Shown one piece after another: positions 1-64,000 of a stretch of 64,000 nt of DNA; position 1 is the stretch's first letter, and each line of letters starts with the position of its first letter. The stretch covers positions 132,432,001-132,496,000 of the forward strand of contig NC_083226.1 of the NCBI RefSeq assembly GCF_032191835.1, written 5' to 3'. The DNA is from Heteronotia binoei (lineage: Eukaryota). Below the pieces are notes generated by a model. The model did no database searches, was not told the DNA's origin, and saw only the letters and a list, made by a program, of their open reading frames with translations. Position numbers and translations under genes: made by a program.

Positions 1-487
1 AGGGTGGTGGGGGCTTCCAGAGCCACACAACATGTGTGAAAGAACCACATGTGGCTCCTGAGCCACAGTTTAGCCACCAGTGGTATAAACATTCAAGAAT
101 CAGCACTCACTTTATCAGATACAAATAGAGTAGACTCAAATTTATCTTTCCAATAGGAGAATATATTCATTATTTTGCTTGCTTGCTTTTGGATTGCTTT
201 TGGGTTGAATTGAAATTTATGTTTCCAATAAGATAATATATTTATTGTTTTGCTTGCTTTTGGGTTAAATTGAATGATTCCCTTTATATTGGAAAAATTA
301 TTTGTGTAAAATTGCTGTATAAAAATGAAAGTTTAGGTAGCAGAATGCCTGCATCTAAATTTTATTCCTAAATGATTGCACAAATTATAACTACCCAATT
401 ATATTAGATAGTTTCTCTATAAATTAGCCAAGTTCCCTCATTGCCCACTTGATATGAAAAGGACATTTTACATTACGGTTTACCCAG

Positions 488-659
488 GGAATATCCAGCT
501 GTATCATCAGACCATCAAAGGCAATCATACAAGCGAGACTTTGATGTACAGCTGCAAGAATACAAGTGTTTGCAAGCTGAGCTTGATGAAATCAGTAAAG
601 AACTCTCTCGCCTTGATAAAGCATTGGATGACTACAGTGAAGACAGTGAGGAATATAAG
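488..659 (+). CDS. OCLN: Occludin, third-from-last coding exon (ELL/occludin coiled-coil domain)
   Basis: cag|G...AAG|gtaatt; translates [57 protein letters not shown], matching the occludin C-terminus. Upstream exons lie outside the window. Confidence 0.95.
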
Positions 660-2195
660 GTAATTCTATTGATTTAAACTTTATTCACTGTAAGTATGAG
701 GAATCTTGAATTCACGGAAAAGTGATACTTCTTGCTTACAGTTGCTTACCTTGGCTGTATGGTAATGTTAAATTCTGGTTTTAAGAAGCTGTGTTACTTT
801 ATCACCAGCATTTTAAACCAGACTTTTCCCCACAAAAAGGCCCCTTACATTCTATAAATGAACATAAAATGACTATTGGTTTTTCAGCTTTGTCCTACTG
901 ATTGATTAGTAAGTGAAAACTCGGGGGACACAAACCAATTACTTTAATTCCAGACCAATGTAAAGAAGGAAGGAGCACATGCTTTTCATACAAAAAAGTC
1001 CTGGGTTTAGTTTCCAATGACTCCACTTAAAAAATTCTGAACAGGAACTAGGAAGACCTCTGGCTTAGACATCCGCTGATACAACCCAAAATAAATGATG
1101 TTGGCTAGACAAAAGTTTGATTTGAAATAGGAAGACTGCTTGATATGCTGAGAGGGCTAGCTTCTAGGTAAATGTAAAATGAATTGGTATAGGAGGGAAG
1201 ATTATTATGCTTGATTTGATCCTTCTTGTATGTGTCTCTCCAGATGTTTAAAACAAGGACATAGGATCAGGATATACTTTTTGCTGTTGCCATTGAAAGT
1301 AATAACTAGATATACAGCATCTCAGTTGCATGAATTTGCGAAAACTTTTCTAATGATGAGTGTCTCTTACTCTGTGTAGTCATGAGCAGTTTTGTATTAA
1401 TGAGGAAAGGATGCTGTGCTTTGATATGAAAAACAAACCTACACTGCAGCCTTGAAAGCTAGTCGGAAATCCTTTGTGCTACCAAAGATTTAAACACCTG
1501 CAGTTATGAAGGAAATGACATTGTTAATGAAGGTATTTCCTCACCTAATATGGTGGTTGAGTGGGAGTTAACAATATGTGAAGTATTCATTGCTGTTTAT
1601 GACCTCTGTTGAGGAAGCTATAGGTGTCTTAACTCCAAAATATCAGAATTCTTTCCTACCATTTATGGTTGAGTCATCTGATCTTCTAAGAATGAGTTCT
1701 CCGAATTCTATGCTTACTAAATAGTAAGTAGGGAACTCTTTTGAGTTGTTCTTAGGCTACTTGTAGATGGATGTTCTGTCCCCGTCACCAGTCAGGCATG
1801 GAATCTGTTAGTTAGTTACTTCAGCATGACTCAAAGGCTTTATTTCTGTTTCACTATTGCTTGTCTTCCATCAAATCCCATTTTTCTTCCTCTGGTCTGC
1901 AGTGGTGCAGTAGCTGTCTTAAGATCACAAGCAAAGATACTTTTCAAGCCTGCTAACAAGAAATGCTTTTATACTTCAGGAGCCAGGAACTGAACCACCT
2001 GCAGGCATCTTCCACTCTGATAGTGTGTCTAATCCATATTCATGAGGGAACAGGATGGGGTGGCCTTCTTTTCCATGTACACTACTATTTTTTCCCTTCA
2101 AAAATATTTATAGATCCTTTATAATTTAGCTTCCTTATGTTAGGTTACAGCAAATGTGTGTGTTAGTCTAATTCAAGCCTTTTTTCCTCTGTCAG

Positions 2196-2237
2196 GTTGC
2201 TGCTGAAGAATACAACAGATTGAAGGATATCAAAGCA
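2196..2237 (+). CDS. OCLN: Occludin penultimate exon (42 nt)
   Basis: tcag|GTT...GCA|gtaagt; VAAEEYNRLKDIKA. Confidence 0.95.
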
Positions 2238-2574
2238 GTAAGTTTGCTTAATTGTTGCTTAAAATATTAATTTAAACAGAGATTTCTCCTTTGCCAGTAC
2301 TGTGCTAACCCAGAAGTGACATAACTGGATTACTTAATTTTTGCAGATCTCCAGTGTTGATTATGTTGCTTGACTGTTATACAATACTGTGCATGCGCTC
2401 TTAGAAGTAAATCTAGTTGTATTAAGTGGAGCTTATTCTCAGGAAAGTGTACATAGTAATACATCTTGTATATTTAAAAATAAAGTTCGTAATGTTTCTG
2501 TTTTTTAGAAATACCACAGTTACTTATCTCTCTATTACATTATAGTTCTGATTCAGGTGGGCAGCAGTAGAACA

Positions 2575-2681
2575 AATTTTGAGTCCAGTGGTACCTTTAA
2601 AACCAACAAAAGTTTATTCAAGGTATGAGCTTTTGTGATTAAACTTTTATTGGTCTTAAAGGTGCCATTGGACTTAAAATT
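2575..2681. mobile_element. Inverted pair of Penelope-like terminal-repeat fragments
   Basis: Arms aattttgagtccagtggtacctttaaaaccaacaaaagttta and its near reverse complement; family assignment from memory. Confidence 0.5.
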
Positions 2682-3505
2682 TATTATAGTTCTGACTTTG
2701 TGACTTTTAAAAGGCTATGACAGACTTTTCTTGTAGGGGTTGGATGCAAATGTAACAAGTAAAACTGATGAAATCTTCTGGAATTGGATATTCTGGAGAC
2801 CCAGCAACAGGCTGGAATATGTGTCTCCCCCAGTTATCCTTTAATATAGCAATTGAATTAAAATGGCATATATCTGAAATGTCATCTGTACATTACAAAT
2901 TCTGTAAAATGTTATAACAAAATCTAATAGTCTGACAGGTACATCCTCAATAATGACATACCACTAATGAGGCATATTTACTTTTCTCATCAGTGTCTCA
3001 TCCCACTGTCTTTTCAGCCACTACATTTTTCAAAGGCCCAGAGGAAGAAAAAAATGTTACATCTGAAGTTTTACTTTTTCTCCCAATTATATTTGAGATC
3101 CGGAAGATTGTTTTCATTGGTACATTTGGTGATAGGCAGGACAGCCATTGATCACCTCCTCTGTATAATGCATTGGCACATATTTGGTGATTTTACTACC
3201 ATTGCTTTAATTCACTTGATGAAATAGCAGTCCATGCTTCAACAGGTTCTGCACTGGTATATTTTGCCACAGCCGTTTCTACTACTTAAGAGGCAAATGG
3301 CTGTTAAAAATGCACTGAGGCTTTTTTCTTTGACAGTGGCATCTTTTATGGAAAGAGAAACTATGAGTCATTTGTACTTCTTTTGTCTAAATGCTAATAT
3401 GGATCCATTTGACTAATATAAGAGCCTTTCCATATCTAGCCTTCTCAGCCTTGAAGATGCTTTCTTCCCCCTCCATAGTAACCCCACATTGCATCTTTTT
3501 TCTAG

Positions 3506-3607
3506 TCAGCAGACTATAAGAACCGAAAGGAGCACTGCAAGAGGCTGAAGAGCAAGCTATCACACATCAAAAGGATGGTCACTGATTATGATAGTCGGAA
3601 GTCATAA
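3506..3607 (+). CDS. OCLN: Occludin last coding exon
   Basis: tctag|TCA...TAA; [33 protein letters not shown]. Confidence 0.95.
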
Positions 3608-5215
3608 CGGGGGCAGGGGGGCAGGTTTGCTTAAGTATGTACACTTTCATAAAGCTGGGATGCAGTTGTTTTGGATCACAAGTAATTGAAGAAAGACTTT
3701 GTTTCTTTTTTTTACTTTACAACTGCGCACATTTGTGCCATGTTAATATGAAGCCTGAACTTTGGCACTCCATATATTTGGGCCTTTTGTACTTGTCATT
3801 GATTCAAGGTTCACATGCTGTTGGCCATAACATAAAGGATTTTTAAAGAATTGTTTAAATTGTTTACCTTCCATTCCTGTGATGACTTGTGCTCCACTTT
3901 GCTTGGCATGTTGCTATGTGTGCCTTTTAAAAGCAGTTGAGAAATACCTGGGCATCATATTCCAATTCCTTTTACAAACCCTACTTGTATTTGTTGTGGT
4001 GTGGTATCTTTTCAAATACCATTTGCAATGTGGGTTTGGTGCTTTTACTGAAATGTTAATTTTACTGCTTTGCAGATTTTGAAAACAACATTTTTTGCTT
4101 GTGACTAGGACGTCTCTGAATGTCCAAGTAATAGAATATTTTTGAATAGCACAAACGTGTATCAAAATTCTGCCAACGTTGCTCATCTGGTATATTGCAG
4201 TAATTACAATGTGAAACTAAATGTAAATATATTTACTGTTTTTTTAATTTCTCAACTTGTATTTTTTAGAGTTTTACTATACAAACATTAATTTTGAGTA
4301 ATCACCTAAGTGTCTTTTATGAGGGTTGTTCTTGACATTCTTTATACAAATCGTCAAATATTATATGATTCACCAACTCTGTAATGAAACAAATTTGTCA
4401 TGGCCCAAGAAGGACAGAAACCAAAGCAGAGATGAATGACCTATAGAGTAACGGATGGCTCTCTTCTAAAGTGATGACAGACAGACAACCTTTATTGGCA
4501 TATCTCATGTATCAAAAGCCCAAGGAGTCAAGAAAAAAATGAAATGATCTGCAAAACTGGTGCTCAGGCTGTTTTAAGAGTGGCTAGGATTAACCTAACA
4601 TCTCTTCATCATCAGTGTTGTCTCTGCCTGTTCTGCTTGGCTGGGATTGTTTCCATTCACCAATGTGATACTGTAATCCTGTCTTGTGTCTCATACTGCT
4701 GGAGTGAGAGTAACATTTGGTTATGTGCAAACTTGGTTCTGGAGAAAGGGCCTTTTCTAGCAGGGAGCACAAATGGACTGTTCTGTACCTGATGGCAGAG
4801 ACTAGAATGCTGTGGTAACTTGTTGCATCATTGTAGGTATAAGGGATTCAGCTGGGTTAGTATTAGTGTATTAAACCTAAACTTTAAAAAGCTGAATTCA
4901 TTAAGCTTTGTATAATTTAATATAACTTTCCATAGTTGTTTTAACTGTGCTTCGTGAGGTATAACGATGATGATAAAATATTGGTGCTGTTAAATCTATA
5001 GTGATTGCAGTTTTCAGCCAAAGTTGTGAAGACAGGCATTTCTTGAGGTTTGGAGAGAGCCGCATTTGCAATCAATCTTTCTGTGATGTGTTGATGCAGC
5101 CTTAGGGATGCAAGCAGATCTCCTTCTGCTTTTTTCAGCTATGTCAGGGAATGTACATATGGCTGTAGGATTTCAGTATACTGCTTTAAAAAATGAAATC
5201 AGCTAATAGAGAATT

Positions 5216-5221
5216 AATAAA
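5216..5221 (+). terminator. Candidate OCLN poly(A) signal (ATTAAA also at 4870-4875)
   Basis: AATAAA about 1.6 kb after the stop codon; motif only. Confidence 0.35.
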
Positions 5222-6038
5222 TATAATTCATGAGAGTGGAACTTAGACATGCTAAGGTCTAACTTGAATGTTATAACTATGTACATTAAGACTGGTTTCC
5301 TTGACACTTTTTTTACATAAAAAATTACACTGAGCTAATGGAGTGTTTGGATTTATTTACGTTTATAACCGTACCTGCTCTAAAGGCTGGACTGGGTAGT
5401 ATACATACTAACTTACTCCATTAAGGACTTAATTCTGAGAGCTTGAACACTATTCCTGTACAGATGCTGTCCACCCATCTCTTTGCTTTACAATCCATGT
5501 GCCCCCCAAATGCTTGTTAAGCAGCAGTCCTTTATGCTAACAGGAGGTCCTGACAGTTTCACAGAGGCTTTCCAAGGTCAGGGAATAGGCAACACAGTGC
5601 ACCCAAACTCTTATGTCATGCATGGAAGTAGGAACAGGTTCATTGTTGCCCATTCACAAAAGCAAGTTAAAAGAACGCAGGAATTTGGGCTCTAGGTGAG
5701 TTTAAAACTATTTCTTAGTTAGCCTCAGGCCTCAGATTCAGTGGGAACTCACAGGAGCATAGCTCCTGAACCTTTCTGAGAGTTCCACCTCCTTGTCCAT
5801 TGAATAGTATGTGCAGCTGCATAGCAATCCCTGGATGAGCTCCACCACCTGTTTTTCTACAAAATGACCCCTGGTTATCTTAACTTCAGGTGCTGGTTAC
5901 CAAGGTACCACTTCTGAAATGTCAGCAGTCCCTTTTGATAAACTCCCTCTCACATTAGAGTAAGTGTTGGATGATTTTAAAAAGGGAGCATGGACAAATT
6001 TGTAGATAGCTGAACTGTTATTAGCCATACCAGTTAAA

Positions 6039-6312
6039 GAGAGCCAGTTTGGTGTAGTGGTTAAGTGCAAAGACTCTAATCTGGGAGAACTGGGTTTGAT
6101 TCTCCACTTTTCCACATGCAGCTGCTGGTGCGACATTGGGTCAGCCACAATTTCTCAGCAGAGCTGTTATCTCAAGAGCAGTTCACAGAGAGCTCTCTCA
6201 GCCCCCTACCTCACAGGATGTCTGTTGTGGGAAGAGGAAGGAAAAGGTGATTGTGAGATGCTCTGAGATTTCAAGTGAAAGGCTGGGTATAAATCCAATC
6301 TCTTCTTCTTCT
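6039..6312 (+). mobile_element. tRNA-derived SINE, Squam3-type
   Basis: A/B-box head (GGTGTAGTGG...GGTTTGATTC), body cccctacctcacagg, (TCT)n tail. Confidence 0.85.
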
Positions 6313-6607
6313 AAATGGAACATCCAAGTACAGAGTAAGTGTTCATTTACTCATGTCTTTGGATATGCTATCTAGAGGATCTGTTATGAAGGACCCTGGT
6401 AGGCCTGTGTTACTTCATTCATTTCTCCTAAGTGTTACTAGATATTTTTTAAGGAGACTATCATACTGGCCACATTTTCTATTTGGGCAGATAATGATGG
6501 AGACATTTCCCCCCATTAGGGAATGGGTGTGATGGGCAGAGCTGTAACAAGGGCAAGACAAGTGAGGCACTTGCCTCAGGCTCACAAAACTGAGGAGTGA
6601 AGAAGTG

Positions 6608-6712
6608 CAGGGCTTTTTTTTGAGCAGGAATGCAGTTCCGGCTGAGCTGGTGTCAGGGGGTGTGGCCTAATATGTAAATGAGTTCCTGCTGGGATTTTTC
6701 TACAAAGCCCTG
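6608..6712. mobile_element. hAT-type MITE
   Basis: CAGGGC...GCCCTG termini; perfect 8-bp TSD AAGAAGTG (6600-6607, 6713-6720). Confidence 0.85.
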
Positions 6713-8125
6713 AAGAAGTGTATCATGACTAAAATAAATATTGTGTTATTCTTATTTATGTATTTACCTTTTTACCAAAATAAAAGTATAAAAATATAGG
6801 ATGCTTAATTTTATATTCTTGCCTTGGGGGTAAAATTAGCTACTTATGATTCTGGAGATAAATTTGAGTTCTCCAATTTCCTCCTGAGAGCAATAGCTGT
6901 TCAAAACATGGGGAATATGTTTGTTTTCTCACACACATGCACACTGTATTTAACCAAAAGGAAGAGCAGCACCCTGAATGTAAGGCAGTCCCTCACAAAA
7001 ATTATACATGGCTTTATGAAGCACTAGTATGCTAATTTTTGTTGACAGCATTCTTGGCCAAAAAACACACTAGTCTTCAAGTAAACATGATTTAAAAAAT
7101 AAATAATCTTAAGGACTTTATGAATGTCCACAATAAAGACTTGATTGTACCACAGATACCTTCACCACTCTATCACTTCAAACATTAACAAAATTTTCTA
7201 CCACAGCACTGCAGCCACAATGAGATATGCAAATTTAGTTAAGGTTTGCTGATTTTTTATAGTGCAGGTTGTGGATTTTCTCTGGTCTACATAGAGTTTA
7301 ATAATCTGGAAAATAAGAAATGGCGCATAGCATGCAATTAGCAGGAAGAGTCTCTTCTTTGTTTAGAAGTTTTTCCAGCAGCAAACGAGAGGTGCAGAAT
7401 GGAGCATGGCATGCAGAGGTTGTATACATCTATGAGAATAAACAGGAATTCTCAGTGATGAATAAATCCCTGAAAATTTGGCACTTCTTTCTTGAACACC
7501 TTTTTTCATCCTTTGGTGGGGGGGAAAAAGTTTTTTCCCAAGATCGTTATGCCAGTTGGGAAGGTTCTGGCAATTTGCTGAAGCACTTTGTTGATCTTGT
7601 GTGTCTATCCTTACAAAAAGAGTGTTTTGTTTTGCAACTGCATTAAGGACAAATAAACATTTGGTTTGCCCTACATCTATGGGAGAAGTATTTTTATAAA
7701 CACAACAGCAATGCAAACATAGTCCTCACCCAGTTTCCGACTGAGTCAAGAGAAAACACTAATGGGTGTGAGCCATGGAGTGCAAAGATTCCATGAATGT
7801 TGATGAATAAGCATCATACACTTCCCCCCTCCCCAGGAGGAATATAGTGCTGGCAGAATTTTAATGATGGCATGGTATCCTGAACTATGCAAATAAACTT
7901 CAGATTGTAAAGCCCATCTTTAATTGCATTCTCTTGTAGCATGTCATAACTGCAAAAATAGTCACTGCATAGTTGCTGGGAAACGTGAAGGTACTAAAAT
8001 ATTTTGAGGTCATAACCATGACACATTTATCCAGTACAATTTTGTTTAAATGGTAATGACCAAATGCTCACAAGTTTATAATGTTTAGTTAGAATTACTT
8101 AATGGCTGATTTATTATCAAGATAA

Positions 8126-8378
8126 AAAGGTAAAGGTAGTCCCCTGTGCAAGCACCAGTCATTTTCGACTTTGGGGTGACGTTGCTTTCACAATGTTTTC
8201 ACGGCAGACTTTTTACAGAGTGGTTTGTCGTTGCCTTCCCCAGTCATCTACACTTTCCCCCAGCAAGCTGGGTACTCATTTTACCGACCTCGGAAGAATG
8301 GAAGGCTGAGTCAACCTGGAGCTGGCTACCTGAACCAGGTCGTGAGCAAGCTTAGGACTGCAGTACTGCAGCTTTATA
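8126..8378 (-). mobile_element. Sauria-type SINE (internally deleted)
   Basis: Reverse of the ...ggttgactcagccttccat...gcacaggggactacctttacc tail. Confidence 0.85.
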
Positions 8379-9679
8379 ACTGTACTTAATTTCTGTGTAT
8401 TTCCACATGCCTAGTGGAAATGAATGGAAGTGGTACAGCAGCAGAGTTTATTTTTATTATTTTTCTTTAATTGCTATTCCGCCCTCCCTGCAGAGTGGGC
8501 TCAATTTAGTAGACTGGGTCACTCAATATGAGAATTTTCTAACCACTTTCTTACAGGGGTCCCTAGTCTTTTTGAGGCTGCAGGGACCTCTGAAGTTTTG
8601 AGAGGGGCTGGCAAGTGCTACCAAAAAATGGCTACCACAGGAGCCAGACCCAAATGCAACATTTCCCTCCTTGATTTGCAAAAGAACTGTGGAAGGGGGA
8701 TAAAAAGAAATTTAAAAACAGGCAGAAATAAGGGGGAATAAAAACAGAGGAAAGAAAGCTCAAGGGAAGAGGGAGAGACCAGGGAGTAAAAACAACATGA
8801 AGAAAATCCTCCATTAGCTACTATGGCTATTGCAACTGTGGAAAATCCTTTCCAAATGAGAACAGTCAAGAACAAGTCCTGCCTTACACTGGCCCTACAC
8901 ACTTCATGAAAAGATTGGTGGCTACCATGTTGGGGAACCCTGGAATAGTATATATGACTTCATTAAGATAAAGTAACTTGAAGGTTAGTTTCACAATTGC
9001 ATCTTACACTGAAGCATCATAGCATTTTTTTATTGACTCATCCTAAATACAATCTAACATTCCTGAAGAATTTAAAAATCATGTACAGAAAAGATTTGCA
9101 TTAACTGTACTGCCTTAGTACAAATATAGCTAGCAGTTTGAACTGAAGTAGGAATATATTCTGAACTTTTAAGGGAGATGCATAATGATAACTATAGTTC
9201 AGTTCAGTTAGGACAGGTGCTCACAGATGGCCTTTTCTCTCAGCTTAACAAGCAGGAAAAGCCTCTTTCATTTCTTTGTTTATAAGTTTTTCCAGCAACA
9301 AGCAAGACGTGTAGAATAAATCTCTTTCTTCCATTAATCTGATATGAATGGATTCATCATAAGCATGAGCTCCTTCATTCACCAATGGCCCTAACGTGAA
9401 TTACTGAATCTTGGATGCATAAAATGATGTGAAACTATTAGATTGACGTATTATCTACTTACTCTTATAAGTTTTTCTGCCATCTTCTGGACATGGAACA
9501 GGTGTCACTGGGGATATGTGGGGGGGGGGGGAGGTATTTCTGAGTTTTCTGCATTGTTCAGGAGGTTGGACTAATTACCCTGGAGGTCCCTACCAACTCT
9601 ACAATTCTAGGTTTGAGCTCTAGAAGTCTTTGGAACAGAACATAGCTAACACATCAGTCTAATAGTTTCACATCATTTC

Positions 9680-11165
9680 ATTGGTGAACCAGAAGAACTA
9701 TGGGTTGACACCAGAGATAAAATCAAGAAAGAATGTGTAAAGACTATTCCTGTAGCCAAAACAAAAAAAACAACTTGAGGGATGACTTGGTGATACTCTT
9801 AAAATTGCTAAAGGTAGACAAGGAGCAAAAATTAATCAGAAATCTAAATGCAGTGTTCCAGTGACTAGCACGAAGAAGATGATGATATTGGATTTATATC
9901 CCGCCCTCCACTCCGAAGAGTCTCCTTTACCTTCCTCCCCCACAACAGACACCCTGTGAGGTGGGTGGGGCTGGAGAGGGCTCTCACAGCAGCTGCCCTT
10001 TCAAGGACAACTTCTGCCAGAGCTATGGCTGACCCAAGGCCATGCTAGCAGGTGCAAGTGGAGGAGTGGGGAATCAAACCCGATTCTTCCAGATAAGAGT
10101 CCGCACGCTTAACCACTACACAAAACTGGCTCTGAGACAAAGAGAACTATTGTAACGAACAGTGTAAAGAAACATAAAAGAACAAAAAAGGAAGAACAAG
10201 AGATCAGTTCCACAGGAGCCAAGAAATCAAAGGAAAATTTAAAGCACCATTAGGCATGTAGAAAGATCAACACAGAAATATATTAACCGAACCAGATGAT
10301 GAGAACACGGGAGAACAATACAAAAGTGATGAAAAGATGATATATTCCTTCCAAGAAGAATCTTTTGAAGAAGGACCTACAGTTTTAGAAAGCGAAGTGA
10401 AAACTGCACTGAGAGCAATCGTGAGAAATCACTAGGAGTAGATGATGATAGAGCTATTCCAAGCCACAGAGTCTATCAAACTGTTAACAAGAATATGCCA
10501 ACAAATATGGAAAACAAAACAATGACTTACAGACTGGAAATGCTCAATTTACATTCCAGTTCCAAAAAAGGAGATGTCAAAGACTGCAGCAACTGTCAGA
10601 CTGTTGAATTAATTTCTCACAAGGGTGATACTCAACTCTTACAACAAAGACTACTACCATATAAGGAACAAGAAATGCTAAATGTTCAGCCTGGATTCAG
10701 AAAGGGAAGAGGCACTAGAGATCATATTGCAAATTTATGTTGGTTGCTAGAAAATACAAGAGAAATTTCAGGACGAAAATCAGCTTGTGTTTCATAGATT
10801 ACAGCACTGCTTTTGACTCTGTGGTAATGAAAAGCTACAGTTGGTATTTAAAAGAAATGGGTGTGCTATAGCATCTGATTGTTTTGATGAGCAATCTGTA
10901 CTCTGGACAAAAGGCCATTGTTAGGACAGAATATGGAGAAACACAATGGTTTCCAGTTAGCCAAGGTGTCAGACAAGGATGTACTTTCGTTTTGTCTTCA
11001 GTTTATATGCTGAACATATAAGGAAAGCTGGATTAAATTTAGATAAAGACAAAGCAAAAATTGGTGGAACATTAACAATTTGTTAACAATAGGACATTTT
11101 GGAGGATATTAATTCATAGGATCACCAAAAGTCAGAAGCAACTTGACGGCACTTAACATACACAC
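9680..11165 (+). mobile_element. Decayed RTE/Bov-B-like LINE (RT region plus 3' end)
   Basis: Fragments KKGDVKDCSN, VQPGFRKGRGTRDHIAN, FIDYSTAFD; multiple frameshifts; Bov-B-like 3' end. Confidence 0.85.
9872..10133 (-). mobile_element. Squam3-type SINE nested in the RTE LINE
   Basis: Reverse-complement homologue of 6039-6312. Confidence 0.85.
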
Positions 11166-11409
11166 CGCAACATTTTAATATTATAGTATTGAATAAGGTA
11201 ACATTTCTTCTTTGTGAATCAAAGATACAACACAATGCTTTCAGTGTATATGCCATGGCATCTAGAATCTAAAACCTTAGCTAAGAGAAGGCCTCTAATA
11301 TTTCCTATATTGACTTGACATATACATTGACTACAAATTATTTAGCACCACATGGCAATTTACTTATCATGGTGTGCATTTAACCATTTAGTAAACAGTT
11401 CATCTTTAA

Positions 11410-11586
11410 TGTGGTGGTGGAAAGTGCCATCAAATATAGCCAAATTATGGTGACCCCAGAGAGTCTTCAAGGCAAGATACATTCAGAGGTGATTTGCCAT
11501 TGCATGTTTCTGTGTAATAGCCCTGGGCTTCCTTGGTGGTTTCCCAACTAAGTGCTAACCAGGGTCAATCTTGCTTAGCTTTCAAG
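11410..11586 (-). mobile_element. 5S rRNA-derived SINE
   Basis: 11535-11586 is a degenerate reverse complement of the 5S internal segment (GAAGCTAAGCAGGGTC...GGTTAGTACTTGGATGGGAGACC), followed by a Sauria-like body. Confidence 0.7.
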
Positions 11587-12519
11587 TTTAGTTATTATAC
11601 AGAGGGGTAAAGAGGAAATTACTATATTTCGACAATTACACAGAAATCCCGATGACACTGCAACATTTGGAAGGACATGAAATGGCTGTCTTAACATAAA
11701 TATTCCAGAACTAATTAATAGGTTGTATCCACAGGAATATTTGGTAGGATCCACATGTTGGTGGAAATCCAGTGGATGAATAATCACAATAGTACAATAT
11801 CCATCAATGTGTGGATCCACTTCATGCAAGTGAGACATGTACCTGCATTTTGCTTTTCTCCCTCTCCCAGCTGTAATATTCCATGGAACATATACCGGTA
11901 ATTATACCAGCGATATCTGACCATTGGTACCTGCTTTAGTATCCAGTGGGAAAGGAGAAGACAGGGAAGTTTGTTGCATGAATGAAAGTTTACTTATGTT
12001 TTTCAATTCTGTCAAAGTTCTTAAATATGGATCTTTACAACTCCTTTATTTTGTATTTTGCCACATTATTCCCTTCTGCATATTCTCTCTTCCACACAAA
12101 ATTATGTCACTACAATAAACCCAAAAAGCGCAAGTGAAACTGGACATTTAAGCTGTAACTGTCGAGTCAATAGCCCTTTACATAGCAATATATTTTCCCT
12201 GGATACAACATTCTACAAGCAGCAACACCCGCCCCCCCCTCTCATATTTAGTTTGCCCTAAAGGTAGCAAAATCCTTCCTGTATTTAGTTACTATATTTT
12301 GCTTGCATGAGTTTAGTAACTTGCATTAACAGCATGCAGTAAATAATAATCTCTCTTACAGGTGACAGCAGCTTTCCTGCATGGAATTCCCTATTTCCAT
12401 TTGCTTTACTGCTGCTGTTAAATTCACTGCCTCAGTTTCTTCACACGAGGTAATTCCTAGATGGGGAAAGAATATAAAATATATGCTGTTAAATATATAA
12501 TAACATACTGATAAAATAA

Positions 12520-13320
12520 ATAATTCAGAAATACTAAAACAATTATTCCTGACAAAAAGGATAAAGTGAACTAATTTGTAAATGAAACAAGGAGTGGGGA
12601 AGAGATGAGATAGTTTATTAGAGACACTAACAAGCAGCATCGGCTTTGCCAAAGGGGGCGGGGAGAAACCTCCCAGCCTCTCCTTATAGTTCCGATGACC
12701 TTCAGCTGAGCTCAGCGTCTCATGCCAGTTAAGGTCTAAAAAAGCAGCAGCCCTGCAAAACAAGATAGAAATAATAACTGCTACCCTACAACTCCCTATG
12801 ACGTTTCGCCTGGTTAAAATCTTTAATCCCCCCCCCCCGCGGAAGAGGGAGGACGAATCTGTAAGCAAAATATAAAAGCGTTGGATGAGCTAAAGTAAAA
12901 CAAAAACAGAACTACTTCCTTGCGGCAGAGTACAGCCCACACAAGCCCCCCCCCCGGAACCGGAAACAAGTTTAGTTGAACACCTCAGAAGTCACTGAGG
13001 TGACTTCCCTTCAGTAAGACTTCTACATTTCTCGGAAGAATAAATGGTTAAGATCAGGGCTCCCCCCCCCCCCGGGGGGATGCGGTGGAACGGAGCACCG
13101 GAACGTCTTTATGGAAACAAAATTCTCCAAAAAAAAGTTCATGAGGGAGGGGGTGCATGTGTTTCTCCTTCATTCCCCTTTGGAGAGTTCCAGCACCTTT
13201 TTCCCCAGAAAAAAGGCCAGGTTAAAATAGTTGATATAATTGTTATGGGCTAGTTTTCTACTTATGAAGTATTTTTTTAAATGGAGGGGAACATATACCT
13301 TAAACATAAACCTTAAACCT
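12520..13320 (-). mobile_element. Possible L1/Tx1-type 5' region fragment
   Basis: Poly-C runs, CpG excess and GAAGTCAC-TGAG-GTGACTTC dyad, resembling lizard LINE 5' ends; weak. Confidence 0.3.
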
Positions 13321-13643
13321 TATACGCACAAACATGATTCCCGTCTGCAGTGGTACAGTTCTGTTTATCGCCTTATTCCCTTATGTATAATCCAAAACTA
13401 ATTAACTCAGTAGACTAGAGACCTCAATTTTCTCTATGTAGACTAGAGAGACCTCAATTTGTAAGTACCTCTCAGGTACTTACAAATGCAGTATTTGAAA
13501 TACCCTTCTTATACATTCACTCCTCAAAAGTTTTTTCTGATCTGTACAGCTATACTATTTGAATTCATGATGTTCCAAAACCAAACTTAAAACACATACA
13601 TGATTTTTACTTTCCTCCCTCCTTGCACTGTTTTACATTTAGT

Positions 13644-13977
13644 AAAAAGGAAAAGGTAGTCCCCTGTGCAAGCACTAGTCGTTTTCGACTCTGGGGTGAC
13701 GTTGCTTTTACAACGTTTTCAAGGCAGACTTTTTAGGAGCTTTCACACATGCTAAACAATGCAGTTTAAATTCACTTCAGCGAAGGTTTGCAAGTGAATT
13801 TTGCCATTTCGCACAGCAAAATCCATTTGCAAAGTGCATTTAAAGTTGATTGCAAGTCTGTTATTTCGTGTGTATGAAAATATCCTTTATGGGGTGGTTT
13901 GCCATTGCCTTCCCCAGTCATACACTTTTCCCCCAGCAAGCTGGGTTTTATCGACCTCGGAAGGATGGAAGGCTGAT
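13644..13977 (-). mobile_element. Sauria-type SINE 3' half interrupted by a palindromic MITE (about 13737-13886)
   Basis: SINE sequence resumes after the insert; TTA/TTTA duplicated at the junctions (Harbinger-like). Confidence 0.7.
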
Positions 13978-14149
13978 GTGCAGAACACATAAAGGGGCTA
14001 TTGGGAACAAGTCGATTGGCCCGTGGGAGGAGTATGGGGAGGAAAATGCAGTAGGGCCTGCGTGTTTTGTGTTTTGTGTACCCCCACACAAAGGAGTGTT
14101 TAGTATCGCTTCATATCTGCACATCGACCACTCTGCTGCTGATTTTTAA

Positions 14150-14610
14150 CCCGATTTTTCCCCTACCGTCAAACCCTTTCTTAGCGGAACGCTTCTTTTC
14201 ACACTGGCGCTGCGGACGGAGTGTTTAAGACGGACACTCACCACAAAAAAAATCTTGCTAGAAGGAATCCAAAATCTTGCAGGTTTCTTGCTTAGCTCTA
14301 TGTGGAGTGTTTGCTGAGCTTCTTTCATCTTGCCTACTCCGCCGTCTCGGAAAAGCAAAAAGGGGCGACAGGATTCTCCAGCGCTCCCAGACGCCGGGCC
14401 CTATTCCCGAGGCAGTTGACAGTCTGCCAGGAATCGCTCGGAAGGTAAAATGCTTTCCTCCCCACGGGCTCCTTCCTGTTCGTGGGCTAGAGAACCTTCC
14501 CATTGTCTGGCAATATCTTTTTCTTTACATTGCGATTTTAGCAGTGTTGAAGTGATGTTGTGAGCTAGCAGAAGTTCGGTTTCCGGCGTTTGAAGTGTCT
14601 TTAAAAACGG
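14150..14610 (+). promoter_or_regulatory. GTF2H2: CpG-rich GTF2H2 promoter / non-coding exon 1 region
   Basis: Local CpG enrichment about 1.2 kb upstream of the first coding exon; ETS-like TTCCGG near 14580; possible donor AAG|gtaaaa at 14444/14445. Exact TSS not determinable. Confidence 0.55.
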
Positions 14611-15718
14611 ATTTAATTGTAGACCTTCACAAAGCTTGCCTGTAATTTCTAGATCTTAAACCTCACTACAGCTTTCCCAGATGTATATTAATTTATTTAC
14701 ATGTGATTTTGAAAGTTCTGTGGGTGAGAGAAAGTGTTGTAAGTGCTCAATACACACACACACACAGTTTTGTAATTGACTTATACTGCTCAGAAAAGGC
14801 AGAACTTCTTAAACTGCAGGTTTTGGAGAGAGGGAAACGAGGCCAGGTTTTTGTTTTTTAAAGTCTTTGTATCCTGGAATTCTGTTATTAATGTTCTCAT
14901 CTACATATGAGCTGCTGCTACAATGGAATTATCTATATGTTCTCAAAGTAAGATCCTCAAACTCTAATGAAACATGAGTTTGTAGATCCTACTTCAGCTA
15001 CCTGTCTCCTTCCTCATATTCTGTAACTCCATTATGTCCAGTTCACCAGGTTGGCCATAATAGAGTGTTCCAGTTTCTACAAGATTCCAATAAACCACAT
15101 GCCAGATACTGTTACAGTACAGTCCTCATCAGAATTACATCCTTATGTCCAGTGAAAGAGAACAGGAATCCCCAATATGGTGCCCAGCAACACCTTTCCT
15201 AGTGTTTTAAGAAAGTAACTGGGGCTATTGGCCATTGTAGATATGAGTGCAGATTTTCACAATGTGACTGAAGGTAAGCTGCATCAGCCATTTTGTGGCT
15301 AGCTCCACCTCCTGTGGCAGCCATTTTGTGGTTGCACACACCACATGATGTCAGAATTACAAAGGCCCAAGAAAGCTGGGGGCTCCTGAATTAGAAGGAT
15401 GTAACAGTTTAGAATTGCACCATTATGGGTGTTCTGTATAGGTTTTAGAAGGAAATATCTTATTTGCAGATTAGTACAATACAACTTCCTCTCAGACTAA
15501 GTAGGTTCTTCCCTTGTATAGCAATCACGCAAATGCTGACTGACTATGTTGCCTTGCTTCATCATGTTTAATTCAGGCCTGAGATACAGCACCTCAGAGG
15601 ATCAAGCCTCAAGTTAGTGTGTTTGTTTTAGCTAACTATTTGTTGTGGCCTCAACATCACGAAAATATTTTGAATTGTTGTTTTAAACTAAATTAAACCA
15701 ATTCTTATGTTATGTTAG

Positions 15719-15982
<264 letters not shown>

Positions 15983-17140
15983 TAGGCACTAAACTGCACA
16001 ACCGTCTCATAAACAATTGAATACAAAACAAATTATATTCTGAAGTAATCTGCATCCTAGTGTAATTCTACAAGAAGAGTCTGCAAAGTTCTCTGTATTT
16101 CAGATATATACTACTTAAACTGAAAATGTTTTAGCCATCCCTTGTATGAAATTTAAGCCAATCAGATGACTGCAATAAGGGTCTGTCATCCATAGTTATA
16201 TAACATTATTTTAAAAACTCAGTATAAACTATAGCGATGGTGGTATGTAAAAGAGTAGTAATGTCAGTGTGTTGAGTATGTATGCCCAGAGAAAAATATA
16301 TGCCATAGATAACATATTTGTGTATGTCACTATCTTTGACAAAATGTAAATGTGCCTTCTATAATGTGTGTAGCTGATACCTTTGTTTAAATTTATTTTC
16401 ATGGATTTATTAAAATATTTATATCCTGCCTTTCCTGATGGTTGAGAAGGCTTGCAAATCATAACTAATGGCATCACGATTTAAGACCAACAGACTAAAA
16501 GCCAAAATAATACCCTTCCCATAAAATACCTGCAATTTTGTACCCCGTTAAAAGCTCTGGCTAATGAAATGACCTTACAGCATCCCCTAAATGCCTTTCT
16601 AGGCGCTGTAATGAAAGAGACACAGGCTTTGGTATACCTTAATTGGGGCAATAGTCCGTAGGTTATAGCCTGAGCACCGTGGATATATATGATAGGAAAC
16701 TGTCCTTTAGGTATGTGGGTCCTAGACCATGAAAGGCTTTAGTGCTTAACTAGCAACTTGAATTGGATGTTGCCAGCCAGTTTAGTTGTTTAAGATAGAC
16801 AAGATTAACTTATCGTTTAGCCTCTGACAATAATCAGGTAACCATGTTCTGAAGTTGTTGAAATTCCTGGGTTGTCTTCAATGGCAGCCCAACACAGACC
16901 ACATAATATTAAACCAACTATGAAGCTGCAGTAGCATGCATAAATTGAACTGAACTTTTTTTAGTGATATGAATTAATTTAACTCAACTCATCTGTTTCT
17001 GACTGGACCAGAACCTATTTTAACTTCCTTATAGTTTTTGAAAGCAAATATAAGTTCTTTGAATTTATGTTAGCTATGCAAACTGTATGCTATGAAATTC
17101 ACTAGCTATTATCTCTGAACATACTTATTTCTCCTTCCAG

Positions 17141-17177
17141 AATCTATGCACATCATGGACAAGTTCGACTTGGGATG
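17141..17177 (+). CDS. GTF2H2: TFIIH p44 coding exon 3/15
   Basis: IYAHHGQVRLGM; ccag/gtaaga. Confidence 0.95.
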
Positions 17178-17234
17178 GTAAGACTTCTTTTCTGAATTTG
17201 TTCTAAAATTAATTTGGCTGTTTGTAAGACAATA

Positions 17235-17370
17235 AGAACATAAGAGAAGCCATGTTGGATCAGGCCAACGGCCCATCAAGTCCAACACTCTGTGTCACAC
17301 AGTGGCAAAAATTTTTATATACACACATACACTGTGGCTAATAGCCACTGATGGACCTGTGCTCCATATA
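17235..17370 (-). mobile_element. CR1-type LINE 3' tail
   Basis: taagaacataagagaagccatgttggatcagg...; near-identical opposite-strand copy at about 43068-43184. Confidence 0.75.
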
Positions 17371-17639
17371 TTTATACCACTCCAAGTAAGTTTGTGAACT
17401 TACTTGGAGTGGTATAAGGAAATTAAATGAGTCTGGTTCAGAGGATGTTAAGGACAATGACCAGACATCTTATTTTTCTTTTGGGGTTGCAGATAGTTGT
17501 AAAAAACCCCCCCAAACTAATACTCAATAAATTTTTAAGTTTTAGAGCCTGAGTGCTTTCTGTGGAATTTTTTTTTTACTACGAAAATATCATTTTAAAA
17601 TCTATTTGGACAGCTACATTTTTTTTTAACTTTGTATAG

Positions 17640-17762
<123 letters not shown>

Positions 17763-18126
17763 TGATAATTCTAAATCTGTACCAATGCTAGACAGAGCAG
17801 GGTAGTCCAAATTTTAAACATGTGTTCAGCCATGAAATTTGTTGGATGACTTCACTTTTAATTAAATATGTGGACTGGGAAGTTAATTTTTGCAAGTAAA
17901 TTTATATTGCTTGCTTATTTAGCAGTAGCAATCTCTTTATCATAATCTTATGTTTTGCTATTATTCCCTGTACATACTTTTTACATAAAAATGGTTGAAC
18001 TTTAAAGGACACTTTCTGAAGAATGGATCTAAAAATGTGGAGATATTAATAAAGCTGTTTCATAAAATAAAGCTGTTTCATAACTTCAATGCTAATTGTT
18101 CTAATTTAACATTTGTGTTTATGTAG

Positions 18127-18177
18127 CTCTTGGAATATTTTGTTGAAGAATACTTTGACCAAAATCCTATTAGTCAG
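18127..18177 (+). CDS. GTF2H2: TFIIH p44 coding exon 5/15
   Basis: [17 protein letters not shown]. Confidence 0.96.
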
Positions 18178-19360
18178 GTAGGTACAGAAGTCTCCCAGAA
18201 TCTGTTTTCTTCTGGCCATAACACATTTCCCCCCTGAAACATACATCTGGTTTTGATATAAAAAACATGAAGTTGCCTAGTACTATGACAAATCTAACAG
18301 CTCTCCCAAATTTTCAGATAAAGGACTCTCCTTCTGACTTACCGTAGTTCCTGGGGATTGAATCTGGGATCATTTACATGCAAAGCATGAGCTCTTCCAG
18401 TGAATAATGGCCACTTTCTAAAACCATTGACAATATGTAATCTCAGTGTGAGTAATCTCAGGGCAGCAATGAATTGGAATGAGATTGTAAAAACAAAAAA
18501 CAAGCAGGTGCACTGTATACTTTGCACTAAAAAAAGAACCAAAATTTTGCAACTGGTATACATTATGTAATCTGCATATATATGCAAATCTTGCATTTTA
18601 TGTTGCTTCTGATGTCCACAGGGAATGGCAGAAGCTGCACTGAAGTGTTTAAGCATTGGAAATTCTGCTTTCCATTTTAAATTTGCCTGACACTCCTTTC
18701 TTTCAAGCTTGTCTTTGTAGCTATAAGAGAGATTAACTGATCTTTTTACAAAAGGAAAGCAGAGAGTCTGAGGACCCTAACACTTGCAATATAAAACTAG
18801 ATACTTCTATAGCATGGTTGTGTAATTAATAACTCTTTGAATAACTCTTGAGCTGTGTGAGGAAGAAAGGTAGCTAATAAATATTTTAAACAAATAAATA
18901 CAAAATATTTCAAACATTTCCTCAGAAACCTCATTTTTTTACTTCATCATGTGCCCAGCTGTAGTAGTTGGGGAGATGTAGCCCCAATTAAAATATCTTG
19001 TGTGCAACTTTACTGCAACTGAGTTGTTACTATTGTTTGGTATGTGTTTCTGATGCTGTCTTTGTGTAGGTATATGGGATTAGCCCATATGAAGCCTTGC
19101 TAGAGGCCATTAATGGTATGAGCTACTTTCTTCACCGTGGAATCTTATGCGGTGATCCTGTTTCATTCCAGCTTGCAGGGTGAAGGCTACTTCCACACTA
19201 CCTGTTTGAGTATGAAATGGACATCATTCAGTCAGTTGTTCTGGAGAGTACAGTGATTTGTTAATAATTTGTTACATTCTAGTGTTTTCCATTTTTGCAC
19301 AACTCCTGTGAGACTTTATTATGCTATGAATCCTATTAACTGCAGGCCTTTTTGTTGCAG

Positions 19361-19415
19361 ATTGGCATTATTGTAACAAAGGGTAAAAGAGCTGAAAAAC
19401 TGACTGAGCTTTCAG
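19361..19415 (+). CDS. GTF2H2: TFIIH p44 coding exon 6/15
   Basis: IGIIVTKGKRAEKLTELS. Confidence 0.96.
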
Positions 19416-19588
19416 GTATGATAAATGCTTTTCTTTTATGCCAAGCAAAGATCAATGATATCACCTCTTTCTGTGTCTTTTGAATAGTTTGGTGTTTTTA
19501 GTCATTCTTTCTGTTTCAAGTAATAGTAATATTTATTACTTTGCTCCTAAATACATTTAAAAAACAATTCACAATATATCAGTATATT

Positions 19589-20034
19589 CAGGGTTTTTTT
19601 GTAGCAGGAACTCCTTTGCATATTAGGCCACACACCCCTGATGTAGCCAGTCCTGGAGCTTACAGTAGGTCTTGTACTGTGAACTGCTCTGACACTATAT
19701 TCGGGAAACTGCCGGCAAAATATGTGAATTTTATGATCTATTAACATTGATTTGGATATATTTCATTGGTTTCTGACTTCCGGATGTATTTGCACTCTTC
19801 GAGAAGATTTTTCTGTAAAAGCGATCTAATAATACTAAATGTGACGGTACATGTAAGGCTATGTTTTGGACCCCGTGTTGGGGAGTGTTGTTTCTGTTGA
19901 AATGTTACTTAAATGTTTCTAATAAAATTTAAATTATATATAAAAAAAGAAGCCTGTAAGTTCTTGGAGGATTTGCTACATCGGAGGTTTGTGGCCTAAT
20001 ATGCAAAGGAGCTCCTGCTATTAAAAAAGAACTG
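19589..20034. mobile_element. Palindromic hAT MITE with an internal retroposed tail (about 19680-19948)
   Basis: Long TIRs containing GGCCTAATATGCAAAGGAG; TSD AGTATATT/AGTATATG; insert ends AATAAA plus A-run. Confidence 0.75.
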
Positions 20035-20184
20035 AGTATATGACTTCTGTTTGCTCTGTGGATAGATTATGTCCAGCATTTTAGAAAACATTTTGTCTGT
20101 AACTTTTATACCTTCAGTTGCATACAAACAAAATTTCAGAGGTTTTTGGATTAATTTATAGTGATGGATAAATTTGTCTTGTAG

Positions 20185-20290
20185 GGAATCCAAGAAAACA
20201 CATAGCTGCTCTGAAGAAAGCTGTAGACATTTCTTGTCATGGAGAGCCATCGCTATACAATGCCCTAAATCTAGCCACACAGACATTAAA
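20185..20290 (+). CDS. GTF2H2: TFIIH p44 coding exon 7/15
   Basis: [35 protein letters not shown]. Confidence 0.96.
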
Positions 20291-21195
20291 GTGAGTACCC
20301 ATAGTCTATTTTAACGTTTTACAAGGATAGAAATGAAAATTAATTCTGATCATATTGTTCCTTAGGGCCAAACTACATATGTTCCCATTCTGCCCTTCCT
20401 TCCTTTTCCAGGAGCTCTGAGTAGCTTACATGGGTCTCTGGCCCTACATTTTACGTACAGGTAGGTTAGGCAGTAAGGAAGTGACTGGTCAGCCTTGATG
20501 GGACCAGGCTTCCCTTACCACAATACCATGCTGGATGTCAGGGCTGCCACACTAGGGGAAGCTGTTTTTAATCCTTCTGTCTCTAGTGTCCTTTTTCTAA
20601 TTGAAATCTCCTTTAGAGCTGCTTTTAGACATGGTGAAAAAGAGAAGGACATTCACACACACACCATTCTCCTCCTCCTGCAGCTCCTTTTTAATGTTAC
20701 AAAAACATGAGGAATGCTGTTCTTGTATCTTCCATGTAGTACAGCTGGCCTTTGGTCATTCTTGATTGACTCATATAAAGCTGCAGAAATATTTTGGTAA
20801 CTAACACACACTGAATGTATTCTGAGGACTGTATAAGATAGTGTCCTTATGCTCTGATGATTAATTTTCTTTTAGCTGTTATCTGCCTAGGCTCACTTGT
20901 CAACCATTATTTCAGCTTTACTGTGTTTAAATAATATTTTGGAGGGTATCACAGAAACAAGCACAGGGAATTCCATGTTTTGTGCACACTGTCTTGTATG
21001 TGCATCAGAATCTGGTTGGTGGGGCTGGATCTACTGCTTTTCTGCATAAGCAGGAGTTAGCCTTAATTTTGATGCTGCAAATGTATACCAATATAACCTC
21101 ATTAATTTAAAACTGAGAAGTCTGTGCCTTGGATTTGACTGTCTGGTACCTGTTTTTGTAACAAATGTAAATGAATGCTTTCTTGCTTTCTGCAG

Positions 21196-21286
21196 GCACA
21201 TGCCAGGTCATACAAGCAGAGAGGTTCTGGTAATATTCAGCAGTCTAACAACATGTGATCCTTCTAATATATATGACTTAATTAAG
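21196..21286 (+). CDS. GTF2H2: TFIIH p44 coding exon 8/15
   Basis: [30 protein letters not shown]. Confidence 0.96.
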
Positions 21287-21453
21287 GTACAGAAGTTTAA
21301 AAATATCTGAACATTCTAAAAAGATGCAAGACCTTTCTTGGCTGGGTTGGGAGATAAATTCTGCTTGGCTGGGGTGAATAAACCTGAAAACTTTGTGTGG
21401 TTTACAGTTTTTTAATCTGTCAGTGTATGTTTTTTCTTTCTTTCAATTTACAG

Positions 21454-21541
21454 TGTTTAAAGGCAATCAAAATCAGAGTGTCTGTCATAGGCCTTTCTGC
21501 TGAAGTTCGAGTTTGCACTGTTCTTGCTCGGGAAACTGGTG
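21454..21541 (+). CDS. GTF2H2: TFIIH p44 coding exon 9/15
   Basis: [29 protein letters not shown]. Confidence 0.96.
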
Positions 21542-22526
21542 GTATGTATGTTTATATATGTTTGCAGTGTTAAGAAAAAGAGGACTCCAGAGACCTGTAA
21601 ACAAAGCTCCTCATAGGAAGAGCTTTCCTGACTTCCTCTTCTACTGGTGCCCCTTCTTTCTCCTGAGGACTAGGAGACTTTCAGAAATTATATGGGATGG
21701 GATATGATGTGAGAAGTTGCAGCTAGAATGGAAAGAATGTGCCTTCTATTCTTGAAAGATTGTGTCTGGATCTAGCCCAGTGATTCTGTACATAAGCAAA
21801 TGTTTACATATGCAAATATAAAATGACGGATGATCACATAAGACACATATTTCTTGAATTTGCAGATGTTATGATTTTTATTTCCCTGTGACTTTTAAAT
21901 TTCTGATTGGAAATGACGTTGCAAAGTAGCTTAATTGTTTAATGACTTATCTAAAATAATTGGTATAATATATAATTTGTTCACCTTGAAATAAAGTAAT
22001 TATAAAATTGAGAACATTTTTATTACTTATGCAACAAATTAAGCTTTCCTTATAGCTTGTGTATTTTGACAATGGAAAATGGTGATAAGGAGCAGATGGT
22101 AACATACCTATATAAAGTATAAAGTAAAAGAAATAAGAGAAACTGCTTAAATTGTTAAAATCAAAGGAACTGCTCATAATATAAACATTTCTGTTGAGGG
22201 TCATCAAAATTATACTTCAAAATCATAAGCTTCTCACATCACTTATTAACAAATATTTCAATTGTTATATTAACATATTCTCAGCCAGTCTAAAAAATGG
22301 GTTCAGAGCTTACTGACAATTTTAGTAGCTCACCTGCCCAAACATACCTGTGTTAATAATCTGTGACTTAAAAGAGGAGGAAAAGCTTGCTTGCTTTTGT
22401 CAGATTACCTTATTGGCCACCCGGAGGCAACGGTTACTCACCAAAGGTGGCAAGTGAGTATGTGCAAAGCTACTCTCAGTACCTTCTCTGCCAACTAAAC
22501 CTTTTTGGTTTTCTTGTATGCGGCAG

Positions 22527-22634
22527 GAACCTATCATGTAATTTTAGATGAAAGTCATTACAGGGAACTCCTGATGCAGCATGTCAGTCCACCACCAGCC
22601 TGTTCAAGTTCTGAAAGCTCGCTTATTCGAATGG
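22527..22634 (+). CDS. GTF2H2: TFIIH p44 coding exon 10/15
   Basis: [35 protein letters not shown]. Confidence 0.96.
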
Positions 22635-23980
22635 GTAAGAAATATATTCCAAATACTTCGCATTTGAATGATCCTGACAATCTATTTATGTGTCAAGTGA
22701 CAGGCATCTTGCATAGATTTAAAAGTAAACAGAGCTGTAGGCTTTGTGGTACAGATGGAAATAAAGGACCCTTCAGTCCCCCCTCCCTTTGCAGTCTCTT
22801 CTCTCTGATCCTGACTGGAAGGAGAACCAGCTGGCCACAGAGAAGAGACTGTAAAATCATCATTGCCATGGCAGCCACCCTGGAAAAGAACAAACTGGCT
22901 AGAATAGGGTGGGGACAGTTTTTGATCTCTTTTGTCAGTTGTCAACATGCCATCCTCTGGATGCCTTGGCAGTCTTACTCTCTGTCCACCCCTGCTGTGT
23001 CTCATACTGAGGAGAGAGCAGGAAAACAGAGAGGGAATTTGTCCTCTTACTCAAGTTCAACATGGGTGGAGAGAGACTATTCTGTATGGCAGAGATAATG
23101 AATATTAACAGTTACATCTTATATTATTGTGTGTGCATGTTTGGTGAGGTGGTGCACAAGACATACAATAGTCTTATGCCTTTGTTTATATATATGGCTT
23201 TTATATATTGTTTTATATATATAGTGAATTTTAAGTATGTTTTGAGTTGATCAATATAATTGCACTACATTTAAAACAAATAGGGCTAAAGTTCTGATGA
23301 GGTGTGGTACCACACTAGGCCTTGGTTTTGCTGTCAGCAAGGAGTGAGCCAGAGAATGGTGATCATGCTCAGGCATCAGAGCAGTGTGTACAAAAATCTG
23401 TTTGATACCAGTTGGCAGCTGGCTCTGCTGATTATCACAAGGACTTGTCAGAAAGCTATTTCTTTCATCACTATGAAACAGGCTTCCATGCATTCCTTTC
23501 ACCTTAGAATTAAGATGGTATGCTTTGTTATACAGAGGGAGGAATAGCTTAGGCCAGTTGTCTTTGGATACATGTTAACTGCTGGGTTGGATCCATTGGT
23601 AATTTCCACTGATGGACAAGATTTCCATCAACAGACCAGACTTTCTTGCTTGCCTTGCCCTGCTGTAGGCCAAAATTCTCCCTGAAATGCTGTTCCTAGG
23701 GTATAGGGGACCCCTAAGAGCAACATGAGTGGCAAGTAGGATGTCTGCAGTGAAGGGACAGAATTGGAAATCAACCTTCCCTCCTTCTACTAGCAGAAAT
23801 CTACTGCTGCATCCAGCTCATTATAAAGCAAAGATTATTGTACTAATCTATCATTCACAGCTTCTCAAAAATTAAAGGACGTGAATTGTAATCTGGGTTC
23901 CTTGGGGTGTTTCACTCCAGATTCCAGTATGACTATGTGAATGTGGACAAAGAAGCAGTGATAATGATCAAGCTTTGTAA

Positions 23981-24076
<96 letters not shown>

Positions 24077-25293
24077 TGAGTAAAATGCACTTGTGATATT
24101 GATGGTACTTGAGTCACAGCCCCCAAAAGATACATGAGAGCATTGGAAAACAAGTATGTGTGCAGCCAGATCTGTCTTTAGCAGTAGCAGTGGAAGAAGG
24201 GAACTGACTGTTGTTTAATTGAACAGTTGTTTGCAGTTGCTGGAGCTGCTGTGGTGAAAATGTCGAACTTTTGGCTTTGCCTAAATTGTTCCCCCACAGA
24301 CTTAATTTTTTTTTTTGCCTCAGTGTTGCTTTTGCAAAATTATAACTCTTCAGATTGTTTTAGAAATTCCAGTTATTTTGTTTTAGAAATTCTGTGTTTT
24401 AGAAATTTCAGTGATTGCTACTCCAAGGCCCCAACTTACCATAAGAACCATGCACTCAGTACTGATGAATTGATGTCTGGCAGTAGATTTTGAGGGGCAG
24501 AACTCACTGCCACACTCCATCCGAAAGCAGATTGTTTTTATGTTCTCACCCCTCAAGTTCTCTTTAGAACTGATTCAGCAATCTGATTATACCCTATAGT
24601 GCTTCCTAAGCTCTTGCTAGTATCTTTTCTTGCACTAGAGTTTGGTCATAATTTTGTTTGCTGCAGTCACCAGAATGATGGGCAAACTCTTATTTATTAA
24701 ACTTATTCATTAACCTATTTAAAATATTAACATACTGCTGATCAGTAGGACTCAAAGCTGCTTGCATTATTAAAACTAGCTAAAATCTCATTCTTGCTGA
24801 TGTAAGTGGAGGAACTGATAATCCTTGGTCTGATGATACACATAATGGAGGACGTGAGGTTCCTAGGTCTTGAAAGGGTCTAAAGGTTAACACAAACAAA
24901 GCTTGGCACAAACTGTCAACAATCTAGCAACCTTATTCTGCACCAATTAGAGCTAGCTTCCATGTTCCCTTCAAAGGCAGCTCCACAGAGAGCAAATTAC
25001 AGTAGCCAGTTGTTAAGATTTCCATAGCATGGATCTTGCAAAACAAAATAATATTGTAAGTTCAGGAAGCCCTATAATGCATATGTGGCTCCCTGAGCTG
25101 ACTTTAATAGGAGTTGGGAGAGAAGAGAAGCATTATCTGCTTGGGTGGAGGCAGTAGTAGAAGCATGGGGGGGCGGGCAGTGAGAGGCCTTAGGCAGCAA
25201 CATGTATTGAACCAGTGCAGAATGTGCCAACTGTTCTGCATGTGCTAAATATTTCTGTTTAACATATTTTAGAAAACTGTTATTCTTTTATAG

Positions 25294-25397
25294 GCACCTG
25301 GAAAACAGCAATGAACCAGGTCTTACATTGGGAGGGTATTTCTGTCCGCAGTGTAGAGCCAAATACTGTGAGCTTCCTGTGGAATGCAAAGTTTGTG
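25294..25397 (+). CDS. GTF2H2: TFIIH p44 coding exon 12/15 (C4 zinc finger)
   Basis: [34 protein letters not shown]. Confidence 0.96.
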
Positions 25398-25639
25398 GTA
25401 AGTAACAGTGTGTGTATTTTTTATTGATTTAACAAAATGCCATTCATTATGGAGCTGCAGGAGCAGAAAAATAGGTCACAGAACTATCTGGTACATGCCA
25501 TCTAGAATCTAAGAAAAATGTGTCTTTTAGCTTTGAAAGCTGAACTTGCAGCAAGTTTTCTGGACCTCTGTATATATGGATGATTAAAGTATGCTGTAAT
25601 AAAATCTAGTTTGCTGTAATGAAAATCTCTCTTTAATGG

Positions 25640-25836
25640 GAGGAGGATCTGTTGCTCAGTTGTAGAGTATCTCCATAGTATGCTGAAGATCTAAGGCTCA
25701 GTCCCTGGGATCTCCAGCTAAAGGATTTGGTAGTAGGTGAAAGAACTCTACTCAAGACCCTGGAGAGCCACTGCCAATCTGAGTAAACAGACAGTGATGG
25801 ACAAGTGGTTTTGTCTCAGTGTAAGTCAGCTTCATA
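25640..25836 (+). mobile_element. Degenerate tRNA-derived SINE (Squam2/AnolisSINE2-type)
   Basis: Homologous to 62096-62290. Confidence 0.7.
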
Positions 25837-26386
25837 CGATCAGTGTGCTATAGTTAATTGTGGACCTTTTAAAGAGAAGCATTTGTGTACAGATGGAATT
25901 CTGGCTTCAAGATTACTGTATATAAGGAACATACAAATGAAATGAATGATTAAAGAAGTAATGAGGCTTAAGGTGGGGTTAAGTTGATTGGCAGGCATTG
26001 CTATTGTAGCTGTCACAAATTTTTGACTGCCTATTTGTTATGGAGACCTACTCTCAATTGATGCCTCTTTAGTGATTGAGGGTGTTTTTGGGAGTAAATG
26101 GAAAATAATAACAACTAATGAAATAAATTGTTCTAGGTTCTCTTTTCCAGCAATTTAGAAAAGATTCTGCCACTAATTAAACAAAATTTGGCAGTATCAT
26201 ATACTTGTTTCTGAACTAGACCACAGAGTGTAGATCAAGAGAGTGTGGACTTCTCAAAAGAATGGGAAGATTAAATTTGCCCCCAATAATAGAAATACCC
26301 ATAACTTGAAGAAAAGAATGCCCACTGAACTTGGAAATGCTAGGTAACTATATTGCTGGGCCTTCTAAGCATTGTTTTTTGTAAAG

Positions 26387-26710
26387 CAGGGGTCCCCAGC
26401 TTCTTTGAGCCTGTGGGCACTATTGGACTTCTGACACAACATAATAGACACTGCAATAAAATCACTGCTGCAGGAGGTGGAGCCAACTAAGAAATAATTT
26501 CACCAGTTTACCTTCAGCCACATAGTGAAGATCCCTTGTGCTATGGGGGCAGCTGCCGCCAAAGCAATGGTTTTAAAAATCTCAAAGCCAATCAGAAACC
26601 TTGCTGGGTAAAAGCCCCACCTGGCCCTACCCACTTTCAAAAAAACACTTGGTGGGTGCCACCAAGTGTTTTTTAGAAAGTGTCCAGAGGCACCACATTG
26701 GGGACCTCTG
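26387..26710. mobile_element. hAT-type non-autonomous element (related copies about 8560-8943, 15170-15392, 37893-38330)
   Basis: CAGGGGTCCCC...GGGGACCTCTG termini; shared internal motifs gcctgtgggcac and aaaatggctgc-like. Confidence 0.65.
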
Positions 26711-27721
26711 CAGTGAAATGAAGTCATGGGGGGAAGAGGGATATACTTGGAGGCCCTGGAAGTGTCCCCTCTTGCTCCTTGTCATGCCCCTTGATGGAGA
26801 ACTCACTATGGCAAAAAGCCCAGTGGTGACCAGGTGGGTGACTGTCTGACTGGCTGCATAGGAAGAAGAGTAGGAAGAGGAAAAAGAGGAGAGGTATGGA
26901 GGCTGCCAGGTAAGGAAAGGAGGAAATAGTAAGGGAGAGGGAAATGAGATGCCCCTCACAAATCCTAGTATGTGTCCCCTGCTTGTTGATCATTAGTGTA
27001 TGTAAATATGGCACATAATCTAAATTTCTGCTACTCAAGAAAACGGCAAGTTTAAACTTTTTATCTGTGTGTCATGTTGCAGCATTTTTATATCAGCTGT
27101 CCTCAATTGTTAAACACAAATTCCATTTAACAATTATTGTCTCATTGATGCTAAGAACTTAGACCGTAGCCCATGAGATGTTGTCCTTTAGCTTTTATAA
27201 TGGAGTTAAAGAATAAATTATTACACCTCTCTTAGCTGTTTTGCCAGGTCACGTGACAGAAGATCTGGTTACCATGTTCTTACTGGGGATAATGTAGCTA
27301 CTGCTGAGGGGCCATGTTTTTGAAAGTAGCCATAAGAGCACGGTCTTATCCAGCATCCTGTTTAATCCTGTGGCCAACCAGTTGCCTTGGAAATCCAACA
27401 AGTATGGTGTAGAGGCTGAGACCTGTTCCTGACATTACTTCTTACCACTGATATTCAGAAGTTTGTTGCCTCTAATTATGGAGGTTTCCCTTAGTCACCA
27501 TTTTGCTCAATCCTGGTTATTGAAGGAATTTTGTTCATTCACTGTACTTGTAATATTGGATTGGATACCTCTTGAAGAGGTAAATGCAGGCAGTTCCAAA
27601 TAGCTTTTTTTGGAGGACATAATTGTGGTGTCAATAATACAGATTCATATGTAAAAACCAGGTTTTTTTACAGGCAATTTGAATGATTCTTCAAGTATAA
27701 TTCCTTGGTTAATTTTTTTAG

Positions 27722-27824
27722 GTCTTACATTGGTATCAGCACCTCACCTGGCTCAATCTTATCATCACCTATTCCCTTTGGATGCCTTTCAGGAAGTCCC
27801 AGTGGAACTGTATAAAGGAGAACG
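27722..27824 (+). CDS. GTF2H2: TFIIH p44 coding exon 13/15
   Basis: [34 protein letters not shown]. Confidence 0.95.
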
Positions 27825-29156
27825 GTATGCAAAGTTGCTTGGTGTGAGCAATGTAAATTACATTCCCGCCCCCCCCCTCCCCGGTAAGACTGTAATTCAG
27901 TAAATTGATAATTCAGTTTTGTATAGCCAGGCAGCCACAGTTCACCACCTTTCTTGTCTCTTAAAATAGCTTGAGAGCTCTGACCCTTTAATGCACAAGA
28001 TCCTCTCTCTCTTATTCACAAAGACACCACCAGCCAGGGTAGCCCAGTACTATATAATAATCACTAATTCTTACCCAAAGAGGCAATCTCCTGTTTCATT
28101 GGCAGAGTTAGCTTAAAGGAGACAAAGCCAGAGGGGGTATTTTGGGATTCTCCACCTATCTATACAGTGATCTTTCCCTTAAAGAACTCTTGAAATGTTC
28201 AGCTGGAATAAGTTTTATTGAAATAGGAATAAAAGGGGACAAAACACACAGACAAAAAACACACAACCTAGTTAAGAGGAAATAAGGGAAGACAGCTGAG
28301 GAAGTGATTTTGGTTACCAGGATCAAAAAGAGCGAAGTCTGTGGAGGCAGCAGCAAAACGAGCAGCAATTCACAGAGCGAAGGGGAGAGGGCCCACATGC
28401 AAGTGGGGGTGTGAGGTATGGGGCCAAGAACATACACACAGTGCTATGGCACAGTGTGTGACAATACTCCCTGAGGCATGTTTGTCCCCAAAATCATGAG
28501 TTGATGGTCTTTTCGGGGGTGAATAATGATTTGGGTGAAGCCTTGTTGAGTTTACATGAGGTGGACTATAGGTTTTAATGTTTCTTGATGACTTGCTGAG
28601 TATCAAATAGGAAAACTCCCAGGTTTTGCAAGCAGTGTTAAAGTGCTGCATAATTAGGGTAAATGGGTGAAAGGAAGCTGAGTGTGGATGAGGTTAATTC
28701 AGGGGTGTCAAACATGCAGCCTGTGCAGGGTTCAAATCCAGCCCCTGAGCAACTCCCTTCTCCTGCTTTCTTTTCCAGGGCTGCAGCTGCATTGTCACTT
28801 TCTTTTCCCCCCAGCTCCCTCACTAGTTCCTTGCTTTTTGTTTCTTGCACTCCCCTTCTCTCCCTCTCTTTCACACACAGAAAGAGAGAGCTCCGGGGCT
28901 GCTTCCTGCAGGAGAGATACAAAAACAAGCCTCTCTCACACACACAGAGTTTCCAATCCCTTCTCTGGGGCTTCTCCTCTTTTGGGGAGGAAGGGAGGGG
29001 GAGGAAAAAAGTCACATGGCAGCTGTAAAACCAACACTTCTGCTTCTTCTTGGGTGGGTGGATTCTTCTGACAAGCACAACTTATATTGTTTGTTTATTT
29101 GATTTATATCCCGCCCTCCCCGTCGAAGCATGCTCAGGGCAGCTTACATTTTATAA

Positions 29157-29706
29157 CACGGGTGGGGAACCTCTGTCCTGAGGGCCGTATGCAGCCCTTG
29201 AGGTCACTTGTTGTGGCCCTCAGGGATTGCTGGGCCGAACTGAGCCATGTGGCAGTCTCTCTGGGGTCTGGCTGGTCACGAGGATCGTGGGGCCCAGCCG
29301 TGCTGTGCAGCAGCCTCCCCAGGGCCAGGCAGGGATCACAGGACCTAGATGTACTGTGCGGCAGCCTCCCTGGGGCCTGGCTGGCCGGCCAGAATTGCTG
29401 CAGGGCCTGGAAAAGTTACTGTCACAGTTCAGTTTGCACTTGATTATCCCAGATGGTGTGGCCTAATATGCTACTGAGTTCCTGCTGGGCTTTTTCTACA
29501 AAAAATCCCGGGTTTGTGTGTGTGCCAAATTAGTCTCTCCCCACATGACTTCAAATAGAAAAACAATTATTTGTATTAATTTTGCCAACCTGAATCGTTC
29601 TCCCTTGGCGGAGCACTGTTTTTTAAGGTGATAATTTTTTATGGCCCGCAAATGATGTTATAAATATCCATATGGCCCTTGGCAGAAAAAAGGTTCCCCA
29701 CCCCTG
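29157..29706. mobile_element. hAT-type element (3' half repeated at about 50990-51350)
   Basis: GGGTGGGGAAC...GTTCCCCACCCCTG termini. Confidence 0.7.
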
Positions 29707-30939
29707 TACAACAATAAAAAACATTTAAAACATTAAATTAAATTAAAATTAAACATTAAATTAAAACAGTTTGGTGCTAATTTCAGTGCAATTTAAAGAT
29801 GGTATTGAGTAGTCTTAAACATCCATTAAAATCTAATACCTCAGCGGTGGTTGAGGAAATAGAGGAAATTATTTTGGCTTATTCTGAAAAATTGAATTTC
29901 TCTATTCCTATTTGGATTTATTTTCTTTCAAAAAGACCCTGATTAGCAATTAGAACACTTGGATTCTTGGAAAGTGGAGTGATTTCAGATGCCACTCTTA
30001 GGTCAGCAACTGGATGTTGTGGTTTCTAATGTCAGACTTATGTCCATTTATTCTTTGCATGCTCCTGGACTGAATCCCCCTGGATGGAATTATCTAGGTT
30101 TCCTGTCTCATTACCAATGCTGGTGTCTCATTACCAGTGTTGGTGTCTCCATGCCTTCTACCCCTCTGCACCTAATCCAACCAAGCCTGCTGTTGTCATT
30201 CACCTTCTATTGCCATTTGACATCTGAAATCACCTTTATAAAGTTTATATCTCTGGTACCTTATGTTACATTTTATGGCCTGCATAGCCTGGTGCAACAA
30301 AGTGACATTTATGTCAATTCTGGCTCTTCTAACAAATGAGTTTGGCACCTCTGGGTTAATTCAAGGTGAAGAGATCTATTTTGGGAGACCCATAGTCCTG
30401 AACTATACATCTCTTTAGGATGGGGAGGAAGTTGTTAGCAAGTCAGCTGCTCTTTTTCACACACTTGTAAACTATGTGTTACATTTCTCCTGGCTGGCAT
30501 CCATTTTATGTCCTTTTTAGGCTAGGCTCTGCATTGCAGCATATGATATTTGAGCTGAAATATCTATATTAGGAAGGGTGTTTATGGTTTTTTTGTCTAT
30601 AAACTGCTATCCAGTGAGAAAAGGGTTCTGACTGCTAACACCCTCATTCAAGACACTGCACAGAACTGTTGGGGATTGGGACTCAACAGTCACATGCTCC
30701 CACCATTTACTCGTATCCTAATTTTAAAAGACTGAGATTTTTGTGTGCGCGTGTTCTTCTTTCCCCAAGACTATACATATCCAGCTCAAAGGATTAAAGA
30801 AACAAGCAGTTCACCATACACACACACCACATACCACACACACCCACAGAGTTTAAACTTAACATTGGAGTGGATCAGATAAAGATTACAAAATGTCTTT
30901 ACAACTTTTGAACCATAGCCCTATTTAGGCATTCAGGAT

Positions 30940-32325
30940 TCTTTGGTACAAGTTGACTTTATCTTATTCAGTAGCAGGTTGCTTCTATGTTACACAAGAA
31001 CTCGAGGCTCCAAGCGCGTCTTCAAGTCTATTGCTGGATCACTTTAGTCCACTCAGCCTGGAGGAAGTTGACAGGATTCTCATCTCTGTGCACCATACAA
31101 CTTGCATTCTGGATCCGTGCCTGTCTTGGCTGATAAAAGCTTGCCAGACGGAGCTATGTGACCTCTTCGAACTATTGTCAACAGATCCCTCACAGAGGAG
31201 GTCTTTCCCACACCTCTTAAAGAGGCTGACATCTGCCTCTCTTGAAGAAACCATCTTTAGACCCAACCAGTTTGGCCAACTGTCGGCAGGTGTCAAACTT
31301 GCCCTTCCTGGGTAAGATTATAGAGGATGGTGGCGGCACAGTTACAAAGTTTCCTGGAGGACTGGACCCGTTCCAGTCTGGCTTCCGCCCAGGTCACGGG
31401 ACAAAGACCGTGCTGGTTGCCCTCATCATGACCTCCTGAGGCATCTTGATCAAGGCGGCTTGGCTATTGCTGCTATTAGACCTGTTGGCTTGCATTTGAT
31501 ACAGTCGACCATCAGCTGCTGTCCAGCCATCTTGCCGATATGGGGATACAGAGGTCCGCCTTAGAGTGGCTTTCCTCTTTCCTCCAAGGTCAAGGACAAA
31601 GGGTGGCAACTGAGGAGTTGTCATCCCAAAGACACCCACTTATCTGTGGGGTGCCCAGGGGGCAGTTCTCTCCCCAATGCTGTTCAACATCTACATGTGC
31701 CCCCTTGCCCAAATGCTCAGGAGGTATGGGCTGAGTTGTCATCAGTAAGCACTGCACTGGCTGCCTGTTGCATAATGAATCCTTTTCAAGCATTGGTATT
31801 AACCTTCAAAGCCCTATATGGCCCAGGACTGTCTTATCTGTGGCCCCGCCTTGCCCCACGTTCCCCAGAGAGCGCTTCGATCAAGTTCTCAAAATCTTCT
31901 GGTTGTCCCTAGGCTAAAAGAAGCTAGGCTAAATTCCACCAGAGCCTTCTCTGTAGCAGTCCCAATGACCTGGAAAACGCCCCAGAAGCTATCAGGGCCT
32001 TGCAGGACTTATCACAGTTCTGCAGGGCCTGCAAGACTGAATTGTTCCAGATGACATATGACCTCTAAATGGGAGAGGGCTGCCACCTTCCCTGGACCTA
32101 CCGTATCTTGTATTAGTACCAACTGCCTAGGATTTGACAGCTTTGGAGAGAGGATGCTGTATAATCCTGCCTATAATAGATGTAGTAGCACCATTGTGAT
32201 TTTATTTGATTGTTTGATTGTTCTGGTTTTAATACTGTTTATTAATGTTGCCTCTGTTTATTTTATGTTGTTAGCTACCTTGAGTCTTTGTAGAATGGGT
32301 GGGATATAAATCTAACGTAATAAAA
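30940..32325 (+). mobile_element. Decayed L2-type LINE (RT region plus 3' end)
   Basis: LDPFQSGFRPGHGTKTVLV, ALEWLSSFLQGQGQRV, CGVPRG fragments; frameshifted. Confidence 0.85.
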
Positions 32326-32805
32326 AGATACTATTTCTACCTCTAGCCAGCTCTGATTACAACTCCCTTAATGGCTGTTCAGTTGTCCCTCTCTCGCCAA
32401 CATTCAGTCAGTTCCCATTGGTTGCCCTTAGGGATAAGCAGAACCTAACCTGTCCATCACAATTGGTTTGTTGGTGGACATTGAACTAGGATGGCTAACT
32501 AGATCAAGTTGCTATTGGTGTTTTGTTGTAGCATCTGAATTCACATTCAGCAGTTCACTAAGCAGCACTGATCCTTGCAGCTGCCTAGTCCCAGAGCTGA
32601 TTGTATATTGAGGAAGTTTTGCTCACTGGGAGGCAGGAAAGAAGGTAATAAACAGACAAACCAGGTTTACAAACTAGGATTTGTTACTGAAAACTGATAG
32701 ATCAACCAGAATTTGCTTTGCAGACCATGAATGTAAGTTTAAACACACGGTATCTGAATGCAACTGGCATCTATCATAAGAAAAATTGCAGTTAACATAG
32801 CATAG

Positions 32806-33905
32806 TGAGAACATAAGAGCCCTGCTGGATCAGACCAGTGGTCCATCTAGTCCAGCATCCTGTCTCACACAAGTCGCCAAACAGATCCTCTAGATGGCCA
32901 ACAACAGGGCATAGAGTTTGAGGCCTTTCCCTAATGTTGCCTCCTCGCTCTAGGATTCAGAGGATGTGGAGCTCTCTCTCACTCACTATGGCTAGTAGTC
33001 ATTGATAGACTTATCCTCCGTGAATCTATCTAATCCCCTTTTAAAGCTGTTTAAACTACATCCTCTGGTAGCAAATTCCATTTAATCACTCTCTTCATAA
33101 AGTAGTATTTCCTTTGTCTGTCCTGAACCTATTGGATTCTCTCCAGTCCTAGTATTTTGGGAGAGGAAGAAACATGTCAGTTTTCTCCATCCTTCCCCCT
33201 TAATCATCTCTTTTCTAAACTGAAAAGGCCCAGACTATTCAGCCTTTCCTCATCGGGATGGTGTTACAATGTCCTAATCATCTTAGTTGCTCTCCTTTGT
33301 ACTTTTCCAGTCCTGCAGTGTCCTTTTTGAAATACAATGACCAGAACTGTACACAGTATTCCAAATGAGGCCACACCATAGATCTATACAGAGGCATTAT
33401 CAGATGTTTTATTCTCAATCCCTTTCCCAGTTATCCCTAAAATAGAATTTGCCTTTTTCTCACCGCTGCAGCATACTGTGTTGCCACTTTCATTGAGCTA
33501 TCCACTATGACCCCAGGATCTTTTCCCCTCCCATTCTCAGCAAGTTCAGACCCCATTAGCCTATACTTGAAGTTGGGGTTTTATGTCCCCTTACACTTAC
33601 CAACACTGAACTTCATTTGCCACATTGTTGCCCACTCAATTTATGGAGGTCCTCTTGGAGCTCTTCACAGTCAGCCTTGGTTTTCACTATCCTGAATAAT
33701 TTTGCGCTGTGTGCAAACCTGTCCACTATACTTTTCAGCCCTAATTATAGATCATTTATGAATAAATAAAATAGTAGCAGCCCCAATACCAGTTCTTGTG
33801 GAATCCCACTGTTTACTTCCCTCCATTGTGAGAACTGTCAATTTATTCCTGCGCTTTACTTTGTCCTTTAACTAGCTTTTAATCCATAAGAGAGAACCTG
33901 TCCTC
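32806..33905 (-). mobile_element. CR1-type LINE 3' portion
   Basis: aacataagagccctgctggatcagaccagtgg tail followed by typical CR1 ORF2 antisense sequence. Confidence 0.75.
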
Positions 33906-33914
33906 TTCTCCCAT

Positions 33915-34030
33915 AACTTTTGTTCTTCAGTTGCACAGTTGACTGACTCTTTGCGACCCCATGGACAAAGTCATGCCAGGCCCTCCAGTCTTTCACCATC
34001 CTCCAAAGTCTGCTCAAATACATGTTAGTT
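33915..34030 (-). mobile_element. Bov-B/RTE 3' fragment
   Basis: LWRMVKDWRAWHDFVHGVAKSQ, similar to the Bov-B C-terminus. Confidence 0.7.
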
Positions 34031-34304
34031 ATATCAGTAACTGCTTCTTTAAAAAACTGACGAACCTGTTCCTTGAGATGAATTCCCAAAGAATCTTTTA
34101 GACTATTATACAATACATTCTTCAGAGGTGTCCATCACGCCTAAAACATGTTTCTGGTATTTGAGAAGCTAGTTTTAACTATCCAGTATCTTGTATCAAG
34201 AATAGCAGCTGTTATATAGATGTTCTAACATGCTAATTTTACCACAAACATGCAGCAGGTGTTTGTTTTCCTAAATAACTTGATACATTTTCTCTTTTAA
34301 ATAG

Positions 34305-34344
34305 TTATTGTCAAGGTTGCCAAGGAGAAATCAAGGATCAGCAT
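34305..34344 (+). CDS. GTF2H2: TFIIH p44 coding exon 14/15
   Basis: YCQGCQGEIKDQH; atag/gtaagt. Confidence 0.95.
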
Positions 34345-35324
34345 GTAAGTATTTAATATTCAACAGACAAGTTGCATTGTAGTGGCTTTCCCTTAAAGCA
34401 AGTCATCTTTAGGAAATCTCTTTTGCAGAAAATGTCAGTAGGCTGGTTCATCTGTTTTTATTGAGGCCTCACGATTTAGTGATATGGTAATATGCAAGTA
34501 TGCAAAAATAGTTAAACTGGATAAAAGATAGATGAACAAAAGCACCTCAAGTTTTCATCAGCTTTTAAAATTAAATGTATGACATATTGACCTTGTTTCT
34601 TTATAAGTTTTAAAATGCTTTTCTATAAAAGATAGCTAAAATTTGGTGCATGTGCAAACAAACTCACTCTCTGGACTGGAAAAATCTGATTGTGGGACAG
34701 TTTACTCTAATGATTCACATGTAGTGTGTTAGATTGAAAGCCATTTTCCACCAGAAGAAATTTGTCAGTTCTCCCTTCCCACTGCTGTTCCCCACTGCAC
34801 ACATCATTCTGTTCCTAAGAAATTTCCAGCCTCCCAAGAGCAGCAGTGAACTACAGTAGGAAAGGGGAGGTAGGAAAAGATCCACTGCCAACAAAGCTCT
34901 TCTCTTAAGTTTTTTGGATGCAACCTATGTAGAATTTACCTTTGTAACAGAAGCTGACCTTTCAGCAGAGAGTAAGCCAATCTAGATGTGTAAGGTATGT
35001 GAGAGTTCTATCCTCTACTAAAGACACAGAAGGAAGAGAGGATTGTAGTGATAACCAGGAGCATGTTTGTGCTTTCAAAATAGAAGTAATATTTAGTATA
35101 TAGAGTTTTAAAAACTTGATTCAAGTTTGTCACAAACTCTTTACTGCTGTTTTCTATATAGTAACAAACACTTATGTATGCCCACTGCTATGTAATACAG
35201 GGCTAAAAAATCAGTAATACTATGATGGCAATTAAGGCACAGAAGAGTTTAAAATTTCTCAGTATATTCAGTGTTATTGTGCCATGATGTTTAACACTTC
35301 TATATTTTAAATCTGTTTCCTCAG

Positions 35325-35444
35325 CTCTACATTTGTAAAGTCTGCCAGAATGTGTTTTGTGTGGAATGTGACCTTTTTGCTCATGATACTCTGCACTGCT
35401 GTCCCGGCTGCATTCACAAGCACCCTGTTCCTCCTTGTCTATGA
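35325..35444 (+). CDS. GTF2H2: TFIIH p44 coding exon 15/15 (RING-like zinc domain)
   Basis: [39 protein letters not shown]; summed exons = 1188 nt = 395 aa + stop. Confidence 0.96.
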
Positions 35445-36534
35445 TATCACCCATTGCTAGACTGTACTTGCTACATTCCTGTGCAGAGTCCACTTTGTCT
35501 ATTCAGCAACATACGTTAAAGATAAGGAAGAATAACTTATTTATCTTTGTGTAAATTAGTATTTTTATTTCATCAACTCTGTAATATATATGCGTACACA
35601 CAGCCTCATTTATTTGATATTTGTAACATTTTTAAAAAGTATTTAACTTTATTTGGGATTATTCTGAATAATGTGCCTATCTTTATTTCTGAAAGTCATA
35701 AAATGGACATCTGTACTAAAATTATGGTTTCTGTTTTAATGGACTTTCTATAAATATATTTTCTCAACAAGGTAAAATCTGCAATGCCCCCTTCCCCCAC
35801 AGCTCTTCTGGAGCTTTTACAATGGAACAATTTCTTATTCGTACTCTGCCTTCATTGAATGATGTCAGACAATCAGGCGACACACACTTGAATTTTGAGA
35901 AACTTTGCTACATTGTTTCATGCTCCACTGTTCAAACAAAGCAGAAATTGCTGGGAAAAGTTCAGGAACTGCTCTTCAACACTGGTAGATGAGAAATGCC
36001 TCTGCAGTCTACAGTGCTCTACCTGTTGTTCATAAGGCCAAAAGTTCTGTAAAGTATCTTCTTACTAATAAGCAGAAACATACCTATGCAATCTGAATTG
36101 GCAGACTGAAGGAACAATGAGCTAAAATGATTAATGCTATACCTTGAATACATATTACTAAAGCAGAATGCATTTTTTGCCTCTTCACTTATTTGTTGAT
36201 AAAAGTTTCAGGTTTAAGATGAATGCTAAGTTACACTGATTGCTGTGTGTATTCTGCTTCAGTGTCAACATGGTATCCTGAGAGCCTAAGTGGCAATACA
36301 ATTGCTTGCTACATGGAAGCACTCTTTCATAATGGACCAAAGCAATCACCATGATAGTGCAGATAACTCTGCAATCACACAACTGAGGAAAACTGACTTC
36401 CTTATTCATATTGGCTTTTAAGCAGGCAGGATTAGACTAAAACAAGACACCTATGGTGATTTCCATTATATCTTTCCTATATTAAAGTCCATTCTCTTTG
36501 CTAGATGTAAAACAGACTAACAACATTAAAGTAA

Positions 36535-37301
36535 AGTTTTGGGGAAAAAAGTTTATTGAGTATTTTAAACAAGTTCAGTGACATCACTGCTAAGTAACAG
36601 ATCCCTATTCGCTTGAACAGATTTGTTCTAGCCCCACAGTCTGGACCACTGGGTAACCAACCACAAGCATCTATAAAAATCACTGACTGGTTACACCTTC
36701 TAGAAAGTTTAAGTACATAATAAGCAATGACATGAACCTGTCAGGTGTTTTACTGGATGTGTACATGAACAGTTCCAAACAAGATCTGAAAAACAAGTGA
36801 AGAAAAAAAGATACTTTCTGTGGAATCTTCAAACCAACAGTCAACTAGTTTCTCTATGCCTATTGTCACTGCCAAGTGATTCTGTTAGCACCTTAAATCA
36901 GTGCAAGGCTAGATAATCAGATGCAGAGGAAGAGGAATTAGTTCAGAATAGGCACTCGAGAGTGGGACAATACATGATAAAAACAGGGTTAAACCTGTAA
37001 TCTTGCTAGCAAAGTATCATTTGTACAAAGTGGGTAAGTGATGCCTCTGAGGATTATACAGTCAGTGATCTCCCTCTCAGTGAACACTTCATCTTTGTTG
37101 AAGAATGTATACGTGGGGTATCCCTCTCCATGGGAGAGATTTTTTCACACCTAGTTTTTAAAAAGAAAACATACAGGTAAATTAGAGCATATTAGAAATA
37201 CATGTCAGTAATATTAAGTTCATCTTCTGTCCAAGATGAGCTATTTGTATTGGAAATACATGAAAATGATATCAGCCACTCAGTTGTATTTAACATGCCA
37301 T
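36535..37301 (-). other. SMN1: Candidate SMN non-coding terminal exon (exon 8 equivalent) / 3' UTR
   Basis: Acceptor ctcttttttcag|ATGGCA at 37302/37301; minus-strand AATAAA at 36552-36557; 3' end approximate. Confidence 0.6.
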
Positions 37302-37726
37302 CTGAAAAAAGAGGTGTATATAGAAATGATAGGCATTTCTTTGTATGCTACTTTTTAAAACCTCTTCCAGTTTTGTTGTTTCATTATCCTTGAGGAAACT
37401 GCTAGTGAATCTATGGAAATGATTTCATGGATGAAAATTAAAGTTACATTGCTTTGCTCATTACAGAGAGAACAGTTGACTTAGTTTTATTTTTTAAAAA
37501 ATGCATCTACAGCCCTAAGCCACAAAGCAGCAATAAGTCAACCCCCTCACTGTTTTCACAGCACCCTTTCCATGGACTGCCAGGAAAGAATAATGTGTGA
37601 TGGTTCTTCCTGCCCTACCTTCACATCCACAAGAAAAACTATATTAACAGCCCAGTATTTTTGTTGTGTCTCCAAGATATTGGTACAGCTTGCTCTCTAC
37701 TGAAACAAAATTAATACTTACAGCTG

Positions 37727-37783
37727 CTACTTAGAATGGGTGTGTCTCCCCAACGTAGCTTCCATTCGGCTCTGTTTTAAACC
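37727..37783 (-). CDS. SMN1: SMN exon 7 coding part (exon ends 37722, donor gtaagt)
   Basis: cag|GGT; GLKQSRMEATLGRHTHSK*, resembling the recalled avian SMN C-terminus GLKQSRMEAA. Confidence 0.9.
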   Translation of the reverse strand, partial: GLKQSRMEATLGRHTHSK

Positions 37784-38834
37784 CTGTGCAATACAGTATA
37801 TGGAACTGTTTGTAACAGAAGACCAATGTGTATTACAGACCAATAGATTATCGACAATGGAACAGAAGTGACACTAAAATCTGATTATCTATGCCGGGGT
37901 CCTCAACATTTTTGGGCCTGTGGGCACCTTTAGAATTATGAGGCAGAGTGGTGAGTACAACCACAAAATGGATGCTACAGGAGGCACAGACAACCACAGA
38001 GGGAGCCCACCCTCAGGATAAAAGAGGGGCAATTAAAAAAAATGCAAAAGTGAGATATAATAAAACCAACACTATGGTATGCTGCTAAAACAATATTTTC
38101 TTAAAGACCAATCAAATATATCCCCAGAATTATGCAGGTTTTGTATGCAGCATTTTTGGGTTTGTGTGCAAATGTGAGAGCAGGCAACAGAAGCACTGAG
38201 CAGGCTGCAAAGGTTTTTTCTGGTCACATACACTAGAAGTGTCAGATGGCAGAGAGATTCATTCTCTGAGCCAATTCTGGGAGAACAGACAAAAAATGAA
38301 ATAAATTCAGCACTATCCCAGTGGGTCAGTGTTAAGTTTTGGTTAGCAAAGTCAATCTAGTTTGATTTAAAATTTTAGTTTTACTCTTAAAGCAGTAAGA
38401 AAGTAGCAGAACCATTTTGACAGCATTTTCACTTCCATGTAGCACAGCAGAAACCATAACAAATGTCAATATCACACTGAATTCTCCATGTACAGTGACC
38501 TTCCAAGAATATTTCAACCCATGTAAGACTACGGTTTTTCTCACAGAAAATAATGCAGACACTTGACAGGATGGATCTGGACCAATGTGGCTCTCTTTGA
38601 ATTTGGGGGTTTGTTTTAAGGTCAAACTACATATTACGATGTTCCATGGGTTGTCTAGATCCCCAAGATGATGGGTAACAGATCCAGCCACCCATAATGG
38701 TTTGTTTTACAAACTGCTTTTTTATTAGATTAAGAAAGCCACACAAAAGGCTATTCTATTCAAGTTGCATTAACATAAGGAGTTGAAGAGGTAAGATGCA
38801 TTTCAGGAAGGGAAAAAAAAGACCTCTCTCTTAC

Positions 38835-38945
38835 CAGATAGTAGCCAGTATGATAACCACTCATATACCAGGCTATTAACATACTTCCTAATGCTTCGTC
38901 ATCTTCTGACGAGTCTGGACTCAGAGGTGGTGGTGGTGGTATCAA
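38835..38945 (-). CDS. SMN1: SMN exon 6 (YG box)
   Basis: [37 protein letters not shown]; 111 nt. Confidence 0.97.
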
Positions 38946-39820
38946 CTAGGAAAAAAGAAAGTTTATACTGAACTGGTTGATTTCTCTTTAGAAAGTTTCA
39001 AAAAGCAGAACATTCTAAAATGTGTACATTTTTTCAGATTTATAATCTGAAAGCTAGCATGATACTATCTTTGTCATCTAAAACTAGTATCCATATTTTC
39101 AAAGCAACAAGCTTAAGAGCTAAATGCCCCAGATCAACAGTGGTTGTAGTCTCCTGTGCAGCTCTAGAATCTCAGAGTTCATTACAAGCAATCATTTAAG
39201 AGGCTTCTAATGCCAAATTAACTGAATAATGGCATAATGTTTATTCAGAGTATGTCTGCATCATGTCACCACACTCTCTTTACCTTAAAAGCTACTACAA
39301 GTGCTTACTGAAATCTTAGACAAAAGAACATGTAAAGAAAGGTGAAAAAAGAAAGGCCAAGAAGACATCAATTCAACTAATCACAACAATCTACAAAGCC
39401 TAGAGGAAGCCAACATAATCAGCACTATGAACATCTAGTTCTTCCCAAAAAGTAAGAAAAAGTAATGTGTGCCTTGGCTAAGCCAGATTAAAGATGTTGC
39501 ACATTCTGTGGTGAGAGCATCTTCAACACCAAGGCCATTTCCATCCAAAAACCAGGCAGGAATCTGGATTCGTTTTACTGCATGTATTGTATTGCTTTAA
39601 TTGTTAAATTGCTTAAGCTGAATGTCATTAATGATTATTTTATGTACTTGTTGAATGTTGTACACCTCCACAAGCCTTTGGGGGGTCGGTTTACAAATTA
39701 TATTTTTTAAAAAAGAGGAAATGAATCTAAATAATCTGTCTCATCCAAGACTGCCTAAAGCTGTGTAGCCACCACCCACTTAAGCACCTTGCCCAAGAAT
39801 GGAATATTAACCACTGGGTA

Positions 39821-40129
39821 GTAAGAGCCCTGTGGTGCGGAGTGGTAAAGCTGCAGTACTGCAGTCGAAGCTCTCTGCTCATGACCTGAGTTCGATCCCG
39901 GCAGAAGCTCGGTTCGGGTAGCCGGCTCAAGGTTGACTCAGCCTTCCATCCTTCCGAGGTCAGCAAAATGAGTACCCAGCTTGCTGGGGAGGTGGGGGGA
40001 GTATAGATGTCTGGGGAAGGCAATGGCACACCACCTCGTAAAAAAGTCTGCCATGAAAACATCATGATGCGACGTCACCCCAGAGTTGGAAACGACTGGT
40101 ACTTGCAAAGGGGACTACTTTTTTTTTTT
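39821..40129 (+). mobile_element. Near full-length Sauria-type SINE in SMN intron 5 (antisense to SMN)
   Basis: tRNA-like head, GAGTTCGATCC B box, typical body and tail. Confidence 0.88.
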
Positions 40130-40634
40130 AAAGTAATTGTTTAGGTTATTTGGGTCCAAAGATGCCTTCTTCAGGAAGGGTCTCACAACCATGTCTTCCA
40201 AAGTGGTTGGAACAACATCTTATCATAGAAATGCATTTATTAACCTGGATTCAGTCAACCAGCTCTGCCTGGCATGATACTATCAGCCGTGAGGGGCAAG
40301 AGTCAAGACAAGTGCATAGATACTAAAATGTCCAAGATAAGCTAGACTAGAACCTTTACCTCTTACATTACTAGCTTTCTGTGATAGTGAATTTTTATGC
40401 AATGTGAAGTAATGCAGACTAGAAATAGGTTAGACTGCAGCCTCAAATGCCTCACCTCAAATGCTAGCTTGCAGGAAGAGTACAAGGGGACAGTGCGATG
40501 GGGAAAATCAGCAATAACCATTCCCCTTCCATCTGTGGAAATCCCTCACTGTATCCCACCCCTTATCTACTGTTTGACAGAACAAGGTCTAAGAGCACGC
40601 TTTTTTATTGTTACATTTTACACCTATCACTCAC

Positions 40635-40706
40635 CGGTGGTCCTGATGGAAACGGTGGAGGCCAGCCTGATAAGAAAGATGGAGGTCCACTGAACTTTGA
40701 CCCAGT
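40635..40706 (-). CDS. SMN1: SMN exon 5
   Basis: TGSKFSGPPSFLSGWPPPFPSGPP; tag/gtgagt; lacks the long mammalian poly-Pro run. Confidence 0.93.
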
Positions 40707-41256
40707 CTACATTCAAGTTGTTTAACATGCAACAAAAGAAGGTCTTCATTATATCCATGACTATAAAGCAAAGCAAACAAATTGACACAATGCACCTCAA
40801 CCAATACTCGCTCTAAGCTGTGGAATCTTGTGAGCAAAAATTCTCCTTTGTGAGCTACTGGCATTAAAGTTGTGAACTACTGCTCTGGGGCCATTTTACC
40901 TGAGCTAAGACAAAAATGTGTGAGCCGAAGGTTAAAGAACTCTGAGCTAGCTTACGCTAACTCAGCTAAGAAGCAACACTGACCCCAACCAGAGAACTGT
41001 CAAAGGATTTAAGCATTTAACAACATTTTAGAACCTATATTAATATTCAAAAGGCACCAGGTTTTGTGCATAGCTTTCCAAAATGCATTCATTTCACATG
41101 AAACACAGTCATACAGAGCTGAGCAAGGCTCTCATCTCTTTACCTTGGTAGATATAATTATTCTTAAAGCAGTAGCCCTTAGTCTGGTAGTTCAAGGCCA
41201 ATTACACTCAAACCTTTTAAAGAAAGGCACCACTCCACTAAAACAGTTGAATAACG

Positions 41257-42767
41257 TCCTAGATCCCCACCAGTCTGGCTTTCGCCTGGCCTTGGGATGG
41301 AGACAGTACTGGTCACCCTGGTGGATGATCTCCAGCGGCATATGGATCGAGGCGGTTCAGCGATGCTGATGTTGTTAGACCTATCGGCTGCGTTCGATAT
41401 GGTCGACCATCAGTTACTGACCCGCCACCTCGCCAATGCGGGGATTCAGGGGCTAGCCTTGCAATGGCTTTCCTCTTTCCTTGATTGTCGGGGACAAAGA
41501 GTGGCGATTGGGGGAGAACTGTACCAGAGGCATCCACTTAATTGTGGGGTGCCACAGGGGGTTGTGCTCTCCCCGATGTTGTTTAACATCTACATGCGCC
41601 CCCTTGCCCAGATTGCCCGGTGGTATGGGCTGGGCTGTCACCAGTATGCTGATGACACCCAGCTCTTATCTACTGATGGACAGCCAGCCTGGCTGCGTTC
41701 CAGAAAATCTGGACCTAGCATTGCAAGCCATAGCAGGATGGCTCAGGCTGAGTAGGTTGAACCCAGCAAAGACAGAGGTCCTTTGCTTGAGCCGTGGTGG
41801 CCTGGGAAGGGAAATCCCCCTACTAGCTTTCGATGGTGTGCCATTGGAAACCGTGTGCAAGGTCAAGAGCTTGGGGGTGCTACTGGAGCCTTCCTTGTAT
41901 ATGGAGGCCCAGATAGCAGCCACTGCTAAATCCGCGTTTTTTCATCTTAGGTGGGCGAGGCAGTTGGCCTCCTTCCTGCCGCAACGACCTGGCAACAGTG
42001 ATCCATGCAACAGTCACCTCGAGGTTAGACTACTGTAATGCCCTCTACATGGGGCTGCCCCTGTGCCATACCCGGAAACTGCAGCTAGTGCAGAATGCGG
42101 CAGCCAGACTGTTATTGGGACTCCCTAAGTGGGAGCACATACAGCTGAGGCTGCAGGAACTGCACTGGCTGCCAATTGTGTACCAGATTTGTTACAAAGT
42201 GCTGGTTATTACCTTTAAAGCCCTATATGGCCAGGGACCTGCCTACCTTAGGGACCGTCTCTCCCCATATGTTTCCCAGAGGGTACTGAGATCTGGTTCG
42301 CAAAATCTATTGACAATCCCTGGGCTGAAGGAGGCCAAACTGAAAGCTACAAGAGAAAGGGCCTTTTCGATCACAGCTCCCCACTGGTGGAACCAATTAC
42401 CAGAAGAGGTGCAGGCCTTGCGGACCCTTACCCAGTTCCACAGGGCTTCAAGACTACCCTCTTTCAGCTGGCTTTTTCTTAATGTGGAACCTATTGTACC
42501 GTCGCCACGTAAAATTATAAGATGAGTAACATCGAGACTGTAGCACTAAACTAATTTGTTGAAATTGAATTTGATCGTTTTAATTAGATAGTTTTAATGT
42601 AATAATATCTATAGGTGAACTGTAATATGTAATTTTGTTATGTAACCAGTGTGCTTTTATTATTGTAATGTTTGTATTTTATATTATGCTATGTGAGCCA
42701 CCCTGAGCCTGCTTCGGCAGGGAGGGTGGGATACAAGTTAAATATTATTATTATTATTATTATTAAT
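41257..42767 (+). mobile_element. 5'-truncated L2-type LINE in SMN intron 4
   Basis: LLDLSAAFDMVDH, GVPQGVVLSPMLFNIY, YADDTQL RT motifs; frameshifts; (TTA)n tail. Confidence 0.9.
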
Positions 42768-42801
42768 ACAGCTATGTAGTAACCGGATGACTTTCCCTTA
42801 C

Positions 42802-42945
42802 CCTTCCCAATCCCAGTGGTGGTGGTGGCGCCAGCAGAGGGAAGTGCGAATTCCATTGCGCTGATTTTGTACGACTGTGTTTATTTCCAGGTGACTGGAA
42901 GGACCGGTCACTTTCATCAGTTGAATACTGAGCCTCATTTGCATT
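42802..42945 (-). CDS. SMN1: SMN exon 4
   Basis: NANEAQYSTDESDRSFQSPGNKHSRTKSAQWNSHFPLLAPPPPLGLGR. Confidence 0.93.
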
Positions 42946-44573
42946 CTAGAAAATATAACTTTAATTAGAAATCTGGCACAGACATGTTCAAGGTACACTT
43001 ACAATGTGCTAATAATAAATACACTCTGGTCTTCCTGCATTCGGGTTTTGTGATGCCAAAGAATAGTGGCTATTAGCCACAGTGTGTGTGTATATATAAA
43101 ATTTTTTGCCACTGTGTGACACAGAGTGTTGGACTGGATGGGCCGTTGGCCTGATCCAACATGGCTTCTCTTATGTTCTTATGGTTTTAAATGCAACTAC
43201 CAAAAGACTGCAAAAAGCACAGTAAGGACTGCCTTCTCCTATGTGAACCTGTGTGTCTGGTTACACCCTCACAACAAACTCCCCTTGCAAGGTCTATGCC
43301 CTCACCCATATCTAGGATTTTTTTCTGGAGGCGGCGTCAGGGGATGCTAACCCAATTAATGAAGACAAGAGGAGAGGGAGGGTCAGAGGACCAGAAGAGG
43401 GTGTGTCTGGCAGATTTGGGAGGAGGCACTGCCCCCATGGCCCCCACCTAGTTACAGCCCTGTCTATGCCTCTCTGGCAAGGTCCCATGCTTCTTTCTTC
43501 TGTTGTGGTACTGGTCCTATGGAACCAACTTCCAGAGGCGTGGAGGGCACCCTCAGTGGAAACCTTATGGAGCTCTAATAAAGTGCTCATTTGAGCAGAA
43601 GCTTCTCAGATGGATGGCATTTGGTTGACAGCAGCAATGGGACAGTACAAAATCTGGCACTCTCCCACACACCCCTCCATAACCCTTCACTTATGAGGTC
43701 TATAGAAGCTGATTTTTTTAGCTATCTGGAAGTATACATTCTATCTGCTGATGTTTTGAAGTGAGTTTTAATTTAAACTATTTATTGTACCTCTTTAGTT
43801 GTAAGCCACCCTGAGCCCTGCTTGCAGGGAAGGGCAGCCTAGTAAATCCAACCTAATAATACCAGGGCTTTTTTTTTTTAGCAGAATGCGCAATAATGCA
43901 GTTCTGGCTGCTTTGGCCTAATATGCAAATGAGTTCCTGTTGGGGTTTTTTTTTACAAAACAACAACATCTGAAAGAAGGGGAACTTTTACTGGTTGTTT
44001 AATGTGATATTTGTAAATCTTTTAAACTGTTTAAATTTCATTTTGTAGGGACTGCTGGTAGTTGAAAGCTGCCTTGGGTGTAGAATAAGACAACAGTATA
44101 GCTTTTAAAAACAAATAAAAGGCACAAGATCAAATTCAGTTCCTATGTAGGCAGTTACCTTGAATAAAACTTTGCTGTCTTAAAGTTGCCAGTTATATTT
44201 AAACTGCATCCTGTCCACTTCTGCTATTAATTTAAAGTCATTTTTAATCTGCCTTTTTCCTATCATGGACTCATAACATATTATAATAATACACAATACA
44301 TAAAATCAATAATTTTAAACAGAACAGAGGCCAGCCAGCTATTGCTGTCCCTAGTAACAATCCAATCCTCATTTAAAGGCCTGCCCCAATTACTCAGCCA
44401 TGCATGATTTGTAAATTCACTCCTTCCCCCATCATTCCCACCACCAAAGAGGCCATGCCACAATGTAAGTGCTGCCACCAAAAAAGGCCAAGGCTGATTT
44501 AATATGCCTGCGCCAAGGATACATACTATAAACCCTGCAAGTGCTGTTAAAATAAGAAGTTTCTCCCATTTCA

Positions 44574-44852
<279 letters not shown>

Positions 44853-45777
44853 TCAGCCTCCTAGATTAGCAAAACTTCTTTTGTTCAAAAAACCCTTTTC
44901 TTCAAGCAGACTGTTTGAGATGTATACTTTTATACCCTCCCTGCACAGTTAGTATTCGTTTGCTTCCTTCTTAATCCAAAATGTTAGTTTTAGATACCTG
45001 TCACCCTTATTTTACATGGTTCTTCAAATGCACCATCTGAAAACATGGAATCAAATGTGGCACTCTCTTCAGCAGCTTCTACAAATATTTCATTCTGGTT
45101 ACAAAAGTATCATTCCTGTTTCAAAAGCTAAAAAATGGAATAATACCACTGAACAACATATACTCAAGACAGCAATACAAAACAGGCCTTCTCAAATATC
45201 AGTAAATAAAGAAAAAATGGTGGTGGGGAACAGCATAAGTGTCAAGTGGAAAGCCAAAACTGCTGTTCAGACCACTGCACAAAATAACACAATACAAATA
45301 AAGTATATTAAAACAAAACAGTTCATGTATATCTCATCTATAAAATTATATCATGTGGTTTGTGGTTCAAAACCAATATGCAACATACAATATTCATATA
45401 TGCCAAAGTGAAAAAGTGTCCCAAAGTACAAGTCCCTAAGGGGTCTTTATTAGTTTATAGATGAGACAGACAAACTCCTTTGTTTTAATATACTTTAATT
45501 GCATTGTATGATTTTGTGTAATGGTCTGAACAGCAGTTTTGGGCTTTCTACTTGACATCAAACATCAGGCTTTCTCTTTCCTGTAAAATTTCAGGTACAA
45601 CATTATAGGAAAGAGAAGGCAATTGAAGGTTAGGTTGCTATTCCCTAAGCCTTGTATTTGGGAACAACTTTAACTTGGAAAAATAAAGTCCTTTTTATGA
45701 TAAAAAGAAAAACATTGAAAAGCTTTAAAAAGATATTGCCTTTGTGTATGCTGTCACAAATGTCCCCCCACAATGAC

Positions 45778-45903
45778 CTGTTTCTGTGATGCAGCATTAC
45801 TTTTCTTCCTACTCTTGTTCTTTTTGTTATTTTTTCTTTTCGTTCCAGCATTTTGCTCCATTTTAGCCAAAGGCTCTGAACAGTCACCATTCTTCAAAGC
45901 ATT
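45778..45903 (-). CDS. SMN1: SMN exon 2b
   Basis: NALKNGDCSEPLAKMEQNAGTKRKNNKKNKSRKKSNAASQKQ; weak donor CAG|gtcatt. Confidence 0.92.
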
Positions 45904-46138
45904 CTGTTAGAGAAAGTTAAAAAAAAACATTTTAAACAATGGATTGTTCTCTGAAGCCCATGTCACAGCAACCTATTCAGTAGAGGCCCAACCATACCCA
46001 AGAGCATAAAATGGGAGGAGTGGTTCATATTCTAAGTATTGGAAGGTATAGACCCAGGATAGCCTAGGTCTTTGAGGTTCATACTTTAGCTACACTGCTT
46101 CCATTCTTTGCCGCCTACTTTTTTGAAACAGACTAGGG

Positions 46139-46562
46139 CAGGGGTGTTGAACATGCGGCCCGAAGGCCAGATCAGGCCCCCAGATTACTCCTAGCAGGCC
46201 TGCAAGCAACTCACTGTTGTCTGCTTTCTTCTCCCTCTTTTGCTTTCTTCTGTGTCACAGTTTGCTTTGCCAGGCTTGCTCAATCGCACAGAATCGACAG
46301 ATTAAAACCTCTCTTGACTGACGCTCCTCTCTTGGGGAGGAAGGGATGGGAGGGAAAGCTTTCTTTGGCAGGCTCTCTCAATCGCACAGCAGAGTTGCTG
46401 AGCCAAAGCTCTCTTCCTTCTATTGGCTGAGGTTCCTCCCCTCCTTGTCCCCTTTACATCTCTGCTACCTGACATTACATTTTATGACATACATGACCTG
46501 GTCCGATAAGGTCTCATTCATGTTATATCTGGCCCTCATAACAAATGAGTTTGACACCCCTG
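46139..46562. mobile_element. hAT MITE in SMN intron 2a
   Basis: CAGGGGTGTTGAAC...GTTTGACACCCCTG; TSD GACTAGGG/GACTAGAG. Confidence 0.8.
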
Positions 46563-47859
46563 GACTAGAGCAACACTTTTAAAATAACTGCTCTAATATC
46601 TTGCTCAAGGCTGCAAAAAGAAAGGCTGTCCTCAGCAGCTACATTGACTGAGAAACACATCTTGATAATTGCTGACACAGTTGCATGTCTTTTGGCTGCT
46701 TCCATCCATTTAAGAATGCACACAAGGGAAAGCACCATAAACTATCCAGAATCAGAACAAAATTGCAACGACTGCCATATCTGAATGTTGTCAATTACAG
46801 AATATTTTGTTAGAAAACTAAATTGGCAATACAAGATTAAACTATATTGCTTACAATGAATTCAATCACAAGAGAAATGATGACAATCTTGTCTGTATTG
46901 TATATTACTCAGTGATAATGTACTAAAAGGGGATTCTCCATCAGTGTGCCATATCAGAGACTGTCAGACTGAACAGGATGGACTGTATCCCATCTATTGA
47001 CAGCAATCTTTCCCACGTTCTCATTGTCCTACAACCCTGAAGGTTGCAGCAGAAACAACAATAAAGAACCATATTGACTAAGGGACTGAAGCAACAATAA
47101 AAAAAATCAAATGTCACTCTTCCTCCCTCTTCTACCAGCAAAACATCAGTTGAATATCATTTTATTGAGTTCCCAACTTTTTAAATTTCCCAGCTTTTAT
47201 GTAAAAAAACAAAAACCTGCTAGCCCCTTTTGCTGAAGAGATGTGCTTTTCTACTTATATCTCCACAACAAAAGAGAAGGGAAACATACTTGGGGGGGGG
47301 GAGCTAAAGCTGTGAATTTAAAGAACCAAATACACAGATTGTATTACTGATATAACAACAGTCAACTGCTGATTAAAACAGAATAGCCCTTGGTGGCAGG
47401 GTGAGGTGGGGGATGGCTGCTTCAAGAAGAGGAGGAAAGAAAAGGTCCTTGAAGGTGGGACCAGGAAAATCTGAACATTCCCAAACAAATGGCAACCATT
47501 CAGGCTTTACTGCAATATTTCCTGAAACTTTACAGCAGAAGCAAGTTTGGAAAACACTGAAGAAACACCAGGGAAAACCTAGATGATTAATTAATGGATG
47601 CTATGGAGAAGCAGGAGAAAAACACTTTCCGATAGTATCAACCCTAGGGCAAATAACGGGTGTGGAAATGGTCTAAGAGATGCTGCATCTGTGAATCACC
47701 GGGTTTTGGCCTGCCTGTTAAAGTGATTACAATCTCAACCCCATCCTTCCTTCCTTGAAAACTGTTACATCTGGAAATAAATTCTAGAGAGCAGCTTCCA
47801 TGGAAGCTTAAATCTCCACAGCTTACATTATGCACTAACACCACCAGGATGTGCTTTAC

Positions 47860-47931
47860 CTTGAAAGATGCAACTGCTTTATCATATGCCTTTATGAGGG
47901 CTGTATCATCCCATATATCAGAATCATCACT
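47860..47931 (-). CDS. SMN1: SMN exon 2a (Gemin2-binding region)
   Basis: [24 protein letters not shown]; 72 nt. Confidence 0.97.
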
Positions 47932-48014
47932 CTGCAGAGGAAAGAGAACAATACTGAGAGATTTATTTAGCCCATTTTAAAAAAAAATTATAAAAAGAGC
48001 TATGAACTAAATCC

Positions 48015-48232
48015 TATGACTGCCAACTCCATTTTGGGAAATTCCTGGGGATTTGGGAGGCAGAGGTTGAAGAGAGCAGCGTTTGGGGAGAAGAGTAAGC
48101 TCATCGGAGATATGATGCGTAAGAATCCACCCTCTGAACTTCCATTTCCTCTAGGGAAAGTTATATTTGTAGTCTGGGGATCAGCTGCAATTCCTGGAGA
48201 GCCCCAGGCCCCATCTAGAGGTTAGTAACCCT
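48015..48232 (-). mobile_element. MITE-like repeat (AGGGTTGCCA-type termini) in SMN intron 1
   Basis: Recognised common lizard/gecko repeat core ctccaggaattgcagctgatccccagactaca. Confidence 0.55.
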
Positions 48233-48269
48233 CAAACCAGATTACTGAAACAATGGGCACACCCTCTTA

Positions 48270-48940
48270 AATACTTCGATAGTGTGTTAAGACGCATGCT
48301 GTTATGTAACGCTCGCGATTCCAGTCGCCTCCTCCGATTCACCAGCAACACGCGACAAATACAACGCCACCGCACAAGGAAGGGCCCTCGAGAGCGATCC
48401 TCGCAAACGAAGGCGGGGGAAAGCCCTGCCGCGGAGCTCACGGGCAGTCCCACATACCTGCCCGGCCCCGCGCCTGAAGAGAATTGCTTCGTCCTCGCTT
48501 CGAGCAGCCATGGGGTTTTCTGGGGCCAGTCGACCAAGCAAGACGGCGCTCACTCAACAGGCCTCCAACGTTGCCGCCGCCATGGATACCTCATCAGCCA
48601 AGGACGGGGAGCGGGAGGAGCTACTGCCGCGGAGGCTTCAACGAGCGTGGCCGTCTCGTTCGCGTCGCTTGAGCAGAGATCGAATTACTGACCTCTACTG
48701 GCAAGGAGGCCTCGGCTTCTTCCCGGCCGCTTTATGAGGCGCTTCCTTTTAGGCAACACAGCAAAGCCTCTCGCGACAACGCGCGTCAAGTCAGGGATCC
48801 TGCTCAGAATTTCCTTTAGCTTTGCATAATCAGTTGAGCACGGGCAACCTTCGCTCTGATAATATCGACTTTTGACTTTATATATAGCTTTGTATTGCAA
48901 TGAGACACGCTGTTTCTTGTGTAGGCCTGCACAGGAGTTA
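48270..48940 (-). promoter_or_regulatory. SMN1: SMN CpG island / promoter
   Basis: High CpG density around exon 1; TATA-like TTTATATATA at 48877-48886; octamer-like CTTTGCAT at 48820-48827. Confidence 0.75.
48458..48511 (-). CDS. SMN1: SMN exon 1 coding part
   Basis: MAARSEDEAILFRRGAGQ|gtatgt; LFRRGxGQ motif conserved; total CDS 837 nt = 278 aa + stop. Confidence 0.9.
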
Positions 48941-49114
48941 TAAGCGACATTAAAATGGAATTTCAACTAGGAAAGACACGGACTCCTCTATCCAATATAT
49001 AGGGTTAACGGCGCCAAATCTGAATCTAGTTACGCAAAATTGAATATACACGATATTAATCGCATGAACTATTTTACATTACATAATATTTAAAATGGAA
49101 TGGTTTAAAAACAT

Positions 49115-49320
49115 TAGAATCATCATAAAATCATAGAGTTGGAAGAGACCTCCCCGGTCATCAGTCCAACCCCTTGCACAATACAGGAACTTCACAAATA
49201 CATCCCCTGTGACCCTTGCTCCATACACAGAAGATAGCAAAAACCTCCAGGATCCCTTGCCAAACTGTCCTGGATAAAATTGCTGCTTGTCCACTAAGTG
49301 GCAACCAGTATTTAACGGTT
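49115..49320 (-). mobile_element. CR1 3' tail (related copies about 63059-63250 minus, about 9495-9610 plus)
   Basis: atcatagagttggaagagacc...tccaaccc, with an ATTCTATG-type tail in reverse. Confidence 0.7.
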
Positions 49321-50042
49321 CAGACAAGGAATAAGCAGGCTGGAGGGCACTGTGGCCTAGTTCTTCCTATATAGATTTATAGTGGGTACTTACACTTTCT
49401 GTGTGACTCAGAGTCCAGTAGCAAAATATGTGGCAGCAGGGTAGGAGCTTTCATGAGTCACTACATGCTTCTTCACATCTGAAGAGTCCCTGCTCAGTTC
49501 TTTAGATTTGAAGTAGTGACTCAAGGAAACTCAAGTCATGCCAAGCCCTTCTGTCTTCCACCATCCTGCCACATATTTTGTTAGTCTTTTTACTGCCTGC
49601 CTGCTAGCTAACACACTGACCTGAACAGGATATCTGATTAGTACAGATATATACAAAACCAAACAATGATATAGAGAGGAGGTGGCAATTTATAGTATAT
49701 GTTTGTATGTAATGAAGCAGTTTGCTCCTCTAGTATCAGTGTGATTTGGTTTAGCCTTATTGGGTGGAGCTCTAGTTTCAGTTTCCAGTTTTGCATAGTT
49801 GTTGGAATTGTCTTCTTGCAAATAAACAGTTGATGTTTTGAGACTGCTTTTCTCTGTTGAATGAGTGGTCCAACCTGGGAACTCACAGCAGAAGGGGGAC
49901 ACTACAGTGGCTATAGGGTGTCCTCCTGCTTATGGGACATACTAAAACTAGGAACAGTGATTGTCCTTAGACTATACATGATTGCCAATAGAGAATCAAC
50001 GCTTGCCCATAGGGAATGGAAATTAGGCTTAACCTAATTTCG

Positions 50043-50346
50043 TTAGCTTTGCATAATCAGTTGAGCACGGGCGACCTTCACTCTGATAATATCGACTTTT
50101 GACTTTATATATAGCTTTGTATTGCAATGAGACATGCTGTTTCTTGTGTAGGCTTGCACAGAATTTACAAGGGCCCTTTCTTGTGCGGTGGAGGCGATTG
50201 GAATCGAGAGCGTTACATAATAGCATGCGTCTTAACACACTATCAATGTATTTAAGAGGGTAATCTGGTTTGAGGGTTACTAATCTCTAGATGGGGCCTG
50301 GGGCTCTCCAGGAATTGCAGCTGATCCCCAGACTACAGATATAACT
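50043..50346. repeat. Chimeric duplicate of the SMN upstream region (direct) and intron 1 (inverted)
   Basis: 50043-50161 = 48816-48934 (4 mismatches in 119 nt); 50170-50346 = reverse complement of 48159-48388 with 36-nt and 17-nt deletions. Confidence 0.95.
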
Positions 50347-51563
50347 AAACATGACTGCCAACAGAGAATCCACACTTGTCATAGGGAATAAGAGAGACCA
50401 CACTTCCCCTAAGGACATAGACTATACATGATTGCCAATAGAGAATTCATCTTTGCCCCTAGGGACTAATGAATACGTCTGCCCATAGGAAATAGCGGAA
50501 ATCACACTTGCCCTAAGGCAAGCAATTGTCCATAGACTATACATGATTACCAATAGAGAATGCACATAGGGAATAATTGGGACCATGCTTTCCCATAGTG
50601 AATAATTGGGACCACGCTTCCCCCTTTATTTTACTTTATTACCCTTTCTTCCCCCATTTATTTCCCTTTCTTTCCATTTCTCCCAGTATTTATTTCCTTC
50701 TTACCCCCTTTATTTTGCTTTCCCTCTTTTTGTTTCTCCCCCCCCCTTTATTTTACTTTATTATCCTTTCTTCCCCCTTTTCAGTTCCCTTTTCCATTTC
50801 TCCCACTATTTCCCTTTCTTCCCATTTCTTTATTTCCCTTCCTTCTTCCCTCTCTCTCTGGAGTAGTGCGCATTGTGAAGGACTACTGCCACGGTATATG
50901 AGTGCATTTAAAGGTCTGCTGGGAGCAGCTGCAGTTTTGACATGAAGGGAGGGAGGGATAGCAGGGATGAGGGGTGGGAGCCAGCTACCATCAGTTCAAT
51001 TTGCACTTGATTATACTAGATAATGTGGCCTAATATGCTAATAAGTATGTGACCTAATATGGTAATATTAGGAAATGTGGTTAAAATGCTAATGAGTTCC
51101 TGCTGGGCTTTTTTCTACAAAAAAAGTCCTGGACCTAGGCATTTGCCTAGAGCGGCAGGTCATGTGTGTGTGCCAAATCAGGCTTTCCCCACATGACTTC
51201 AAGTAGAAAAACAATTATTTGCATTAATTTTGCCGGCCTGAATTGTTCTCCCTTGGCGGGGCACTGTTTTTTTAAGTTGATAATATGGCCCGTGAATGCA
51301 GTTATAAATATCCAAATGGCCCTTGACAGAAAAAAAGTTCTCCACCCCTGCTATACATGATTGCCAACAGATAATCCACACTTGCCCATAAGGATTAATG
51401 GAGACCACTCTTGCCCATAGGGAATAATTAGGACCACACTTGGCCATAGAGAATAATGGAGAGCAGGCTTGCCCTAAGAACAACAATTGCCAATTTACAT
51501 GATTGCCAATAGAAAATCCACACTTGCCCATACGGATTAATGGATTCCATGCTTGCCCAAGGG

Positions 51564-52212
51564 CAGTGGTCCCCAACTTTTTTGGCCCCAGGGACCTGCC
51601 CAAGGGCTGGCCCACCCACCGTGGCCCCAGGGCCTGCAAGGTGGGGGCACCACATTCAGCCTCCCCCCCATCCCCCAGTGCCTCCTCCTGTTCTCCCATG
51701 ACACCTCCTCCCCCCCGCCACCCACAGCACCTCCTCCCCCCTCCATTCGTACAAGTTTAAGGCTTCCGAAGGCAATGGTGAAGTGCCTCCCCGGCTCTTT
51801 AAAGGCCGACCCCTCCCCGCCACTGATTGGTAGGGAAGCCACAGCAGTAGCGTGAGCAACCAGCTGAAAAAGCCACGCTGCCCTTGTCTCCTTCCCACTT
51901 CCTTCCTGGACATGGGAAGGAGGCAAGGGCAGTGTGGCTTTTTCAGCCGGTTGCTCGACCTGCTGCCCGGTTTCCTTGCTGATCGGGGGGGGGGGGGGGG
52001 CGGGGATAGGTTGGCCTTTAAAGAGCCTGGGAGGCACTTCACCAGAAGGCCTTAAACTTGTACAAATGGAGGGAGGAGGAGGCACTGCGGGGGCGGGTGG
52101 GGCTGCGAGGCTGCATGTTGCTGCGGGGGGCGGGGCAGCAGGGCAGTGGGGCCCTGTTGCCAACACGCCACAGACCAGTACCAGTCCACAGCCCGGGGGT
52201 TGGGTACCCCTG
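51564..52212. mobile_element. Fold-back hAT (MER20/Charlie-like) element (related ends at 60593-60805)
   Basis: CAGTGGTCCCCAAC...GTACCCCTG; near-TSD CCCAAGGG/CCATAGGG; internal inverted repeat about 51720-52090. Confidence 0.75.
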
Positions 52213-52584
52213 CCATAGGGAATAATGTAGACCACACTTACTTGTAAGCACAGCAATTGTCCATAGAAAAATGCAAATAGAAAATGGTTACCTACAGGAA
52301 ATGGAGAGCACCCTTGCCCATAGAGAATAATGGAGACCACATTATCTAAGGACAGCAATCGCACATAGACTATGCATGATTGCCAACTGAGAATGCATGA
52401 TTGCTCATAGGGAATAATGGAGATCACACTTGCCCATACGGGAAAATGGAGAGCAGGCTTGCCCTAAGGACTTTGATTGCCTATAAACTATACATTATAG
52501 CCAATAAAGAATGCACAGTTGCCCATATGAAAAAATGGTAACCACGACTGCCCTTAGGAAATTAGGCTTGCCCATAGGGAATAA

Positions 52585-53015
52585 TGCTCCTGTCAAATGC
52601 TGACGTGAAGGGAAGAGTCCAGGGTTTGGTGTGCCTGAAGTCCGAGCAGCTGTATCTGGGGTATGTAGCCATAGCTGCTGAGAATTCTCTAGCATCTGAA
52701 GGGTGCTCTTGTCAAATGCTGTAGAGGGGGTGCATTAGAATTCCCAGTGGCTACCAGAGGGTTTGGCTATAGACTCCGGGAACTCAGGCACACTGAATCT
52801 CTAGATCTACCAAACATCTGAAGGTGCTCTTGTCAAATGCTGGGGGGGAGATGGGGGTCAAGGGTTTGGCACGCCTGATGTCTCAGGTGTTATAGCCTCT
52901 GGGACATCATGTATGCCAAATCTGAAGGGTGCTCCTGTCAAATACTGGAGGCGGGGGGGGGAGGGGGATGTTGAGGGTTTGGCATGCCTGAATTCCCAGC
53001 AGCTACAGCTCTATG
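52585..53015. repeat. Degenerate tandem repeat of about 105-125 bp, roughly 4 units
   Basis: ATCTGAAGGGTGCTCYTGTCAAATRCTG at 52694, 52816 and 52920, partial at 52585. Confidence 0.8.
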
Positions 53016-55965
53016 TCTATGTGTTGCATTATCCTTTGTGTAAATGAAAACCTGCCACTGTTTTTCCATCCTGCAGTATTTACCTTGTTTTCCCAAATAA
53101 AATTAATTTTTTTAAAGCACCTGTGTTGTTTCTAGATCACTTGGTTATAAAAGCACTAGGTTATGGGTCAGCTAGTCCCTAAGTAGGCCATACTCCTATT
53201 TAAGTGAACAAGATGTGCAACTGAGGGGCTGAAATAGATGCCAGACGCTGCTTCACAACTCAAAGTGACAAGTGGCAGCTGCTACCCACGATGTGTGGGT
53301 TATTGCTTAAGGGGCAAGCAGTAGGCAAACTGACCTAAGGGAAGCTGGAGAAATAGGGCCTTCCATCTCTGCCCCCCTTTCAAGAGGAACTTGTGATAAT
53401 CTTAAACATTTATTAATGCTTCCACAGCTAAGACATGGAGTTGCACTTCTGTTCCAAAACGTAACCATCCTTTGAATGTTGTTGATATAATGGGTCCAAA
53501 ATTAGCAATTATGCACTTCTTTCCTGAACCCTACTTGTTTCCAATCGTACACCAGTATATTAAAAGCCTACAGGTTTCCAGCTCTTTATCTCATTCTCAG
53601 CTACCCTTGGACTCCTTGCTGCTCAAGAGTACTTGACAATACTACTTTTGAGATTGACTGATGTATATTACTCCACATTGTTTTGTAATCAAATCCTATG
53701 CCTACTTACTTAGAAGTAGTGATGCTCACAAACCAGAAAAACACAGTTAGGGGTTTCAGGCTGAGCTGGTTCATGGCCCTGCAAACCCCATTGAAGAGGA
53801 CCACAGTCCCTTTCAATGGAGTTTGCAGAAAGCCCAAAAAACAGCTGAGTGACAGGCAATAGGCTGCTCCCTCCCACTCAGCTGTTTTCTCTGGCAACAG
53901 ACAGCATGGGTTTAAAGGGAGAGACTCTGCTTTCTGCTGCATCCACAAACTGCTTAATTCGCAAAACATGAACAGAGCAAAATTTATGACAAATTTCGCT
54001 TCCTGATTCAGTTAGTACCCATCCCTATTCAGAAGTGGGTCACAGTAGAGCTTACCTGCAAATTTGAATCAGATCACAGATCCTTACGGAATCTACTAGA
54101 TTGTGGCTACTTCACATAGCTGGGGCTTGGTTTGTTACAATGCATTTGAGCAGCATGCTTGCTGTATTTCACTGTGGCACGCTGCAAACTTACCTTATTT
54201 GACTCCTTTAATTACACTTGTGGCAAGCTCCAGGTGGTCATCAAGCTTCATATTTTTAGAAGTTTTGTGAATGGCCTTTGCAGGACATTTTACTTTAGAT
54301 ATTTGACACCTGGCCACCAGCCACCTCCAGCATACACCCCTCATGCTTCATGCATAAAAGAACTGACTTAGGAGAAAATTCTTTCTATACAGCCTAAATA
54401 AGGGAATTGTGTGCTAGGGACAACTCCCCTATGCTAATCCACAGCTGTTTTTTGTGAGTAACACTGAACTGTTAAACAAGCTGCCTGCACTTTCCAAAGA
54501 AAGGGGAGACATACCTGAATGAGCCACATGGTTGAGAAGCAGTCTTCCTACATCAGAAAACAAACACCAGCGTCAGCATCATCTACAGACTAGACAGATG
54601 CAGCATGAAAGGCAAACACAAACAGGGATGAAAAGACGGCACTGCCTTCTCTCAGCAGAGAAGAGGCCACTGCTGCCCAACACACGCATATGCACTGTAG
54701 GCTGCCTGTCTCAAGTGCAAGGGTCTTCAGATTCACAAGCCCAAGCAGTTGGCCCTGAGCCTTTTGTATTCAGTCAAGAAGGGATAGCGTAACAGGCTAC
54801 CTTGGAAGAACAAGTAGCTATTCTGGAGGCTGCTGGAGACCAATACAAAGGATAGAAGCTGCAGATACCTCAAACTGCCGGATGACTGCCATGTCCTAAG
54901 TTTCTTACACTGATACGCCCCCAGTCAGCTATGTACCTTATTAGTACTCCCATTTATGTGATTCCCTTTGAATGCAAGATATTGCTTAGGTGCAACTGTA
55001 GTTACCTACCTGCTTTAACATAAGCACAGAAGAAACAGATAATTACCAAAACAATCAAGAGGTTGGATGATTACACCCCTTTTCAAGGAGTCAGAACTTC
55101 AAAGAATTATAAATTGTGGAGAGAAAATTACTTTCAACACTAGAATTCAGGATGACAAGGAAGTGATCCAAAAGATTACAACTGTATTTTAGCAATTATA
55201 TGCAGTACTGTCAAACTGAAATTCAACTGAAGTGCAATGAGTAGACAAATTAATCCAAGGAATGACAATACTTGCATTTAACATTAGTGAATTAAAGTAA
55301 CTGAACACATTTTACATTATAATATTCTTAATATTACTGAAATCTTTATTCCTTTCCACAGAACTGCTACCATTTTCCTCTGAATGCTCACGCCTGAAGG
55401 ATGCTATAGTCTGAGTGCTTGTGGCATACTAAAACAGAATTCATCAACTTGACATCCTGAATCATATAACTTCGGGGTCCAGAAAATTTCTTGAACTGTC
55501 CCAGTTCCTAATCTGCAAATACACATCAAAGAACTTTCTTGTTTGATACAAACAGCAGGGCACAAAGAGTTTAATGTTTAATTTTTAGTCAAGTGACATT
55601 TTTCTGTCTGTCTACTTGGATTTGACTCCAAAGTGAGAGATGGTCAAGCTCACTAAAGACTGCTATAGAATCAAGAAACCTGCACCTTGGCTGCCATTCT
55701 TGTGATCAAGTAGCCTTAGTCAACAGATAAAATGTAGATTTTCACTCATATTAAATTTTAATTGAAGTTTTTACACAATGTATTTAGGGAACTTTGTTCA
55801 GTTGTAACTGAGTAAGTATTCACGCTGCACAAAACAGGGCTTTAAAATAGTTTGGCTGCACTGGCCCAAGAACTTTGGATAGTGTCAAAATGTCAGCAAC
55901 AACCAAAGGCCATTCCATCTGTCTTGAAAACCCATTCCAAACTACACAATACTTCATGCAACACT

Positions 55966-55971
55966 TTTATT
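55966..55971 (-). terminator. Candidate SERF1 poly(A) signal
   Basis: Minus-strand AATAAA about 450 nt after the stop codon. Confidence 0.55.
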
Positions 55972-56423
55972 GTAAAAATAATTTAGATTAACTTTACAGC
56001 TGACCTTTACAAATTGGAAAGTACAGAGAACTGGGCTTTTTAGTTATACCATCTCTGAATGTTAAAGGTCCCCAGTTTACCTGCATATTTGATAACTGGT
56101 ACAATTACACAAGCCATACTGAGCCAACATTGTAACAATGAAAACTGCAGTCAAGCTATTGCTACCATTACTAATAGACATGCAAAGGGAACTGAGAATC
56201 CAATTTTATTGGACGATATTCTAGTAATTCAATTAAAGCCAAGTCAGCTGCAACTGCACTATACTAACCAGAAGTTCTAAAATAAATGCATACTGGACAA
56301 GAGAGCAAAGAGAAGATAAACATTAACCATTTAATGACTGGCTACTTTTACAAATATGTCTTTTTAGGCCCTATTATTTCAAGATGCATTGCAGCAAAAG
56401 TTAGGTCTTTTTGTAGCCATAAA

Positions 56424-56496
56424 CTATTTTGCTCCTGTCTGAAGAGACTTCTTCTCATCAGCTGCTTTCTGCTTTTGCTGCATTATTTCAGAATCC
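56424..56496 (-). CDS. SERF1: SERF1 exon 3
   Basis: tttttttaacag|G; DSEIMQQKQKAADEKKSLQTGAK*. Confidence 0.95.
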
Positions 56497-56587
56497 CTGT
56501 TAAAAAAAAAAGACGAGTTTCTGTATATTTTTATGTACAATTAGATCAATATATAAGAAATGCTTTTTAAAGCCTGTAGTTCTTCCT

Positions 56588-57908
56588 TTTTTTCCCCAAA
56601 CAATTTTTATTAGTAACATATGGCAATATATTCAATTTCTTATATCATTAATAACTACTTTTTAAAATCCCATATATTACTTTCTACCTCCCCTCCCCCC
56701 TTTACTTGACCCCCACCGGTGTACTAAATTCAAAACATCATTTTAAAAGGTACCCCTAATTAATAAGAACCAAAGTTCATATCTTCCCCCCACTTATACT
56801 TAATCATTATCAAAGACTGTCCAATGTCCTTTTATTTTCCATTCTTTTTCTACATATTTTCTGAACTTCTTCCACTCCATCTTAAATACTTCTAAATCAT
56901 AGTCTCTTAAAGTTCTTGTTAACTTATCCATTTCACTCCATGTAATAACTTTAACAGTCCAATCCCATTTCTCTGGTATTTTTTCTTGCTTCCACAACTG
57001 CGCATACAATGTCCTAGCAGCTGAGAGCAAGTACCAGATTAAAGTTCTCTCTTCTTTTGGAGATTTTTTCCATTTGTAATCCTAACAGAAAAGTCTCTGC
57101 AACTTCGTTAAATTCATATCCCAAGATCTTAGAAATCTCTTGCTGAATCATCTGCCAAAACATTTTAGCTCTTTCACAAGTCCACCACATATGGTAGAAA
57201 GAACCTTCATGCTTTTTATATTTCCAACATCTGTCTGGCATCGTTATTCATCTTTGCCAATTTTTTAGAAGTTATATACCATCTGCACATCATCTTAAAA
57301 CAATTTTCTTTGATTGAGAGTTTCATAGAGTTCTTCCACAAATATTCCCAAGTTTCCATCTGTATTTCTTTATGTACATGAATTGCCCATTTAATCATTT
57401 GAGATTTTACTACTTCATCTTCTGTAGACCATTGTAAAAGTAATTTATATACTTTTGAAATTAATTTATCATCGTCTCCAAGCAGAACTTTTTCCATTTC
57501 TGTTTGCTCCTTCCTTATTCTTTCAGTTTTAATATCATTCTCCACCAAGCTCTTTATTTGTTGCATTTGAAACCAATCATCTTTATTATTCAACTCTTCA
57601 GCAGTTTTCAGTTCTATTTTGTCACTTTGTATTTTTAACAGTTGACTATATGACAACTACTTTTCTTCCCCTATCTCAGCTGTTATTTTTATTATTTCCG
57701 CTGGTACTATCCATAACGGTCTTCTCTCATCTCCATACTTCTTATATTTCATCCATGTACTTAATAAATTACTTCTTACAGAATGGTAAGAGAAAAAACT
57801 GTCCATCTTCTTTTTTCCATAATACAAATATGCGTGCCAGCCAAATTTATTTCCGTTACCTTCCAACACTAAAAGTTTTGTTTACCAGCGTTATCCATTC
57901 TTTTATCC
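56588..57908 (-). mobile_element. 5'-truncated L1-clade LINE in SERF1 intron 2
   Basis: ORF2 C-terminal cysteine-rich motif PDRCWK...HEGSFYHMWWTC; perfect 18-bp TSD AAGCCTGTAGTTCTTCCT (56570-56587, 57909-57926). Confidence 0.9.
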
Positions 57909-58101
57909 AAGCCTGTAGTTCTTCCTCAAACCCAAACTTCTACTACTCAGCAGTAACATCTGATTATCAAATCCTAGCCCAGGATAGTCTTTCATTTTAA
58001 ACCCCCTTCCTGACAATTTACAGTTAAAGATAAGATCACAACCATTCAATGTTGTGCCCTTGATCGTTATGCCTTTAACAGCAGAACTTTATACAACTTA
58101 C

Positions 58102-58210
58102 CTTTGTTTCCTCTGAGAAGCAGACAAAGTATCCTCTTTTCTTTTTCCTTTGTTCTGTTCTTGAGTTTTCTTCATGTTCTTCTGGCGGGCAAGTTCACGC
58201 TGGTTCCCAC
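58102..58210 (-). CDS. SERF1: SERF1 exon 2 (109 nt)
   Basis: [36 protein letters not shown]. Confidence 0.96.
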
Positions 58211-61049
58211 CTATAAGTACAAACAGTGAAAGGATTATGTGCCAAGTACCTTGCTCAAAAGTAAACATTACCTTAGGGTCAAAGGTGCCATATCCACAAG
58301 CTGTATGACAAAGGTTGCTGTCAATATCCCACATCTTCCCTCCACTGCCTCATGAGTACATCAAAAAGAGACAAGAACAATTCTGAGAATGAATAATCTG
58401 CTCCGTGGTTTGACATGCAATTACCTCCAGTATTGCACTTCTTTCCCTAGATATCCATACATAGAATATGTCACCCCTAGCAATAAGACTTGGGAAACGA
58501 AGGCACCAGAGAGCTTTAGGAACACATAAGTAGGAATCCATTAAACTTTTTCCACCCCTTCTAGCTAATCAGTGGACAGATCCATCCTGAAAAGTTTGTG
58601 TTCTGTAGGACACAACTACATTAGCTACACCTTTTCAGACAACTCTTCTCCATTTGGGACTTTGTGTTTTGTAAAGGTTTGGATTTTTCTGCACAATTAG
58701 GTGCCTTACCAAGTTTGCAGAAAGACCCGCTTTTGTGTATATGGCCCCAAAATGCAGGTATAAATATGTTACATTGAAAATTAGATATAATAAAGACCTG
58801 ATAATCTGCTCCCTCCTATGGTTAACCTTACACCATCCTTCTGTTTAACTGTGCTACTTTCAGTCTTCTGAACCCACCTTCCTTTGTATCCTCCCTCCCA
58901 TCACCTAAATCTTTATCTACTGAGCAAAGTAACTGTTGCAGCACAGTACAATTTACACTTCCATTCAAATTCCCACACTTTTTATCATTACTTTGCTATT
59001 TTCTGTGGACACCCACCCTAATACACTGAACACTGAACAAAATGATGCCTCCCAAGGACACTTAATTGGGTACACCTGTTCATAAAATCTGCAGCTGAAT
59101 GTGTGTGGCAAATCTATGCATTACATAGATATTTAGTAAGGAAACAGAATTGTTCCAATCAAAAGTGTACTTGAATTGCTTAACTATATCTTAATCAAAT
59201 TAATCTCAACTTTGGGATTTCCAGACACACATTTCCATTGCCCCAAGGAAGTTAGAAACCAGAATTTTTGCTCATGAAGCTACAGCAAAACACAGACTCT
59301 GTTTAGATATCATACAGAACAATGACATAATTAATCTATACTTTGTGCAATTAACTGAAGACAGATCATTCCACTAACTAGTTGTATATAACAATGAAGG
59401 ACGTGAAACCATGGACATTAGTTTATTAGCCACATTAAGTCTCCACTATGACTTCTGCCTGCCTGACTGACTGCCTGCCTGATTTAACCCTGATTTGTTT
59501 CCAGCCACTGTTTGCAGACCAGGATACTAGCCTGATCTATGTAGGAGAAAGAATTAAGGCAATCCACAATTTTAACTATTGCAAGCCAAAACCTGTTTCA
59601 TAAACGAACCATGGTTAAAATAAACCATGGCATTGTCTGAACTGAGCCACAGCCTCATGATCCACTTTACTTTCTTAAACCAATCTATAATCCACCCAAG
59701 CATTTCTACAAAATGGACCAGTTCTGCCCTCAGAGTGTAATATTTTCCCTGCTCCACTGAAGGCCTAAAAATGCTTCTCCAGGGGAAGAGGGGCCAATGA
59801 TGAGCAGTATTTCAAGCCTAAAAAGAGATGAGAGGAGCATTCCACTTTGTGAGCAGAAACTGGTCCACTACTTCAACACAGCCACCCAAGAATTTTTTTA
59901 TTCCTAGAGAAAACACAACACCACAACACAGTTTCTTTCGGCATTTTATAACACTAGACAACGTAAACACCTTTACATGTTGTAAGAATGCAACTTCTTT
60001 GAGGGCCAGCCAAATCAATTAATTAAGACACTGAACTTTATAAACACCAAATTGCTCTGTTTGCCCTGAAGCCTGTACAAACTGCTTAAAAACATTAACG
60101 AAGTTTCATTCACATCCATACATTTTATTCAAGTTATTTCCACGTCAAAGCTTAATCAGGAATCAACTTCATCTATGAAGTTCACAAAACGGACTTTCAA
60201 ATAAGCCTACAAAAAAATCACATCAGTGGCATGATCCACCTGGCATTTCAACAAAGCCACCCATCAGCACTAGAATTTGTCAGAAAAGCAAACCAAGCAT
60301 TCTCATTTAAAGAAGTCATACCATGGCCATAGCCAGCAGGAGCACAGGAGGGCAGTGCCCCCTACAGAATCTTTTCAGTGAAAGGGAAGATTAGGTGGAG
60401 ATGCTGTAGATTTTATAGGGGGCACCACCCCCAAGGTCCCCTGCTGGTTACAGCCCTGTCACACTGAACAACAGCTTTTGTTTCACCTCCACTTCCAACC
60501 TTATTTTACACCTGGTACAGTCCAGTCTTCAGTATAACCAATGGTATGAAAGACCCATTTTTCCATGACCTACTCAAATAGGTGTTTTAGATCAGTGGTC
60601 CCCAACCTTTTTGGCACCAGCAACTGGTTTTGTGGAAGACAATTTTTCCATGGACTAGTGGGGGTGCTGGGGTTTTTGCTGCCCCAGGCTGCCCCCAAGC
60701 CCACACTCCATCCCTGCCCCCCATGGGGGGTGTCTTTAAATAAAGAGTAGTGAAGGTCTCTGCAGACCAATACCGGGTCCACAGCCCAGGGGTTGGGGAC
60801 TCTTGTTTAGACATTCACAATCCCCAGCCACCAGACTGCCCCAATAATCTTCACTATGCTTATAAAGGAGTTCTTCTGCAATAAAAGCCTAGTTTAAATA
60901 ATATTCCTAGTTTAAATAATATACCACCAGGAAAAACTGTCTATAGCAATGAGATACCACACCAGAGGAAATCCAGGAACTCTGGCTCGTCTTTCTTTCG
61001 AGTCAATCTTTCACACTTAAAGCTTGCGCATATTTTCTCAGCAATAAGC

Positions 61050-61670
61050 CCTCCTGTGGTGAGTGCCAGGGCAGTGGACCTCGCCTGCCGTCTCACGCTC
61101 TTCCTTCTCCTGTCAACGAGATGCTCCTTCAAAAAAGGATGGAGGGACGACTATCCCACACAGAGGAGCTTATTGTCTGCTCTCGCTCGGCTAAGCGGCC
61201 CCTCCGCTAGACGAGCTTCTACCTCTACAATCGCCGCCCACAGAAGAGGCGGCGCGCTCAACAGGCAGCGGCGCCTCCCTCTGGCCGAGAGCCACAGCCA
61301 GGCCTGACCGCTCAGAGCCGCTGCCAACCATCGCTAGAAACCAAGGGACGAATGCAGCAAGCCGAGAAAGTGGGGAGGTCAGCGAGCTGAGCAAAGAATA
61401 CTCACGGGCCATGGCGAAACAATAACCCCAGCGGTAGCGGCGGTAACCGTTAGGCACGAGCCACTGAAACCCCAATCTACCACTCCAACTGCCAGAACCT
61501 TCTGCGTGCCCCGCCTGTCGTGGCGCCGCTTATGTAAGGGACCGCCTGTGTAACGTCACGACGCTTGGTCTCGCCTGCTTGATCTACTAGCTCCGCCCCC
61601 AATGACGTCGTTGAGACCTGGGAGTGAATGCGTGGCTTTGTTATTGTTCTAAGGGGCGGGGGTGTTCGTT
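61050..61670 (-). promoter_or_regulatory. SERF1: SERF1 CpG island / promoter
   Basis: CpG-rich; CRE-like TGACGTCG near 61603; GC box GGGGCGGGG near 61652. Confidence 0.7.
61406..61412 (-). CDS. SERF1: SERF1 exon 1 coding part (7 nt)
   Basis: Kozak TCGCCATGG; ATGGCCC|gtgagt; gives MARGNQRE; total 189 nt = 62 aa. Confidence 0.92.
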
Positions 61671-61893
61671 GAGTTTAACCACTTCAGGCACAAACAAGCA
61701 ACAAAAGATATTTTGAAAAATTAGAAGGCATTGTAGCATCAGCTTTCGAGGGCTGCTGGCCACTGATGTGTTGGCGTGGGATCTCGCCCACGAAAGTTTA
61801 TAGTAGTATAAATGTCAGTGCCTTAAGGTCTTTTGTTATTAGTTGTTGCCGCCAGCACCTAATAAATCTGCATTGACCTAGGTGCACTTACTT

Positions 61894-62055
61894 GGGCCAA
61901 TTCCGCACTAGACTTTTAATCCTGGTTTAGCCCTGTCCCCAAATTGACATTCTACACTTGAATCATAGAAACCAACTCTATGAGTTTATGATTCTAGTGT
62001 AGAAAATCAGATTGGGGACAGGCTGAACCAGGATTAAAGTCTAGAGTGGAATTGG
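61894..62055. mobile_element. Palindromic MITE (Harbinger/Chompy-like)
   Basis: Near-continuous inverted repeat of about 160 bp (CCAATTCCGCACTAGAC...GTCTAGAGTGGAATTGG). Confidence 0.75.
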
Positions 62056-62095
62056 AATTGACAGTGGGATTTACTTCCAAGTAAACGGTGGGAGG

Positions 62096-62290
62096 GACGG
62101 GGGCTCAGTGGTAGAGCATCTGCTTGGGAAGCAGAAGGTCCCAGGTTCAATCCCTGGCATCTCCAAAAAAGGGTCCAGGCAAATAGGTGTGAAAAACCTC
62201 AGCTTGAGACGCTGGAGAGCTGCTGCCAGTCTGAGAAGACAATACTGACTTTGATGGACCAAAGGTCTGATTTAGTATAAGGCAGCTCCA
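62096..62290 (+). mobile_element. tRNA-derived SINE (Squam2/AnolisSINE2-type) with good A and B boxes
   Basis: A box GGCTCAGTGG 62102-62111; B box GGTTCAATCC 62144-62153; LINE-like 3' tail. Confidence 0.85.
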
Positions 62291-62437
62291 TATGTTCAAA
62301 CCTGCATAGAATGAGGCCCTGGCACAGTGACGGTTCTGGCATTTGTACAATGGGGTTTGTTTATAATTCGAAGGTGCAAGTCCTTATGCAAAAGTAAACC
62401 CCACACGAGTTCAATGCCTTTTTTTTTTTTTAAAAAA

Positions 62438-62570
62438 AAGAAAAGGTAAAGGTAATCCACTGTGCAAGCACCAGTCGTTTTCGACCCAGTCATCTACACT
62501 CCCCCCACCCCAAGCTGGGTATTCATTTTACCGACCTCGGAAGGATGGCAGGCTGAGTCAACCTGAGGCC
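62438..62570 (-). mobile_element. Deleted Sauria-type SINE fragment
   Basis: aaaggtaaaggta...tgtgcaagcaccagtcg...ggctgagtcaacc. Confidence 0.75.
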
Positions 62571-63579
62571 TTCTCCTGTTGCTGCCTTACATCAACATGC
62601 TTCCGCCCATTGAAGTCAACCATTTGTGAGCATCCAACTATGTACAGAATCAGGCTTTTGCTCTCTGTATAAACAGAAGTCTACTGACACCTTACAGACT
62701 GCAGCATATGCTTCCATGGACTACTAGACCACTTCTTTACTTGCAGTGATTGGCTTCTCATTATCTAGATTGTTTAAATGTAAGAGGCAAAAATAAACAG
62801 CAGGGTGAAGGGGTCATGACATAATGGTGAAAAATAACTATAAATTAAAATCAGGTGGGTCCCCCCAGAATGGTAACTTAAGCTTGCTATGCCTGTTTGG
62901 ACCTTGCATCTGTTAAATATCTATTATGTTGTATGCTAATTTGCTGCCCACCTTCTACCTATAAGTATGGACTGGTAACTTCCATTTCATTCTTCTTCCA
63001 TTCTGAAGAAGTGTGTGTGCACATAAAAAGCTTATTCCTCAAATAGTACTTTAAAACTATAGAATCACAGAGTTGGAAGGGACCTCCAGGGTCATCTAGT
63101 CCAACCCTCTGCACAACAAAGGAAACTTACAAATACTTACCCCCCTAAATTCATACCTCCTTTCCGCCTAATTTCACAGAAGCAGCATTGCTGTCAGATG
63201 GCCATCTAGCTCTGTTTAAAAACCTCCAAAGGAGAGCTGACCACCTCCCTTTGTTGGACTCGAACTTTGTATACATTAAAATCTAATTTAAAATGTACAG
63301 TCCATAAATTAGTTTTGCTAAGCTATACTGGTCGGGGAGTCTCAAACTATTTTGGCAAAAGTAGGGAAAAGTTTCTATATTTTATTAGTTTTCAATTTTT
63401 CATTATTTATTTCTGTACTTTCTGCATTTCATGGCCCAGTGCAGCGCTATGCAAATCGGATTTATTAACGAATAAATTTGAGTAAGATCGTAGCGTTCAT
63501 TTTCTACTGAAATAAGCAGAATTTCTGCAGAAGCCTAGTTTTAAGAGTTTAGGGACAGCGAAGCAGAGCTGTCAGGCAA

Positions 63580-63920
63580 GCATACAGGCAAAAAGGAACA
63601 CGCCTGGAATCGCGACAAGCAACCCACACGACTTTGCTCCCTTCGGAATTTTACGGCGTATTCAAGCATAGCATCGCTTTCCGCATGTCTGACACGGAGG
63701 GCGTGTCTTTATCAAGAGGTGTAGAATTCCAGCCACTGTTTTGTCGCAGCGTGATGACGCAACCAGCGTGCTGTTTCGCAGCAGCTGACAGCCACCGAGA
63801 GGAAGGGAGGGGAGCTGGGCTGGACCGGCCCGGGTCAGTGACATGAGGCGGCCCCGCCGGCCGGAGGAAAAAGGGGACGGTGGGCTTTAGCTCGGGTCGG
63901 TGCATCTCTGTCGCGCCGCC
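63580..63920 (+). promoter_or_regulatory. BDP1: BDP1 CpG island / 5' region
   Basis: CpG-rich sequence directly before the ATG; CRE/ATF-like TGACGCAA near 63755. Confidence 0.7.
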
Positions 63921-64000
63921 ATGTTCCGCCGCTCCAGGTTCAACGTGAAACCCAACGTGAGACCGAGCGCGGCGGGCAGAGGGAACAGTGGCAGCGGGAA
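63921..64000 (+). CDS. BDP1: BDP1 (TFIIIB B'' subunit) first coding exon, truncated by window end
   Basis: Kozak GCCGCCATG; MFRRSRFNVKPNVRPSAAGRG resembles the recalled human MFRRARLSVKPNVRP; synteny with SERF1/SMN. Confidence 0.92.
   Translation, partial: MFRRSRFNVKPNVRPSAAGRGNSGSG

What the first reader, a model, noticed from the sequence alone, without database searches (positions are those of the whole stretch)
50043..50346. Rearranged duplicate of the SMN promoter fused to inverted SMN intron 1, embedded in a minisatellite
Seen: 50043-50161 is a direct copy of 48816-48934 (4 transitions in 119 nt, two of them CpG decay). After 8 nt of unmatched junction sequence, 50170-50346 is an inverted copy of intron 1 (48159-48388) with 36-nt and 17-nt deletions at short microhomologies. 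Exon 1 itself is skipped. Known: this pattern is typical of replication template switching (FoSTeS/MMBIR), and the human SMN region is rearrangement-prone. Inference: a recent, independent instability at the SMN 5' end. Exon 1 now sits between inverted repeats and could be flipped, and the copied octamer/PSE/TATA block is placed in front of intron-1 sequence as a possible new transcription unit or factor decoy.
Basis: partly seen in the sequence, partly recalled or inferred. Interest (0 to 1): 0.7.

Follow-up and report, generated by a model that had tools for sequence, protein, structure and literature searches.

The report
Patchwork repair scar copied from SMN
About 1.5 kb upstream of a gecko's SMN gene, a break in a short tandem repeat was patched long ago with about 310 bases copied from two nearby SMN stretches, one turned round; this is a clear example of a known DNA-repair accident, SMN is intact, and nothing shows that the copy does anything.

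Summary
50036-50172 is a direct copy of 48808-48945 (core 96.6% identical). 50170-50346 is an inverted copy of 48159-48388 (95.5%), lacking 36 nt and 17 nt. No third copy exists in the 64 kb window.

The gene is SMN on the minus strand (Pfam on three exons). Donor 2 lies inside the 526-nt intron 1. Donor 1 lies 297-434 nt upstream of the start codon. Both sit in the SMN CpG island.

The patch interrupts a degenerate 29-nt minisatellite. All three joints show microhomology of 6, 2 and 3 nt. The left joint also carries a perfect 9-bp snap-back hairpin, one of only seven in the window.

I read it as a multi-template, microhomology-mediated templated insertion (MMBIR / serial replication slippage type) that repaired a break in the minisatellite.

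It is not recent: divergence is 3.5-4.7% and 4 of 11 CpGs are lost, roughly 10^7 years. The longest perfect identity between the inverted arms is 53 nt, so flipping of exon 1 is unlikely. No evidence supports activity of the copied octamer/PSE-like/TATA block.

Reads and sister-species loci could not be obtained, so assembly support, polymorphism and polarity remain untested. Ordinary, low interest.

The parts
50036..50172 (+). Direct copy of donor 1: the upstream flank of the SMN CpG island with an octamer-like site, a PSE-like stretch, a TATA box and about 36 nt beyond.
   Evidence: Identity is 93.4% over 137 nt; the core 50043-50161 is 96.6% identical with 4 transitions.
50170..50346 (-). 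Inverted copy of donor 2 (middle of SMN intron 1). It lacks 36 nt and 17 nt that are present in the donor.
   Evidence: 169 of 177 aligned positions are identical; K2P 0.047; longest perfect run 53 nt.
48808..48945 (+). Donor 1, 297-434 nt upstream of the SMN start codon. It holds an octamer-like site at 48822-48829, a TATA box at 48879-48886 and, between them, a stretch resembling a proximal sequence element.
   Evidence: Sequence; alignments; sister note s1-340783.
48159..48388 (-). Donor 2, 230 nt in the middle of SMN intron 1. It starts 69 nt downstream of the 5' splice site.
   Evidence: intron limits read.
48333..48368 (.). 36-nt stretch of donor 2 skipped in the copy, bounded by GG/GG.
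48246..48262 (.). 17-nt stretch of donor 2 skipped in the copy, bounded by GT/GT.
50019..50041 (+). Left joint (J1): a perfect hairpin with a 9-bp stem and 5-nt loop. Its left arm is array sequence. The last 6 nt of its right arm (AATTTC) are shared with the start of donor 1 (48808-48813).
   Evidence: (only 7 such hairpins in 64 kb).
50161..50179 (+). Middle joint (J2): donor 1 fades out with 4 mismatches in 11 nt. Donor 2 starts at 50170, sharing AG with donor 1. The switch lies at a 10-nt palindrome centred on GGGCCC.
50344..50346 (+). Right joint (J3): ACT is shared between the end of donor 2 and the resuming array unit.
49960..50035 (.). Left flank: degenerate minisatellite units.
50347..50623 (.). 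Right flank: degenerate minisatellite, 29-nt period. Further patches lie at 51340-51557 and 52213-52540.
48458..48511 (-). SMN exon 1 coding part (18 codons), intact. It lies between the two donors and is absent from the copy.
   Evidence: tblastn with squamate SMN proteins.
47932..48457 (-). SMN intron 1 (526 nt), GT...AG.
   Evidence: Pfam SMN_G2-BD on the exon 2a frame.
48200..49100 (.). CpG island (CpG observed/expected about 0.8-1.3) that contains both donors. The DNA around the copy has o/e of about 0-0.3.

Best explanation
The 311-316 nt patch at about 50028-50346 is the scar of one old repair event. A double-strand break or collapsed fork inside the 29-nt minisatellite was healed by a low-processivity, microhomology-primed copying process of the MMBIR / serial-replication-slippage / synthesis-dependent MMEJ kind. 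The inferred order is as follows. The broken 3' end snapped back on itself and copied 9 nt, making the hairpin at 50019-50041. Its new end AATTTC annealed at 48808 and copied 137 nt of the SMN upstream region, with errors near the end. It then dissociated and re-annealed through AG on the opposite strand at 48388, at a GGGCCC palindrome. It copied intron-1 sequence back to 48159, slipping forward twice (36 nt at GG, 17 nt at GT). Finally it rejoined the other broken end through ACT. The donors were only read, so SMN stayed intact. The patch has since decayed as ordinary, probably methylated, non-functional DNA. Shown: the two copies, their orientation, the gaps, the microhomologies, the hairpin, the array on both sides and the CpG asymmetry. 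Inferred: the order of steps, the enzyme class, single-event origin, the direction donor to patch, the age, and the lack of function.
For: Both donors are 1.1-1.9 kb away, unique in the window and intact. Array units flank the patch on both sides. Microhomology is 6, 2 and 3 nt at J1, J2 and J3, within the 2-12 nt range reported for germline and tumour MMBIR-type templated insertions, which include multi-template events (PMC8421209). A perfect 9-bp hairpin lies exactly at J1. Only 7 such hairpins occur in 64 kb, so the chance of one overlapping a given 25-nt junction window is about 0.003. Internal skips occur at 2-nt repeats. Mismatches cluster within 12 nt of segment ends: 7 in 45 positions against 10 in 266 elsewhere, Fisher p 0.005. 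The two pieces have similar divergence (K2P 0.035 and 0.047), which fits one event. Direction: the donors sit in a CpG island. The patch is a CpG-richer islet (o/e 0.6-0.8) in CpG-poor DNA, has lost 4 of 11 donor CpGs, and most differences are C/G in the donor against T/A in the patch. The divergence itself argues against an assembly artefact, which would give identical copies.
Against: Copied tracts of 137 and 177 nt from more than 1 kb away are longer and more distant than typical polymerase-theta snap-back insertions. The mismatch clustering partly reflects how far I chose to extend the alignments. The 2-3 nt microhomologies are individually weak evidence.
Confidence: 0.68

Rival explanations
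1. Capture of free DNA fragments. Two short double-stranded pieces released from the SMN CpG island (for example small extrachromosomal circles or over-replicated or excised fragments) were ligated into the break by end joining, one of them in reverse.
For: The donors are two discrete short pieces from a CpG island. The short microhomologies fit alternative end joining as well.
Against: The 36- and 17-nt internal skips at 2-nt repeats and the snap-back hairpin whose end overlaps donor 1 by 6 nt look like polymerase copying, not ligation of ready-made pieces. The skips could, however, be later deletions.
Confidence: 0.12
2. Remnant of a once larger duplication of the SMN 5' region, analogous in kind to the human SMN1/SMN2 duplication, later broken up by inversion and deletions.
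For: Human SMN lies in a duplication-prone region (general knowledge). Exon 1 and other sequence are missing from the copy.
Against: It needs at least a duplication, an inversion of one part and several deletions, where one event suffices. Homology stops sharply at both ends, where the same minisatellite continues. There are no other SMN-derived fragments anywhere in the window.
Confidence: 0.08
3. Both segments belong to a dispersed repeat or were carried by a transposable element (Helitron-type or other gene-fragment capture).
For: Fragment capture can join pieces in mixed orientation. The window holds other repeats nearby.
Against: There are only two copies of each segment in 64 kb. No terminal inverted repeats or target-site duplication are present. 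The hairpin at 50019-50041 is A+T-rich and overlaps the donor homology, so it is not a Helitron end. Nothing was found in Rfam. Genome-wide copy number could not be measured.
Confidence: 0.06
4. Assembly artefact, such as a chimeric read or a mis-join inside the minisatellite.
For: Tandem arrays are error-prone to assemble, and no read support could be obtained.
Against: The copies differ by 17 substitutions and 3 indels with a CpG-decay pattern. A chimera of reads from the real SMN locus would be identical to it. There are no gaps.
Confidence: 0.04

Closest known systems
MMBIR-type templated insertions (MMB-TI) and serial replication slippage / FoSTeS x2 events described in human germline and tumours (PMC8421209; PMC2583991)
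   Same: The insertion is copied from nearby intact templates. There is more than one template, one of them inverted. Microhomology of 2-6 nt lies at every joint, mismatches lie near the joints, and a palindrome and repeat array sit at the site.
   Different: This is a gecko germline event fixed in the assembly and millions of years old. The copied tracts (137 and 177 nt) and the template distance (1.1-1.9 kb) lie between the short, within-100-bp yeast-type events and the 100-kb-scale FoSTeS events of the reviews. No pedigree or population evidence is available.
Polymerase-theta-mediated end joining / synthesis-dependent MMEJ with snap-back synthesis (PMC4912351, PMC2943611, PMC5728401; titles and abstracts seen)
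   Same: A short inverted self-copy forms a hairpin at the break end and creates a new microhomology used for the next annealing step.
   Different: By my own knowledge, templated insertions in those systems are usually tens of nt and copied from within tens of nt of the break. Here only the 9-nt hairpin fits that scale; the two long tracts do not.
Human SMN1/SMN2 inverted segmental duplication
   Same: It concerns the same gene and involves inverted orientation.
   Different: The human case duplicates whole genes over hundreds of kb (general knowledge). Here 311 nt of non-coding sequence were copied, no exon is included, and SMN remains single-copy in the window.
Compact type-3 RNA polymerase III promoters (H1/RPPH1-like, head-to-head with a Pol II gene)
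   Same: The copied donor 1 has an octamer-like site, a PSE-like stretch and a TATA box within about 90 nt, head-to-head with SMN (sister note s1-340783).
   Different: No Rfam family matches downstream. The 167-nt candidate RNA shows no structure signal (z -0.76). PSE identity rests on resemblance recalled from memory, and no expression or Pol III occupancy data exist.

Membership tests
Microhomology-mediated templated insertion (MMBIR / serial replication slippage / FoSTeS) | The inserted sequence is a copy of nearby sequence whose original stays in place. | tested here: met
   The donors 48808-48945 and 48159-48388 are intact, 1.1-1.9 kb from the patch.
Microhomology-mediated templated insertion (MMBIR / serial replication slippage / FoSTeS) | Microhomology at each joint. 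| tested here: met
   AATTTC (6 nt), AG (2 nt) and ACT (3 nt). The range reported in PMC8421209 is 2-12 nt.
Microhomology-mediated templated insertion (MMBIR / serial replication slippage / FoSTeS) | Serial switches, with possible change of strand. | tested here: met
   A hairpin self-copy, then a direct tract, then an inverted tract with two internal skips.
Microhomology-mediated templated insertion (MMBIR / serial replication slippage / FoSTeS) | Error-prone synthesis near the joints. | tested here: inconclusive
   7 mismatches in 45 junction-proximal positions against 10 in 266 interior positions, p 0.005. The ends of the alignments were chosen by me, and later decay cannot be separated from copying errors.
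Microhomology-mediated templated insertion (MMBIR / serial replication slippage / FoSTeS) | An empty site exists in relatives or other individuals. | not testable with these tools
Polymerase-theta end joining (TMEJ / SD-MMEJ) | Snap-back or loop-out priming at the break end. | tested here: met
   Perfect 9-bp stem, 5-nt loop at J1; 7 such hairpins in 64 kb.
Polymerase-theta end joining (TMEJ / SD-MMEJ) | Templated insertions are short and copied from the immediate flanks. | tested here: not met
   The tracts are 137 and 177 nt, copied from 1.1-1.9 kb away.
Inverted repeats able to drive NAHR inversion | A long uninterrupted identity tract. The experiments cited in PMC2583991 contrasted 232 with 134 bp of uninterrupted homology. 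| tested here: not met
   The longest perfect run between the arms is 53 nt, and the arms are interrupted by 36- and 17-nt gaps.
Active type-3 Pol III transcription unit (the copy) | Octamer/DSE, PSE and TATA at fixed spacing. | tested here: inconclusive
   The octamer-like site and TATA are unchanged in the copy. Two substitutions (50073, 50080) fall at about -63 and -56, in the PSE-like interval. No PSE model was available.
Active type-3 Pol III transcription unit (the copy) | A T-run terminator at a short distance, and a transcript. | tested here: not met
   The first TTTT after the predicted start (about 50136) is at 50629, about 495 nt away. No expression data are available.
Transposable element / dispersed repeat | Multiple copies, terminal repeats, target-site duplication. 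| tested here: not met
   There are only two copies in 64 kb and no terminal repeats or duplication at the ends. Genome-wide copy number was not testable.
SMN gene (identity of the donor locus) | Gemin2-binding, Tudor and YG-box domains in order on one strand. | tested here: met
   Pfam PF20636 (5e-15), PF06003 (9e-27) and PF20635 (1e-23) on three minus-strand exon frames. Seven exon-sized tblastn matches to squamate SMN proteins.

The most novel reading that the evidence does not exclude
The copied octamer/PSE-like/TATA block is a working type-3 Pol III promoter. From the patch it would then drive a new chimeric RNA of up to about 500 nt. Its first about 36 nt would match the candidate RNA next to SMN, and the rest would carry SMN intron-1 sequence in the sense orientation. 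Alternatively, the 177-nt inverted arms support a rare polymorphic inversion that switches SMN exon 1 off.
Probability: 0.04. Interest if true: 0.55.

Novelty: new member of a known kind. Interest (0 to 1): 0.22.

Why it matters
It matters only modestly. It is a clean, fully resolvable example in a reptile germline of a multi-step templated insertion. One locus shows a snap-back hairpin, two long templated tracts, a strand switch at a palindrome and two internal slippages. That makes it useful as an illustration that the same repair signatures seen in human patients and tumours shape non-mammalian genomes. It also shows that minisatellites are the breaking sites while nearby open CpG-island DNA serves as template. 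It does not indicate any instability or second copy of SMN itself. For annotation, the patch should not be taken for a second SMN promoter or exon.

Tried and rejected
Local scripts only scanned the window file as a target.

2. Relatives by junction-spanning ORF: the 69-aa ORF across the patch had no hit.

3. Relatives by SMN protein: the Tudor exon was searched by reference and against the representatives library. A Naja naja SMN model then retrieved squamate SMN proteins. The closest were only about 81-88% identical to the window's exons, so no sister species is on hand.

4. Exons were searched one by one by reference.

5. Rfam, at gathering thresholds and then at E up to 10, gave nothing credible in donors or patch.

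6. Folding of the candidate 167-nt RNA (z -0.76) and of the chimeric RNA (z +1.12) gave no structure signal.

7. I looked for a template for the 8-nt 'filler' at J2. An 8-mer match at 48805-48812 exists but is within chance expectation. I prefer decayed donor-1 sequence.

8. A Helitron end at the J1 hairpin was rejected: the stem is A+T-rich, there is no CTRR end, and it overlaps the donor homology.

9. Earlier-findings searches by sequence and by words gave no further copies.

Full report
WHAT IS THERE

The region was read directly and compared with itself. The repeat finder reports a 141-nt direct pair (48811-48951 / 50038-50178, 91% ungapped). It also reports three collinear inverted pairs: 48159-48245 / 50260-50346 at 98%, 48261-48336 / 50186-50261 at 92%, and 48367-48388 / 50170-50191 at 95%. 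A gapped alignment joins the three inverted pairs into one arm with gaps of 36 and 17 nt in the distal copy. blastn of each piece against the whole 64-kb window finds no third copy, with E-values of 6e-55 and 2e-59 for the two matches.

THE GENE

SMN lies on the minus strand. Motif hits located the exons. Pfam then confirmed three exon frames by reference: the Gemin2-binding domain (47776-47976, 5e-15), the SMN Tudor domain (44574-44813, 9e-27) and the YG box (38763-38945, 1e-23). tblastn with squamate SMN proteins places seven exon-sized matches from 48511 down to 37733.
- The coding part of exon 1 is 48511-48458, followed by GT.
- Exon 2a starts at 47931 after a pyrimidine tract and AG.
- Intron 1 is therefore 526 nt.
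- Donor 2 (48159-48388) is the middle of intron 1.
- Donor 1 (48808-48945) lies 297-434 nt upstream of the ATG.

Exons were searched one at a time by reference. The best database SMN proteins are only about 81-88% identical, so no close relative was at hand.

CONTEXT OF THE COPY

The patch interrupts a degenerate tandem array with a 29-nt period. Array patches lie at 49960-50035, 50344-50623, 51340-51565 and 52213-52540. The array sequence runs up to the left joint and resumes at the right joint. The donors lie in a CpG island (48200-49100, observed/expected about 0.8-1.3). The DNA around the patch has values of 0-0.3, and the patch itself 0.6-0.8.

THE JOINTS

J1 is the left joint.
- Array sequence ends in a stretch that forms the left arm of a perfect hairpin (50019-50041, 9-bp stem, 5-nt loop; first flagged).
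- The last six bases of the right arm, AATTTC, are also the first six bases of donor 1 (48808-48813).
- Only seven hairpins of this quality exist in the whole window. One sitting exactly on a joint by chance has a probability of a few per thousand.

J2 is the middle joint.
- Donor 1 is copied cleanly to 50161 and then with 4 mismatches in 11 nt to 50172.
- Donor 2 begins at 50170, so AG is shared.
- The switch lies on a 10-nt palindrome around GGGCCC.

J3 is the right joint.
- ACT (50344-50346) is shared by the end of donor 2 and the resuming array unit.

Inside the inverted tract, the two skipped stretches are bounded by GG/GG and GT/GT.

MECHANISM

These features fit the accepted signature of microhomology-primed serial template switching:
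- donors that are nearby and intact;
- several tracts, one of them inverted;
- 2-6 nt of microhomology at every joint;
- internal slippage at 2-nt repeats;
- a self-templated hairpin that creates the next microhomology;
- mismatches concentrated near the tract ends (7 in 45 positions against 10 in 266, p 0.005, with the caveat that I set the alignment ends).

The review PMC2583991 describes FoSTeS and serial replication slippage, the latter for rearrangements of 21 bp to 10 kb, and notes palindromes and repeats as stimulating architecture. PMC8421209 reports that most junctions of germline templated insertions in two individuals carry at least 1 bp of microhomology. In tumour samples it reports junction microhomology of mostly 2-12 bp, and multi-template events. 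Snap-back synthesis is described for polymerase theta and SD-MMEJ (titles and abstracts). The long tracts and the kilobase distance go beyond what I know of typical polymerase-theta insertions. I therefore file the event under the broader MMBIR / serial-slippage class and leave the enzyme open.

DIRECTION AND AGE

Without an outgroup the direction is inferred. Three observations support copying from the SMN side into the array:
- The distal element splits an array.
- All junction signatures sit at its borders.
- It is a CpG-richer islet in CpG-poor DNA that has lost 4 of the 11 donor CpGs, and most other differences are C/G in the donor against T/A in the patch.

The two tracts have similar K2P distances (0.035 and 0.047), which fits one event. 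Excluding CpG-related sites, about 7 differences remain in roughly 270 nt, or about 2.6%. With squamate neutral rates of the order of 1e-9 per site per year (my general knowledge, not a tool result), this gives roughly 5-25 million years. The event is not recent. The same divergence makes an assembly chimera unlikely.

CONSEQUENCES

SMN is untouched.

The inverted arms bracket 48389-50169, which holds exon 1, the upstream region and the candidate Pol III unit. They share at most 53 nt of uninterrupted identity and are broken by two gaps. The review read stresses that efficient homologous recombination needs long uninterrupted identity, citing cell-culture experiments that contrasted 232 with 134 bp of uninterrupted homology. 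An inversion here would also detach exon 1 from an essential single-copy gene. Flipping is therefore improbable and would be selected against.

In the copied promoter block the octamer-like site and the TATA box are unchanged. Two substitutions fall at about -63 and -56, in the PSE-like interval. The first TTTT lies about 495 nt downstream. Neither the candidate 167-nt RNA at the original (z -0.76) nor the chimeric RNA (z +1.12) shows a structure signal, and Rfam finds nothing. A plus-strand transcript from the patch would carry intron-1 sequence in the sense orientation, so it would not be antisense to SMN. I conclude the patch is most likely inert. Whether the original block is a true type-3 Pol III promoter is the subject of sister note s1-340783 and stays open. 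CpG retention through 48900-49100, in DNA of only 35% G+C, is at least compatible with an active, unmethylated element there.

WHAT COULD NOT BE DONE

- No DNA runs were found.

Assembly support, polymorphism, genome-wide copy number, sister-species presence, methylation and expression are all untested.

VERDICT

This is a real, well-preserved but ordinary repair scar. It is a new instance of a known kind of rearrangement, of low interest beyond its value as a clear example.

Noticed in passing
window 48879-49075 (+): An octamer-like site (48822-48829), a PSE-like stretch and a TATA box (48879-48886) are followed by about 167 nt up to the first TTTT (49072-49075). CpG observed/expected stays at about 1.0-1.3 through 48900-49100 although G+C is only 35%, which suggests an unmethylated, possibly active element. 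There is no Rfam match and no folding signal (z -0.76). It is the subject of sister note s1-340783.
   Followed up: partly
window 48556-48585 (-): A short upstream ORF of 9 codons starting ATGGCGGCG lies in the presumed SMN 5' leader, 45 nt upstream of the SMN start codon.
   Followed up: no
window 62093-62165 (+): A tRNA-like gene: Rfam tRNA 52 bits; ARAGORN calls tRNA-Pro with anticodon GGG. It could be a real tRNA or the head of a tRNA-derived SINE.
   Followed up: no
window 49125-49207 and 63059-63142: An 84-nt stretch is shared at 82% identity, probably a fragment of a dispersed SINE-like repeat. It lies between SMN and the patch.
   Followed up: no
window 50992-51350 and 29425-29706: A dispersed repeat of about 270-330 nt (79-87% identity) is inserted in the same minisatellite, next to a pyrimidine-rich low-complexity block at 50620-50860. 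The array has been interrupted more than once.
   Followed up: no
window 49419-49583: Two nested imperfect inverted repeats (29-nt arms at 83% and 20-nt arms at 85%) form a hairpin-like element of about 165 nt, possibly a MITE remnant.
   Followed up: no
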